A stretch of DNA of 64,000 nt, from NCBI GenBank assembly GCA_043228905.1, contig JBHGNT010000020.1, positions 8,184,001 to 8,248,000 of the forward strand, given 5' to 3'. The position numbers and the translations under genes were made by a program. This document shows positions 1 through 64,000 of the stretch, in pieces; within the stretch, counting starts at the first letter, position 1; each line of letters opens with the position of its first letter. The stretch comes from Azolla caroliniana (taxonomy: Eukaryota; Plantae; Polypodiophyta). The notes under the pieces were generated by a model, which worked only from the letters and a program-made list of their open reading frames with translations, was not told the origin of the DNA and did not search any database.

Positions 1-1585
1 CCTTCTCCTTTTGCAGCTTCTCTTTTTCTTCTTGCAGTCGGTCATTAGTGGCTCGGCCTTTCCGGAGGCCTTCTTCCATTTTCCGTCTGTCGTCCTCCAC
101 CGCTTTCCGCTGCTCCCTTTCTTTTTCCCTTAATGCCTCCTGAGCTTTTAACTCCTCTCGTAAGGTTTCTATTATTTTTTCGGTCTCAGGGCCGGTTTGC
201 GAGGCTACCGGTTCCGGTTCCGGTTTTGGTTGCTTCCTTGTTGTCCCGACCGGCTCAGTGACAACTTGTGCTTGTTGAATTCCTTCCCTTGCCTGCAACA
301 ACTCCCCTTGCAATTCCTCGATTTGTGTTCGGAGCGCGACCAACTCTTGGGTTGTTGTATGCGTCAGATGTTGCCTACACGTTTCTTCTTCCTCTAACTG
401 GTCCGCTACTCCCGATAACTACTCCGAAAGCCATCTCAGCCATTGTGGCTTTGTGCTTCCTGTGTCGGGGTAACCTTGCTCACTTCTACTCCTTAACTCA
501 AGCTGTTTTTCCGGCCTTTTCTCTAGCTCCGGCGCTTGTTCATTCCTCTTCTCTGGGATGACCGGTTCTCTGATGTCCGGCAAAACCAGTGTCGGTGCTG
601 CTTCCCTCGGTACGGGTTCCGGTACTGCTTCCGCCTAGGCTACTGGAGGTGGTCCTTGCGCCCTCTGCTGAGTTTTGTCAACTGGTGGAGCCGGTCCTTT
701 CGTCCATCTCTCCCGACCTTGTCTTGCTGGGAGTCTTACTAGTGGTTCGGATGAGTCTTCTGTTTCAGCTTCCTCCTCCGGTGCGGCTACCAGACGGACC
801 TTTTGTATAAAGACCTCTGGTTCCGGTTCCGACCGTCGCAGCGTTATATTGATTGGTTTGAGCGCTACCGGTTCCTCCTCGGTCGATTTCCCTTTGCCTT
901 TTCCTACCGGTTTTGCCTTTGTTGCCGGTTCCTGTTGCTGTCGGGATGGTCCTTCCCCCCGCTGTTCTGCTTCTTCCTGGGTCCATCCGGGGGTGTGTTT
1001 CTCCAGGATATGTCGGCGCTTTGTGACCTTTTTCGGCGTCGTCTCCTGCCGACCTCTTTTCTTTTGTTTGATGGGGAGCACCGGTGGGACTAACACCGTT
1101 AGCCATTGTGCTATCCCGATCCATGGCTTTTTTCCTTCCACAAGGTTCTTGATGGCCTCCTTCAATCCTTCGGTTATGAAATGAGGCCAGTCCACTTGTA
1201 ATCCTTCGTACGCTGCAATTAAGAACGCTGCCCGGTACCTGGCTATGGCCGGGGGACGAGGATTCACGAATCCATATTCCATCATGGCGCGGGCCACTTC
1301 TCCGAACAGCAGGTTCTCTCCGCCCTGTGTTCAGTACGCCTTGCTGCTGATAGAATACTCACCGAAATATTCGAACAGGATTTCACTTGAAGGGTTTTCG
1401 ATTGTTTGAAGTCCTCCTGCTTTTATCCCCGTGAGCGCCTGCACCGCTCCTTCTGTGATTTCTGATAAATCAATCGATGCTGCCGCCTGCTCTGGTTCTG
1501 CATGTGGTGGAGCGTCGGCGATCCGCATCAATCCTTTTAACCCGTTCTCCCTCATCCATTGGCGTGCCTCCTCCGACAGTGCCAT
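1..1585 (-). pseudogene. Extra ORF downstream of pol in Gypsy A (globular N-terminal part, Pro/Glu-rich linker, coiled-coil-like C-terminus), broken by stops
   Basis: ORFs 1331..1849 and 635..1297 are in the same frame separated by one TGA. An E/K/R-rich helical-looking sequence continues to the window edge. Confidence 0.6.
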
Positions 1586-1987
1586 TGGTTCGAATTCTTC
1601 TTCTGCTGTCTGTTGTTCGGGATCGGGCTGTGTGTGCGTTGTGCGTCGGATCGCTCTTCTGTGCTTCTGCGACTGTGTGTAGGAAAATTCGTAAAAAGTA
1701 AGTCCTTTGCAAGCCTGTGTCTTATATAGTGGCTTTTGCCTCGAGCCGCCCTTTTTCGTTTCCCGCGCATGTTCATCTCCCGCCATAATTAGTATGTCCT
1801 TTCTTGCTTGCCGCGTGTGAGTGCCCACATTCCATGCTTTAAATAGCAAGTACGCGCACGTCCTTCTTTACTGCATGGCGCCTCTTCGTTGCATGGTGGC
1901 ACTCCCACCTCTTGTGATCTCCCCATCACTACTATGATTCGCGCCGATTTGGCCCACGTCTTTTTTTTTTTCTTTGTTTGGACCACG

Positions 1988-4900
1988 TCATTTTCTGGTC
2001 CCCCCCGATTTGTTCGGGTCCGTTCGCGCTGATACCGGATCCTTCTGTCGGTTTTCCGGGATAATCTTTGTCAGTATCGGTGTCGGTTCTTCCTCGGTCC
2101 GGATATCTGCAGCAACGTCTGTCGGTGTCGGTTCTCCCTCGGTCCGGATATCTTCAGCAACGTCTGTCGGTGTCGGTTCCTCATCTTGCCGGATTTCCGG
2201 GTTTTGCTTGAACGGGTTGGCTGGCATATTTCCCTTATACGGCTTTAGCCGAAACCCATTTGCCCACTTACCGATGACATCTCCAGACAACGTGCCGAGC
2301 TGATACGACCCATTGTACTCCTTGGTGATCCAGAACGGTCCGGTCCACCGAAACCGCAACTTTCCCGGCATGTTCCCCATCCATGTCTGGAATAGTAGCA
2401 CCGGTTTCCCGACTTCGAACTCCTTTTCGTTGCCACGCCGGTGTCGGTCCACGAAAGCTTTTCTCCTCCTTTGCTCCAGTTCGAGTTGTAGTAAGCTGGC
2501 TATTCGGTTTTCTTCTAATTCCAACAACGTCGCCAACCGGATTCGTTCGGACTCCTTCTCACTTAAGCGCTCCTTTACCTGGATCCATAAGGTGGGGATT
2601 TGGAACTCTACTGGCATGACCGCTTCTAAACCGAATGCTAGTCGGAACGGGGTTGTCTGGATGCTGGTTTTGTACGTTGTTCGGTACGCCCATAGCGCGC
2701 TTTGCAATTTCGTATCCCAGTCGGTCCGGTTCTCGTTGACGATTTTTCGTAGGATGTTCTGCAGAGTTTTGTTCGTTGATTCCGCTAGTCCATTGGCTTG
2801 AGGGTAGTAGGGAGTACTCCTTTTATGTACCACCGCGTAAAATGACGTCAGGCTTTCTACTACCTGCCCGAGAAAATGTCCTCCTTGGTCACTTATAAGC
2901 TCGATTGGGCATCCATACCGGCACCATATGCACTCGTACAGGAACTTTGCCGTGGACGCGGCCGTGTTGTCCCGTAAGGCCTTTGCTTCTACCCATTTGG
3001 TGCAATAGTCGGTCGCCACTATGACATACCAATTTCCGGTTCGCATTGCCGGTGGCTTGAAGGAACCGACAAAGTCCAAACCCCACTTTTGAAACGGTTC
3101 CAATGGCAAGACTGGGTGGTGTGGCATCCGGGCCTGCTCCGTGGGTTGGCCCAGTCGTTGACACAAATCGCATTCTCTGCTATACTTCACGACATCTTTT
3201 AGGGTGGTGGGCCACCACAGTCCGCTCTGCCATATTTTCCGAGCGGTTGTGTCGCCGGCATAATGCCCGCCGGCAATTCCACAGTGGGCTTCCCTGAGGA
3301 TTAAATCCTTCTCATCGCTCCGCACTGCTCGTCTCCAGATGCCATCTGCCCCCTTGTGATAGAGGGTGTCTCCAACCAAGCAGAAATGTCTGCTTCTTAC
3401 TGCTACCCTTTTCCTTTCATCGCGGTCCATGTTCTCCGGGGGTACTCCGGTGCTCAGGAACTGATGCATCTCAGTTAGCCACGTGTCTTCATCGGCTACC
3501 GTTGCATCCGTTGCCGGTTCCGTCGTGATCCGGAACAACTCGGCGTCGGGGAACTCATCCTGGACGTCGTTCCCTGCTTCTCCGGATTCGAGTCTGCTTA
3601 GGTAGTCCGCTACCGCATGCTGCGCCCCGGGTTGGTGGAAAATGTCGAATTCAAATTCCTGTAACAGCAGTGTCCATCGTGCAATTTTTCTCGTCAGGGA
3701 TGCCTTCGAGACTAGGTAGAGTAGTGCCGAATGGTCGACATGGAAGGAAAACTTCCTTCCGAGCAGATAGTGCCTGTACTTTGTGACACTATACACCATT
3801 CCCAATGCCTCGCGTTCCGTCGTGGAGTAGTTCCGTTCGGCTTTGGAGAGTTTCCGGCTTGCGTAGTACACCGGTCGGTACCATTTCGGCTCCGTGAGTT
3901 GCATCAGAACGTTGCCGATTGCTACGTCCGACGCGTCGACGAAGACGTGAAAGCTTTTACTCCAATCCGGCGGTTGCACCACCGGAGCTTGCGACAGCAT
4001 AACCTTCAACGCTTGGTAGGCTTCCTCCTCCGTCTCCGCCCATAGGAAGGGTACCCTGTGTACGGCGGTATGTAATGGTGTAGCGAAGTCTGCAAGGTGT
4101 CGTATCATCCGGCTATGCCACCTTATTTGGCCCAGGAACCGGCTTAAAGCCTTTGCGTTATTTGGTGCTGGTGCCTCGAGAATCGCCTTGATTTTATCCG
4201 GATCTACTGCGATTCCTTCCTTACTCACCACGTGCCCTAGTAAGTTGCCGCTTGCCACTCCAAAGACGCACTTGGCCGGGTTCAGACTCAACCGGTACTC
4301 GCGGCACTTCTCCAAGCACAGCCGGAGGTGATCGCGATGCTCTCCGTGCCGGCTGTAGACCACGAAATCGTCAAGGAAGACCTGCATAAAACCACGGATA
4401 TATTCGCCGAAAATTTCCATTATTATCCTTTGAAAGGTCGCTGGAGCCGTCTTTAGTCCGAACATCATCACGACCGCGACGAACACTCCCCATTCCGTAA
4501 TGAACGTTGTCTTCTCCTGGTCGGCCGGGTTCATTCGTATTTGGTTGTAGCCGCTAAATCCATCCAGGAAGTTGTAAACTTCGTGGCCGGCTACCGCATC
4601 TAACACCCCGTCCGTAAATGGTAGTGGAAACGCATCGGTCCCTGTTGCGGCATTTAGTTTTTGGTAGTCCACGCATACCCGGATTTTGCCGTTCTTTTTC
4701 GGGACCACCACTATCGGATTCAGCCAGGTTGCCTGCTTGACGGGTCGGATAAATCCGACCCGGAGGAGCTTATCAATCTCCTCCTTCACCTTTGCCGCAT
4801 AATTCGGATTCATCCGGTACCTGCGTTGAGCGATCGGTTTCGCGTCCGTACTTAGGTGAATTTGGTGCTGATAGAGCTGGGGGTCCAGCCCTCGCATGTC

Positions 4901-5308
4901 TTCGTACGACCACGCGAACACATCCTTGAAGTCTGTTAATAATGCTATCATTGCCTTCTTTTCTTCCTTCGGCAATTCCTTTGCGACATTTACCGGTCGG
5001 GGCTTGTTTGTTGTGCCGAGGTCCACCTCCTCTAGTTGGGATGCTTTTACCCTCTGGGATATCGTCATTTCCCTCTCTAGGGATTCCTGCGCTTGTCGCA
5101 GTTCCCGGATCGCCGCTTGGTCCGGTTCGTCCGGCGTCGTAATGTACGGTTCTACTGCCGCCGTGATATCCACCTCAAATAGTGGGACGATTCGTGGGTG
5201 TTCCTCGAGGTACCGCTCGACTTTCTCGTCCGGTAATCCCTCCAACATGTTGATGCTTTCTACATACAATGGAGTTGCTTCCTTACTGGCGATCACCCGT
5301 GGTTGCAT
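1988..5308 (-). CDS. Gypsy pol: reverse transcriptase, RNase H, integrase
   Basis: Motifs PIVVVPKKNGKIRVCVDY, LDGFSGYNQI, FLDD, VDASD...EREAL...DH, HHCC zinc finger, WGLDFVG, SDQG, PQANGLAE, GPF. No chromodomain. Confidence 0.95.
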   Translation of the reverse strand: MQPRVIASKEATPLYVESINMLEGLPDEKVERYLEEHPRIVPLFEVDITAAVEPYITTPDEPDQAAIRELRQAQESLEREMTISQRVKASQLEEVDLGTTNKPRPVNVAKELPKEEKKAMIALLTDFKDVFAWSYEDMRGLDPQLYQHQIHLSTDAKPIAQRRYRMNPNYAAKVKEEIDKLLRVGFIRPVKQATWLNPIVVVPKKNGKIRVCVDYQKLNAATGTDAFPLPFTDGVLDAVAGHEVYNFLDGFSGYNQIRMNPADQEKTTFITEWGVFVAVVMMFGLKTAPATFQRIIMEIFGEYIRGFMQVFLDDFVVYSRHGEHRDHLRLCLEKCREYRLSLNPAKCVFGVASGNLLGHVVSKEGIAVDPDKIKAILEAPAPNNAKALSRFLGQIRWHSRMIRHLADFATPLHTAVHRVPFLWAETEEEAYQALKVMLSQAPVVQPPDWSKSFHVFVDASDVAIGNVLMQLTEPKWYRPVYYASRKLSKAERNYSTTEREALGMVYSVTKYRHYLLGRKFSFHVDHSALLYLVSKASLTRKIARWTLLLQEFEFDIFHQPGAQHAVADYLSRLESGEAGNDVQDEFPDAELFRITTEPATDATVADEDTWLTEMHQFLSTGVPPENMDRDERKRVAVRSRHFCLVGDTLYHKGADGIWRRAVRSDEKDLILREAHCGIAGGHYAGDTTARKIWQSGLWWPTTLKDVVKYSRECDLCQRLGQPTEQARMPHHPVLPLEPFQKWGLDFVGSFKPPAMRTGNWYVIVATDYCTKWVEAKALRDNTAASTAKFLYECIWCRYGCPIELISDQGGHFLGQVVESLTSFYAVVHKRSTPYYPQANGLAESTNKTLQNILRKIVNENRTDWDTKLQSALWAYRTTYKTSIQTTPFRLAFGLEAVMPVEFQIPTLWIQVKERLSEKESERIRLATLLELEENRIASLLQLELEQRRRKAFVDRHRRGNEKEFEVGKPVLLFQTWMGNMPGKLRFRWTGPFWITKEYNGSYQLGTLSGDVIGKWANGFRLKPYKGNMPANPFKQNPEIRQDEEPTPTDVAEDIRTEGEPTPTDVAADIRTEEEPTPILTKIIPENRQKDPVSARTDPNKSGGTRK
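2060..2200. repeat. About three copies of a 48-bp coding tandem repeat at the integrase C-terminus
   Basis: Translates as repeated (D)IR(T/Q)(E/D)xEPTPTDVA units. Confidence 0.8.
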
Positions 5309-5332
5309 CGTTACTCGTACCTTTGTTTTCCC

Positions 5333-5818
5333 TCACCGGAATGTGATCATGTTCTTTTGCCAGTTCTGCTTGATATGCGCCGTTCGCAGCCATGGTCGTC
5401 CTAGCAGTAGGGGGTATGCGCCTTGTACATTCAGCTGCAGCACCACGGCCGATATCCGGAATACGTGGCCTCCGATCATTACTTCCAAATCCCGGATAAG
5501 CCCGGTCAGTCGGACTGAGCTGGTATCCGCCATGCGTAACCAGAAGGGGCATGGTTCCCATTCCCGGATGCCCAGGTTATCGCATGTCTGTCGGCTGATG
5601 ACATTTACCCCAGAGCCTCCGTCAATAATCGTTCCAGCAATTTCCTTTCCTTTCACGATTGCCGTGATCGCCGGGCTACTTGTATCGACCACCGCTGGTC
5701 CTTCCTCCGGGTTGGAGAAGAATGTCGGTGCTGGCGTCGGCTTCGGTTTGCTCACGGATGCCTGTAAGTCTGTCGTAAACCGTGGCACCAACTGTAGTAG
5801 CCGTGCTAACGGCAGCAC
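5333..5818 (-). CDS. Gypsy aspartic protease region (separated from RT by a stop/frameshift)
   Basis: IIDGGSGVNVI catalytic motif and LLLGRPWL. Confidence 0.85.
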   Translation of the reverse strand: MLPLARLLQLVPRFTTDLQASVSKPKPTPAPTFFSNPEEGPAVVDTSSPAITAIVKGKEIAGTIIDGGSGVNVISRQTCDNLGIREWEPCPFWLRMADTSSVRLTGLIRDLEVMIGGHVFRISAVVLQLNVQGAYPLLLGRPWLRTAHIKQNWQKNMITFR

Positions 5819-5863
5819 GATTTGACAGTCCTGTAGCGCTTGCCACGTCAGGTTTTCTCCTGG

Positions 5864-7839
5864 CTATATGATTTCTTCGTCTTTTGGCATATTTTGGTCT
5901 CTTACTTCTGCCGCATTCTGTTCATTGGCCTCCTTGATCCATTGCGCCGCTTGTTTTCTGATTGCCTCCTGGGCTTCCCACTCGGCGGTCTTTCCCTTTG
6001 ACCGGGTTGTGACCTGCTGTACTTCTGTTATTTCGGTTGTAACCATGTTGACTGCCGGCTGCTTGTCATTGGTTTTTCTTGGGCATTGGTTACTATAATG
6101 GCCTTCCTTACGGCAGTAATAACAGTACACCTTGTGACTGTTGCTCGTTTCTCCTTTGTCCCCGGTTTGGAGGGTGGGTATGCTTCGGCGGTCGTCTTCG
6201 GTTTTCCGGTTATCCGATACTGATACCGGGTTGTCATTCCTTGCTGCCTCCCGACGTTCCTCTCTTCGGAAAAATCCACGCTTCTTATTCTGTCGGAAAT
6301 TTCGGTTCCCTTGTCGCCTCTCTTCTCTGCGTCGTTCGTATTCTGGGGATTCGTCTCGGTCGTACCGGTCCCGGGGGTAGCTATCTCTGCGTTTCTCCTC
6401 TCGGTCATAGTTATCGCGTCTTCTATCAGCGTATCTGTTACCGTGTTTGCGTTGGTAGCGGTCGTCTCTCCGGAATCGATCTTCATCCGGGTTCTGATTG
6501 CGCGGTTCTATGTGTCGAACCGGTGCTGCCTGCCGATTTAACAGGTTATATTCGCATCGGTCCGTTGTATGGGCTCGAGAGTTGCAGATCATACATTGTG
6601 TCCGCAGGGTGCAGTCTACTGTTGAGTGGCCCGAATTTAGGCATGTTGTGCATTGTAAGGCCTGTCGGAACCTCAGGTCTTCCTCCTTCGGGGTGCCCGG
6701 TGTAACATCCCCATCGACAAGAAGGAGCTAGTCTTGTCCATTTCTAAGACCCGATCAATAACTTGGTCCATTGTGCTGGTGTGGAAATCAAGGACTCCGC
6801 ACATTGTTCGAAGTGGCTCTTTCGGCGCGGCCAAAAAGACTGCTTTGGCTTCGTCTTCGGGTGGTGCTCTCGTCAGTTGGCTGTGCAGGGTCTGAAACCG
6901 AATGATGAATTGTGGCACAGTCTCGTTCTCTTCCTGCCGGGTGGTGTAGAACTGCCCGACCAATTCCCTTTGCTCAACTTGTCTGTGAAAAAGCCTGAGG
7001 AATTTGGCCTTCAAGGCATCGAATGTGGCAAAGCTGCCCGGTAAGTGCTTTGCGTGCCATCGGGCCGCCAGTCCTTCTGAGGTCATGCCGAATTCGGCGA
7101 CTTTGGATCGTTCGGCTTCGGGCTCCGTCAGTCTTTGGGAGACATGGTTGGCTTCCCATGTTTGGAGGAATGCGTACACGTGTGCCTCCGCGTCGGGCTC
7201 ATCCCGGTACTTTGGGTATGGGTACGGCATCGTGTTATCCAACTGACTCTCCTGCTTTCTCCGCTCTCTGTTCGCTATTGGCGTCGGTGTGAGAACCTTT
7301 GGTTCCTCCGCGGTTGGTGCCGGTATCCGCTCCTTTAGTTCCTCCGCGGGTGTTGCCGGTGTCCGGTCCTTTGGTTCCTTCGTGGGTGTTGTCGGTATCC
7401 CGTCAGCCTCCCTCGGCGATTGCCGGTCACCGAACTCCAAGGTTATTTCTTCCTCTGGCTCCAGTGTTACTGAGTCTTCCGACCCCTCTTCCCCCGGGTC
7501 GTTTGGTGTGTCGTGGCTGCTTTTATACCGGGACGCAACGCTTCCGTCGCTTTCCGACTCCGCCTCAAGTGTTGCGAATGCTTCCGAGTCCCCGTCGCCC
7601 CCGGCGAGCGTCTGTAGTATCGTTTCCGCCTCTTGTAGGCTTGTTATGCTACTGCCTTCGTCGGGGACTTGCAGAACCCGGAACTGCAGTGCTTCTTCTG
7701 CGACTCTCCGAAGAGTTCTGGAAAATGACCGATCTCGCCGGATCTCGTCGACGGCTTGCTGCAGGGCTTCCCGTCGTTGCTCTCGTTCGGTGTATCGTCT
7801 CCCTCGTTCGGTGATGTGGTCGTCGTTTGGTCTAGACAT
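5864..7839 (-). pseudogene. Gypsy A gag (frameshifted) with zinc knuckles
   Basis: Retrotransposon gag-like core (QEENETVPQFIIRF). CCHC-like motifs CTTCLNSGHSTVDC, CMICNSRAHTTDRC, CYYCRKEGHYSNQC. Confidence 0.85.
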
Positions 7840-7875
7840 CCATCCCCCGGTTGTCCTCTGCACTTTGCAAGAATC

Positions 7876-7885
7876 GTGGTCGCCA
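7876..7885 (-). other. PBS of Gypsy A (tRNA-Arg-like)
   Basis: TGGCGACCAC on the minus strand, 6 nt after the LTR end. Matches my recollection of the plant tRNA-Arg(UCG) 3' end. Confidence 0.65.
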
Positions 7886-8062
7886 AAATAGTGTTGTCTG
7901 CCTGGCCGGACTAGCCTCAACACAGGTGTCTATCCGACACTTCTCCAAAGGGGTGGTAAGGATTGGATGCTAGGTTACACGCGTAAGATGATTACAATTA
8001 AGCACAGACGGTAAACAATACGAAGATATAGATAAACACACAATAATTACTTTTGTATTACT

Positions 8063-8710
8063 TGTTGGGATTTCGGTCCCTCCGGATGGGATGTCCGGAG
8101 ATGAATGACGGCAAGCCCGGAGGCTGTTACGGAACCATATGATGAAGAGTACCCGGCATGAAGCCGGATGAAGAGTACCCGGCTGCGGATCCGGATGATG
8201 AAGACCCCGGTTACGGAGCCGGATGCTGAAGACCCCGGTTACGGAGCCGGATGACGTATGTACCCGGATAGAGATCCGGATGCGGAGACATATTTGTGAA
8301 TATGTTTGCCAAGGGCCCTTGAGGCTATACTTGTAAATAGCCCGAAAGTCATATATGTATAAATATGACTTAGGGCAAACAGTTTTTGTTGTTGCTTAAT
8401 TTTCATGCGAAGTGAGAGCAGCCGAGAGAGAGAGAGAGAGAGAGAGACGAAGAGGTCGTTGCCTCTGTGTATTGCCGCCGCCTGTGGCGAAGACAGTGAG
8501 CTCAAGGTTGTTGCCTTGTAGCTTCACCAGTGTACATCCCTGTTCATAGTGATAGTTGGAGTTTGAGGACTCCCGTGGTTTTTCCCATTTAGGGTTTTCC
8601 ACGTAAAACATCCAGTGTACCTTTCTCTCTATTGTTTTGTGCATTTTGTATTTCCTGTTTTCTGTGAGTTGATCCCATTCCTCGGTTGTGGCCGAGCACT
8701 GTTTTCAACA
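8063..8710 (+). repeat. Copia 1 5' LTR
   Basis: Near-identical to 12888-13535. Contains CCGG-rich short repeats, TATAAAT and (GA)n. Confidence 0.95.
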
Positions 8711-8821
8711 TTACTTCCGTCAAAACCTTTACAAATCATCGGATCCTTTTATAGGCATCCTTTTATAGGCATCCGGCACTGTTTTCAACAAACTGGTATC
8801 AGAGCGACGGTAACACAGAAA

Positions 8822-11800
8822 ATGGAAGGCGGCGGTAGTGGGCCTCCGGGCATGATGGTGTTGAACTCACAGAACTACGCCGACTGGAAGATAAAGATGG
8901 AAGACCTTCTCATCGTCCGAGACCTGTACGAACCGATCGACAATGCCGAGATACCCAAGGGAGTAATAGAGTCGGAGTGGAAGCTCCTGAACCGGAAAGC
9001 CGTAGTGACGATTCGGCAATATGTCGATGTAAGCGTCCTACAACATGTGGCGAACGACACCAACGCATATGAGATGTGGAAGAAGCTGTCGGGCCTCTAC
9101 GAGAGGAAGAATGCGTTGAACCGGACCTCCCTGATGAGGAAAATAGTGAACCTCAAGTACCGGGACGACGAGAATATGGTGGAACACGTGAGCACGTTCA
9201 TGGGATTCGTGAACCAGCTTGCGGCGATCAAGTTCCCGTTGGAGGATGCAATGCAAGCCATCATCCTGATGTGTACATTGCCGGAAAGCTGGGAGAACCT
9301 GGTGGTGACTCTCAGCACCTCCTGCACCGAAGATAACTTGTCCCTACAAACGGTAAAGACAAGTATTTTGAACGAAGAAGCGCGTCGGAGAGATAAAGAA
9401 CCGGTCTCCGACTCGAAGGCGTTGCTTACCGAATCGGAACGGGGAAGACAATGGAACCGGAGTCCGCAAAGACGGGAGAAGTCGGGGACCCGGTCGCAGT
9501 CAAGAGGAAGACCCACATGCTTCCACTGTGGGAAGCCGAGGCACTTCCGAAAGAATTGTCGGCATTACCGAAAAGACAACGGAGCCGACGACACCGATTC
9601 GAAGAAGTCACCGGAGAGAAACGGTGCATACCGGGGAGCCACAGACCGGAGAGGTTCAGATCGGCGAGGGCAGGACAGGAAAGGAACGACGGCACTCGCG
9701 GCAAGTGAGGAAGAAATCATGCTCATCACCGAAGAAGGCGATGAGACGACCTGGGTGGTCGATTCCGGAGCGTCGTTCCACCTGACCCCGGAAAGAAGAT
9801 ACTTCTCATCCTACACAGCCGGTGAGCATGGCTGTGTTCGGATGGGAAATGAAGGTACGTGCCGGATCGCCGGCATAGGAGACGTGTGGTTGACAACCTC
9901 GACCGGATGCAAAATGCTGTTGAAGGATATCACACACGTTCCGGAGGTTCGATTGAACCTGATTTCGGCCGGGAGGCTAGATGATGAAGGCTACACAGGT
10001 AGCATCCGGAACGGCGTAATGAAGTTCAGCAAGGGGAGCCTGATAGTGGCTCGGGCCCGAAAAGTCAACACACTGTACCTGATGAATGCCCGGTTATGTC
10101 CGGAAGAGCTGAATGTGGCAGCCGACACTGCCGGTGAGCTATGGCACAAGAGACTGTGCCACATGAGTGAGAAGGGGATGAAGAGGCTTGCAGAAGACAA
10201 CCTTATTCCAGTGAAGCATGTGCACCTGGAGAAGTGCACCGATTGCCTGGCCGGTAAACAGAACCGAACCTCCTTCCACTCAAGGCCACCGACGAGACGT
10301 AGCGCACCATTGGAGTTGGTGCACACTGATGTGTGTCAGGTAGAAACGAAGTCACATGGCGGAGCCCAGTACTTCGTGACTTTCATTGATGATCACAGCC
10401 GGAAGCTGTGGACGGCACCGTTGAAGACAAAGGACCAAGTGTTGTCTGTCTTCAAAGAACTCCACGCGAGAGTGGAAAGAGAATCCGGCAAGAAGCTCAA
10501 AGCGATACGAGCGGATAACGGAGGGGAATACCGGGGACAGTTCCAGGAGTACTGTCGCTCGAAGGGAATCCGGCTCGAGTTTACTGTGCCAAAGACGCCG
10601 GAACTGAACGGGCTGGCCGAGAGGATGAACCGGACCATAATGGAGAGGGTCCGGAGTATGCTGGCGCATGCGAAATTACCCAAGGGGTTTTGGGGTGAGG
10701 CAATGTCGACGGCGACATACGTGATAAACAGATCACCTTCAGTACCTTTGGACGGAGACACGCCGCAGAAAGTGTGGACCGGTAAGGAAGTGTCCTACCG
10801 GCATCTGAAGGTGTTCGGGTGTCTCGCATACGTGCATGTGGCAAAGGACCGGAGAGGAAAGCTAGATCCAAAGACCCGGCTATGCATATTCCTCGGTTAC
10901 GGCGACGACGAGTTCGGCTACCGAGTATGGGACCCGGTCGACAAGAAGATATTCAGGAGTCGAGACATCATCTTCATGGAGGACAAGACACTCGCCGACT
11001 GGGAGTCGGAGAAGAAGATGAAGAGCTCCAAGTCGACCGGTGAGGATAAACTCTACGAGGAGCAGTCCCGACCGGCAAGAGACCGGTTAGCACTCGAGGA
11101 TCCGGCCGAAGACGGTGAAGAAACAGAACCGGCCGAAGAAGATGAAAATGATACCGGAACCGGCCCCGATCCCGAAATGGATTCGGATGAAGAAGAATCG
11201 GAAGAACCGGTTACCGAAGCTCCGGAACGGAGATATCCTCTAAGAGAGAGAAGGGCCCCCCAGAGATTTCCGGAACCAGAGCACGTGCTGCTGACCGACG
11301 AAGGGGAGCCGGAGAGCTTTGAAGAAGCAAAGCATGACACCCAGAGCCGCAGGTGGTTGAGTGCCATGCAGGACGAGATGGATTCCCTGCATGAGAACCA
11401 CACATATGAACTTGTGGAGTTGCCGAAAGGAAAGCGGGCACTTCGAAACAAGTGGGTGTTCAAGCTGAAACCGGGAGATGCCGGAAACCCCCCGAGATAC
11501 AAAGCCAGGATCGTGGTGAAGGGGTTTCAGCAGAAGAAGGGCGTCGACTTCGACGAGATATTTGCCCCGGTAGTGAAGATGACCTCCATCCGGACAGTGC
11601 TGAGCATAGCGGCAAGCATGGACCTCGAGGTAGAACAGATGGACGTGAAGACGGCATTCCTTCACGGTGACCTCGAAGAAGAGATCTACATGCAGCAACC
11701 GGAAGGATTCGAGAAGAAAGGGAAGGAGCACCTGGTATGCCGGTTGAAGAAGAGCCTTTACGGACTGAAGCAGGCTCCCCGGCAATGGTACCGGAAGTTC

Positions 11801-12877
11801 GACTCCTTCATGACCGACGAAGGGTACCACAAAACGCAGTCTGATCACTGTGTGTTTGTGAAGAAGTTCGAAGGAGGAGACTCTCTAATACTCCTCCTGT
11901 ACGTGGACGACATGTTGATCGTAGGACGGGACCAGGTCAAGATACGGGCGCTGAAGAAAGCGCTTCACCGAACCTTCTCAATGAAGGACCTGGGTCCGGC
12001 GAGGCAAATACTAGGGATGCACATCATCCGAGACCGGAAGAAGAAGCAGTTGTGGCTGTCACAGGAGAAGTACGTGACAAAGGTGCTTCAACGGTTCAAC
12101 ATGTCGGAAGCAAGACCGGTCGGGTCAACCCTCCCGGCAAACTGCAAGTTGTCCAGCAAGCAAAGCCCCAAGACAAAGGCTGAGAAGGAGGACATGATGA
12201 AAGTACCATATGCCTCTGCTGTCGGAAGCTTGATGTACGCAATGGTGTGTACAAGACCAGACATTGGATACGCAGTCGGAGTGGTGAGCCGGTACATGAG
12301 CAATCCCGGCAAAGAGCATTGGAACGCGGTCAAGTGGATACTCCGATACCTGAAGGGCACGTCAAACGTGTGCCTCCGATTCGGCTCCGGTAAGCCCGAA
12401 CTCGACGGCTTCACCGATTCGGATATGTCGGCTGATGCAGATACCAGCCGGTCCACATCAGGGTATGTGATGACCTATGCAGGGGGAGCCGTTTCGTGGC
12501 AGTCGAGGCTGCAGAAGACGGTTGCGTTGTCAACCACGGAGGCGGAGTACATGGCAGCTGTTGAAGCCGGCAAGGAAATAATATGGATGAAGGACTTCAT
12601 TAGAGAGCTCGGGATCCGGCAGGAGGAGTACCGACTCTACTGCGATAGTCAGAGTGCCATCCACCTTGCAAAGAACGCGGCCTACCATTCCCGGACGAAA
12701 CACATCCAGCGTAGATACCACTGGATCCGGGAAAGGATAGAAGACAAGGAGTTCGTGCTGACGAAGATCCACACGGACGAGAACGGGTCGGATATGCTAA
12801 CCAAGGTGCTCACACCCGACAAGCTGGAAGCATGCCGGAAGAGGATCGGGTTGGAGAGACATCCCATGCCGAAGTGA
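8822..12877 (+). CDS. Copia gag-pol polyprotein (about 1351 aa, uninterrupted)
   Basis: Gag, CFHCGKPRHFRKNC knuckle, WVVDSGAS protease, GAG-pre-integrase, HTDVC/RADNGGE integrase, YVDD RT, RNase H ending RTKHI...SDMLTK. Confidence 0.95.
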   Translation: MEGGGSGPPGMMVLNSQNYADWKIKMEDLLIVRDLYEPIDNAEIPKGVIESEWKLLNRKAVVTIRQYVDVSVLQHVANDTNAYEMWKKLSGLYERKNALNRTSLMRKIVNLKYRDDENMVEHVSTFMGFVNQLAAIKFPLEDAMQAIILMCTLPESWENLVVTLSTSCTEDNLSLQTVKTSILNEEARRRDKEPVSDSKALLTESERGRQWNRSPQRREKSGTRSQSRGRPTCFHCGKPRHFRKNCRHYRKDNGADDTDSKKSPERNGAYRGATDRRGSDRRGQDRKGTTALAASEEEIMLITEEGDETTWVVDSGASFHLTPERRYFSSYTAGEHGCVRMGNEGTCRIAGIGDVWLTTSTGCKMLLKDITHVPEVRLNLISAGRLDDEGYTGSIRNGVMKFSKGSLIVARARKVNTLYLMNARLCPEELNVAADTAGELWHKRLCHMSEKGMKRLAEDNLIPVKHVHLEKCTDCLAGKQNRTSFHSRPPTRRSAPLELVHTDVCQVETKSHGGAQYFVTFIDDHSRKLWTAPLKTKDQVLSVFKELHARVERESGKKLKAIRADNGGEYRGQFQEYCRSKGIRLEFTVPKTPELNGLAERMNRTIMERVRSMLAHAKLPKGFWGEAMSTATYVINRSPSVPLDGDTPQKVWTGKEVSYRHLKVFGCLAYVHVAKDRRGKLDPKTRLCIFLGYGDDEFGYRVWDPVDKKIFRSRDIIFMEDKTLADWESEKKMKSSKSTGEDKLYEEQSRPARDRLALEDPAEDGEETEPAEEDENDTGTGPDPEMDSDEEESEEPVTEAPERRYPLRERRAPQRFPEPEHVLLTDEGEPESFEEAKHDTQSRRWLSAMQDEMDSLHENHTYELVELPKGKRALRNKWVFKLKPGDAGNPPRYKARIVVKGFQQKKGVDFDEIFAPVVKMTSIRTVLSIAASMDLEVEQMDVKTAFLHGDLEEEIYMQQPEGFEKKGKEHLVCRLKKSLYGLKQAPRQWYRKFDSFMTDEGYHKTQSDHCVFVKKFEGGDSLILLLYVDDMLIVGRDQVKIRALKKALHRTFSMKDLGPARQILGMHIIRDRKKKQLWLSQEKYVTKVLQRFNMSEARPVGSTLPANCKLSSKQSPKTKAEKEDMMKVPYASAVGSLMYAMVCTRPDIGYAVGVVSRYMSNPGKEHWNAVKWILRYLKGTSNVCLRFGSGKPELDGFTDSDMSADADTSRSTSGYVMTYAGGAVSWQSRLQKTVALSTTEAEYMAAVEAGKEIIWMKDFIRELGIRQEEYRLYCDSQSAIHLAKNAAYHSRTKHIQRRYHWIRERIEDKEFVLTKIHTDENGSDMLTKVLTPDKLEACRKRIGLERHPMPK

Positions 12878-12887
12878 AGGGGGAGTT

Positions 12888-13535
12888 TGTTGGGATTTCG
12901 GTCCCTCCGGATGGGATGTCCGGAGATGAATGACGGCAAGCCCGGAGGCTGTTACGGAACCATATGATGAAGAGTACCCGGCATGAAGCCGGATGAAGAG
13001 TACCCGGCTGCGGATCCGGATGATGAAGACCCCGGTTACGGAGCCGGATGCTGAAGACCCCGGTTACGGAGCCGGATGACGTATGTACCCGGATAGAGAT
13101 CCGGATGCGGAGACATATTTGTGAATATGTTTGCCAAGGGCCCTTGAGGCTATACTTGTAAATAGCCCGAAAGTCATATATGTATAAATATGACTTAGGG
13201 CAAACAGTTTTTGTTGTTGCTTAATTTTCATGCGAAGTGAGAGCAGCCGAGAGAGAGAGAGAGAGAGAGAGACGAAGAGGTCGTTGCCTCTGTGTATTGC
13301 TGCCGCCTGTGGCGAAGACAGTGAGCTCAAGGTTGTTGCCTTGTAGCTTCACCAGTGTACATCCCTGTTCATAGTGATAGTTGGAGTTTGAGGACTCCCG
13401 TGGTTTTTCCCATTTAGGGTTTTCCACGTAAAACATCCAGTGTACCTTTCTCTCTATTGTTTTGTGCATTTTGTATTTCCTGTTTTCTGTGAGTTGATCC
13501 CATTCCTCGGTTGTGGCCGAGCACTGTTTTCAACA
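12888..13535 (+). repeat. Copia 1 3' LTR
   Basis: Preceded by PPT, followed by TSD TTACT. Confidence 0.95.
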
Positions 13536-15393
13536 TTACTTCCGTCAAAACCTTTACAAATCATCGGATCCTTTTATAGGCATCCGGCAAGGTTACAATC
13601 GGTGCGCTTAGGCAACCGGCATCCGAATCGATCCGGATCCGGATTGGTACAACTGTACCGGATCCGTCCCTCCGAATAATAATTCTACTATTATTTACTT
13701 CCTATTATCCGATCCGACTCCGCCTTCCCACTTGTCCTTACTCTTCTGACCGGTCAACAACCCCTATTCGGATCGACGAAGTCCAGGAGCTGGTGGTGGC
13801 GTTGATAGACGACGGCTCAGAGATCAACCTGATGTCCATGGACTTCTACAAGAAGGGGAAGTGGCCCATAACCACCAAGCACGGCTGGAAAATACGTGCG
13901 GCGACATGCGCTACAGAGGAACTGCACGGGGCGTGCCCGAATGTAAGCGTGAAGATTGGGGATGTCGAGATTGACCAACACTTCTTCGTGCAGGAGACAT
14001 CCTCACACCCGGTGATTCTTGGCAAACCATACATCACGGTGGCGTGCATGGAGACCAATGTGCTTGACAACGGTTCAAAAGCCAAGCCGGCATCATTGGC
14101 CGGGAGAAGAAGCGGGTAGAGGAACGACTCAGGACATGCGGAGTCCTCGACCACGATGAGGAAATTAGTGGCGCCGTGGAGGCGGTCTCTTTCGACGACA
14201 CCCTCGGGGAAATCGGAAAGGTGATCGAAGAAGGCCTCGGTGAAGTCCGGATGATTCCGGTTAACTCAGTGGGAATGTACGAAGTCATTGCCGACTTCAG
14301 GGAAAGGGTCAGGTCGGATCGGACGGCCTGCGTGGACACAAGGTACAAGACTGTGGACAAGAAGGTGAGGCCAGTCGCGGCACCCTTACTGGAGGGCAAT
14401 GGGTTACGGATGAAAGGGGTCACTTCGGAGCTGCTGAAGCAAAAGGTGGAGATGGGCATCCTCAAACCGTCGAGTGCCCCATACTCGAATCGGTGGTTTA
14501 CCGTGCCTAAGAAGAATGGCACGTTGCGCTTTATTGAGGACCTGCAACTTGTCAACAAAGTGACCATTTGGAACGCGGGGATCGGGCTGACCATTGACGA
14601 GTTCGCGGAGGCCTTCGCCGGAAGGTCAATTTATTCGGTCAGAGATCTGTACTCGGGGTACGACCGGTTCCAACTAGCTGAAGAAAGCAGGGATATTACG
14701 ACAATGCGGACTCCTCTCAACCTAGTGCGGATGTGTAACCTTCCGCAAGGAGGGACAAACTCGGTAGCGCACATGCTGAATGCAATGAATAAGGTGCTAA
14801 GGGACTGCATTCCGGGCATCACCATGCCTTTTTTGGATGACATTCCGATCAAGGGATGTCCGGTGGAGGATAAGGACGAGACGGTCGGACCGGACGGGTG
14901 TTGGAGATTCGTCTCGGACCACATCGGAGATTGAGAGAAGGTGCTATAGAAGCTCGAAGGCGCACGACTCACCTTCTCTAGGGAGAAGTCGGCTTTCGGA
15001 TAGTCGGAAATCATGGTCATCGGACACCTGTGCGGGCCCTATAGCCGGAAACCGTCTCCCACGAAGGTGGAGGCCATCTCTGCGATGAAGGACGATTGCG
15101 GGTCGGTTACGGAGGTCCGAAGGTTCCTGGGGGCGTGCACGTTCTATCACATCTGGATTCCGCAATACGCACACGTCACGGAGCCACTCTACGGTCTGCT
15201 AAAAAAGGGGCGCAAATTCGAATGGTGCAAGGAGCATACACAGTTGATCCGGAGACTGAAGGAGGTGCTTACTGCGGCACTGGCTCTCCGGAAAGCGGTT
15301 TACAGCAAGGAGGTCCCAATCTACGTAACCATAGATACGAGCCCGACCGGGATAGGATGGGTGATCAATCAGGAGGACGAGAGCGGCACACGG

Positions 15394-18300
15394 TGTGAAA
15401 GTGTTTTTAGAATCTAAGCCATTGAACATTAGGAGAATATAAAGTATAGATAATTCACCTTTTGAGGATAAGAACACGAACTAAGACCTTAGGGAAGAAG
15501 TCAAAAGTAAAAGTACGAGACCAAGAGAAAAGTAAAAAGAGAAAACGCAGACTATAAAAAACAGTAAAAATAGAATGGTCATAACTCCCTTGTTGTTTAT
15601 CCAAATATCACGTTTAAATATGGATTAGAAATCTTGTAAAAAGAGCTTTCTATAGCTTTTTAAATCGCTTAATTTGGATTTCGGATGAGGGAGATATGAC
15701 GATTAGAAGGTTGATGTGTCATAGCTAAAAATAGGGAGATAAAAAGCTTCTAAAAATAGCATGAACGTGGATAAGAAGAGGAAGGTTATAAAAGAAGAAG
15801 TAATATGAGTGAGAAGGGGGCTAAGAGTGAAGGCCAAAGAGTGGATGAGGAGTGTTAGGAAGAAGTGTCTTTGTGGAAGAGGAAGTGTCTTAGAAGAGGA
15901 AGGTCTTTGGTTTTAGTTCAATGTGGAGTTTGTCTCCTTTGTATTCTCTGGATGTTGGAATATCAGAACATTCTTATTTCTTGCTCGCTTTCTCTATCTT
16001 TTTTCTTAGTTTCTTGAGTTATACTCTCCAATCATAATTACCTAGAGCTATATAATATAATATGATTTTCAACTCCATCTAATCGGTTTGGTCAAGCCCT
16101 CATATAGTGTATAACTATCTATTATCTTATACACCCTATCATTTTGGCGCTCCAGGGAGGGCCGATCCTTTCTGTATAGGAAGAGAAGTTATCATTTAAT
16201 TGTGTTACTATATTACATTAACTTAGCTATGCAATTTGCATTTTCGGGTGAAAGAACACAAGATGCTGGTGCCTTTTTGGCATGCTTTGAGCATCATGCC
16301 ATATCTATTGGACGCATCACCGACAACGAAAAGTTGCCCTTGTTGGTAGCTACATTCTATGGTCGTGCTCGAGATTGGTATGACTCTTTTCCGCAAAATG
16401 AACAAGGAGAATATCAATTATTGGTGCATCAATTTCGTACAAGATATATTCAATGGAAAAGTGCAACTGAGGTAAGGGAGGAGCTTTTTCAACTAAAGAT
16501 GGAATCACCTTTTGGTTTTTTAGAGTATGAACGAAATTTCCAAGAATTGTGGACGACGTGGATTCGTCTTCGTGGTGGCACCGAAGACGAGTGGTTTAAG
16601 ATAGAACAATTTAAGGTGGGCCTTGATATGCATTTCCGTTTGGAGGCAAGCTTGAAGGATCCAACGACTTTTCAAGCTCTTCTCCAAGTTTGTCAAGATT
16701 ATGATCGACAAGTGAAGATGATGAGTTCCATGGGGGATCCCCAAATGACGGCTTTGGGTGCAAATTTGATGCCTCGTGCCAACTTTCAAGCCTTATCTTC
16801 AATTGTGCATGGTGGACAAGTGTTTCCAAATGTGTATACCACCACAACAATAAACCCAACAAGTATATCTCAAGAAGTGGAACAAGTGAAGAGTGAACAA
16901 GATACAATGGCGTTGGTGAATCGGCGCTTTGATGAAGTGATGGCCCACTTGCAACAATCCCAAGCAATTCGCAACACTATTCCCGATGGTGGTGGCTCTA
17001 GAGGGCATCAAGGTGTAATTTGTTATTCTTGTCAAGAGGAGGGACACTCAACAAGATGTCCTCATCGACAACAAAGAGGTATGGAAAGAGACATGTATGA
17101 AGTGCAACGGAATGGACAACGACCTATTAACAATGGAGTCGAAGGAGGCGAATCCATAACACTTCCAATGACTCAGGTTCCTACAATTCCTCATAATGTG
17201 AATCTTCTTAATTTTATTGATGATAGTGATAGTGCTTGTGAAGTAGCTCTTGTGAAAAGGACAAGAGCCTCGCAAAAGGAGAAAGAAGTTGAAGGAGAAT
17301 CTAGTGACTCAAGACAAAAGAAGAAGTCTAAGGAGAATGAGAAAGAGGACAAATTGAGAAGGAGACACTCTAGAAGGAAGATAAAGATGGAGGATATTCC
17401 TATGGGAGAAGGTGTAGAATCTTTCAATCGGAAGCATGAATTGATATCGAGTGGACCAAGGATAACATGGCCGCAACTTCTCCAATTATCTCCCACATTA
17501 CGAAAGGAGTGGGGGCGACTTGCAAGTATTCGCCAAAGTCGGAAGACTGTGCATTATGTGGGAATCGTGCGAGTAGAAGATCGAAAGGACATACGACCCA
17601 CCATCCCCGTCTCCATCAAAGGGTTTCACATCAAAGATGCGTTGGTTGATAGTGGTGCTAGAGTAAGCTTGATTTCTGAATTTGTGGTAAACAAAGTAGG
17701 AATTCCTATTAGTAGGTCATCTTCAACAAGGGTGGTTGTAGTAGATAGTGGAGTGGTGCATTGCACAAGCATAGTGGAGGATGTGTTCATCAAGTGTTTT
17801 GGAATAAGAGGAGAAGCTTGCAACAAATACCACATCAACTTGAAGGAAAGTGTATCAATTTCCCCAAAGCTTCGGCAATTGAGTGTTGAACAAAAGGAAG
17901 AATTTATGCAAGAGTTCAACGCATGGTTACAAGAAAGTTCCAATTATAAGATGGAAGATTTGAGGTGTGTGTCACCTATAGTTTTGGTTCCAAAGAAGAA
18001 TGAGATCAATTTCAAAGCCTTGAATGATTCGACCAAACGAGATGAATTTTCACTTCCTTCTCGAGATGAGATTGTCGATAAAATGGTTGTTTATACAAAA
18101 CAAGGTAGTGTGGACAATATGTTGTGCCAAAAAGGATTTCATGTGGATGATTCAAAGATTAACATAATTACAAAGATGACAATTCCGACAAGTCTTGAAG
18201 CTTTGAAAGTATTTGTGCAAAAGGTGCGCTCGCTCGAAAGATTCATTTATATGTTGACATGCTTACTGCTATCAAGAGTGATGTATCCCATGGCCCTACT

Positions 18301-19338
18301 AGTCTTTGGAGCGTTAACGAAGACATAATGATTGTGGTAACCTCTTTCTTTGTGTTGACAAGGAGAAAGATGATGATGGAATTGTCAATGTGTGTGTGGG
18401 TGTGTCTAGGAGTGTGAGGTTTTTCCTACCGATTAGCGGGGGTTTTACTCACATCTTTTTATTTTCTTTTTATTATATCTCTCTCATTGTCTATAGCCAA
18501 GAGATTGGCGAGAGAGCTTTTGTTTGTTAAGTACTGCCAATAAGTGCTTCGCCATAAATGGCTTAGCCTCTAACAAGGGGGAGGGCTAAATGTGAAAGTG
18601 TTTTTAGAATCTAAGCCATTGAACATTAGGAGAATATAAAGTATAGATAATTCACCTTTTGAGGATAAGAACACGAACTAAGACCTTAGGGAAGAAGTCA
18701 AAAGTAAAAGTACGAGACCAAGAGAAAAGTAAAAAGAGAAAACGCAGACTATAAAAAACAGTAAAAATAGAATGGTCATAACTCCCTTGTTGTTTATCCA
18801 AATATCACGTTTAAATATGGATTAGAAATCTTGTAAAAAGAGCTTTCTATAGCTTTTTAAATCGCTTAATTTGGATTTCGGATGAGGGAGATATGACGAT
18901 TAGAAGGTTGATGTGTCATAGCTAAAAATAGGGAGATAAAAAGCTTCTAAAAATAGCATGAACGTGGATAAGAAGAGGAAGGTTATAAAAGAAGAAGTAA
19001 TATGAGTGAGAAGGGGGCTAAGAGTGAAGGCCAAAGAGTGGATGAGGAGTGTTAGGAAGAAGTGTCTTTGTGGAAGAGGAAGTGTCTTAGAAGAGGAAGG
19101 TCTTTGGTTTTAGTTCAATGTGGAGTTTGTCTCCTTTGTATTCTCTGGATGTTGGAATATCAGAACATTCTTATTTCTTGCTCGCTTTCTCTATCTTTTT
19201 TCTTAGTTTCTTGAGTTATACTCTCCAATCATAATTACCTAGAGCTATATAATATAATATGATTTTCAACTCCATCTAATCGGTTTGGTCAAGCCCTCAT
19301 ATAGTGTATAACTATCTATTATCTTATACACCCTATCA
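15394..19338 (+). mobile_element. Non-autonomous 3.9-kb LTR element (TR-GAG-like) encoding Gag-PR-RT remnant
   Basis: 748-bp LTRs 15394-16141 and 18591-19338 with no differences seen by eye. TSD CACGG. PBS-like TGGCGCTCCAGGGAGGG 16145-16161. PPT 18575-18585. Confidence 0.93.
16229..18328 (+). CDS. Gag + zinc knuckle + aspartic protease + internally deleted RT remnant, single open frame
   Basis: Gag-like N-terminus, CYSCQEEGHSTRC, ALVDSGA, then VSPIVLVPKKN and FKALNDSTKRDEFSLP. No YxDD, RNase H or integrase. Confidence 0.85.
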   Translation: MQFAFSGERTQDAGAFLACFEHHAISIGRITDNEKLPLLVATFYGRARDWYDSFPQNEQGEYQLLVHQFRTRYIQWKSATEVREELFQLKMESPFGFLEYERNFQELWTTWIRLRGGTEDEWFKIEQFKVGLDMHFRLEASLKDPTTFQALLQVCQDYDRQVKMMSSMGDPQMTALGANLMPRANFQALSSIVHGGQVFPNVYTTTTINPTSISQEVEQVKSEQDTMALVNRRFDEVMAHLQQSQAIRNTIPDGGGSRGHQGVICYSCQEEGHSTRCPHRQQRGMERDMYEVQRNGQRPINNGVEGGESITLPMTQVPTIPHNVNLLNFIDDSDSACEVALVKRTRASQKEKEVEGESSDSRQKKKSKENEKEDKLRRRHSRRKIKMEDIPMGEGVESFNRKHELISSGPRITWPQLLQLSPTLRKEWGRLASIRQSRKTVHYVGIVRVEDRKDIRPTIPVSIKGFHIKDALVDSGARVSLISEFVVNKVGIPISRSSSTRVVVVDSGVVHCTSIVEDVFIKCFGIRGEACNKYHINLKESVSISPKLRQLSVEQKEEFMQEFNAWLQESSNYKMEDLRCVSPIVLVPKKNEINFKALNDSTKRDEFSLPSRDEIVDKMVVYTKQGSVDNMLCQKGFHVDDSKINIITKMTIPTSLEALKVFVQKVRSLERFIYMLTCLLLSRVMYPMALLVFGALTKT

Positions 19339-22300
19339 CACGGTTCCCGATCCGGTTTGGGGCGAAGGTTCTCAGTGAGTGACAACGAGGATACGCCCAA
19401 GTTAAGCGCGAACTGTGGGGTATCGTTTCGGCGGTGAAGACCGATAAAGACTACTTGATAGGGATAGAAGTAATCATCGAGACAGACTGTCTACCGATCC
19501 TCGATATGGTTTCCGAATGCGCGACTCCGGACCTCGCGATGCTCAGGTGGATCGCGTACATTAAGTCCCTGGATCCGGAGATATGACACATCTCCGGAAA
19601 GGACAACACCATGGCCGATATGCTTTCTAGAGCGCGGTTCGACGACAAGAACAACATGGTTTCAGAGGACGAAGAAGTCGGTGTAGACTTCTTCGAGTCG
19701 GCTCGCGTAGCGACAAGGGCAAGGAACACTCTGGTGCTTAACGAGTTCAGCGAGAGCGAGTATGACGGGGAGTGGCTCCAGATTGGAAGGTTCCTGAGGA
19801 CAATGATGCCGGACGCGGCATGGACTAGAGAGGAGGCTAACCTGATCCGGAAGAAAGTGTATCGATTCTTCCTACGGGACGGAAGTATATGGAAGCTCCC
19901 AAAGAAGCGAGGCGGTGTTCCAGTCCGCGTAGTGGCGAGAAAGGACGAGCAGGATGAGTTGTTAGCAGCGTACCACAAGAGTCCTTGGGCCAGACACCGC
20001 GGGACTTGGGCCACATTCGAGAAACTGAGAGAGAAATATTGGTGGTCGGGGCTGTACCGGGATGTGTACCAGTTTGTGACGACGTGCGAAAGCTGTCAGC
20101 TGCACTCCACAATCCGACATCGAGATGAGCTACACCCAACCTACCCGCCAACCGTCCATTTCAAGTGGATGGTAGACTTAGTAACTATGCCGATGGGGGT
20201 AGGGCATATGCGGTACCTTGTGCTTGCGCGGGAGGATTTGACGAACCAGGTGCAGGGCCCCGCACTGCAGAACAAGACGACTGCGGCGGTGTGCCAGTTC
20301 CTAATTGAGGAGGTGGTGTGTCAGTACGGGTGCGTAGGGAAGATCGTAGCGGATCGTGGGGAACTGGATGCATAGGAGGCCGAAGAACTGTTTGAACGGT
20401 TAGGGGTTAAACTCTCGCTCACCACGGCATACAATCCGAAGGCAAATGGGAAGGTGGAACGTGGACATGGGCCAATCGTAAAGGCGTTGGTACGGGCCTG
20501 CGGAGGCCAGGTCAGGAATTGGCCGTGGCTCCTACCCTACGCATTGTGTGCAAACCGAACTACGCACAACTCAGTAACCAGGTTCATGCCGGCGGAGTTG
20601 ATGTATGGGAAGAAGTCGATCATGCCGATGGAGAGGACAATCTCCTCGTGGGCCATGGTGGACTGGAGAGATGAGATGAGCCGAGAAGAGTTGTTAGTAG
20701 CGCGAATCCAACAACTCGAGCAAAGACCGGAGGGCGTGGAACGAGCAAAGGCAAAGCTGCAAATGGCAAGGGAGAGGAACAAAGGCTGGTTCGACCGGAC
20801 ACGCCAACTGCGGCCAAAGAAGATCAAGGAAGGCGACTGGGTGTTGGTGTACGACAGTAGCCTCGACAATCAGCACAGGGCGGTGCGGAAATTTGCAAGG
20901 AGATGGTTCGGGCCCTACGACGTGACAAGCACTAACGACAATGGCACGTACCATCTCTCGGAGTTTGACGGGACGCGGCTAACAGTACCGGTAGCCGGGA
21001 AGCGGATCAAGGAGTTCAAGAAGCAGCACGAGGACGAGCCGAACCTAGGGAGCGAGGACGACGATGGCGATCGGTTCGGAGAGGATGAAGGATCGGGGAG
21101 CAATGAGTAGAGGCAAGCCGGTTTCTCCAGTAATTGTTCCTCTCCGGCACATACTAGTGGATGTGCAGTTTGGTGGGGGTGGATGTCGTGGAGAAAACCG
21201 GCCATAGGAGGAAACGGGGTGGAAAAGACGCATGAACCGACCTATACGCGTGGCTGCACTATTTATTAAGTTGTACATAACTAGGTCTGATTCAACTGAT
21301 GTAAGTATACTAGGTAGTACAAATTAATTGTCTAGGGAAAACAAGCATATCTCTGTCCGACATGACAGAGGGTAAATGTATGTAGCTGAGGGTGTAACAG
21401 TCTTCCGAGGCGGCCTATAAAAGGGAGGGGAAAAGACTGAGAGAGGGATTAGACATTTTGGAGAGGACGAAGTGTTGTCGGACTGGGAACCGTGCTCTTT
21501 TCTCCATCATCGTTGTTGCTTCGGTTAAGTTCGTTGCCTCTGTTGTGTGAAAGTACGAGTGCTTGAAGCTTTTCCATTAAACCTTCATCTCATTTTCTGT
21601 TGCTATCCGGCTGAGCCGGTTCTGTCTGACGCTTCCGCACATTAACATTCACATGGTATCAAAGCGTGAGGGTTGAAAACCTCTGTAGCTGACATTTGCT
21701 TCCGTAGACAAACCCTAGATCCCGGTAACAACAGATAGAGAGAAGATATGGACAGAGGAATGGCGAGTTCACTTCCAACAGAGAAGCTCGACTGGAGCAA
21801 CTATGCATCCTGGTCATATAAAATGCACCAATACCTGTTGGGGCATGGATATTGGGGCTTCATGGAAGGAACAAGTGAAGTAGCACCGGAGCCGTCACAC
21901 AAAGACTTCTCGGTATGGGAGCAAGGAACGAGTCGGGTACTCTACTGTCTCGTGTCCGGTGTGCATGATCAAATGCTCAACTACATTAAGGATGCAAAGA
22001 CGCCGAAGGAGGCCTGGGAAAATCTAAGGAAGATTTTCGCTGCAAGTACCACAGCTTGTAAGTTGCAGCTCTGGCAAGAGTTGAACAACATCCGGCACAG
22101 AGACATGTCGGTTACAGACTACACCACCAAGATAAAGGAGATTTGCGACTCACTCGGGTCCCTCAACGTGACGGTGGACGAAGACGAGATGGTACAAATC
22201 TGCTTCGGTGGTCTAGCGCAAAGGTACGGGCCAATCCGGACAGCAATCTGCACCCAGGAGAAACCACCGTCCTTCTTCGACTTGCACTCGCAAGTGGGTC

Positions 22301-24178
22301 AAGGACCACTCAATCGGACGATCGGATGTTGTACACAGAGACAAATCGGCCCCATGGACGTGGTTGACGAGGTGGGTCGGCACACAATGGAGGCGGCCGA
22401 CAAGAACAAGACCAGAGGCACAAAGAATGTGCCGACAACAGTTCCGGACCCTCCACAAGTAGGGGGAGTCAAAGCGGCGCCGGGAACCGGCAAGGAAAGG
22501 CCGACACGGAATGCCGGTATTGTGGCAAAAAGGGCCACAGGGAAAGCTAGTGCTGGAAGAAGCGCGCCGATTTGGACAAATCCGGATCCGGCAAAAGCTC
22601 ACACTACGCGGAAAGATCGGAAGGATCCGTAACCGGGAAAACCGGTAAAGGGCCAACCTTCGTGATGAAGCACAAGGCTAACTCGATGAAGAAGACTACT
22701 TCTAGATCGGAGGAAGTATGGTACGTTGATTCCAGAGCGTCCAACCACATGACGAGCCATGAAGAGTGGTTCTCTTTTTTGGAGAAACCGGAACAACCGC
22801 AGATTGTCGAAACCGGAGACGACACCCCCTCACCCGATTGTGCATGTCGGAGAAGTCCCTTTAAGCCATGTCAGACAAAAGGGGAAGTTGATGAACGTAC
22901 TGTTGGGAGATAGGTCCCTCCGGATGGGAAGGGAGAAGATCAGTGCCGATGAACAAACTCGACCGAGGCCGAAACCGGATGAGGAGGACCCGGATACGGA
23001 GAGCCGGATGGTGCAGGCCCGGTATGAATCGGATGAGGAGTACTCGGCTACGGAGAGCCGGATGGTACAGGCCCGGTATGAACCGGATGAAGAGACATAT
23101 TCATAAATATGTTTCTGAGAGCCCATCGAGGCTACTTTTGTAAATAGCCGAAAAGTCATATTAGTATAAATATGATTTAGGGCAAACTTTTAGTAACTGT
23201 TGGTTGTCATTATTTCCTTGTTGGTGCAAGAAGAAGAGTGAGCACGTAATAGTGTACAGAGAGAGAGAGAGAGAGAAAGAGGTCGTTGCCTCTGTTGTAA
23301 CCGCCGCGTGTGGCGAAGATCTGTGAGCACAAGGTCATTGCCTCAATGAACTCACTGTTGTACATTCTCACATAGTGACAGTTTGCAGCCTGTGGGCTGC
23401 CGTGGTTCTTCCCTCTTTGGGTTTTCCACGTAAACCTCTTGTGTATCTTCCTCTCCTTTGTGTCGTGTTTTTATTTCCCGTTTTCTGTGTATCGTTCTAC
23501 GCTCGGTTGTGGCCGAGCGTCGCGCATAAGGAACGTTGGGTTCCCGTCAAAGTGGTATCAGAGCAAAATCGACACAGAAAATGGACGAATCATTTGGCGG
23601 CATGTTCAAGCTCACCGGCTCCAACTATTCAGTATGGAAGTCGAAGATGAGGGACATGCTCGTTGTTAAAGACCTCTGGCTGCCGGTTCAGTTCGGGGAC
23701 AAGAGACCGGACAAAATCGACGCCGCGATATGGGAGGTGATGCACATGAAGAAAACGGCGTACATACGGTGCTTCATCGACATGAGCCTGTACAACAACT
23801 TCAATGAAGAGAGCAAGGCTCATGAGCTCTGGGAGAAGATCGGCATAATGTTTCAAAACAAAAATGTTGTTAATCAGGTCTCAATATTCCGGAAGCTAGT
23901 AAGACTCCGGTACCAAGATGGCTCCAGCATGGTGGAGCATATGAATGCCTTCCAGGGGCTGATACACCAGGCAACGTCATTGGAAGTACCTCTTGCCGAT
24001 GAGGTACTAGCACTACTCCTGCTCGGTTCCCTCCCAAATAGCTGGGAGACGTTGGTTGTCACCTTGGGCAACGCCGGGCCGGAAGGAAAATGGTTATCCC
24101 TAGCAAGAGTAAAGTCGAGCTTGCTAGATGAGGAGGCGCGTCGGAAAGACAAAGATACGAGCTCCGACTCCAAAGCGT

Positions 24179-25011
24179 TGTCGTAGTGTAGGTTGCACAC
24201 TATGTGGAAATTATATTTTTGTCCCTCCGGATAGAGAATGGAGTGCTCGGTGAGAACCGGAAGAAAACGGCATACCGGAAAGGAAGAAAACGGCATACCG
24301 GAAAGGAGGAAAACGGCATACCGGCAAGGAAGAAAACGGCATACCGGCAAGGAAGAGCCGGATAAAGAGACATAAATGTAAAAAAGAAGAAAGAATTACT
24401 CACTACTGCGCAGGGCGTGATTCGAACTCTGCACCTCCACGTTGACAAACCCCAACCTTACCATTACATTAACTTATCTTAAGTGTTTTAAATATAGATT
24501 TAATACGTATAAGACCTTTATTTATGCATACCTTTATTAAAAGGTAAATCGTGTATTTTTTTAATATATGAAAAAGAAAAACACGAGACACTAAAAAATA
24601 ACTCATGCACATCTAGCGTGCATGAGCCCTATACTTAGGAAATAAAAAAGCATCACATGCATATTTAGTGGACATGAACACTTTTTGTAAAAAAAAAGCA
24701 TGAAGCCATGCTTAGCTCTTCCTTCCTTATATAAGGAGGAGAGAAATATATAAAGGGTTGTTGATTATTTGGATTAAGGATTAATCAATACAAAAATTAT
24801 TCGTGGGATTCACGATTTATACATCTACTTCTCTCTTAACACCCTAAGTACCAATTAATATAGTATACTCGTGTGATTCACGAGTTTCTTATCTTTCTCT
24901 TTGCTATTTACTCATAATTAATCTCTATCTCACGAACTTCTTTCTCCTAGTCCAAGACCTCTGTGGTTCCCACCCGACTCACGCAACGATCCGGAGCCGA
25001 AAGGCACGACA
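24179..25011 (+). mobile_element. Solo LTR (Ylt1-like Gypsy family) inserted in Copia C gag
   Basis: TGTCGT...ACGACA termini. 4-bp TSD GCGT/GCGC. The gag frame SKAL/LTESE resumes on removal. 24-bp tandem repeats at 24255-24355. Confidence 0.85.
24406..24475 (-). promoter_or_regulatory. tRNA-derived segment (degenerate A box + B box) inside solo LTR
   Basis: Minus strand TAATGTAATGGTAAG...GGAGGTGCAGAGTTCGAATCACG, with tRNA-like spacing. Confidence 0.6.
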
Positions 25012-28000
25012 GCGCTTCTTACCGAATCGGAACGCGGAAGACATAGAAACCGTAATCCCCAGAACCTAGAGAAGTCGGGGACACGGTCAAAGTCAAGGGG
25101 GAGGCCTACTTGCTTCTATTGTGGCAAACCGGGACACTTCCAAAAGAACTGTCGGCATTTCCGTAAAGAAAAGGAAACCGACGGTAAAGATTCGAAGCAA
25201 ACCTCGGACCGGAACGGTAAGGACCGGAACGGTAAAGACCGGAGGGGGCCGGACCGGAAGGGAACGACGGCAATCGCTGCAAGTGAAGAAGAGTTGATGC
25301 TCATCACCGAGGAGAGTGAAATAAACCTTGCCGGCGACGAGATGACCTGGGTGGTAGACTCCGGAGCGTCGTTCCACCTTACCCCGGACCGGAAATGCTT
25401 CTCATCCTACTCAGTCGGTGACCACGGCTGTGTCCGGATGGGGAATGAAGGTACATGCCAAATTGTCGGCATAGGAGACGTGTGGCTGTCAACACCAACC
25501 GGATGCAAGTTGCTGTTGAAGGATGTCCGACACGTTCCGGAAGTTCGTCTGAACCTGATATCAGCCGGTCGGCTAGATGATGAAGGCTACACGGGTAGCA
25601 TCCGGAACGGTGTCATGAAGTTCAGCAAAGGAAGCCTGATTGTGGCTCGGGCCCGGAAGGTAAACACGTTGTACCTGATGAATGCCCGGTTATGTCCAGA
25701 AGAAGTGAACGTGGCATCTGACACTGCCGGTGAGCTGTGGCACAAGAGGCTGTGTCATATGAGCGAGAAGGGGATGAAGAGGCTTGCAGACGACAACCTC
25801 ATTCCAGTGAAGAACGTGCACTTAGAGAAGTGCACTGATTGTCTGGCCGGTAAGCAGAACCGGACCTCCTTCCGACCAAGGCCACCGATGAGACGTAATG
25901 CACCACTGGAGTTGGTGCATACGGATGTGTGTCAGGTAGACACGAAGTCACATGGCGGAGCCCAGTACTTCGTGACATTCATAGATGACCACAGCCGGAA
26001 GCTATGGGCCACACCGTTGAAGACGAAGGATCAGGTGTTATCCGTCTTCAAAGAGCTCCACGCGAGAGTGGAAAGAGAAACCGGCCGGAAGCTGAAGGCG
26101 GTTCGAGCAGATAACGGAGGAGAGTACCGGGGGCAGTTCGAGGATTACTGCCGCTCGAAGGGAATCCGGCTCGAATTTACCGTGCCGAAGACGCCGGAAC
26201 TAAACGGACTGGCCGAGAGGATGAACCGGACCATAATGGAGAGGGTCCGGAGTATGCTAGCGCATGCAAAACTACCCAAGAAGTTTTGGGCTGAGGCACT
26301 GTCGACGGCGATATATGTGATTAATAGATCACCCTCAGTATCCTTGGACGGAGACACGCCACAGAGAGTGTGGACCGGTAAGGAAGTATCCTACCGGCAT
26401 CTGAAGGTGTTCGGGTGTCTCGCGTACGTGCATGTAGCTAAGGACCGGAGAGGAAAGCTAGATCCAAAGACCCGGCCATGCATATTCCTCGGTTACGGTG
26501 ACGATGAGTTCGGCTACCGAGTGTGGGACCCGGTCGACAAGAAGGTATTCCGGAGTCGAGACATTATCTTCATGGAGAACAAGACGCTCGCCGACTGGGA
26601 GTCGGAGAAGAAGATAATGAACTCCGAGTCGACCGGTAAGGATAGACTCTACGATGAGCAGACCCAACCGGCAAGAGACCGGTTAGCACTCGAGGAACCA
26701 GCCGGTTACGGAGAGGATACCGAACCGGCAGAAGAAGAGGTAGAGGAAGCTGAGACCGGAACCGGCCAAGACCCCGAATCGGATTCGGATGAAGAGCAAA
26801 TGGAGGAGCCGGTTACCGAAGCCCGAAGACAGAGATATACTCTCAGAGAGAGAAGGGCGACCCGGAGATTTCCGGATGCAGAGCATGTTCTGCTGACCGA
26901 TGAGGGGGAGCCGGAAAGCTTCGAAGAAGCGAAGGAAGACACTCACAACCGAAAATGGTTAAGTGCCATGTAGGATGAGATGGATTCCCTGCATGAGAAC
27001 CATACATACGAATTGATGGAGTTGCCGAAAGGAAAGCGGGCACTCCGAAACAAGTGGGTGTACAAGTTGAAACCGGGAGATGCCGGCAACCCCCCGAGAT
27101 ACAAAGCCAGGATCGTGGTGAAGGGGTTCCAGCAGAAGAAGGGCGTGGACTTCGACGAGATATTTGCCCCGGTAGTAAAGATGACCTCCATCCGGACGGT
27201 GCTGAGTATAGCAGGAAGCATGGACCTCGAGGTAGAGCAGTTGGACTTGAAGACGACATTCCTTCACGGCGACCTCGAAGAGGAGATCTACATGCAGCAA
27301 CCGGAAGGATTCGTGGAAAAAGGGAAGGAGCACCTGGTATGCCGGTTGAAGAAGAGCCTGTACGGACTGAAGCAGGCTCCCCGACAATGGTACCGGAAGT
27401 TTGACTCCTTCATGACCGATCAAGGGTACCACAAGACGCAGGCCAATCACTGCGTGTTTGTGAAGAAGTTCGAAGGAGGAGACTTCCTGATACTCCTCCT
27501 ATACGTGGATGACATGTTGATCGTCGGACGTGACCAAGTCAAAATACGGATGCTGAAGAAGGCTCTAAACCAGACCTTCTCAATGAAAGACTTGGGTCCG
27601 GCAAGACAGATGTTGGGGATGCACATCATTCGGGACCGGTTAAAGAAGCAACTATGGCTGTCACAGGAGAAGTATGTGACAAAGGTGCTTCACCGGTTCA
27701 ACATGTCAGAAGCGAAACCGGTCAGATCGACACTTCCGGCAAACTGCAGGCTATCCGGTAAGCAAAGCCCGAAGACGAAAGCAGAGAAGGACGATATGAT
27801 GAAGATCCCATATGCCTCTGCCATCGGGAGCTTGATGTACGCAATGGTTTGTACCCGACCGGACGTTGGATACGCAGTCGGAGTGGTGAGCCGGTTTATG
27901 AGCAATCCCGGCAAGGAGCACTGGAACGCGGTCAAGTGGATACTCCGGTATTTGAAGGGCACTTCAAATATGTGTCTCCGATTCAGCTCCGGAAAACCTC

Positions 28001-30683
28001 AACTAGACGGTTTCACCGATTCGGACATGTCGGCTGATGTGGATACCAACCGGTCTACATCCGAGTATGTGATGACATATGCAGGGGGAGTTGTTTCATG
28101 GCAGTCGAGGCTGCAGAAGACGGTTGCATTGTCAACCACAGAGGCGGAGTACATGGCGGCTGTGGAAGCCGGCAAGGAAATATTATGGATGAAGGACTTC
28201 ATCGGAGAGCTCGGTATCCGGCAAGAGGAATACTGACTCTACTGCGACAGTCAAAGTGCCATCCACCTTGCTAAGAATGCGGCCTACCATTCCCGGACGA
28301 AGCATATCCAGTGGAGGTATCACTAGATCCGGGAAAGAGTAGATGACCAAGAGTTCGCACTGACGAAGATCCACACGGCCGAGAACGGGTCAGATATGTT
28401 GACCAAAGTGCTGATACCCGACAAGCTGGACGCATGCCGGAAGAGGATCGAACTGGTAAGACACCCCATGCCGGAGTGAAGGGGGAGTTTGTTGGGAGAC
28501 AGGTCCCTCCGGATGGGAAGGGAGAAGATCAGTGCCGAGGCCGAAACTGGATGAGGAGGACCCGGATACGGAGAGCCGGATGGTGCAGGCCCGGTATGAA
28601 CCGGATGAGGAGTACCCGGCTACGGAGAGCCGGATGGTGCAGGCCCGGTATGAACCGGATGAGGAGTACTCGGCTACGGAGAGTCGGATGGTACAGGCCC
28701 GGTATGAACCGGATGAAGAGACATATTCGTAAATATGTTTTTGAGAGCCCATCGAGGCTACTTTTGTAAATAGCCGAAAAGTCATATTAGTATAAATATG
28801 ATTTAGGGCAAACTTTTAGTAACTGTTGGTTGTCATTATTTCCTTGTTGGTGCAAGAAGAAGAGTGAGCACGTAATAGTGTACAGAGAGAGAGAGAGAGA
28901 AAGAGGTCGTTGCCTCTGTTGTAACCGCCGCGTGTGGCGAAGATCTGTGAGCACGAGGTCGTTGCCTCAGTGAACTCACTGTTGTACATTCTCACATAGT
29001 GACAGTTTGGAGCCTGTGGGCTGCCGTGGTTTTTGCCTCTTTGGGTTTTCCACGTAAACCTCCTGTGTATCTTCCTCTCCTTTGTGTCGTGTTTTTATTT
29101 CCCGTTTTTTGTGTATCGTTCTACGCTCGGTTGTGGCCGAGCGTCGCGCATAAGGAACGTTGGGTTCCCGTCACGTACTACACGTTCTGACTATCACAAA
29201 GAGCCTGGTGTCGGTTGGACAAATCGTCGACCAGGGGATGCAGGTGCGGTTTACACACCTAGGGTGCTTCATCGAGGAAGAGGGCCGGACAATTGCGCAA
29301 GGGCGTAGAGACGGGAGGATGTTCATCCTCAACACTAATGATGTCAGCACCGCTATGTTTGCGAAAGAGCAGAAGGTCGAATTGGACATCGATATGTGGC
29401 ACAAGCACATCGGCCACGTCAATTATTGGAGGCTTCAAGACCTGCAATCGAAACAAGTCGTTTTCAGTTTGCCGAAATTTAGCGGCCGGAAGGCCGAAAT
29501 TTGTGAAGCTTGCCAACTCGGGAAGCAACACCGGCTTCCATTCCCCAACGATCGAAACCGGAGCCATAACAAGCTCGATTTAATCCATTCAGATGTATGG
29601 GGACTAGCACAAAACATTAGTCTTGGCGGGAGTCGGTATTTCGTTTCCTTCCTCGATGACTACAGTCGGCACACGTGGATCTACCTCATCGAAAGGAAGA
29701 GAGAAGTCTTCGATTCTTTCCGGAACCTTCCAAGCTTGGTTGAATGGGAAACGGAGAGGAAGATCAAGTGCCTGCGGTTGGATGGCGGGAAAGAATACTT
29801 TTCCGGCCAATTCAACAATTAACTACAGCAGAATGGAATTCGGAGAGAATTCAGCTGTAGGTACACACCGGAGCAAAACGGTGTGGCCGAAAGGAAGAAC
29901 CGGTCGATTGTCGACGCGGCAAGGGAAATGCTAGAGGAGAAGAGCATGCCCTATTTCTATTGGGCTGAGGCAGTCCGGACGGCCATCTACATCCAAAATC
30001 GGATCGGTGACAAGGTGTCAGCACATGAGTTGTATTTCGGGCGAAAGCCGAATTTGAGACACCTTCGGATGTTCGATAGCATAGCATATGTACATGTATG
30101 GGATGAGAAGCGGAGGAAGCTGGATCCGAAGTCGGAGATGTGCATTCTAGTTGGTTACTCGCATGAGCAAAAGGGGTATAAGTGTTATAACCCTCGGACT
30201 AAGCAGGTCCGAGTAAGCCGAGATGTCGAGTTTGATGAGACGGCATCATGGTACTCCTCACCGACTCCAACTCCCGACGAAGACCCGATTCTGGAATATG
30301 AGGCTAGTGAGCCCGAGGAGGTCTAGGTAGAAGATGAAGACTTTGGCACTCTAGAAGAGAGTCTAATCTCATTCCAGCTAAGTGGACCGAATGAGCGGCT
30401 GAGTCAGGATGACCAGTCGAATGAGGAACCGGCGAATAGTGGAGACTCTACCGTGCTCTCCCCGCGCAAGGAACCGAGGAGACGGTTCTCGCGCAAAGAG
30501 AAGGGGAAGAAGAAGATGTTGGAATATGAAACCGGCAACGTTGAGTCAGATCCGAGCGAATCCGACTCCGGAAAGGATGAAGGCGGATCTTCGGGAACAA
30601 AGTCCGACCTGGCCAAGAAGGGCCCCAAACCGGGTAATACCAAGTTACGTCGGTATTCCCGCCAGAAGAACCCCATTACGCAG

Positions 30684-31511
30684 TGTCGCGAAGATTCGTG
30701 CATGCATGGAGAAAGGTGGGACCACGGGGGTCTTGGACTAGAGAGTGATGGAGCGTAGGAAGTCGCGCTTCACCATTTCCGGGGCATCCCAGAAGCACAC
30801 CGAAAACAACCGAAGGGAGAGAGAGAGAGAGCAGGCACACAACATTGACTCTCGCACACACGCACACAAACCGACCCAACTCGCACCCTCACGTACATAA
30901 GAAAGAAAGAAAAACTAAGACACACACATGCACACCAACAGGGACACGAATATGCACAACCAAATGTATATGTATTTACAAGACAACGAGATTCAACGAC
31001 TTCGAGCCGGACCTAGGTCACATAGGATACAACTGTTGTCTACTGCCAAGCCGCTGGTCGGGGAGCTCTCGGGCTTGTCACGCCGAGCACAGAGTACAAG
31101 CCAGAAAACCGAAGCGCTAGATGCCAAGGCTCGACGCACAGAAGGACGAAGAAGAAGTAGAGGAGAGCAAGAAGAGACCCTAAAACCAGAGAAGAGAAAG
31201 AAAGGAAAGAAAGAGAGAAAGAGGAAGAGAGAACGTCTCTTCATCTAACGGTATACCCTGCTAATACAAAATGGGCAACCCCTTCACAAGAGGCGCTCCC
31301 TCCCTTTTATAGAACAAGGAGGGAGATGCGTTACAATGTGGGATAAATCCCGAGTTACATGGGATTCTCTGTCCCGACTTGACTACTCTTTGACACCATA
31401 AATGTGTCCTCGTTATTCACACTAAATGTACAAGGGTGAGCGCACATGTTGCACCCCGCCGATGTAGCCAATATTTCCCGATTCCGCTTAGGGACAGTTT
31501 TCTCCACGACA
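30684..31511 (-). mobile_element. Solo LTR related to the Gypsy B LTR
   Basis: Minus strand begins TGTCGTGGAGAAAAC like 21184 and shares CTATAAAAGGGAGGG. Degenerate 4-bp TSD GCAG/ACGG. The Copia 2 frame resumes after it. Confidence 0.8.
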
Positions 31512-33330
31512 ACGGTACGGGTACAATGAGTACACGGCGCATCATTATGCATTCATGACTAAGGTGGCGGAAGTGCATGAGCCGAAGAGCTACGTAGAAG
31601 CGGCAAAGGACGCAAATTGGTGTGCCGCTATGGAGGAAGAAATGTGAGCACTAGATGCCAACGACACATGGGACCTCGTTGACCCTCCTCGACACTGTAA
31701 ACCGATCGGTTGCAAATGGGTGTACAAGGTAAAGTACAATGCCGACGGTTCAGTTCACTGGTACAAGGCCCGGTTAATGGCGAAGGGATACACACAAACT
31801 CAGGGAATTGATTACGACGAGACCTTCGGCCCGGTAGCGAAGATGACGACGGTTTGTGTGGTACTAGCGGTTGTTGCGGCAAGGGGGTGGCATCTTCACC
31901 AGATGGACATGAAGAATGCATTTCTTCAAGGTGATCTTGAAGAACGGGTCTATATGATCCAAGGTCCCGGTTTTCAGTCAGATATGAACAAGTTGGCGGT
32001 GTGCCGGCTCAAGAAGTCTCTTTACGATCTGAAACAAGCCCCCCGAGCTTGGAATGCGAAGATCACGCACCGGTTGCGTAAGATGGGGTTTTTGACCTCT
32101 AAATCCGACTCTTCGTTGTTCATCTGGCAAGGTCCGGACGGTTCAGTTTGCATCCTACTTTATGTTGATGATTTAGTCATCACTGGACCCAAACTCAATG
32201 AAATCGGCCGAGTAAAGTCCCAATTGTCGGACGCATTTGAAATGAAGGACCTGGGGGACCTTCATTATTTTCTTGGGATCGAGGTGATCCGAACCCCCGA
32301 TGGCATATTTCTCTCACAACGACACTATGCGTTGAATATGTTGTACGAGTTCGATATGACGGAGTGCCGACCTGTCTCCACACCCCTGGACCGGAACCAG
32401 AAGCATTGTCCCAACTCCAGACCGGCCTGCGATGAGAAACGGTTCCGACAAATCGTCGGAAGCCTGATATACTTGACCATCACTCGACCCGACCTCAGTT
32501 ACCCGATCGGAGTGATCAGCCAGTTCATGCAGAAGTTGACCGTCGAGCACCTTCAGTGTGCACACTGGATACTCCGGTATGTGAGCGGCACGAAGAACCG
32601 GGGACTGTTCTACCGACATGGTATAACCGAAGCACTAGTCGGATATACAAATGCCGACCGGCCAGTGATGCATCGGATCGCCTATCCACCTCCGATTACA
32701 TGTTTTCTCTGGATAGCGTGGTTGTTGCGTGGAGCAGCAAAAACCAGCCAACAGTGGCTCTGTCGAGCATTGAGGTTGAATATCGGGCCGCTACCAATGC
32801 CACCTATGAAGCCATTGGCCTCGGCGACTGTTGCAAGGCCTACGGCTTGAGGTCCCGACCCCGATCCTGCTCTATTGTGACAACATGAGCAACATTTAGC
32901 TCGTCAAGAACCCCGTGTTCCATGCTCGGACGAAGCACATAGAAGTCCACTATCACTTTGTGCGTGAGCGGGTTTTGAGCGGTGAAGTAGAACTTTGGTA
33001 TGTTCAGACGGATCGGCAAATTGCCGATATCTTCACCAAACCGCTCGGATCGGACAAGTTGCAGCACTTCACCGGAATGCTTGGTGTTCAGCATCTCGAC
33101 GTGCCGCACTTGAGGGGGAGAAAAGGACAGGGAACGAATGGCACCGGACAAGGAGGCGAAGAGGAAGAAAGAACCAATAAAGGGGGAGACAAGAGGAAAA
33201 AGGAAGCCGAGCCAACCGAAGGAAAGGTCGGAACAAGTGGCAGCGGCAGTAGAGTCAAGAAGGACAGAGCCGACCGGAAGAAAATGGCCAAGACCCGGAC
33301 GTGGTCCGGTGTGGTGAAGGGCCTGAAACC

Positions 33331-34091
33331 GGAAGACGAGTTGGAGGACACCGACTCGGACAAGAGCTGGAACGAATCGAAGGAAACCGATTTGGTTCAA
33401 GATTCGGAGAAGCTAGATCAACTAAAGACCAAGCGGACACGGACGCAACGGAAGTCGACGCCAACACGAAGGAACCGACGGGTCGACAAGTGCCGAAGTC
33501 GCAACTATGAGGGAGCTGAAATGGGCCTGTTGAGCAGACAAGTTGACCGAGGAGGTTGAGGTGCGCAGAACCAAAAGGGTCGCGGAAGACGAGTTGGAGG
33601 ACACCGACTCGGACAAGAGCTGGAACGAATCGAAGGAAACCGATTTGGTTCAAGATTCGGAGAAGCTAGATCAACTAAAGACCAAGCGGACACGGACGCA
33701 ACGGAAGTCGACGCCAACACGAAGGAACCGACGGGTCGACAAGTGCCGAAGTCGCAACTATGAGGGAGCTGAAATGGGCCTGTTGAGCAGACAAGTTGAC
33801 CGAGGAGGTTGAGGTGCGCAGAACCAAAAGGGTCGCGGAAGACGAGTTGGAGGACACCGACTCGGACAAGAGCTGGAACGAATCGAAGGAAACCGATTTG
33901 GTTCAAGATTCGGAGAAGCTAGATCAACTAAAGACCAAGCGGACACGGACGCAACGGAAGTCGACGCCAACACGAAGGAACCGACGGGTCGACAAGTGCC
34001 AAAGTCGCAACTATGAGGGAGCTGAAATGGGCCTGTTGAGCAGACAAGTTGACCGAGGAGGTTGAGGTGCGCAGAACCAAAAGGGTCGCGG
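33331..34091. repeat. Three near-identical 253-bp tandem copies in the Copia 2 3' region
   Basis: Unit starts GGAAGACGAGTTGGAGG at 33331, 33584 and 33837. Confidence 0.95.
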
Positions 34092-34673
34092 CAAACAAGA
34101 CGGGACCGGACGAGAAACACGAGCGAGGCGAAGCCGGATAGAAGAACCGGCTGTCGTGGACACTAACACCACGATCCGACCTCGAGTTGAGCTTGAGGGG
34201 GAGTGTTGAGTGAGCAAGCTCAACCGGATCCGGATTGGCTGAATAAGCCTGAGCCGGATCCTGAGCTGGATCGGCATTCGGAAGGATGAGCCGGATCGGT
34301 ATCTAGATGGTATCCGGAAACAACCGGCCGGATTGGGGAGCTGGATTGGAGAGCCGGATTCGAGCAGGAACCAGAAGCCTAGTACTAGCCTAGACTACTA
34401 GGTAATCATTATCCCGTAGTTAGTGTCAGTCGCACGTGTGAGCATTGAAGTACCTGTCAGTACTTCTATTAGTCCTTTATAGACTTGTATAAATAGTTTT
34501 GTTTAGCACGTTGTATGTACAAAGTTTTAGAGTTAATTCTTGAATATAGTTTTATGTTCTGCTCTCTCTATCTCCTCTATGCTTGAAGCTTTTCCATTAA
34601 ACCTTCATCTCATTTTTTGTAGCTATCCGGTTGAGCCGGTTCTGTCTGACGCTTCCGCACATTAACATTCACA

Positions 34674-36290
34674 TGGTGAAATTGGAAGCATCCGTTTTGA
34701 CTTGGAAAGGCTTAGTTGGGTCAGGATGTAAAAGGACCGGTGCCATAGTAAAGGCTTGTTTCAGCAAGTCGTACGCCTTTTGGGCAGTTGTTGTCCATTC
34801 GAAAGTAACATCCTTGTGGGTAAGAGCAATGAGAGGTTGTGCGATCACTGAGAATCCTTTGATGAAGCGACGATAAAAATTGGCAAAACCAAGGAATGAT
34901 TGCACATCTCATACTCGAGTTGGGACAACCCACTCCTGGATAGTCTTGACTTTCCGTGTGTCCATTGTGATTCCCTGTGTCAAAATGACATACCCAAGAA
35001 ACTCTACAGAAGTACGATCAAATTCACATTTTTCACTTTTAGCATAGAGTCCGTGCTCGCAAATTTTGGCGAGGACTAACCTGACATGTGGAGTATGCTC
35101 CTTGATGTTCGAAGAGAAGACCAAGATATCATCTAGATAGATCACAACAAAGTGATCTACATATTCTCGGAATATGTCATTCATCATATGTTGAAATACT
35201 AGAAGAGCATTAATGAGGCCTAAAGGCATTACCTTATACTTGAAATGTCCGTAGCGCGTTCTAAAGGTGGTTTTCCATTCATCTCTAGGTTTGATCTGTA
35301 CCAAATTGTATGCTCCCCATAGGTCAATCTTGGAGAAGATCTTCCCACTCCGGAGTCGATCCAACAACTCTAGGATGAGAGGTTGCGGGTAGCGGTTGTG
35401 AACAGTAATCTTGTTTAAACCTCGACAGTCGACGCAGAGGCATAAGGATCCATCTTTCTTTTTCACGAACAAAATAGGAGCTCCTGCTGGTGATTTTGAG
35501 GGTTGAATAAAACCCTTTTCAAGGTTCTCGTCGAGATGCATTCGAAGTGCCTGGAGTTCTGGTTCTGACAACCCATAAATTGGGCCAAAGGGAGGACTTG
35601 CACCTTCTTCAGATCGATCGGACAGTCGTAGTGTCGATGCTCAAGCAAGTGATGAACATTCTTTTTTTCAAATACATCCTCGAAGTCTTCATACTTGGAC
35701 AGTAGTGAGTCAGTAGTTGTCCTCATTGGATTGGTTGACGAGGCATTATGCACTATTTTCCTTGTTGTGATTCCTGCATTAATGGGAGGGTGAGCACTTG
35801 CAACAACATGAGATATTGCTTGCACCTTCGAGCTGGTTTGGGAGAAAGTAATCGAGTGATTGCATTAATCAACAAGTGGATTCTGTGCCTTCAGCCAAGA
35901 CAAACCGAGGATGACCGAATGTGGATTCTCGCTTTGGCACACATCTGAGGATGTCCTCCACCTTAGAACTTTGCTTCTGGCAACCATTCTAGCTGACTGC
36001 ATTGGAGTAGGGTGCTTGAAGGGTGCGAGTAGCATGACTGTTTGTGAGTCGGGCATCTAAAGAGTGTGAGTAAGGTGTCTTCTTGTGAATTGGGCGTTTG
36101 AAGAGTGTGAGTACGGTGTTTACTTGTGAGTCAAGTGTCCAGGCATTGCATGGTCTGGTGTCTAGTGACAAAGGATGTCAGTTTTTTTATTGGTGCACTT
36201 TTTTAAGATAAGGATTGGATAGTGCAGATCAGACACATCCTTAGCTAAGTGCCCTGCACCATTTGTCGCCGTGATTCCCTCGTTGGGCCT
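34674..36290 (-). pseudogene. Tcn1/Tf1-sushi-like chromovirus fragment (zinc-knuckle remnant, PR, RT, start of RNase H)
   Basis: [76 protein letters not shown]. Confidence 0.85.
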
Positions 36291-36403
36291 CTTTATGATT
36301 TGGGCGCAAATAGACACGCCGATGTGTGTGTGTGTGTGCATGTTTGATGTATATAGGTATGTATAAAGATTACATGTAGAAGCTAAGACAAAACACAACT
36401 AGC

Positions 36404-38138
36404 TGTCACAGACACACCAACCGTGGACTCGGACGGAGCATGACTAAACTTAAGAAGTTGGGAATGACACAAGATCATGAAGACAGAGATCATGAAGAAG
36501 GAGACAAGATGGAATGGAACAAGAAGACTAGATTGATATGTCAGTGACTGGCATTGAATCCCTTGAAAGGGACCAAGGAGGTTACAAGTATTTATATTGT
36601 GAGTCGAAGTACATGCATTAGAATATTTAGGAGAATATTCTAGAACCCTCTAGAACTTTCTAAAAACTCTTAGAACTTGAAATAGATAATCTACTAATAA
36701 TCTACTAAGATATACATAACATGAAGATATATTTGGATGTGTTGGTTAGAGCACAACACTTGACTATATACAAGGGGTAAAGAGTTCAAATCTTGACAGG
36801 ACTGTCATCATGTCTGTGACATTATCCTCCCTTTACGGCCGCCTTTCCCAAAGAGTGATGTAGGGGTGAGCTGAAAGAGAAAACCAAAGTATGTGGAGGA
36901 GTGAGTGACCATGAGCAGTCCTCACTAGAAATAGGAGCACATGTGAACGCGAGCGACCATGTGTGGTCCTCACCGGAGATTGGAACACCAACGGGTGTGA
37001 GCGACAATGTATGGTCCTCACCAGGAACTGGAACCCCAACAGGCATGATCGACCATGTGTGGTCCTCACTGCGGACACGAACACAAATGGGCGTGAGTGA
37101 CCATGTGCGGTCCTCACCGGGAACTAGGACACTTGATGCCGATGAAGGACAGGCAAAGTAGTGTTGATGACGACACCAAGAGGTGTTGAAGATGATGATG
37201 TCAAAGACAAAGCAATGAAGACAATGATGTTGAGGAAGCGTCTTTGGAACCAATGGTTGTGACTATGGCAATGATGGAAACAAAGAAATAGATGAAGAGG
37301 ATAAAAAACATAGAGATCGAGACGTCGAGAACAAAAAGAAACACAAAGATAAATGTAGATGATGATAGAAAACACCGTGACAGGGACGAAGATGATAAGA
37401 AACACATAGATAGGGGGACGAAGATGATAAGAAACACATAGATAGGGATGATGATGATAAGAAACACATAGATAGGGATGATGATGGCAGGAAACACATG
37501 GAGGAAAATGACAATGACAAAAAACGCAGAGATAGGGATGTGGAAGATGATAAGAAGTGCAAAGATAGGGATGGCGATGATAAGAAACATGGAGATATAT
37601 ATGTGGCAGATGAGAAGAAACTAAAAAACAAAGATGAGGAGGAGGAGAAACTAAAAGACAGAGACAACGATGAGAAGAAATTAGGAGATAGAGATGGCGA
37701 GGAAGATAGGAAATGAAGGGATGTTGATGAAGGTAACTTTGGAAGCAAGGACAGTGACGATGGAAACTCTAGAAGGAAGGGCAATGAAGAAGACGGGTGA
37801 TGCTTCTAGTTGGAAGGGATTCAAACTGTCACGGACATACCAACCGTGGACTCGGACGGAGCATGACTGAACTTAAGAAGCTGAGAACGACACAAGATCA
37901 TGAAGAGAGAGATCATGAAGAAGGAGACAAGATGGAATGGAACACAATAAGACTAGATTGATATGTCAGTGACTGGCATTGAATCCCTTGAAAGGGACCA
38001 AAGAGGTTACAAGTATTTATACTAAGATATACATAACATGACCATATATTTGGATGTGTTGGTTAGAACACAACACTTGACTATATACATGAGGTAAAGA
38101 GTTCAAATCTTGACATGATTGTTGTCATGTCTGTGACA
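36404..38138 (-). mobile_element. Non-coding TRIM-like element (1.7 kb), probably self-priming
   Basis: LTRs 36404-36821 and 37827-38138 with TGTCAC(A/G)GACA...TGTCTGTGACA ends. TSD CTAGC/CCAGC. PPT AAAGGGAGGATAA on the minus strand at 36822-36834. Interior is tandem repeats with no TE-like protein. Confidence 0.88.
36734..36798 (+). promoter_or_regulatory. tRNA-like segment in TRIM LTR (second copy 38051-38115)
   Basis: GTTGGTTAGAGCAC D-arm-like, CTTG-ACTATATA-CAAG stem-loop, AAGAGTTCAAATCTT T-arm/B-box-like. Confidence 0.6.
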
Positions 38139-40914
38139 CCAGCTAAACCGGACAACAACAGAGAAAAAATGGAGATACATAGAACTCGAGAGAGATAGAG
38201 AGAGCAGAAGACTTAAGAAAAAAACTCAATAAAAAAATGTGCCCAGAGAGCACTTTTATTTTATACAAGCCCTGACAACGGGCTAACACAAGTATTGTTA
38301 TTACTTGTCTCTCTTATTTTATACAAGCCCTGACAACGAGTTGACACAAGTATTGTTATTACTTTAATGCTCACATAAGCACATTGTACACTAACTACAT
38401 ACTAAACTAGGAGTGCACTTTTATACAAGCCCTGTTGTCAACTCAAGTATTGTTATTACTTTAATGCTCACATAAGCACATTGTACACTAACTACATACT
38501 AAACTAGGAGTGCACTTTTATACAAGCCCTGACAACAGGCTGACACAAGTATTGTTATTACTTTAATGCTCACAGAAGCACATCTTACACTAACTCCTAA
38601 AGCTATAGCTACGTACTAAACTAGGAGCGTAGGCCTCTAATGGCATGTCAGCTACTCACAGATCCGGTTCTCCACCGATCAAGGCCTAGTTGATTGGTCT
38701 TCATCCGAAGCGGCTCTCGATTTATTCAACTGATTTTTGCTTCTCAACACTCCCCTCAAGCTCAACTTGAGGTTCCTCCTGCTTTGCCAGTTCTGTCTTC
38801 CGTCCTTCAGCTCCGTCAATGTGTGTATCAAGGCTCTGTCTTCTTTCCTCCATCGTTGTCGTTGTTTGTCTTTCTCCGGCCCTTTCAGCCATCTCTCTGT
38901 TGTCTCTGTCCGGCCCGTCCGGCTGCTACTGCTTCATCCGACCATCAGTCCAGCTGCTCTGATCGTGAATGTTTGACCCGTTCATTCTTCCCGCCATCGT
39001 CCTTTTCCCTATCTTGCTGTTTTTTATCGTTTGTCGGGCCGCCGCTCCGTCGATGTCCGTCATTCTGGCCACATTGTTCTACCGCTTCGACCATCGTCAG
39101 TTTCCGTTTTCTGTCCATTTCAATCATTTTTGTCCCCGGCTTCGTTGTCGCCTCCGTCTCTATCTGAGTCTGAGTCTGAGTCGCTTTGCGGCGTCTCTGT
39201 CGTCGCTCCTCGGGCCGCCGCCATTTGACCGTGTGGCCGTCTATCCGACCTTGTCCGGCCGTCTATCCCGGCTTCCGGTCCATTCCGGCTGTTGTTCGTC
39301 CAGCCACCTGTCAGGTTCCATCATCTCGGTCGTCGCCATGGTTGTCAGTTGCGTTCATTTGTCTAGCCCGTTCCGGCATCTCTGTCGCTATCTCTGTCGG
39401 CCCTGTATGGCTGTCTGTCACTTTTAGACGTCTCCGTCTTTGTCAGGTCGTCCATATTTGTCCATCCCTGTCCATCTCCATCTTTGTGGCGTCTCCCGTC
39501 TCTGTCCAGCCCTGTCCGCTGGCTCCATCTCGGTCTCCAGCCGTCTCTATCGGTTCATTGTCATCCGGCACCGTTCGTCATCTTCCGGTCCGTTCCGGCC
39601 AGCTGTCCGGTCTGTCCGGCCGTTTGTCCGATCCAGTCTGGTTGGTTGTTCCTCTTTCCGGTAGTGTCCCTTCCGCTCTTTGTCTCCGTTTGACTGTTGG
39701 TTTGTTTTTTTTCCGGCCATTTGTCGTCGTTCTTTCCGCCGCCCTTTGTCTCTGTCGTCTTCGCCACTATTTGCGTTGTTTGTCCTTCTCTTTCTTGCTG
39801 GTCGTCCGTCCCTCTAGACAAAATAGTGTTATAGGTTTTCGTACATTATCCCATATCATTCCTCCACTTCCTCTCATACATTGGTCACCATTTTTGTACA
39901 TCGTTGTCATCATTTCTCGGCACACATTTACAACAAAAATAGACCAAATATATAGACATTACTTCGTTGTAGAATTGTGCGGCAATCAATCTGCCATTTC
40001 CCCCTTCTTTCGCACATCACATACTGCTGTTTATTTCACATTGTCGATTCGATTTCTCGCGTCACCCTTTCTTGCACATCTTGCCGCTGCAACTTCGTCT
40101 CTCACATCATCACCGTCGTTTGCCACACATCGTCGATTCGATTACCTGCACTCTCGTATACTTTCACCGCGTCTCTTCATTGGCTTCTTCCAAAGGGGGA
40201 TTCGCCGTTGTGGATCAAAATTCCATATTTTCTAGCACTTATTCTCATGCATAGAGTCTACAAAATATCAAAACATGTGTCCAATGATGAGATCCACCTA
40301 GTTTTATTACAATAATGTTGAAAATAATTCGACGATCCTTTTTAATTATAATAACCACCTAATTTGATGATCCTTTTCTATGTAGCTATTTTGAATTGAT
40401 TACTGTGTTGTTGCAGCCTGAAATAGTTAGCCATGGATTATAATCAATGGGCAAAGATTTGAAATCAAAGAACCCAAAAAGGAAGCTTAATTCTGTACAT
40501 AACCCTTGATTTGGAATTCGATTTTCATTGACTGTAAAGAACATATGTTGGGAAGGCATAGCGATGCACATGGGCAGAATTAGATTAGGAGCTAACATAG
40601 TCTATACGTGCTTGGACAACATTTCTCGTTCAGATCCATAGATCAAAGAATGCTAATGCTTAATAACATAAGGCATGGAAAGACAATGTATTCTGCGGTA
40701 CAAGCCACCCTTTCTAGTATTCAGGTGCAATTTGGATCTTGTACACAAAAGTGGATAGATTTATTTACTCCATTGGAAGTTTTGATTATAGTAAGAGCCT
40801 ATATCCAAGAATAAGTTTTTTATGACTTTTGATGTATATGATGGTTAACTTTCACACATGCGGAAACTGATTTGTTTAGATTTTGTTTGCATAAGGAAGT
40901 GAGGGTGGTAGGTA

Positions 40915-41820
40915 ATGATGGATCAAACTGGGTTTTAGATCCGATCCCGATCCACCAAAGGTGAATCGTTTTGGGAGGTTTTGGATTATGTAAAGGAGAC
41001 CTCTATCTCGATTAACTTGGGTTCCTAGAGAACTTAATTGGAAAGTGTTGGTTCAAGCTTGGATAAAACATGTGCTTTTTTTCAATATTCTATGAAGATT
41101 GGTAGGAAAATATTAGATGCTAGATCATGGAAGGAACCTATCACAAATGTTTTGTCAAGATAGAATGAACATTCTCCACAACATCTCAAGAAACTTTGGA
41201 AATGGATGTGGGGCATACAAATGAGTAGGAGAATTGTGTGTTTTCAATGGTTGTTGACTCATAGAGCTATACCAGTTAATGGTTGGCGAAAGGGGTGAAT
41301 GTAGATAATGTCCTTTTTGTACAAGTCTAGCGGAGACTACCTAGCATTGTTTGTTAAGTTGTAACTTGTGATTTTGCGATGGAAATATGGAAAAGAATCG
41401 TAATGTTATTCATACTCATATATCCTCTATAGTTTACCAATGTTACAAGATGATTCGATGGTATATGAACAAGATGATGTTGCATATGCTCTTGTTATGT
41501 GACCTTGTTTGATGCAAAAAACAATTATATGCCTGAATCCACAAATAGAGACTAGTAAACCTGAAATATGCCAATTGGTAAGTAGTGTCACAATTTGGTA
41601 TTTTTGAAGGCGATGTTTGAGGGTATTTCAAAATGTTATCAAAAGACCCGCCTAGATAATTTATGGGATTTGGATAGAGATTGTGCACAATCTTTGAGGT
41701 TCTTTGGATAAAATAAAAGATAATACACAACTTGTAGAGTTATAATGATTGGAGATTCATGCCATCTGGAACAAAGGAATATTCTTTAGGCAGATTTCTA
41801 ATGAGGTTTGAGTGGTTTAT
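40915..41820 (+). pseudogene. Possible highly decayed LINE (ORF1/endonuclease remnant)
   Basis: Scattered weak resemblances only (KIG, GD, LGRFL-like peptides). No ORF. Confidence 0.25.
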
Positions 41821-43262
41821 TCTATATTCTATATTCTATACCGCAATATTTATTTGAAGCCACCAATTAGAACTTAGGATGGGGTTCATTACCTTTATGT
41901 GCATACTTCATGCACAACCTTTGGGCATTTCTTGGAAATAAATAAATAAACCCAAATTTGTGTTGTGTACATATTTTGAAACAAAGGGATTACCGATGAG
42001 GTAACATTGATGAAATAGTAGCATTCTGCTATGTTTTTACTATTATATGTAATCCACAATGAATCACGATAAGCTTGGAAGTTACTCCAAACCTATAGTG
42101 ATTCACTATAGGCTTGGAAGAAGTGCTCTCATTTTCTTTAAACCAAATCTTTCTATAGTCTTTTTGTTTTTCAATTTCATGGTTTAAACCAAATCACAAT
42201 AAAATCACTTTTTCCAAGACTTCTTTCTCATGGTTTGTGGCGATGCCATCTCAAACGTGCAATGACTTTAATTTGTCCCAATTTCTTTAAAGCACTCCTT
42301 CCAAGGCATCTTTCTCAAGGCTGTGGTGCTCAGATCCCAAAACTTTGGAATCGAGAGGGTTACTTTGGAATTGAAGTAGATTATCTTGAAGAAAATTCTA
42401 GTGACTACGAGGTGATAAGAGAGATTGGTTTTACGTACTAGCCAATAGACAAGTGTTGTACATCAACAAGATCCAAATTCCATAATAATAATCTTTGAAA
42501 CAGTCCTGTAATGCAACTACAAGCTATCAACACTCTGGGACAAAGAACAAGAGAAGCAGTGGAGGAACACCACCTGTCCATGTGCTCGGCTCTGAACAAA
42601 ACCTCCATCTATATTGCAGTTTAGCACTGAAATCCGTAAACCCAGTAATACTCGATTGCTGATGTTAGATCATCATATCCTGGCAACCTTTAGCTCAAAA
42701 AACATTTTTTATCGCAGCACATTTTCAAACATGTTATGTGTCATGAACTCCCTTCATTTTGCCTCGTTGTTCAGCTGCATTTGTTACAAGCAAGGAAATT
42801 TGTAATGTAAAATATACAAAAATTCAAGTACCAACAGAACTCCATGCTACCCAGTTAATTTGTTTACTAACAAACGTTTTATTCATTTCATACCCTGCAC
42901 AGATTACAAGGTAACCAACACTATATTAATTGGGTAATAATTATTTGCCTCATCCATTTCTTCATAGCATCTATTGTCTTTAAGCGATAAACTTTTGACC
43001 ATATTTATGTATATATATATCAGGTTTGATCATGTAAAAATGATTTACAGCTCCCTTCAGCATGGGTTGTTCATTTGTCTGCAATAGTGTTAGTGAGCAG
43101 TGTTAAAAGTTTCAAATAAGTGTATACACAATTTGAGATATGTTGGACAAATTAGAAAAACATCCATGAGAGCTATTAACTGCAAATAAATGGCATTTGA
43201 TAATCTCAAAAGTTCTTTCGGAGAACTCTGCTTCTATTGTGTTTTAGCAAGAATTTGTTAAG

Positions 43263-45917
43263 TTATAATGAATTAGTATGCCGAGGACGCAATATTCCCT
43301 TTTCTTCCATGTAAGAAACCATTCGAGCTGCCATTTCTTCGGGAGTAGGACATCTTCCATCAATTGGTTCAATTACAACCTTACAAGAATAACACAAGGC
43401 AGCTGTTGACATGGATTGATGATTGTGATATACTAAGAATTGACAAGCTTACTACACTCAAATCCCTAATAATTGAAAATATATTGAACTGATCAAATAT
43501 TGAGGTATATATGCTTACCTCACAGTTCAAAGGGGCTTCATAAGGATCATTTACACCAGTGAAACCTGAATGTACGATGATTGTACACCAGAAACTAATA
43601 TCAACATATGCAAATAATGACATGTGACGAATATGACACTGATAGCATTCATGTTTCTTTGTATAAGTACTTCAAACTCAGAAAAGAGAGAGAGAATGCT
43701 GCAAACTTACATTTAATTTTTCCGGCTCGCGCAAGCTTGTAAAGACCTTTGGGATCCCGCTCTTCACACAGGTTCAGAGGAAAATTCATATAAACCTATT
43801 TAAAAACATCAAAATGGACACAGATTATTAAACTGTATAAGATGAGTGCGAGCAAACACAAGAACACAGTCAAAATAAACGAACTTGACTTAGTATAGGG
43901 CAAATTGTTTTTTGCATGTGTATAATTCGAGAATGAGACCCGCTTACAAATTTTCATCATGACATCACAACTTTAAAACCAGTGACAATTCGTGTTTGTT
44001 TTTTGTAAAAGATCCAGTATACTTCTCTTAAAATTAAACAGAAATAGTTGCTCTTATTTTACTCAGTGAGCTTAAGATTGTAAGTGTTCCACAATCTAAA
44101 CAGGGCCTGATATGATATATAAATGCTTACACCTCCACCCTAAAATTTTGTGATTTTCTATTCTCCTAAGTGTATCCCCTAAATACTTAAACACTGTACT
44201 TTGGTACTCATACACTGTACTTTGGTACTCATACATCACATTCATACTTACTTTTCTAGCACTTTCAGCCATGACCTACTCCTATGCACCTTTCCCTTCT
44301 AGCCTCAATTTGAGCTCTTCATTATAGCACTTATTCGTTAATTTCTGAGCATCCAGAGTTACTTATCAGCTCCACATAACACTTCATGAATATAATTATT
44401 TTGTTTCCATAGGTCATATTTTGACCTCCAATGACTATAATAAAAAATGTCTGTTTCATCTACATTGATTCCTTCATATCAAAAGGCAAGAGGTATAAAA
44501 GACATCTTAACTGTATAGCAAACATAAAAATAAATTCAAACAATACTTGACTGAACAAGGGTCAACAAAGATTACATACCTCCACAAATTCATCTTTTCG
44601 AAAAAGCTTCCTGCATGCATCTCTATCTTTTCTATATGGAGATATTACACTTGCAATACAAATAACTCCAGCATCAGCAAAAAGTTTCGCTACTTCCCCT
44701 GCGAATTAAGCATGATCCTTGATTCTATACCATAAGCTATGAATAATAGAAGATACAAATTAAGCAAAAAATCACAAATATGCCTTGCTATCTGACAAGG
44801 GCTTACCAATGCGTCTGATGTTCTCTGCACGGTCAGACTCACAAAAACCCAAGTTTTTGTTAAGACCATGCCGTACATTGTCACCATCAAGAATATAGCT
44901 GAGATTTCCTCTCTTAAGAAGAACATTATCGAGGGTACATGCAAGGGTGCTTTTTCCTACATGTTACCCAGAATCAGATTACTAAGCCATAACTAACTGC
45001 ATCAAACTGCTTTCCCTCAAAGGTTAATGGAGACAAACCAGATCCGCTTAGCCCAGTTATCCAGATCACACATCCTTTTTGTCCTAGCAGTTTTTGCTTT
45101 TCTTCTTTTTTCACCATGCATTCTTGCCATGCAATATTTGTCGATTTTCCAACTGTTATCACCGAGGGTCTAGAGAAACCTATGATGAAAAACAATCAAA
45201 TGCAAATAATTAAGGTTCACATAATGTTACTAGAAAAACACAAGTATCAAAATGGAAATTCTTACAATGAATCTATTATGCATGGATATTTCCTAAAATA
45301 CCAATGCAGTATACTTCATAAGGCAATCGGTTTCCCAGTACATCTGTTATGGATGGATCAATCTTTTTGAAATGGGTGAAAATTTTAGTAACACTTCTTA
45401 TACATGGATACTTCCCAAAATACCAATATAATATACTACCTAAGCCAATCATTTTCCCACTGCATCTGTTATGGATGGATGAATCTTTTTCCAATAACAT
45501 TGCATCCGATGCAAACTTTAGTAACTTACATGGAACTGATGTTGCATTCGCAATGTCTTTAGATTTGAATGGTTTTCCTGTTTGATCTAAAGTGACTGAT
45601 TTTGAATCATGGTCCAGTTTCATGGATGCATGACTCCTGTCTCCCTCTCCCATGAAGTGCAATTTACGTTCAAAGCTTGCAGAAGCTTTGAGAACAACAT
45701 GAAAGCGACAATGTCCACACAGATCTGGTTGCTTCTTTCGTACACACATAAGATCTCTTTCATTTGATCCAGATTTCCAACAACCAGAAATGCCTGACCA
45801 ATCTACGATACACCTACTTCCATTTGACCTGAAATGATTCGCCTTGTTTTCACAGAATGTGGTGGTGTTTGCGTGTCTAGAAATCCAAGAAGAAGCTTGA
45901 TAGCAGCAACCTATCAT
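43263..45917 (-). CDS. APK: Adenylyl-sulfate (APS) kinase, about 378 aa, long N-terminal extension (likely plastid transit peptide)
   Basis: Exons 45917-45440, 45179-45039, 44956-44807, 44698-44580, 43795-43711, 43565-43519, 43379-43263 (1137 nt, GT-AG introns, frame consistent). Motifs [13 protein letters not shown]-loop, [49 protein letters not shown]. The redox Cys pair (WQEC, TLAC) is present. Start codon less certain. Confidence 0.93.
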
Positions 45918-46429
45918 GATTTTACCCTAAAACGCTTATCAGATAGAGAACAGAACGACTAAAAACAAGCTCAAATTCTATCAGAAAATGAGCTCTGCAT
46001 GAAAGAAATATCGAAAGATGAAGAACCCCAGGGCTGAGCTTCAACTCACCTGTGGAAGAATATGTGGGTTGGGAGGTAAGCTTGAGGAGATGGATTGAGA
46101 GAAGCTTAATCATGTGCTGTGCTGAGCAGTATTATATGAGGGGTCGGAAGGAGGCGCGGATTTGGGGAAGCTCATGAAGCTCGTGGCCATGGAAGCTTGT
46201 GTTTTGTCTGTGTCTGTGGATTATTTGTTGCCATGTTTGCTTCGCTTGGCTTTATGAGTGAAAAGAGAGAGAGAAAGAGAAAGAGAAGAATGGTGGAGCA
46301 GAGGTAACAAAAATCTTTTCTTGGTTTTATTTTATTATGCTCACCATTTTTTGAGGCTATTATTTAATATTCATATTCATATTAATATTATTCAAATGGA
46401 TGGGAGAATATGTTTGGGAGGAGGGGGGC

Positions 46430-46762
46430 TTATGTGTATCTATGTATGTACATACGTATGTAATGTATGTATTTTTAATGTATGTATGTATGTATGTATG
46501 TATGTGTGTGTGTATGTATGTATGTATGTAATGTATGTATATATGTATGTATTTGCTACTAAGTGTATTTTCTGACCCAACCAAACTAATCTGATTTATG
46601 TATGTATGTACGCATGTATGTAATGTATGTATGTATGTATGTATGTATGTATGTATGTATGTATGTATGTATGTATGTATGTACGTATGTATGTATGTAC
46701 GTACGTATGTATGTAATGTATGTATGTATGTATGTATGTATGTATGTACGTATGTATGTATT
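46430..46762. repeat. (ATGT)n microsatellite upstream of APK
   Basis: Long imperfect TATG array in two blocks, each followed by a similar ATTTGC...TTTTCTGACCC unit. Confidence 0.95.
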
Positions 46763-48302
46763 TGCTTCTGAATGTATTTTCTGACCCGGCTACCTACATC
46801 TGACCCAGCCAAACTGATCTGATTATCTATATTAAACCCTAAAAAATTCTTAATGTTCAATTGCAGACTAGATTTTGAAAATCCTAGAACATTTGTTTGA
46901 ATCACTTGCTTTCTTTCTTATCGAACTCTGAAACAACCAACAACCTCTCCCTTTCATAATTTGTTGAAAATGAAGGCGAGGAGATTTTTCTCTTCAGACA
47001 GCTGCTCCTTGTCATCTATTGTCATTCCTCTTGGAATTGTCTTCTTAATGTCATGCTTCTTTAATAGATATGCCTCTATTTCAACCTTTTTATGAAACCA
47101 TTGTGGGTTTTGCGGGCAACTCCTCGAAATTGTACATATTTGAGATTTTATCCCCTTTGGATCTTGAACATAATTGAAGATTTCTCATGGGTAATCAACC
47201 GCATTATGAGTTTCAAATACGTCAACTCCATCTTCTTGATCTAGAAGGTAATGTCAAATATGCAAGGATAAAACAAAGCTACATTATTGTTGTTGGAGTA
47301 GAAGGATCTAACAAAAATTACGTGTTGGATTAGATTAAACTTCACTCAAGAGTAGGTTCATCGGGTGTATTATCATCCTTTTTCAGTCGTCATTCACCAT
47401 CTTCATGTGCATTGTTTGGCTTAGAATTCTCTATCTTTAGCAAACACATGCTAGTTATGTTCTCCACCTTTCTTGTTCTCTTGCCTCGGAAACCCCTTCT
47501 AATCGAAAACCCTATTAACATTTCATAGAGAAAAAGTTTGGATACATGCATTAGAAGTATAGTATGAAATACATTGTTGAAAAATGAGAAATAGTCACGT
47601 GAAAAATACCAGAAAAGGTAGATTGAAATACCTTGCTTCAACACTTTTTTCACCACAATAATACCTCTAAAGGCACATTGAGGACTTCACAGCCATCTAT
47701 GCAAGCAAGGCAACAAACAATGGATTACGTGACTTTTATGTGTACCGAAATTTAGCCAAATGGAGAATAGTGCATTATATGCATGCAATGTTCATACAAA
47801 AAAATAGATATTATAAACATCTCTGTCAATTGCGAAACCCTTGAATCTCTAAATTTTCTAGCTTGCCAACCATCTATGCAATCAATTCGGAAAATCTACA
47901 TTGTTTAATGATTTGACTATGTTTTACATCCTATTTTGCAATGAAACCATGACTTTTTGTGTGCCAAATGTTACGTGCACTAAAAATTGCAATCATTGGA
48001 TAATATGAAATGTTCATACAAATTAATCAAACAAAAAGAACAGAATTAAAAAACATCACTTTGTCTCTATACCACAAAATCAAACAAAAATCCTAAAATC
48101 CAAAATTTGCAAATAGAATAAAAGCAAATACCAACTACATATTGGATATTTGTTGTTGTGAAAAGAAAATACATACTAGATAACGAAAGTTTCGATCACA
48201 TGTGTAGGTAGTTGACAGGTTTGTCCAATATATTTTGTACCTCGTAATAGGTTTTGATTTCAAGATTTAAATTTTCTAATTTGGTTTTAGGGTTAATGTT
48301 AG

Positions 48303-49650
48303 AGTTATGGTCTAACGTAAGCATATGATAAGGATAACAGATATAATAAATAAAAAAGGAGAGAGAGGAAGAAAGGTGTTGATCCACCCGACCACCCCCG
48401 TGCGAAGGGATCGAGATGGACTCGAGTCTTGGTCGGCGTCCTATACCACTGTCGTGGCATCGAGTCGTACCTGGTGTTGGCGTGCTCGCTACAAGAGTTA
48501 GACCCACCACAAGAACAGAGTCTCGACGTAGTCAAAAGATCCCCAAATGAGGGTAGCTAAGCCTCATATTTATAGCGATACCCAAGGTCCCCAAGCAAGT
48601 TCACACTTGGCCTAACGGGTTGTCTCAATCCTAGGGATTAAAAGTAATCCTCCCCTTCTTTACACTCTCGTTTAACCCTCACACTTATCCACGTGTATAG
48701 AATACTACGGTAAATTCTCAGCACAGGATATTATATGGTCATGCCCGTAACATACTCCCCCTCTTTAAAACATTGCACTCTTGCAATGGAAAGTTAGTTA
48801 TAAGAGTATTTTCACGTTCGCATGTAGCATCTTTGATAGATTTATCCATCCATTTAATTTTAAATTCTCGAATTATTTTAGTACGCAGATTTTTTGTTTT
48901 AACATCGAGAATTCTTTCTGATACACGTAGTTTAGAAGAATTCTTCAGAAGTAACCAGAGTTTCAGTTGTAATTGTATTGTCGCCAAAACCTAGATTTTC
49001 TTTTAGGCGACTTACATGAAAAACTGGATGAATTTCAATGCCATCGGGAAGAGCGAGACGATAGGTTGATGAACCAATGCGTTTGAGAACTTGAAAAGGT
49101 CCACAATACCATGAGGCTAACTTAGCGCACTTACCCGTAGACAATGTCTTAGAATTGTGAGGTACACATAAAAATACCTTTTGTCCAGGGTTGAATACAT
49201 GAGGTTGCCTATTATGATCAGCGTAAAAACATGCTCTATCTTGAGTTGTTTTTATATGATCTTGTGCAATATGCAACATATCTTGCATATCCTAAAGAAA
49301 GTTTTCCGTACTTCGCAACTCATCATGATGTATATTAACATCAATCGAGGCTTGTGGTTGAAAACCATACATCAACATAAAAGGACTATATCCTGTCGAC
49401 GTATGCTTGGAGCTGTTATAAGCAAACTCCCGAATTGGGAGATAACGTTCCCATTTTGTTGGTTTTGCACCAACGTATGCTCGAAGCATGTCCTCAATAA
49501 TTTGATTTACTCATTTTGTTTGTCCATCGGATTGAGGATGATCCGTGGAACTCATGCTCAACGTAGTTTCTAACTTCTTAAAGACTTACGTCTAGAAGTC
49601 ACTAGTAAACTTTGGATCTCGTTCACTCACAATATCCATCGGTAACCCGT
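48303..49650 (-). mobile_element. Chromovirus fragment: integrase C-terminus, chromodomain remnant, PPT and 3' LTR (about 48303-48752)
   Basis: EFAYNSSKHTSTGYSPF, GPFQVL, HPVFHVSRLK, ILD...KIKWMD...DATCE. AAAGAGGGGGAG PPT before TGTTACGGG. Confidence 0.85.
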
Positions 49651-50438
49651 TGTTGTGAGGATTTTCAGCCATGGTGAGAAAACTCGAGCGGGAGGAATAA
49701 AACAAGATGTGCAACATTGCATGTGAACTTAAGAAAATTGTAACATAGGAATAATAGACAAATGTAAGGAGGAAAAGTAAGATGTAAAGGTATAAAGGTG
49801 ATGTGCACTTTGTAGACTAGAGGGAGGCACATGAAGTATGGGTGTAGGGAGTAGTGGGCATTGAGTATTGTTGAGATACAAGCTCAACATTGGCCGGATC
49901 GGCTGTGCAAGCCGAGAATTGGATCGGTTGGGGCCGATCGGTTAGGCCGGACCGATGTGTAAAATGGGTGCGTAAACAAGTACGCAAACTGGTGCGTAAA
50001 GCGAAGCCGTAGCGGTGCGTAAACCGCGAGGCCGTTTGAAAGATATTCCGCGTAGGTATATATTTTGGGAGTTAGCGTAGAGCTCAGTTATGAGCATTGA
50101 AGTATGTGTCAGTACTTTTGTCAGTCCGTATGGACTTGTATAAAAGTGCTCACTGAGCACATCCTATGTACAGATTGAGTATTGTTTTGAATCGTGTGTT
50201 TTTCTCTCTATCTCTCCTGCATACTGTGCATATACAAGCTCTCCATTAAACCTGCGTATTTTCTGTGTTCGATTTCCTATTGCTTCCGCACGCTATTCTT
50301 TACATGGTATCAGAGCGCAAGGGTTGAGAACCTTTGCAGGCGACATAGCTTGAAAGGGAAACTAACCAAGAAGAACATGTAAAACCGATGGATAGAGGCA
50401 TGGCTAGCTCGCTTCCGACAGAGAAGCTCGACAGAAAC

Positions 50439-50791
50439 TGTCACGGATCATAAACTCAAGAGACAACCAAGAAGATAACCAAATGGACAAGAAAGAAGAT
50501 AGTACTAAAGGAAAGACTCCATAACTGGTGTTGTTCACCTTGAATTCCTTCAAGGTGAACTCCTCTATTTATACTACATGGCATGCATACTTGTTGCATG
50601 CATGTGAATCTACAATAGAGCATGTAGGTATGCATGCATGTGCCAAGTGTAAATACTACAAGGGAGCAACTATGCACATGATGCTAGCAAAATAATAAGG
50701 ACCAATTACATACATAACTAGTACTAGATATCTTGGTTAACTCATAATAGTAGATTATAACATGGTCGTGTCAAGAGTTCGAATCTTGACA
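50439..50791 (-). mobile_element. Solo LTR (353 bp), related in layout to the TRIM LTRs
   Basis: TGTCA...TGACA termini, TSD GAAAC, TATAAATA on the minus strand. Ends in GAGTTCGAATCTTGACA. Confidence 0.85.
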
Positions 50792-53700
50792 GAAACAACT
50801 ACACATCTTGGTACTTCAAGATGCACCAGTACTGCTCGGGCACAATTACTGGAGCAAATGACACAACATCCGAATCGACACACAGAGATTTCCCAGTGTG
50901 GGAACAATCGGTGAGCAGGGTACTCTACTGCTTCGCTTCTTGTGTGGGTGCACAACTCCTAAGCTACATTTGGGATGCAAAAACGCCGAAAGATGCTTGG
51001 GGAAATTTGAAGAAGATTTTCGCTGCAAGCACTACATCCAGGAAGCTTCAACTCCGACAGGAGCTGAGCAACCTACGATAACGCGCTTTGTCGGTGGCTG
51101 ATTACACCTCGAAGATCAAAGATATATGTGACTCCTTAGTCTCCATCGATATGAACGTCGAGGAAGGTGAGATGGTGCAGATCTGTCTCGGGGGACTGGC
51201 GTCGAAGTTCAGAGCATTCCGAACTATTGTGTGTACACGGGAGAATACGTCGTCGTTTTTCGACCTACAATCGATGCTCCTTATAGAGGAGAACCACGCG
51301 GGTGCGTCGACGAGCACGCATTGCTGACAACAAGATGTTGTACACGGAGGGAGATAGGCCCCATGGTCGTGGCGAACAAGGCGAGTCGGTGTGCAATGGA
51401 GGCGGCCGACAGGATCGAGGACGAAGGCACCGAAGTGATGCCGATAGCAATTCTAGACCCTCTGGAAACAGGGGGAGTCGAGGCGATGAGAACTGGCAAG
51501 GGAAATCCGTTGCAGAATGCTGGTACTGTGGCAAGAAAGGCCACAAGGAGAGTGAGTGCTGGAAGAAGTGCGCCGACTCAGAGAGGACCGGATCCGGATC
51601 AGGCTCTAGACAAACCGACAAAGGAAATCGGCAGCGATCGCACTACGCCGCAGGGTCCGGAAAAGCCGGAAAAGGGTCAGCCTTCGTGACGAGACACGAC
51701 GCAAATTCTATGAAGATGTCCACCCCGAAATCGGACGAGGTGTGGTACGTTGACTCCGGTGCGTCAAACCACATGATGTGCGACAAGGAGTGGTTCTTGT
51801 ACCTGGAAAAACCGATGCAACCGGGAGTAGTCGCAACCGGAGACGACACTCCGCATCCGATCGCGAATGTCGGTGAAGTTCCCTGGAGCCATGTCGGGCA
51901 GAAAGGGAAACTTATGAACGTGTTACACATCCCCATAATCACGAAGAATCTGGTTCACGCGTCTCGTGTGCTTCATCAAAGAAGAAGGCCGAGTTATTGC
52001 GCAAGGGCGCAGAGACGGGAGGATGTTTATCCTCCTCGACTCTAGTGATGGTGGCATCGCAATGTTCACGAATGGACAAAAAGTCGAGTCAAATATCAAC
52101 TTATGGCACAAGCGGATAGGCCACGTCAACTATCAACGGCTTCAGGACCTGCAATCGAAACAGGTGGTGTTCGGATTACCCAAATTTAGTGGCCGGAAGG
52201 CACGAATTCGTGAAGCTTGCCAACTCGGGAAGCAACACCGACTTCCATTCCCTAACGAGCATAACCAGAGCCGGAACAAGCTCAACTTGATACATTCCGA
52301 TGTATGGGGGCCGACATAGAACGTTAGTCTTGGTGGGAGTCGATATTTTGTCTCTTTCATCAACGACTATACGCGACACACGTGGATCTATCTCATCGAG
52401 AAGAAGAGTGAAGTCTTCGACTATTTCCGGGACCTCAAAGGGTTCGTGGAAACTGAAACAAGAAGAAAGATCAAGTGCTTGCGGTCGGATGGCGGAAAAG
52501 AATACTTTTCCGGTCAATTCAACAGCTATCTGCAACAAATGGGAATTCGGCACGAATTCAGTTGTAGATACACGCCGAACCAAAACGTCGTGGCCGAGAG
52601 GAAGAACCGGTCAATTGTAGAAGCGGCATGGGCAATGCTGGAGGAGAAGAGCTTGCCCAAGTTCTATTGGGCCGAGGTGGTACGAACCGTAGTATATATC
52701 CAGAATCAGATCAGAGACAAAGTGTCGGCGCATGAGCAGTATTTCGGAAGGAAGCCGAATCTACGACACTTGAGAGTTTTCGGTAGCATTGCGTATGTGC
52801 ATGTACCGAAGGAGAAACGGAGGAAGTTGGACGTGAAAGTTGAGAAGTGTATCTTGGTCGGCTAATTGGACGAGCAGAAGGGTTATAAGTGTTATAACCC
52901 TCACACCAAACAAGCGCGCGTGAGCCGTGGCATTGTGTTTGACGAGTCCGCGTCTTGGTACTTGCCTCCGACTTTGGACCTCACCTCCAAACCGAGTTCT
53001 GATGATGAGGTCAGCAAGGCCAAGATGCCTCTGGATGAGCCTGAAATCGGGACCCACGAAGAGAGTCCGATTTCATTTCGGTTAAGCGGACAGGATGGAC
53101 GACTGAGTCGGTTCAACTAGTCCGATGAAGAGCCGGCGAGTAGTGGAGACTCGGCCGTGCATTCCCCGTGACGTGCAAAGAAAAAGGGAAGAAGAAGGTG
53201 TCAGATTACAACACGGATAGGAACGAGTCTGATTGATGCGAGTCCGACTCCGAGGGAAGTGACGACGGGTCTTCGAGAGTGAAGTCCGCGTCGGCCATGA
53301 AAGCCTCAACATCGGCTAATGAGCAATTACGCCGATCAACCCGCTAGAAGAACCTTGCTGTGCGGTTTGGTTACAATGAGCACATGGCGCATCACTATGC
53401 GTACATGACGCATGTAGCGGAAGTGCGTGAGCCGGAGAGCTACGCAGAAGCGGCGAATGACACAAATTGGCGTGCCGCAATGGAGGAAGAGATGTGTGCA
53501 TTGGCGGAGAATGAAACCTGGGACTTGATTGACACACCGAAAGGTGTGAAGCCGATCGGATGTAGGTGGGTGTACAAGGTCAAGTACAACATTGACGGCT
53601 CGGTCAACCGCTACAGGGCTCGGTTAGTAGCAAAAGGCTACGCGCAGAAACACGACATCGACTATGACGAGACGTTTGCGCTGGTTGCGAAGATGACGAC

Positions 53701-53948
53701 CGTCCGTGTTTTTCTCGTGGTCGCTGCGGCAAAGGGTTCGCACTTACATCAGATGGATGTAAGGAATGCGTTCCTGTAAGGTGAGCTTGAGGAACAGGTG
53801 TACATGGTACAACCCCCTGGATTTCACTCCGGAACAAACACTTCGGCGGTGTGCCGATTGAAGAAGTCCCTTTACGGACTAAAGCAAGCCCCGCGTGCTT
53901 GGAACGTGAAGATCACGCAACGATTGCGTCGGATGGGCTTTGTGACGT

Positions 53949-55073
53949 TGTCATGAAGATTTTCGGCAATAGTGTGAAAATCCCATAAAACGTACGAAAT
54001 CGAGTATGAATCACATAGTACAATAATTGTGAAGATAACATTTTAAATAAATTTAATATCTAAGTACAAAATGATGGAGGTTTCGGATGCACTTTATTAC
54101 ACGAGAAACGGACAACTAAATGTCAAGATATGAGGGTATAAAGTTTGTGAAAGGAAAAGAGAAAATTGTGAGATATCCCACATAGGCACGACAAATACGG
54201 CTCTCATCATATATAAGGTGGAGCAAAAGATATTATCTTTGTGTCTATGTGTGGAGCATAGAGAGTTCAAGGTAACTTGAATTAAGAGTGGAGGTGGGCT
54301 AGCTACTCGTAAAGGGTTTTGGCTAACCAAAACTGGACCGACGATGGAGCCGGTGATCTGGCGGCATCCGACGACAATCCGGCGACGGTGATCTGACGGC
54401 ATCCAACGCCAGTGAGACACCGGCATCCGACGGCGATGGCACCGATAACCGACGGCATCCGGCGGCGGCACCGGTAACTGACGGCATCCGACGAACCAGC
54501 GTCCGAAGACTAGATAAATAAATATATAAATATATATACATATACAAGGAGGGCAAGGAAGGATTCGAACCTTGCACCTCCAAGTTAGGAATCAATTGGC
54601 TTACCATTAAGCCATGCTATTTAGTTGAAATTATATTTCTATCATTGTACTTTTACATGTAAATTCTCATACATGAGAGCTAAAATGAGTGATATGGTTA
54701 TCATGCACCACATGTAATACGTAAGCGCCAAATGGCAAACATGCAATTCATGTATGTCTTGTACCCTCACATGCATCATATGCATGAGAGCATCTATAAA
54801 AGAAGGAAGGGGGAGGAGAAAAAAACACGGTTTTTTTTTATTATGAAATTAAGAAGAAGAAATTCGTTATCAAATTGATGGTGTAACTTGTTTCTTAAAT
54901 CCAAAGATAAAACTTCAATCAATCTTTCTAAATCGTTTAATCTCAACTTCTCTCTTTCCCAATCTATCTTAAGTACTTTCTCGCCAAAGCTTGTATCGAC
55001 TTTGAATCCTTCCGGTCCAGAACCCCGGCGGTTCCGCCTCACGATCCGCGCGTAGTGACGGATCTTCACGACA
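53949..55073 (+). mobile_element. Solo LTR (1125 bp, Ylt1-like family) in Copia 3 RT
   Basis: 12-bp terminal IR TGTCATGAAGAT/ATCTTCACGACA. 4-bp TSD ACGT. RT frame FVT/SKSD resumes on removal. Confidence 0.9.
54548..54620 (-). promoter_or_regulatory. tRNA-derived segment with consensus A box and B box inside solo LTR
   Basis: Minus strand TGGCTTAATGG (A box) ... GGTTCGAATCC (B box), with an AAGG/CCTT T-stem. Confidence 0.72.
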
Positions 55074-56630
55074 ACGTCAAAATCGGACTCCTCACTGTTC
55101 ATCCTAAAAGGTCGACTCTTGCCGGTTAGTATTTTACTTTATGTTGATGACTTGGTCATCACCGGCGCCGACCTAGGTGAGATAGACCGTGTGAAGCTCC
55201 AACTCACGGCATCATTCGACATGAAGGATCTGGGGGACCTTCATTACTTCCTCAGGATTGAAGTCATTTGTACCCCCGAAGGCATATTGATTAGCCAACG
55301 TCATTACGCGCTGAATATGCTCTTCAAATTCGGGATGGCCGACTGTAAGTCCGCCTTGATTCCTTTGGATAGAACCGTCAGGCTTCGCCCCGATTCTGGA
55401 AAGGTATGTGACCCGACGAGGTTCCGTTAGATAGTCGGAAGCCTTATTTACTTGACCATCACCCGACCAGATCTCAGCTACCTAGTCGGGGTGATTAGTC
55501 AGTTCATGGCGTGACCGACCGAGGAGCACCTTCAGTGCGCATAACGCGTACTCCGGTACATCAGTGGCACTAAGGACCAGGGGCTACTATATCGGGCCGA
55601 TATTGCCACGCAGTTGGTCGGTTACACCGATGCTGATTGGGTCGGAAACGTCGGCGATCGCCAATCCATGTCCGGTTTCACGTTCTCTCTCGGGAGTGCC
55701 GCGATCATGTGGAGTAGCAAGAAGCAGCCGACAGTTGCGCTGTCGAGCACCGAAGCCGAGTATAGAGGAGCGGTTGTCACGACATGCGAAGCCATATGGT
55801 TGAAGCGGCTACTTAAGGATCTGCAGGTGGAGGTATCCGATCCAACGACAATCTACTGCGACAACCTCAGCAACATTCAGCTTGCTAAGAACCCCGTCTT
55901 CCACGCCCGGACTAAGCACATTGAGGTGCACTACCATTTCGTCCATGAGCGTGTCCTCTTCGATGAAGTCGAACTTCAGTATGTTCCGACGGATCGGTAG
56001 AACGTTGACATCTTCACCAAGCCTCTTGGTTTGGACAAGTTGCGGCAATTCTCGGGTGCGCTTGGGTTGCATCACCTCGACGTGCCGAACTTGAGGGGGA
56101 GAGAAGTTTTGGAAGACGAAGATTGCGACGCTGAGTCGGATGACGAATTCGATTTCAGATCGGCTGAAGAAGCCAAGGGCGGACCCGCGGAAGATTCCGA
56201 AAGCAGACATAAGGGGAGCAGTCGAAAGGAAGAGCCGAAGCCAACCAAGGGTGAGAAGACCGAGGACGAGTTGGAGACAACCAAGTCGAACGAGAGTGAA
56301 AACCGATCGGAGGAAGCTGAGTCGGTTTGGATGTTTGATTCGGATACGCTGAATCAAGCAAGGGCCAAGTAGAAGAGAAGGCAGTAGAAGAGGCGCCAAC
56401 ACCGCAATAGCAAGGAAGCTAGGAGGAGCCCTATGAGCAGACAAGCTGACCGAAAGGGTCAAGGCACGCGGAATCGAACGGGACGAGGCGTGTGGAATCG
56501 AACGGGTCGAGGAGTGCGAGCGAGGCGTGAAGCTAGAAGGAACTAGAGAGCAAATCCAAAAGAACAGATGGAACCTCAAGTTGAGCTTGAGGGGGAGTGT
56601 TGAGATACAAGCTCAACATTGGCTGAATCC

Positions 56631-57108
56631 CCGGCTCCGCCTCGCCGGCTCCGTCGAATGCCGATTCCGCCAGGTCACCGGCTCTGCCACTGCCTCGCCG
56701 GCTCTGTCGGATGCCGATACCGCCGGATCACCGATCGCCGGTTACCGTCGAGTTCCGTTTTGGTTGGTCAAAACCTTTATGAGTGGCTAGGCCACCTCCA
56801 CTCTTAGTTCAAGTTACCTTGAACTCTCTATTCTCAACACGTAAACACAAAGATAATAGCTTTTGCTCTACCTTATATATGATGAGAGCCGTATTTGTCG
56901 TGCCTATGTGGGATATCTCACAATTTTCTCTTTTCCTTTCACAAACTTTATACCCTCATATCTTGACATCTAGTTGTTTGTTTCTCGTGTAATAAAGTGC
57001 ATTCGAAAGCTCTTGAAGACCTCCATCATTTTGTACTTAGATACTTCACTATTATTGTTTTATGTGATTCATACTCGATTTTGTACGTTTTATGTGATTT
57101 TCACGACA
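56631..57108 (-). mobile_element. Truncated LTR of the 53949 family, inverted, within the Copia 3 3' LTR
   Basis: Reverse complement matches about 53975-54400. Begins TGTCGTGAAAATC. Confidence 0.85.
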
Positions 57109-57900
57109 GCATAGTGCTTAGTTATGAGCATTGAAGTACGTGTTAGTACTTTTGTCAGTCCGTATGGACTTGTATAAAAGTGCTCACTGAGCACATCCTA
57201 TGTACAAATTGAGTAATTTTTTGAATCGTGTGTTTTTCTCTCTGTCTCTCCTGCGTACTGTCCATATACAAGCTCTCCATTAAACTTGCATATTTTCTGT
57301 GTTCGATTTCCTATTATTACTTCCGCACGCTATTCTTTACAAGTATGTCGGTGAGAGGAGAGGGAGTTAAGACCCATTAATCTCACCTCTTAAGATCGAG
57401 GTCAAATACTGTCATTTGAAAGAAAGGGGATTGGACCACTCCTTTTTGTAATGTGCCTCACCCCTTATTACTATAAAAGGGAGTGAGGGGTCACTTTTGA
57501 GGGGCTTCCACTTTTTGGTTTCTTTGGGTTACCATGAGGGTTTCGGAATTTTGGGTTTTAGGATCTCGTTTTAGGGGTTTCATTCGTCTTCTTCTTCTTC
57601 TTCTTCTTTTCCCCTATCCGGTTAGGGTTTCATCTAGAGGGTTTACATTCGTCCTACATGGCCACAATTGTAATTGGTATGGTGTTTTCCATAATGTATC
57701 TTGTCTTGTTTAGATCTTATTCTCTTGAATCTTAATCTCTCACATCTTAATCTTTCTTTTCCTTCTCAGTTGAACTCCCAAGCTTCTCTCCCTCCTCTTA
57801 CTCCCTAGTCCAAGACCCCTTGTGGTACCCTCCTATCCGACATGTACGTGTGTATTTCCGCGACATTTGGTGAACTTGACGTGAAGGGCAGCAAGGGAGG

Positions 57901-58739
57901 ATGAGGATGGAAGCTTTATGGGAGGTGTACGGGTACGAGAAACCGGAGCGGCAAGGTCGGCATGAGTTCGATCGATGGGTAGCGTCAGTGAAGGCCCATC
58001 AAAGCGCGATGGAAGAATTCCAAGTGTTCAAGCATCGTTTTGCTCAACTCTCGGAGTGGGATCGGAGATCGGTGGGGGTGGACAAAGTCCTCCTATTTTT
58101 GAAGACGGTCCATCGGGAGGAAAGGATGGACATTTTATTCGACCTCGAAGATGATCATGGAGCACACGACCTCACTGACGATTGGTTCGAAGTGGAGTGG
58201 GTATGTTGGCAACACGATGAGAAACAATCGGCCACAACACGGCCCGCGAGCGGCGGAGAAGAGAGGGTGGTGAGTGACTATGCACTATCGCCGGAAGAGA
58301 GCTCAATGCGTAATGGTTCGGAGGAGTTCGACCTAGAAGCATTGATAGGGGAGGCGTACGAGATCGTGAAGTCAAAGATCGAAGCCGAAGACAGGTTTAT
58401 TAAGGAGTCGGGTCTGAGAGGATCGGAGGATGCGGAGGTAGACGCGTCCCTATGCATGGAGGACGTGGCCTATGTGGAGGCCAAAAGAGCGTACAACGGC
58501 GACATGGGAGAGGGTGTGGAGCGAGTGACCCTCTCGTCTTGTGGTGAAGAGACGACCATGGATAAGGCCGAGGACAATGGGACAATGAGCGCCACTTCGA
58601 GTGTGGGCGGAAGTTTCGGGACATGGTTTCCCGAAACATCGAGCGAGGAGGAGGCAAGCGTAATCGAGGCTTGCGTAAAAGGAGACGGGGTAGCTACGGA
58701 CAACGACGTTCGGGTGGAGGTGGCTATGGACATGACATC
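57901..58739 (+). CDS. Gag-like fragment of Gypsy E, truncated by Gypsy D
   Basis: Lies directly after the PBS. FKHRFAQLSE...DKVLLFLK...LTDDW helical gag-like sequence. Confidence 0.55.
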
Positions 58740-61700
58740 TGTTGTCCGCCGGAATAGTAACCGACGGACAAGAGCGTAGGAATAAGAAATAATATAAGAT
58801 CATAATGCATGTAACGGTTCATGCAGGAAGCGTGAACGGCTAAAAAGACCCTGCATATATAAAAGGCAGAAAACCTCTGATAGAGGGAGCGTGTAATTTT
58901 GGAATGTAAAGAAGCGTATCGTAATAGAATTCTATCTTCTCTGAAAATCTGTGTATAGCTACGGCTAATCTACTGTGTGTCTGGAATACCTGAGAGTGTA
59001 AGAACGTGAGTTTGTAACCACTGATAAGGAGTCGGTTGTAGCTGTCACCCTTATACACTGCTAGGTTATGGGGAACATTCCCCTACGTATTACGCATAGA
59101 CGCCACCATTCGTTGTTCCACAACCACTTGGAGGTCTAGGTCGAAGGATTGATCGCAGACCGTGTTCCTAATCGGTAACACTTTTGGCATGCTTGGTGAT
59201 CTGTGTCTTCTCACAGACAAACAACGATGAATGGATGTTTAGCCGCAGACGCCCTAGAGAACCAACACGACAAGACCGGCCAATCACAAGGTCTGTCACA
59301 TGCCAGGCAGAGGAACGCGCACGGCAAAAGCCTCGCCTTAGCGACCTCAGTACTACCTGTCGTGATTACAAGGGTGATTCTTCGCTCTCCAAATACCTCA
59401 ACGATACGCGGGGAGCACGCTCACCACAACAACACTGTGGTCTTTTCGGACCCACCGTAGCCCCCAACATGGCCTTTGCCTATCCCTGCTTTAATGGCGA
59501 AACCGACGCCGCAACCTATATTCGCATGTTCCTCAATGTCTGGAATGCGAACCACATGGTGTAGAGCCCTTCGGAGGTGGTAGCGCACCAATCGAAAATG
59601 ACGGAGTTCGGGTTAACATTGGATGGGCGAGCGGCATTTTGGCATTCACAGATGGATTTGCCAGCAATCACGACCTTCGATCAACTGCAGTCCGCTTTCT
59701 TGAGGTTCTTCCATTGGAGGGTTCCACAACGTGAAATCCTCGAACAGTTCTACACGATTAAGCAACTACCGACCGAGACGATCGCAGACTTTAGCTTACG
59801 TTTCCAAAATTTACGGCGGAAACTAGAATGGAGCCCCGCGGAGGATGAGGCTCGAGAGACATTTCTGGCAGCATTACGCCGACCCATATAGACAACGCTC
59901 AACAACAATAGCATGAAAGGGGAGACGACGGATATGGTCATTGAACGAGCGTTACAACTCGAGTTGGACGAGGAGGAGGAAAGGTTTTCTATGTCCTCCT
60001 TACGACAAGCGGTACCCCAGGACGAGGAACGCCAGTTTCGTCAAGCAATCCAGTGCACGATTTGCTTGAACTCGGGGCATTCCGCAGTGGAGTGCAACAT
60101 GTGAATCCATTGACCAATCTGCCACTCGAAGGCTCACACAGTCGACCAATGCGAATACAATATGTTGAACAGAGCCGCTCCCACAGTACGCAGCATGGAC
60201 ACACAACGTCCCCCACACCGTACTGAACAAAGGAGGCAAGAAGACTGGCCATGGTATGTGGATCGCAACCCACGTGACGACTGGCACCGCCGGAATCGCC
60301 GGAATCACAACGATTCCGAGGAAGACGAACCAGAGGATGAGGATTACCGTGGACCTCCAAGTTATGCTAAAGGGGGCCGACGCTATGAGAATCACCGCCC
60401 GACAAACAAACGTGGCGGCTTCAATGGTTATCGTGCGAAGCCGCGGCAATATCGAGACCACCGGTGCTACGGCGAAAGCTCGGGAGATGAGCGACACCAA
60501 GAACCACACCGGGACCAACAACAACCACCGCATGTGTTCCGACAAACGAGGCCGGACCGTGAGGAGCAAGCCGCACCAGGGGATCGGCACACACCACCAG
60601 GAGCCGAGAAGGGCGAATCAAGCATCCATTGTTTTGTTTGTTAGCAGCCCGGACATTATGCCACGCAATGCCCAACATGCAAGGGCAAGGGGCCCGCCGT
60701 CAATACGATTACGACGGAAGTGCAGTAAGTCACGACATGCCAACAAACAAAAACGACAGATTGGGCCGCGCAAGGTGAGATACGACGGCAAGCCCAGGCA
60801 TGGGTGGAAAAAGCAAATGCGACCAATATAGAGCGCATGCAGAAGGAGTCCGCGAATACGAGGGAGCGCGTGGAGGACGAAGGACCGGTCCCGGACCCCA
60901 TTTGGCAGGCATTAGCGGGCTGCGAGATAACGTTAACCATGGAGAAGCTGCTGCAGCTAGTCCCACGCTTCCACCAGACCATGGAAGAACGGGAGACAGG
61001 CATACCCGGAGTGAGCGTCGCCACAAACCTTACTGACGTTAGCGACGGACCGCCTGTAGTGGATCACCACAACCCGACTATTACATTGATATTACACGGA
61101 CAAGAAATTCCTGGATGCGTAATCGATGGCGGCTCAGGCGTTAATGTAATTAGCGCAAAAACTTGCGAGTAGTTAGGCATTTCAAAATGGGAGGCTTGCC
61201 CATTCTGGCTCGAATGGCAGATACCCGCTCAGTACAACCATTGGGGTTAATTCGCAAGATAGGCATTATCGTGGGCGGACGTCAATTCGACATCTCGGTG
61301 GTCGTCCTTGCCTTGGACGCCCCAGGGGCGTACCCAGTGCTTCTAGGCAGACCATGGCTTCGAGCAACAAATATCAAGCAAAGCTGGCAACACAAGTGTA
61401 TCAGTTTCCGACATGGACGCACTAAGGTTCACGTACCTACGGAAGGAAGCACGCCACAACCCAAGGGTATAACACCATTATACGCAGAAGATATAAATAT
61501 GTTGGCTGGGGTGGAGGATGCAGAATTAGAGCCATACCTAGATGAGCACCCTCGGATCATTCCGCTGTTCGAAATCAACGTCATCGCAACCACGGAAGAA
61601 TATGCCATGGCCACTATTCTCCATGACGAGGCTTACGAACCAAACCCAGAGTCCATATTGGAACTCAGCAGAGCACAGGCGGCATTCGGAAGGGAAATGG

Positions 61701-64000
61701 AAATTTCACGACGAGTCACCGCTTCCGCCTTGGAAGAAGTTAATGTGGGTACGGAGTCAGAACCCCGTTTCCTCTCCATCGCAAAGGAATTAAGGCCGGA
61801 CCAAAGAAACACGATGATCGCACTACTCAAGAAATATAAAGATGTGTTCGCTTGGGGTCACGAGGACATGAAGGGGTTAGATCCCAAGTTCTATCAACAT
61901 AAGATCAATTTAGCAACCGACGCAAAACCCGTCCAGCAACGCCTACGCGACCCGCGTAAAAGAAGAAATTGACAAACTCTTGAAGGCAGGGTTCATATGG
62001 CCAGTTAAACAAGCCACATGGTTAAGTCCGATAGTAGTCGTTCCAAAGAAAAACGGCAAAATATGGGTATGCGTGGATTACCGAAAATTAAACGCCGTAA
62101 CCATTAAGGAAGCATTCCCTTTACCATTCACCGATAGTGTACTGGACGCCATCGTAGGACATGACATGTAAAGTTTTTTAGATGGCTTCAGTGGGTATAA
62201 CCAGGTACGCATGCATCCCGAGGACCAAGAGAAGACGACATTTGTCACGGACTGGGGAGTCTATGTGGTAGTCGTCATGATGTTCGGGCTAAAGACAGCG
62301 CCGACAACATTTCAACGGACAATTACGGAGATCTTTGGGGAATATATTCTGGCGTTCATGCAAGTTTTTTTAGACGACTTTGCGGTATATGGGAGAACAA
62401 TAGACCATTTTACGCATCTGCAACTGTGCCTGGAATGTTGCCGCACCGCACGCTTAAACCTGAATCCCGTGAAATGTGCCTTCGGCGTGACCAGCGGGAC
62501 TCTCTTAGGCCATAAAGTCAGCAAGGAGGGAATAGCGGTTGATCGAACAAGATCTCCGCGATTACGCAAGCCAAAACTCCGACAAACGCGAAATAACTCA
62601 GTTGGTTTTTGGGACAAATATGGTGGCATAGTCGGATGATACGATATTTCGCGGACTTTGCCATGTCGTTACATGTTGCCGTGCATCGGACTCCCTTCCA
62701 ATGGACCGCAACGGAGGACAAGGCCTATGAGGCACTTAAGATAATGCTCACACAGGCCCCCGTCGTACAAACACTAGTTTGGGCGAAGCCATTCCATGTG
62801 TTCGTCGACACCTCAGACATAGCAATAGGGAGTGCGCTAATGCAGCTCACCGAACCAAGCTGGTACCGGCCAGTGTACTATGCTAGTCGCAAATTATCAA
62901 CAGCAGAGCATAACTATTCCACAACAGAGCGGGAGGTGCTAGGGCTAATCTGTAGCATCAATAAATTCCGGCATTATTTACTGGGGAGGAAATTCACGTT
63001 CCACGTGGATCATTCGACGCTGATGTATTTGGTGGAGAAACAAGCCCTGACGGGGAAATTGGTGCGATGGATGCTGCTGCTTCAAGAATTCGATTTTGTA
63101 ATTCAGCACCGACCAGGGACGCAACACGTAGTGTGTTATGGGCATGACCATTTAATATCCCGTGGTGAGAATTTACCGTAGTATTCTATACACGTGGATA
63201 AGTGTATAGAATACTATAGTAAATTCTCACACTCCTCCACCCCGATCCGCAAAGCATAGGTTAGCGGAGTTAGCTGCCCCAGAGTGGGAAGAGGAACCCC
63301 AACCCGCCCAGCTAGACACACAGACAACGCAGGAAGAACAACCGGCACGCTCCGCGGACGTAGCCCCAGAGCCAGACGCCGTAACACGACAGGATAGCCC
63401 CAGACCGAAACGACGGAGATTGGACAGGAAAGATGGGCGGGGATTGGTCAAAGACGTCCCTAGGGCGGTAGAGACAATGACCGAAGGCGATGGGTCCGTA
63501 GCTATGGAGCCCAATACCACCTTCGAAATCATCTGGGAGCCATGGCCGATCATTACGACTCAGTCACAACGAGGGAAAGCCGTATTGACGGCGGAAAGTG
63601 AGGTTTTGGCATATCCAGATATCCTGGACACGGCCCACGAGTTCAACGCCCTCTTCCAGTTCAGAACCTCTTTTGAGGTCATGAAATTCCTGGCAACGCA
63701 ATAGATAAAGGCCTCACAACGAATGGCCGAGGAGCATGTGGAGCGCCAGATGATTGAGCGCGCCCTAACACAAACGGCAGAGAGCGACGATGAGGACCTG
63801 CTAGCCAGGGTCAACAGACAGAGGAACGCCGGTGTACGCCGAGTGTGGATGGAGTTACCCCCATTAAACACGGCCCTAGTCGAAGTGCATACGGAACTGG
63901 CAAAGGTCAGCACGGGCGCCAAGGAGATGGCCATTAAAAATAAGAATGTCTGGAAGAAGGTGAAAATGACCCAAGCCGAGCTACAAAAACCACGGAGTTG
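58740..64000 (+). mobile_element. Degenerate Gypsy D (relative of Gypsy A): 5' LTR 58740-59180, gag, PR, RT, RH; integrase missing; extra-ORF remnant 63231-64000
   Basis: TGTTG...TAACA LTR. PBS-like TGGCATGCTTGGTG (Arg-like). Peptides homologous to Gypsy A (NVWNANH, VIDGGSGVNVIS, FLDDFAVY, YASRKLS). Confidence 0.88.
63134..63205 (+). mobile_element. 5' end of a chromovirus LTR of the same family as 48303-48752
   Basis: TGTTATGGGCATGACCAT...GGATAAGTGT matches the reverse complement of about 48680-48752. Confidence 0.85.

What the first reader, a model, noticed from the sequence alone, without database searches (positions are those of the whole stretch)
54548..54620. Antisense tRNA-derived Pol III module built into Ylt1-like Gypsy LTRs (also 24406-24475)
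Seen: two otherwise diverged solo LTRs share AATGGTAAG...AAC(T/G)TGGAGGTGCA-RR-GTTCGAATC. It lies between a tandem-repeat block and the TATA box, antisense to the LTR. The 54548 copy has consensus A and B boxes. Known: Cassandra TRIMs carry 5S sequence in their LTRs, and TFIIIC-bound B boxes can act as chromatin barriers. Inference: a captured tRNA is kept as a Pol III promoter or insulator. It resembles tRNA-Trp, the apparent primer of relative Gypsy E, and has the same polarity as a PBS, so capture of the element's own primer is possible.
Basis: partly seen in the sequence, partly recalled or inferred. Interest (0 to 1): 0.82.

Follow-up and report, generated by a model that had tools for sequence, protein, structure and literature searches.

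The report
Backward tRNA promoter inside Gypsy LTRs
A group of protein-coding plant jumping genes carries, backwards in the control region of its end repeats, a decayed tRNA copy whose two polymerase III promoter boxes are kept across four diverged repeat families, so it likely serves as a built-in polymerase III site, a design we found described only in the forward direction in small non-coding elements.

Summary
Both window copies lie in solo LTRs (24179-25011, 53949-55073) with 4-bp NCGN target duplications. A metagenome scan on the B-box side gave 22 loci, 12 of them LTRs of four families; one (L020) is a complete gag-pol Gypsy with a tRNA-Trp primer site, fitting the Phygy type. The A box was not in the search pattern, yet it sits at the same distance from the B box in 13 of 13 testable LTR copies and in 0 of 10 other hits. 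The anticodon arm between the boxes has drifted. Public runs show the module in the bulk of both window families. It is no tRNA and no separate SINE insertion. Its 3' half has become a new hairpin around the B box in 10 of 14 copies, weakened in the main A family. Capture of the element's own tRNA-Trp primer is not supported where testable. Best reading: a captured tRNA or SINE head kept as a divergent TFIIIC/Pol III site in U3; activity untested. Closest known: Helenus TRIMs (sense, non-autonomous). The scan noted similar tRNA-like units in fungal Gypsy elements before, not this family.

The parts
53949..55073 (+). Solo LTR, family B, 1125 bp, 4-bp TSD ACGT, inserted in a Copia RT region
   Evidence: empty-site joints and a Trp-type PBS among loose ends behind 55073; relatives L003, L004, L006, L010
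54547..54621 (-). tRNA-derived module, copy B (tRNA positions 1-76), antisense to the LTR, in U3
54604..54614 (-). A box (positions 8-19), TGGCTTAATGG
54562..54570 (-). B box (positions 53-61), GTTCGAATC
54548..54581 (-). Non-tRNA hairpin (positions 42-52 paired with 66-75, T47 bulged) with the B box in its loop; predicted -18.6 kcal/mol, z -4.7
54421..54493 (+). GC-rich 29-bp tandem block in U3, variable between copies, not required for the module
54794..54802 (+). TATA-like motif of LTR B (inferred Pol II promoter), 232 bp from the B box
   Evidence: motif read from sequence, function inferred
24179..25011 (+). Solo LTR, family A, 833 bp, 4-bp TSD GCGT/GCGC, inserted in a Copia gag; same family as the complete element L020
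24404..24478 (-). tRNA-derived module, copy A (positions 1-76); hairpin weakened (5 of 8 core pairs)
24461..24471 (-). A box of copy A, TAATGTAATGG
24419..24427 (-). B box of copy A, GTTCGAATC
24380..24385 (-). T6 run 19 nt past position 76, candidate Pol III terminator (AT-rich context, so weak evidence)
24259..24356 (+). 23-bp tandem block in U3 of LTR A
24727..24735 (+). TATA-like motif of LTR A (inferred Pol II promoter), 308 bp from the B box
56695..57108 (-). Third, truncated family-B LTR; breaks off in the tandem block before the module

Best explanation
A tRNA-derived segment sits antisense in U3 of a clade of autonomous Phygy-type Gypsy LTRs, where its A and B boxes are conserved, and it likely works as a TFIIIC/RNA polymerase III site pointing away from the element's own promoter. 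Shown: position, orientation, presence in four LTR families and in a complete gag-pol element, fixed box spacing, decay of the cloverleaf, and a new hairpin in most copies. Inferred: one old capture (a tRNA gene or SINE head landing in an ancestral LTR and then copied to both ends by reverse transcription); TFIIIC binds the boxes and places TFIIIB in the AT-rich DNA between the module and the TATA box; this would keep U3 open and fence the Pol II promoter off from silencing that spreads from the flank; Pol III would also make a short antisense RNA (about 90-100 nt in families A, C, D; about 300 nt in B) whose 3' half folds into the hairpin. Because it is antisense, it cannot make the element's genomic RNA, unlike the role proposed for Helenus.
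For: A box not in the search pattern, yet present at one spacing in 11 of 11 testable LTR loci plus both window copies, and in 0 of 10 non-LTR hits. All 13 fit TRRYNNARYGG (consensus recalled), varying only at its degenerate positions. Positions 14-22: 6 of 8 columns identical in all four families, against 2 of 18 in the anticodon arm held in the same register (Fisher p 0.003; 7 of 15 for positions 8-23, p 0.047). Window A against B: 9/9 at 14-23, 4/14 at 24-37, 9/11 at 42-52, 9/9 at 53-61. In runs of three organism labels, family A shows no listed variant at 10% or more in positions 42-61 or at 14, 16, 18-22, and an A-to-G change at the purine position 15 (40 of 42 rows shown). Module bins are covered like neighbouring U3. 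Stems of the cloverleaf are not kept. Hairpin: 9 of 12 LTR copies beat flank shuffles at p 0.013 or less, 0 of 8 non-LTR hits do; changes on both sides at 51:62, 40:74 and 37:77.
Against: No transcript, binding or reporter data: all runs were contigs. The B-box side of the 12 loci was selected by the search, so its conservation there is circular. In gapped global alignments the A box (8-23) is matched or beaten by 33-74% of other 15-nt windows in 8 of 10 comparisons, and stands out only in C against B (4-7%). Other U3 parts are also conserved: in run X20 the bins 24480-24539 are far deeper than the B-box bin. Family B has no T4 run for about 200-240 nt. The hairpin is weak in the abundant, intact A family (z -0.4 to -0.6) and only borderline in D; an ungapped covariation count was not significant (44 of 500 shuffles). 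Two other Phygy-type LTR stretches in the window have no module, so it is not needed by the lineage as a whole. Only four or five independent lineages were seen.
Confidence: 0.5

Rival explanations
1. The module acts at the RNA level in replication: on the genomic RNA it is complementary to a tRNA's D loop, variable loop and T loop and would dock the primer tRNA at the 3' end (a second primer site aiding strand transfer), or the hairpin with the palindrome TTCGAA in its loop would act in dimerisation or packaging.
For: Same polarity as a PBS and located in U3. Conservation extends over 42-52, beyond a B box. The hairpin is as stable on the LTR-sense strand (z -3.1 to -4.9 in 9 copies). Precedents: a second tRNA site at the 3' end of Drosophila Gypsy RNA (PMC1635307, passages); a tRNA-like sequence in HIV-1 U3-R (title in a reference list only).
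Against: Poor match to the primer's 3' end (7-10 of 18); anticodon triplet never Trp; A/G freedom at position 15 fits a promoter consensus better than pairing with one tRNA; the hairpin would bury the complementary stretch; in Drosophila Gypsy only the 5' site was indispensable.
Confidence: 0.2
2. A neutral relic: a tRNA or SINE fell into an ancestral LTR, was carried along, and is decaying; the hairpin arose by template switching at a quasi-palindrome, which mimics compensatory change without selection.
Against: Families A and B share no BLAST-detectable LTR sequence, yet keep both boxes at one spacing while the arm between them is at 4 of 14; changes in the A box fall on degenerate positions only.
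Confidence: 0.2
3. Origin: the element copied its own tRNA-Trp primer into U3 during reverse transcription, whatever the present function.
For: The families do use tRNA-Trp and the polarity is what read-through of the primer would give. Family D has ACCA at positions 73-76, as a copied mature tRNA would.
Against: Positions 62-76 match the primer end at only 5-8 of 15; ACCA is seen in 1 of 13 copies; anticodon-position triplets are CCT, CTT (4 copies), GTC (4), ATT (2), GTA, TCT. Kojima found no such link in Helenus either. The host tRNA set was not available (searches found no tRNA-Trp gene).
Confidence: 0.1

Closest known systems
Helenus TRIMs (TRIMp3 group with Cassandra and Ajax; Kojima 2024, PMC10886601; parts 1-4 of 6 of the text and one supplement passage read)
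   Same: tRNA-derived sequence inside the LTR, A and B boxes conserved, cloverleaf lost, not a functional tRNA, origin by tRNA/SINE insertion into an LTR, no link to the element's own primer.
   Different: Helenus is non-coding and at most 1263 bp; the two LTR sequences seen carry the tRNA in the sense direction, and the paper argues that autonomous partners must use Pol II promoters. Here the module is antisense, in U3 of 0.8-1.2 kb LTRs of a gag-pol element that keeps a TATA-like motif, and has gained a non-tRNA hairpin. The paper does remark that 'not a few LTRs' in Repbase hold tRNA-like pieces but analyses only TRIMs.
Phygy lineage of non-chromovirus Ty3/gypsy elements (Neumann et al. 2019, PMC6317226; passages and supplement rows read)
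   Same: 4-bp NCGN TSD, tRNA-Trp PBS, coding region filling the interior, no extra ORF.
   Different: Described as specific to Physcomitrella, 7.7-10 kb; L020 implies about 7.3 kb. No tRNA-like LTR module is mentioned in the passages read. Tree placement not tested.
Pol III small-RNA genes in foamy virus LTRs (Kincaid et al. 2014, PMC3993851; passages read)
   Same: An autonomous retroelement with A-box/B-box Pol III units and hairpins in the U3 part of its LTR.
   Different: Those make miRNAs from long hairpins and activity was shown; here the unit is plainly tRNA-shaped, antisense, with a 10-16 bp stem that is likely too short for plant miRNA processing (own knowledge), and no RNA was shown.
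Second tRNA sites near the 3' end: Drosophila Gypsy 3' PBS (PMC1635307, passages), Ty3 bipartite PBS and HIV-1 U3-R tRNA-like sequence (titles in reference lists only)
   Same: tRNA-complementary sequence near the 3' end of the genomic RNA.
   Different: There the match is to the element's own primer; here no such match was found where it could be tested.

Membership tests
Phygy (plant non-chromovirus Gypsy) | 4-bp TSD with NCGN motif | tested here: met
   Both window LTRs; flanks of 8 loci: 6 exact NCGN, 2 with CpG decay; criterion
Phygy (plant non-chromovirus Gypsy) | tRNA-Trp primer binding site | tested here: met
   TGGTGAACCCGACGTGAA behind the LTR in L004, L009, L017, L020 and in loose ends of runs X1, X20; its assignment to tRNA-Trp is recalled and agrees
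Phygy (plant non-chromovirus Gypsy) | RT-RH-INT order, no chromodomain, no extra ORF | tested here: met
   Pfam on L020 ORFs: RVT_1, RNase H, integrase, DUF4100; no chromodomain hit
Phygy (plant non-chromovirus Gypsy) | Placement in the Phygy clade of an RT-RH-INT tree | not tested
   No reference set on hand; best named relatives of L020 pol are Riccia proteins at up to 61% over most of the length
Ylt1 lineage | Placement with fungal Ylt1 in an RT-INT tree | not tested
   No Ylt1 sequence fetched; PMC2864245 passages list Ylt1-like elements from fungi
Helenus / TRIMp3 | tRNA-derived A and B boxes in the LTR | tested here: met
Helenus / TRIMp3 | Short non-coding TRIM | tested here: not met
   L020 encodes 712-aa and 1241-aa frames between LTRs of family A; interiors of families B, C, D were not recovered
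Helenus / TRIMp3 | Promoter oriented to transcribe the element | tested here: not met
   Antisense to PBS and gag-pol in L020, L009, L017, L004; sense in the two Helenus LTRs seen
Helenus / TRIMp3 | Pol III transcription | not testable with these tools
   Only contigs were available
tRNA gene | Cloverleaf recognised by ARAGORN or Rfam RF00005 | tested here: not met
   acceptor stem 0-3 of 7 pairs
Independent SINE insertion | Own TSD, and free copies outside LTRs | tested here: not met
   No flanking repeat above shuffles in 9 of 10 copies (one at 3 of 100); all 11 hits with an A box are in LTRs; no depth excess at the module. T-rich or TA-rich tracts do follow the module, so an ancient SINE origin stays open
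Bipartite or second primer site | Complementarity to the element's own primer tRNA | tested here: inconclusive
   3' 18 nt: 7-10 of 18; the rest of the host tRNA-Trp was not obtainable

The most novel reading that the evidence does not exclude
A clade of autonomous plant Gypsy elements has domesticated a tRNA gene into its own antisense Pol III gene: every LTR, including thousands of solo LTRs, recruits TFIIIC as a portable chromatin boundary and makes a re-wired hairpin RNA with the T loop displayed, used against host silencing. This would be the retrotransposon counterpart of foamy virus LTR small-RNA genes and would scatter Pol III sites across the host genome.
Probability: 0.25. Interest if true: 0.8.

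Novelty: new variant of a known kind. Interest (0 to 1): 0.57.

Why it matters
Pol III promoters in LTRs are described for small non-coding elements, where they are thought to drive the element's own RNA. Here the same kind of capture is fixed in abundant, protein-coding elements in the opposite direction, so it cannot have that role and must do something else or nothing. If the boxes are active, an LTR family carries its own boundary or small-RNA gene, which makes the question of how heterochromatic plant retrotransposons keep their promoters open testable by one box mutation. It also warns that such LTRs can inflate tRNA-like annotations.

Tried and rejected
No whole genome is held for this window, so no genome-wide count of LTRs was possible. 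ARAGORN and Rfam do not call a tRNA. The B-box pattern found nothing in viral contigs. Two scans for a host-type tRNA-Trp gene (viral contigs; prokaryote genomes) found nothing, so the donor could not be tested beyond the 18 nt implied by the PBS; a distant search of one B-family module against phages gave only weak tRNA-Asn matches (best E 0.2), not informative. No RNA holder listed; runs guessed to be RNA (X18, X19, X20) were contigs, X19 gave nothing and X20 is probably DNA: no evidence on expression either way. RNAalifold on the ungapped alignment gave a weak consensus (-2.45 kcal/mol) and pair counts in fixed registers were not significant (44 and 35-40 of 500 shuffles), because families differ by a 5-nt shift of the 3' arm. 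A recalled remark on inflated tRNA gene counts in fern genomes was not found: one search gave 0 papers and the passages and supplements held for PMC6786969 did not contain it (some supplements may not be held). The HIV U3-R paper is not held. The bacterial promoter scan is irrelevant here. Ten hits were set aside before the family counts: L001, L007 (B-box side only, no A box) and L013-L016, L018, L019, L021, L022 (no A-box core, no likeness to these LTRs); they served as controls. L012 is cut before the A box and was left out of A-box counts. Literature searches showed no description of an antisense tRNA-derived module in autonomous plant Gypsy LTRs; most subscription journals and Repbase entries are outside the library.

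Full report
Setting. The window is a stack of nested plant LTR retrotransposons, Copia and Gypsy. No whole genome is held. The host was not identified; the best named relatives of the element's pol are proteins of the liverwort Riccia.

The observation. The shared motif occurs twice, at 54562-54608 and 24419-24465, both on the minus strand, and never in 100 shuffles. Each copy lies in a solo LTR that splits a Copia coding region: B at 53949-55073 with TSD ACGT/ACGT and A at 24179-25011 with GCGT/GCGC. Public runs hold the empty sites as joints across both insertions. The two LTRs do not match by BLAST; the module windows are their best shared stretch. Neither ARAGORN nor Rfam calls a tRNA.

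What carries it. A metagenome scan with the 20-base B-box-side pattern returned 22 loci. Twelve are LTRs related to the window copies and fall into four families: A (L009, L017, L020), B (L003, L004, L006, L010), C (L002, L005, L011, L012) and D (L008, 67-69% like B over about 250-270 bp). L020 holds the end of one LTR, an 18-base primer site, a 712-aa gag-protease frame, a 1241-aa RT-RH-INT frame, a purine tract and the start of the second LTR with the module. It is a deep contig and may be the assembler's merge of many copies. The same primer site follows the LTR in L004, L009 and L017 and in loose ends behind 25011 in runs X1 and X20; a mixed loose-end line behind 55073 shows it too. Flanks are NCGN in 6 of 8 loci and CpG-decayed NCGN in 2. 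A 4-bp NCGN TSD and a tRNA-Trp primer are the listed marks of Phygy (PMC6317226 supplement). Tree placement and the 'Ylt1-like' label were not tested.

Is it a family trait? Laying contigs of public runs at 80% likeness, the two bins over module B have summed depth 373k and 322k in X1, against 266-608k in the ten bins before the tandem block and 346-622k in the four bins after the module; X3 and X4 behave alike. For A the three module bins have 131k, 250k and 194k in X1 against 141-578k in the other bins from 24180 to 24809. Summed depth is no copy number, but it shows neither a hole (rare insertion) nor a peak (free SINE). None of the 15 joints shown in each call removes the whole module (70 and 2 not shown). 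No flanking direct repeat beats shuffles in 9 of 10 copies. The module is clade-limited: a profile search finds only the two copies in the window, none in the LTR of 'Gypsy E' (57349-57865, followed by a Trp-type site at 57868; gag 24% identical to L020 gag) or in the 179-bp LTR-like stretch at 21185-21363 of an element whose pol is 56-72% identical to L020 pol; the latter may be truncated.

What is conserved. In tRNA numbering all 13 complete copies align without a gap from position 8 to 61. The A-box core ARTGGYAA was not in the search pattern and is present in 11 of 11 testable LTR loci, both window copies and 0 of 10 other hits. All 13 fit the recalled A-box consensus TRRYNNARYGG. Columns 14-22 are identical across the four families in 6 of 8 cases, the anticodon arm in 2 of 18 (Fisher p 0.003; p 0.047 for 8-23). 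The two window copies agree 9/9, 4/14, 9/11 and 9/9 at 14-23, 24-37, 42-52 and 53-61. In runs, listed variants of family A fall at 7, 10, 12, 15 (A to G), 35, 37 and 39, none in 42-61 (40 of 42 rows shown). Run X20, a third organism label, has related modules with the A box (loose ends and pieces). Against this: the B-box side of the loci is selected, and in gapped global alignments the A box stands out from other U3 windows in only 2 of 10 comparisons. The cloverleaf is gone: acceptor stem 0-3 of 7 pairs, anticodon stem 1-4 of 5, T stem 2-5 of 5.

A new hairpin. Positions 44-46 and 48-52 pair with a downstream CYTGCCCT block, at 61-68 in families A and C and at 66-73 in B and D, leaving the B box in the loop. 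All 8 pairs form in 10 of 14 copies, 6 in L008, L009 and L020, 5 in window A. An outer stem extends it, with changes on both sides between L017 and family C (51:62, 40:74) and within C (37:77). Folding positions 36-78 gives z -3.2 to -4.7 in 9 of 12 LTR copies; with the selected 20 bases held fixed and the flanks shuffled, p is 0.013 or less in those 9, 0.047 in D, 0.44-0.52 in the main A family, and 0.05 or more in all 8 non-LTR controls tried. It ranks among the top 1-7% of 43-base windows in four of five LTRs. These pairs are not tRNA pairs, and they explain why 42-52 is kept beyond a B box. They rest on about four independent lineages, and template switching at a quasi-palindrome could make them without selection.

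Primer capture. The primer end implied by the PBS matches module positions 59-76 at 7-10 of 18, and 62-76 at 5-8 of 15. The triplet at the anticodon position varies and is never that of Trp. The rest of the host tRNA-Trp could not be fetched. The donor is unresolved; own-primer capture is possible but unsupported.

How it most likely works. The pattern (two boxes, fixed spacing, changes at degenerate positions, lost cloverleaf) is that of a type 2 Pol III promoter. It points towards the LTR's outer edge, 232-308 bp before the TATA-like motif, so the TFIIIB landing zone would fall between it and the Pol II promoter. I infer a TFIIIC/Pol III site that keeps U3 open or bounds it, with a short antisense hairpin RNA ending at T runs at positions 85-95 in A, C and D and at about 270-320 in B. 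Confidence 0.5. Rivals: an RNA-level element of the genomic RNA (0.2), a neutral relic (0.2), own-primer capture as origin (0.1).

Comparison. Helenus (PMC10886601, parts 1-4 of 6 read) is the closest: tRNA-derived A and B boxes in LTRs. It is non-coding and, in the two LTR sequences seen, sense; this case fails both tests, so it is not a Helenus. Foamy virus LTRs show that autonomous retroelements can host Pol III hairpin genes in U3 (PMC3993851, passages). Second tRNA sites near the 3' end are known for Drosophila Gypsy (PMC1635307, passages). Searches showed no account of this arrangement in plant Gypsy LTRs, but Kojima notes unanalysed tRNA-like pieces in other Repbase LTRs. Earlier notes of this scan describe tRNA-like units in fungal and protist Gypsy elements; none concerns this family.

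Verdict. Real, family-wide, tRNA-derived and likely under selection on its promoter boxes; function untested. New variant of a known kind, interest 0.57.

Noticed in passing
L001:1979-1998 and L007:50-69: The same 20-base variable-loop/B-box stretch without an A box, about 70-80 bp before a TATA-like TA run and an apparent host gene start; could be a lone B-box (extra-TFIIIC-like) site or a module remnant.
   Followed up: partly
   Followed up: partly
window:13740-21363: Broken Phygy-type element (pol 56-72% identical to L020 pol) with a possibly very short 179-bp LTR, split by a gag-only element with identical 748-bp LTRs at 15394-19338.
   Followed up: partly
window:33330-34099: Three copies of a 253-bp unit, 99% alike, in the tail of a Copia element: a recent tandem triplication.
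   Followed up: no
window:1-7900 (-): Gypsy element with an extra coding-like region downstream of pol (635-1867) that has no Pfam match, and a 6-base spacer before its primer site.
   Followed up: no
window:54600-54790 and 24600-24720: Clusters of CATGCA motifs between the module and the TATA-like box in both LTR families; RY-type elements by recall, possibly the Pol II enhancer that the module borders.
   Followed up: no
L013:1291, L021:2516, L014, L018, L019, L022: Unrelated repeats from other metagenomes share the B-box-side 20 bases; L013/L021 have a near A box at the same spacing and may be a SINE head.
   Followed up: no
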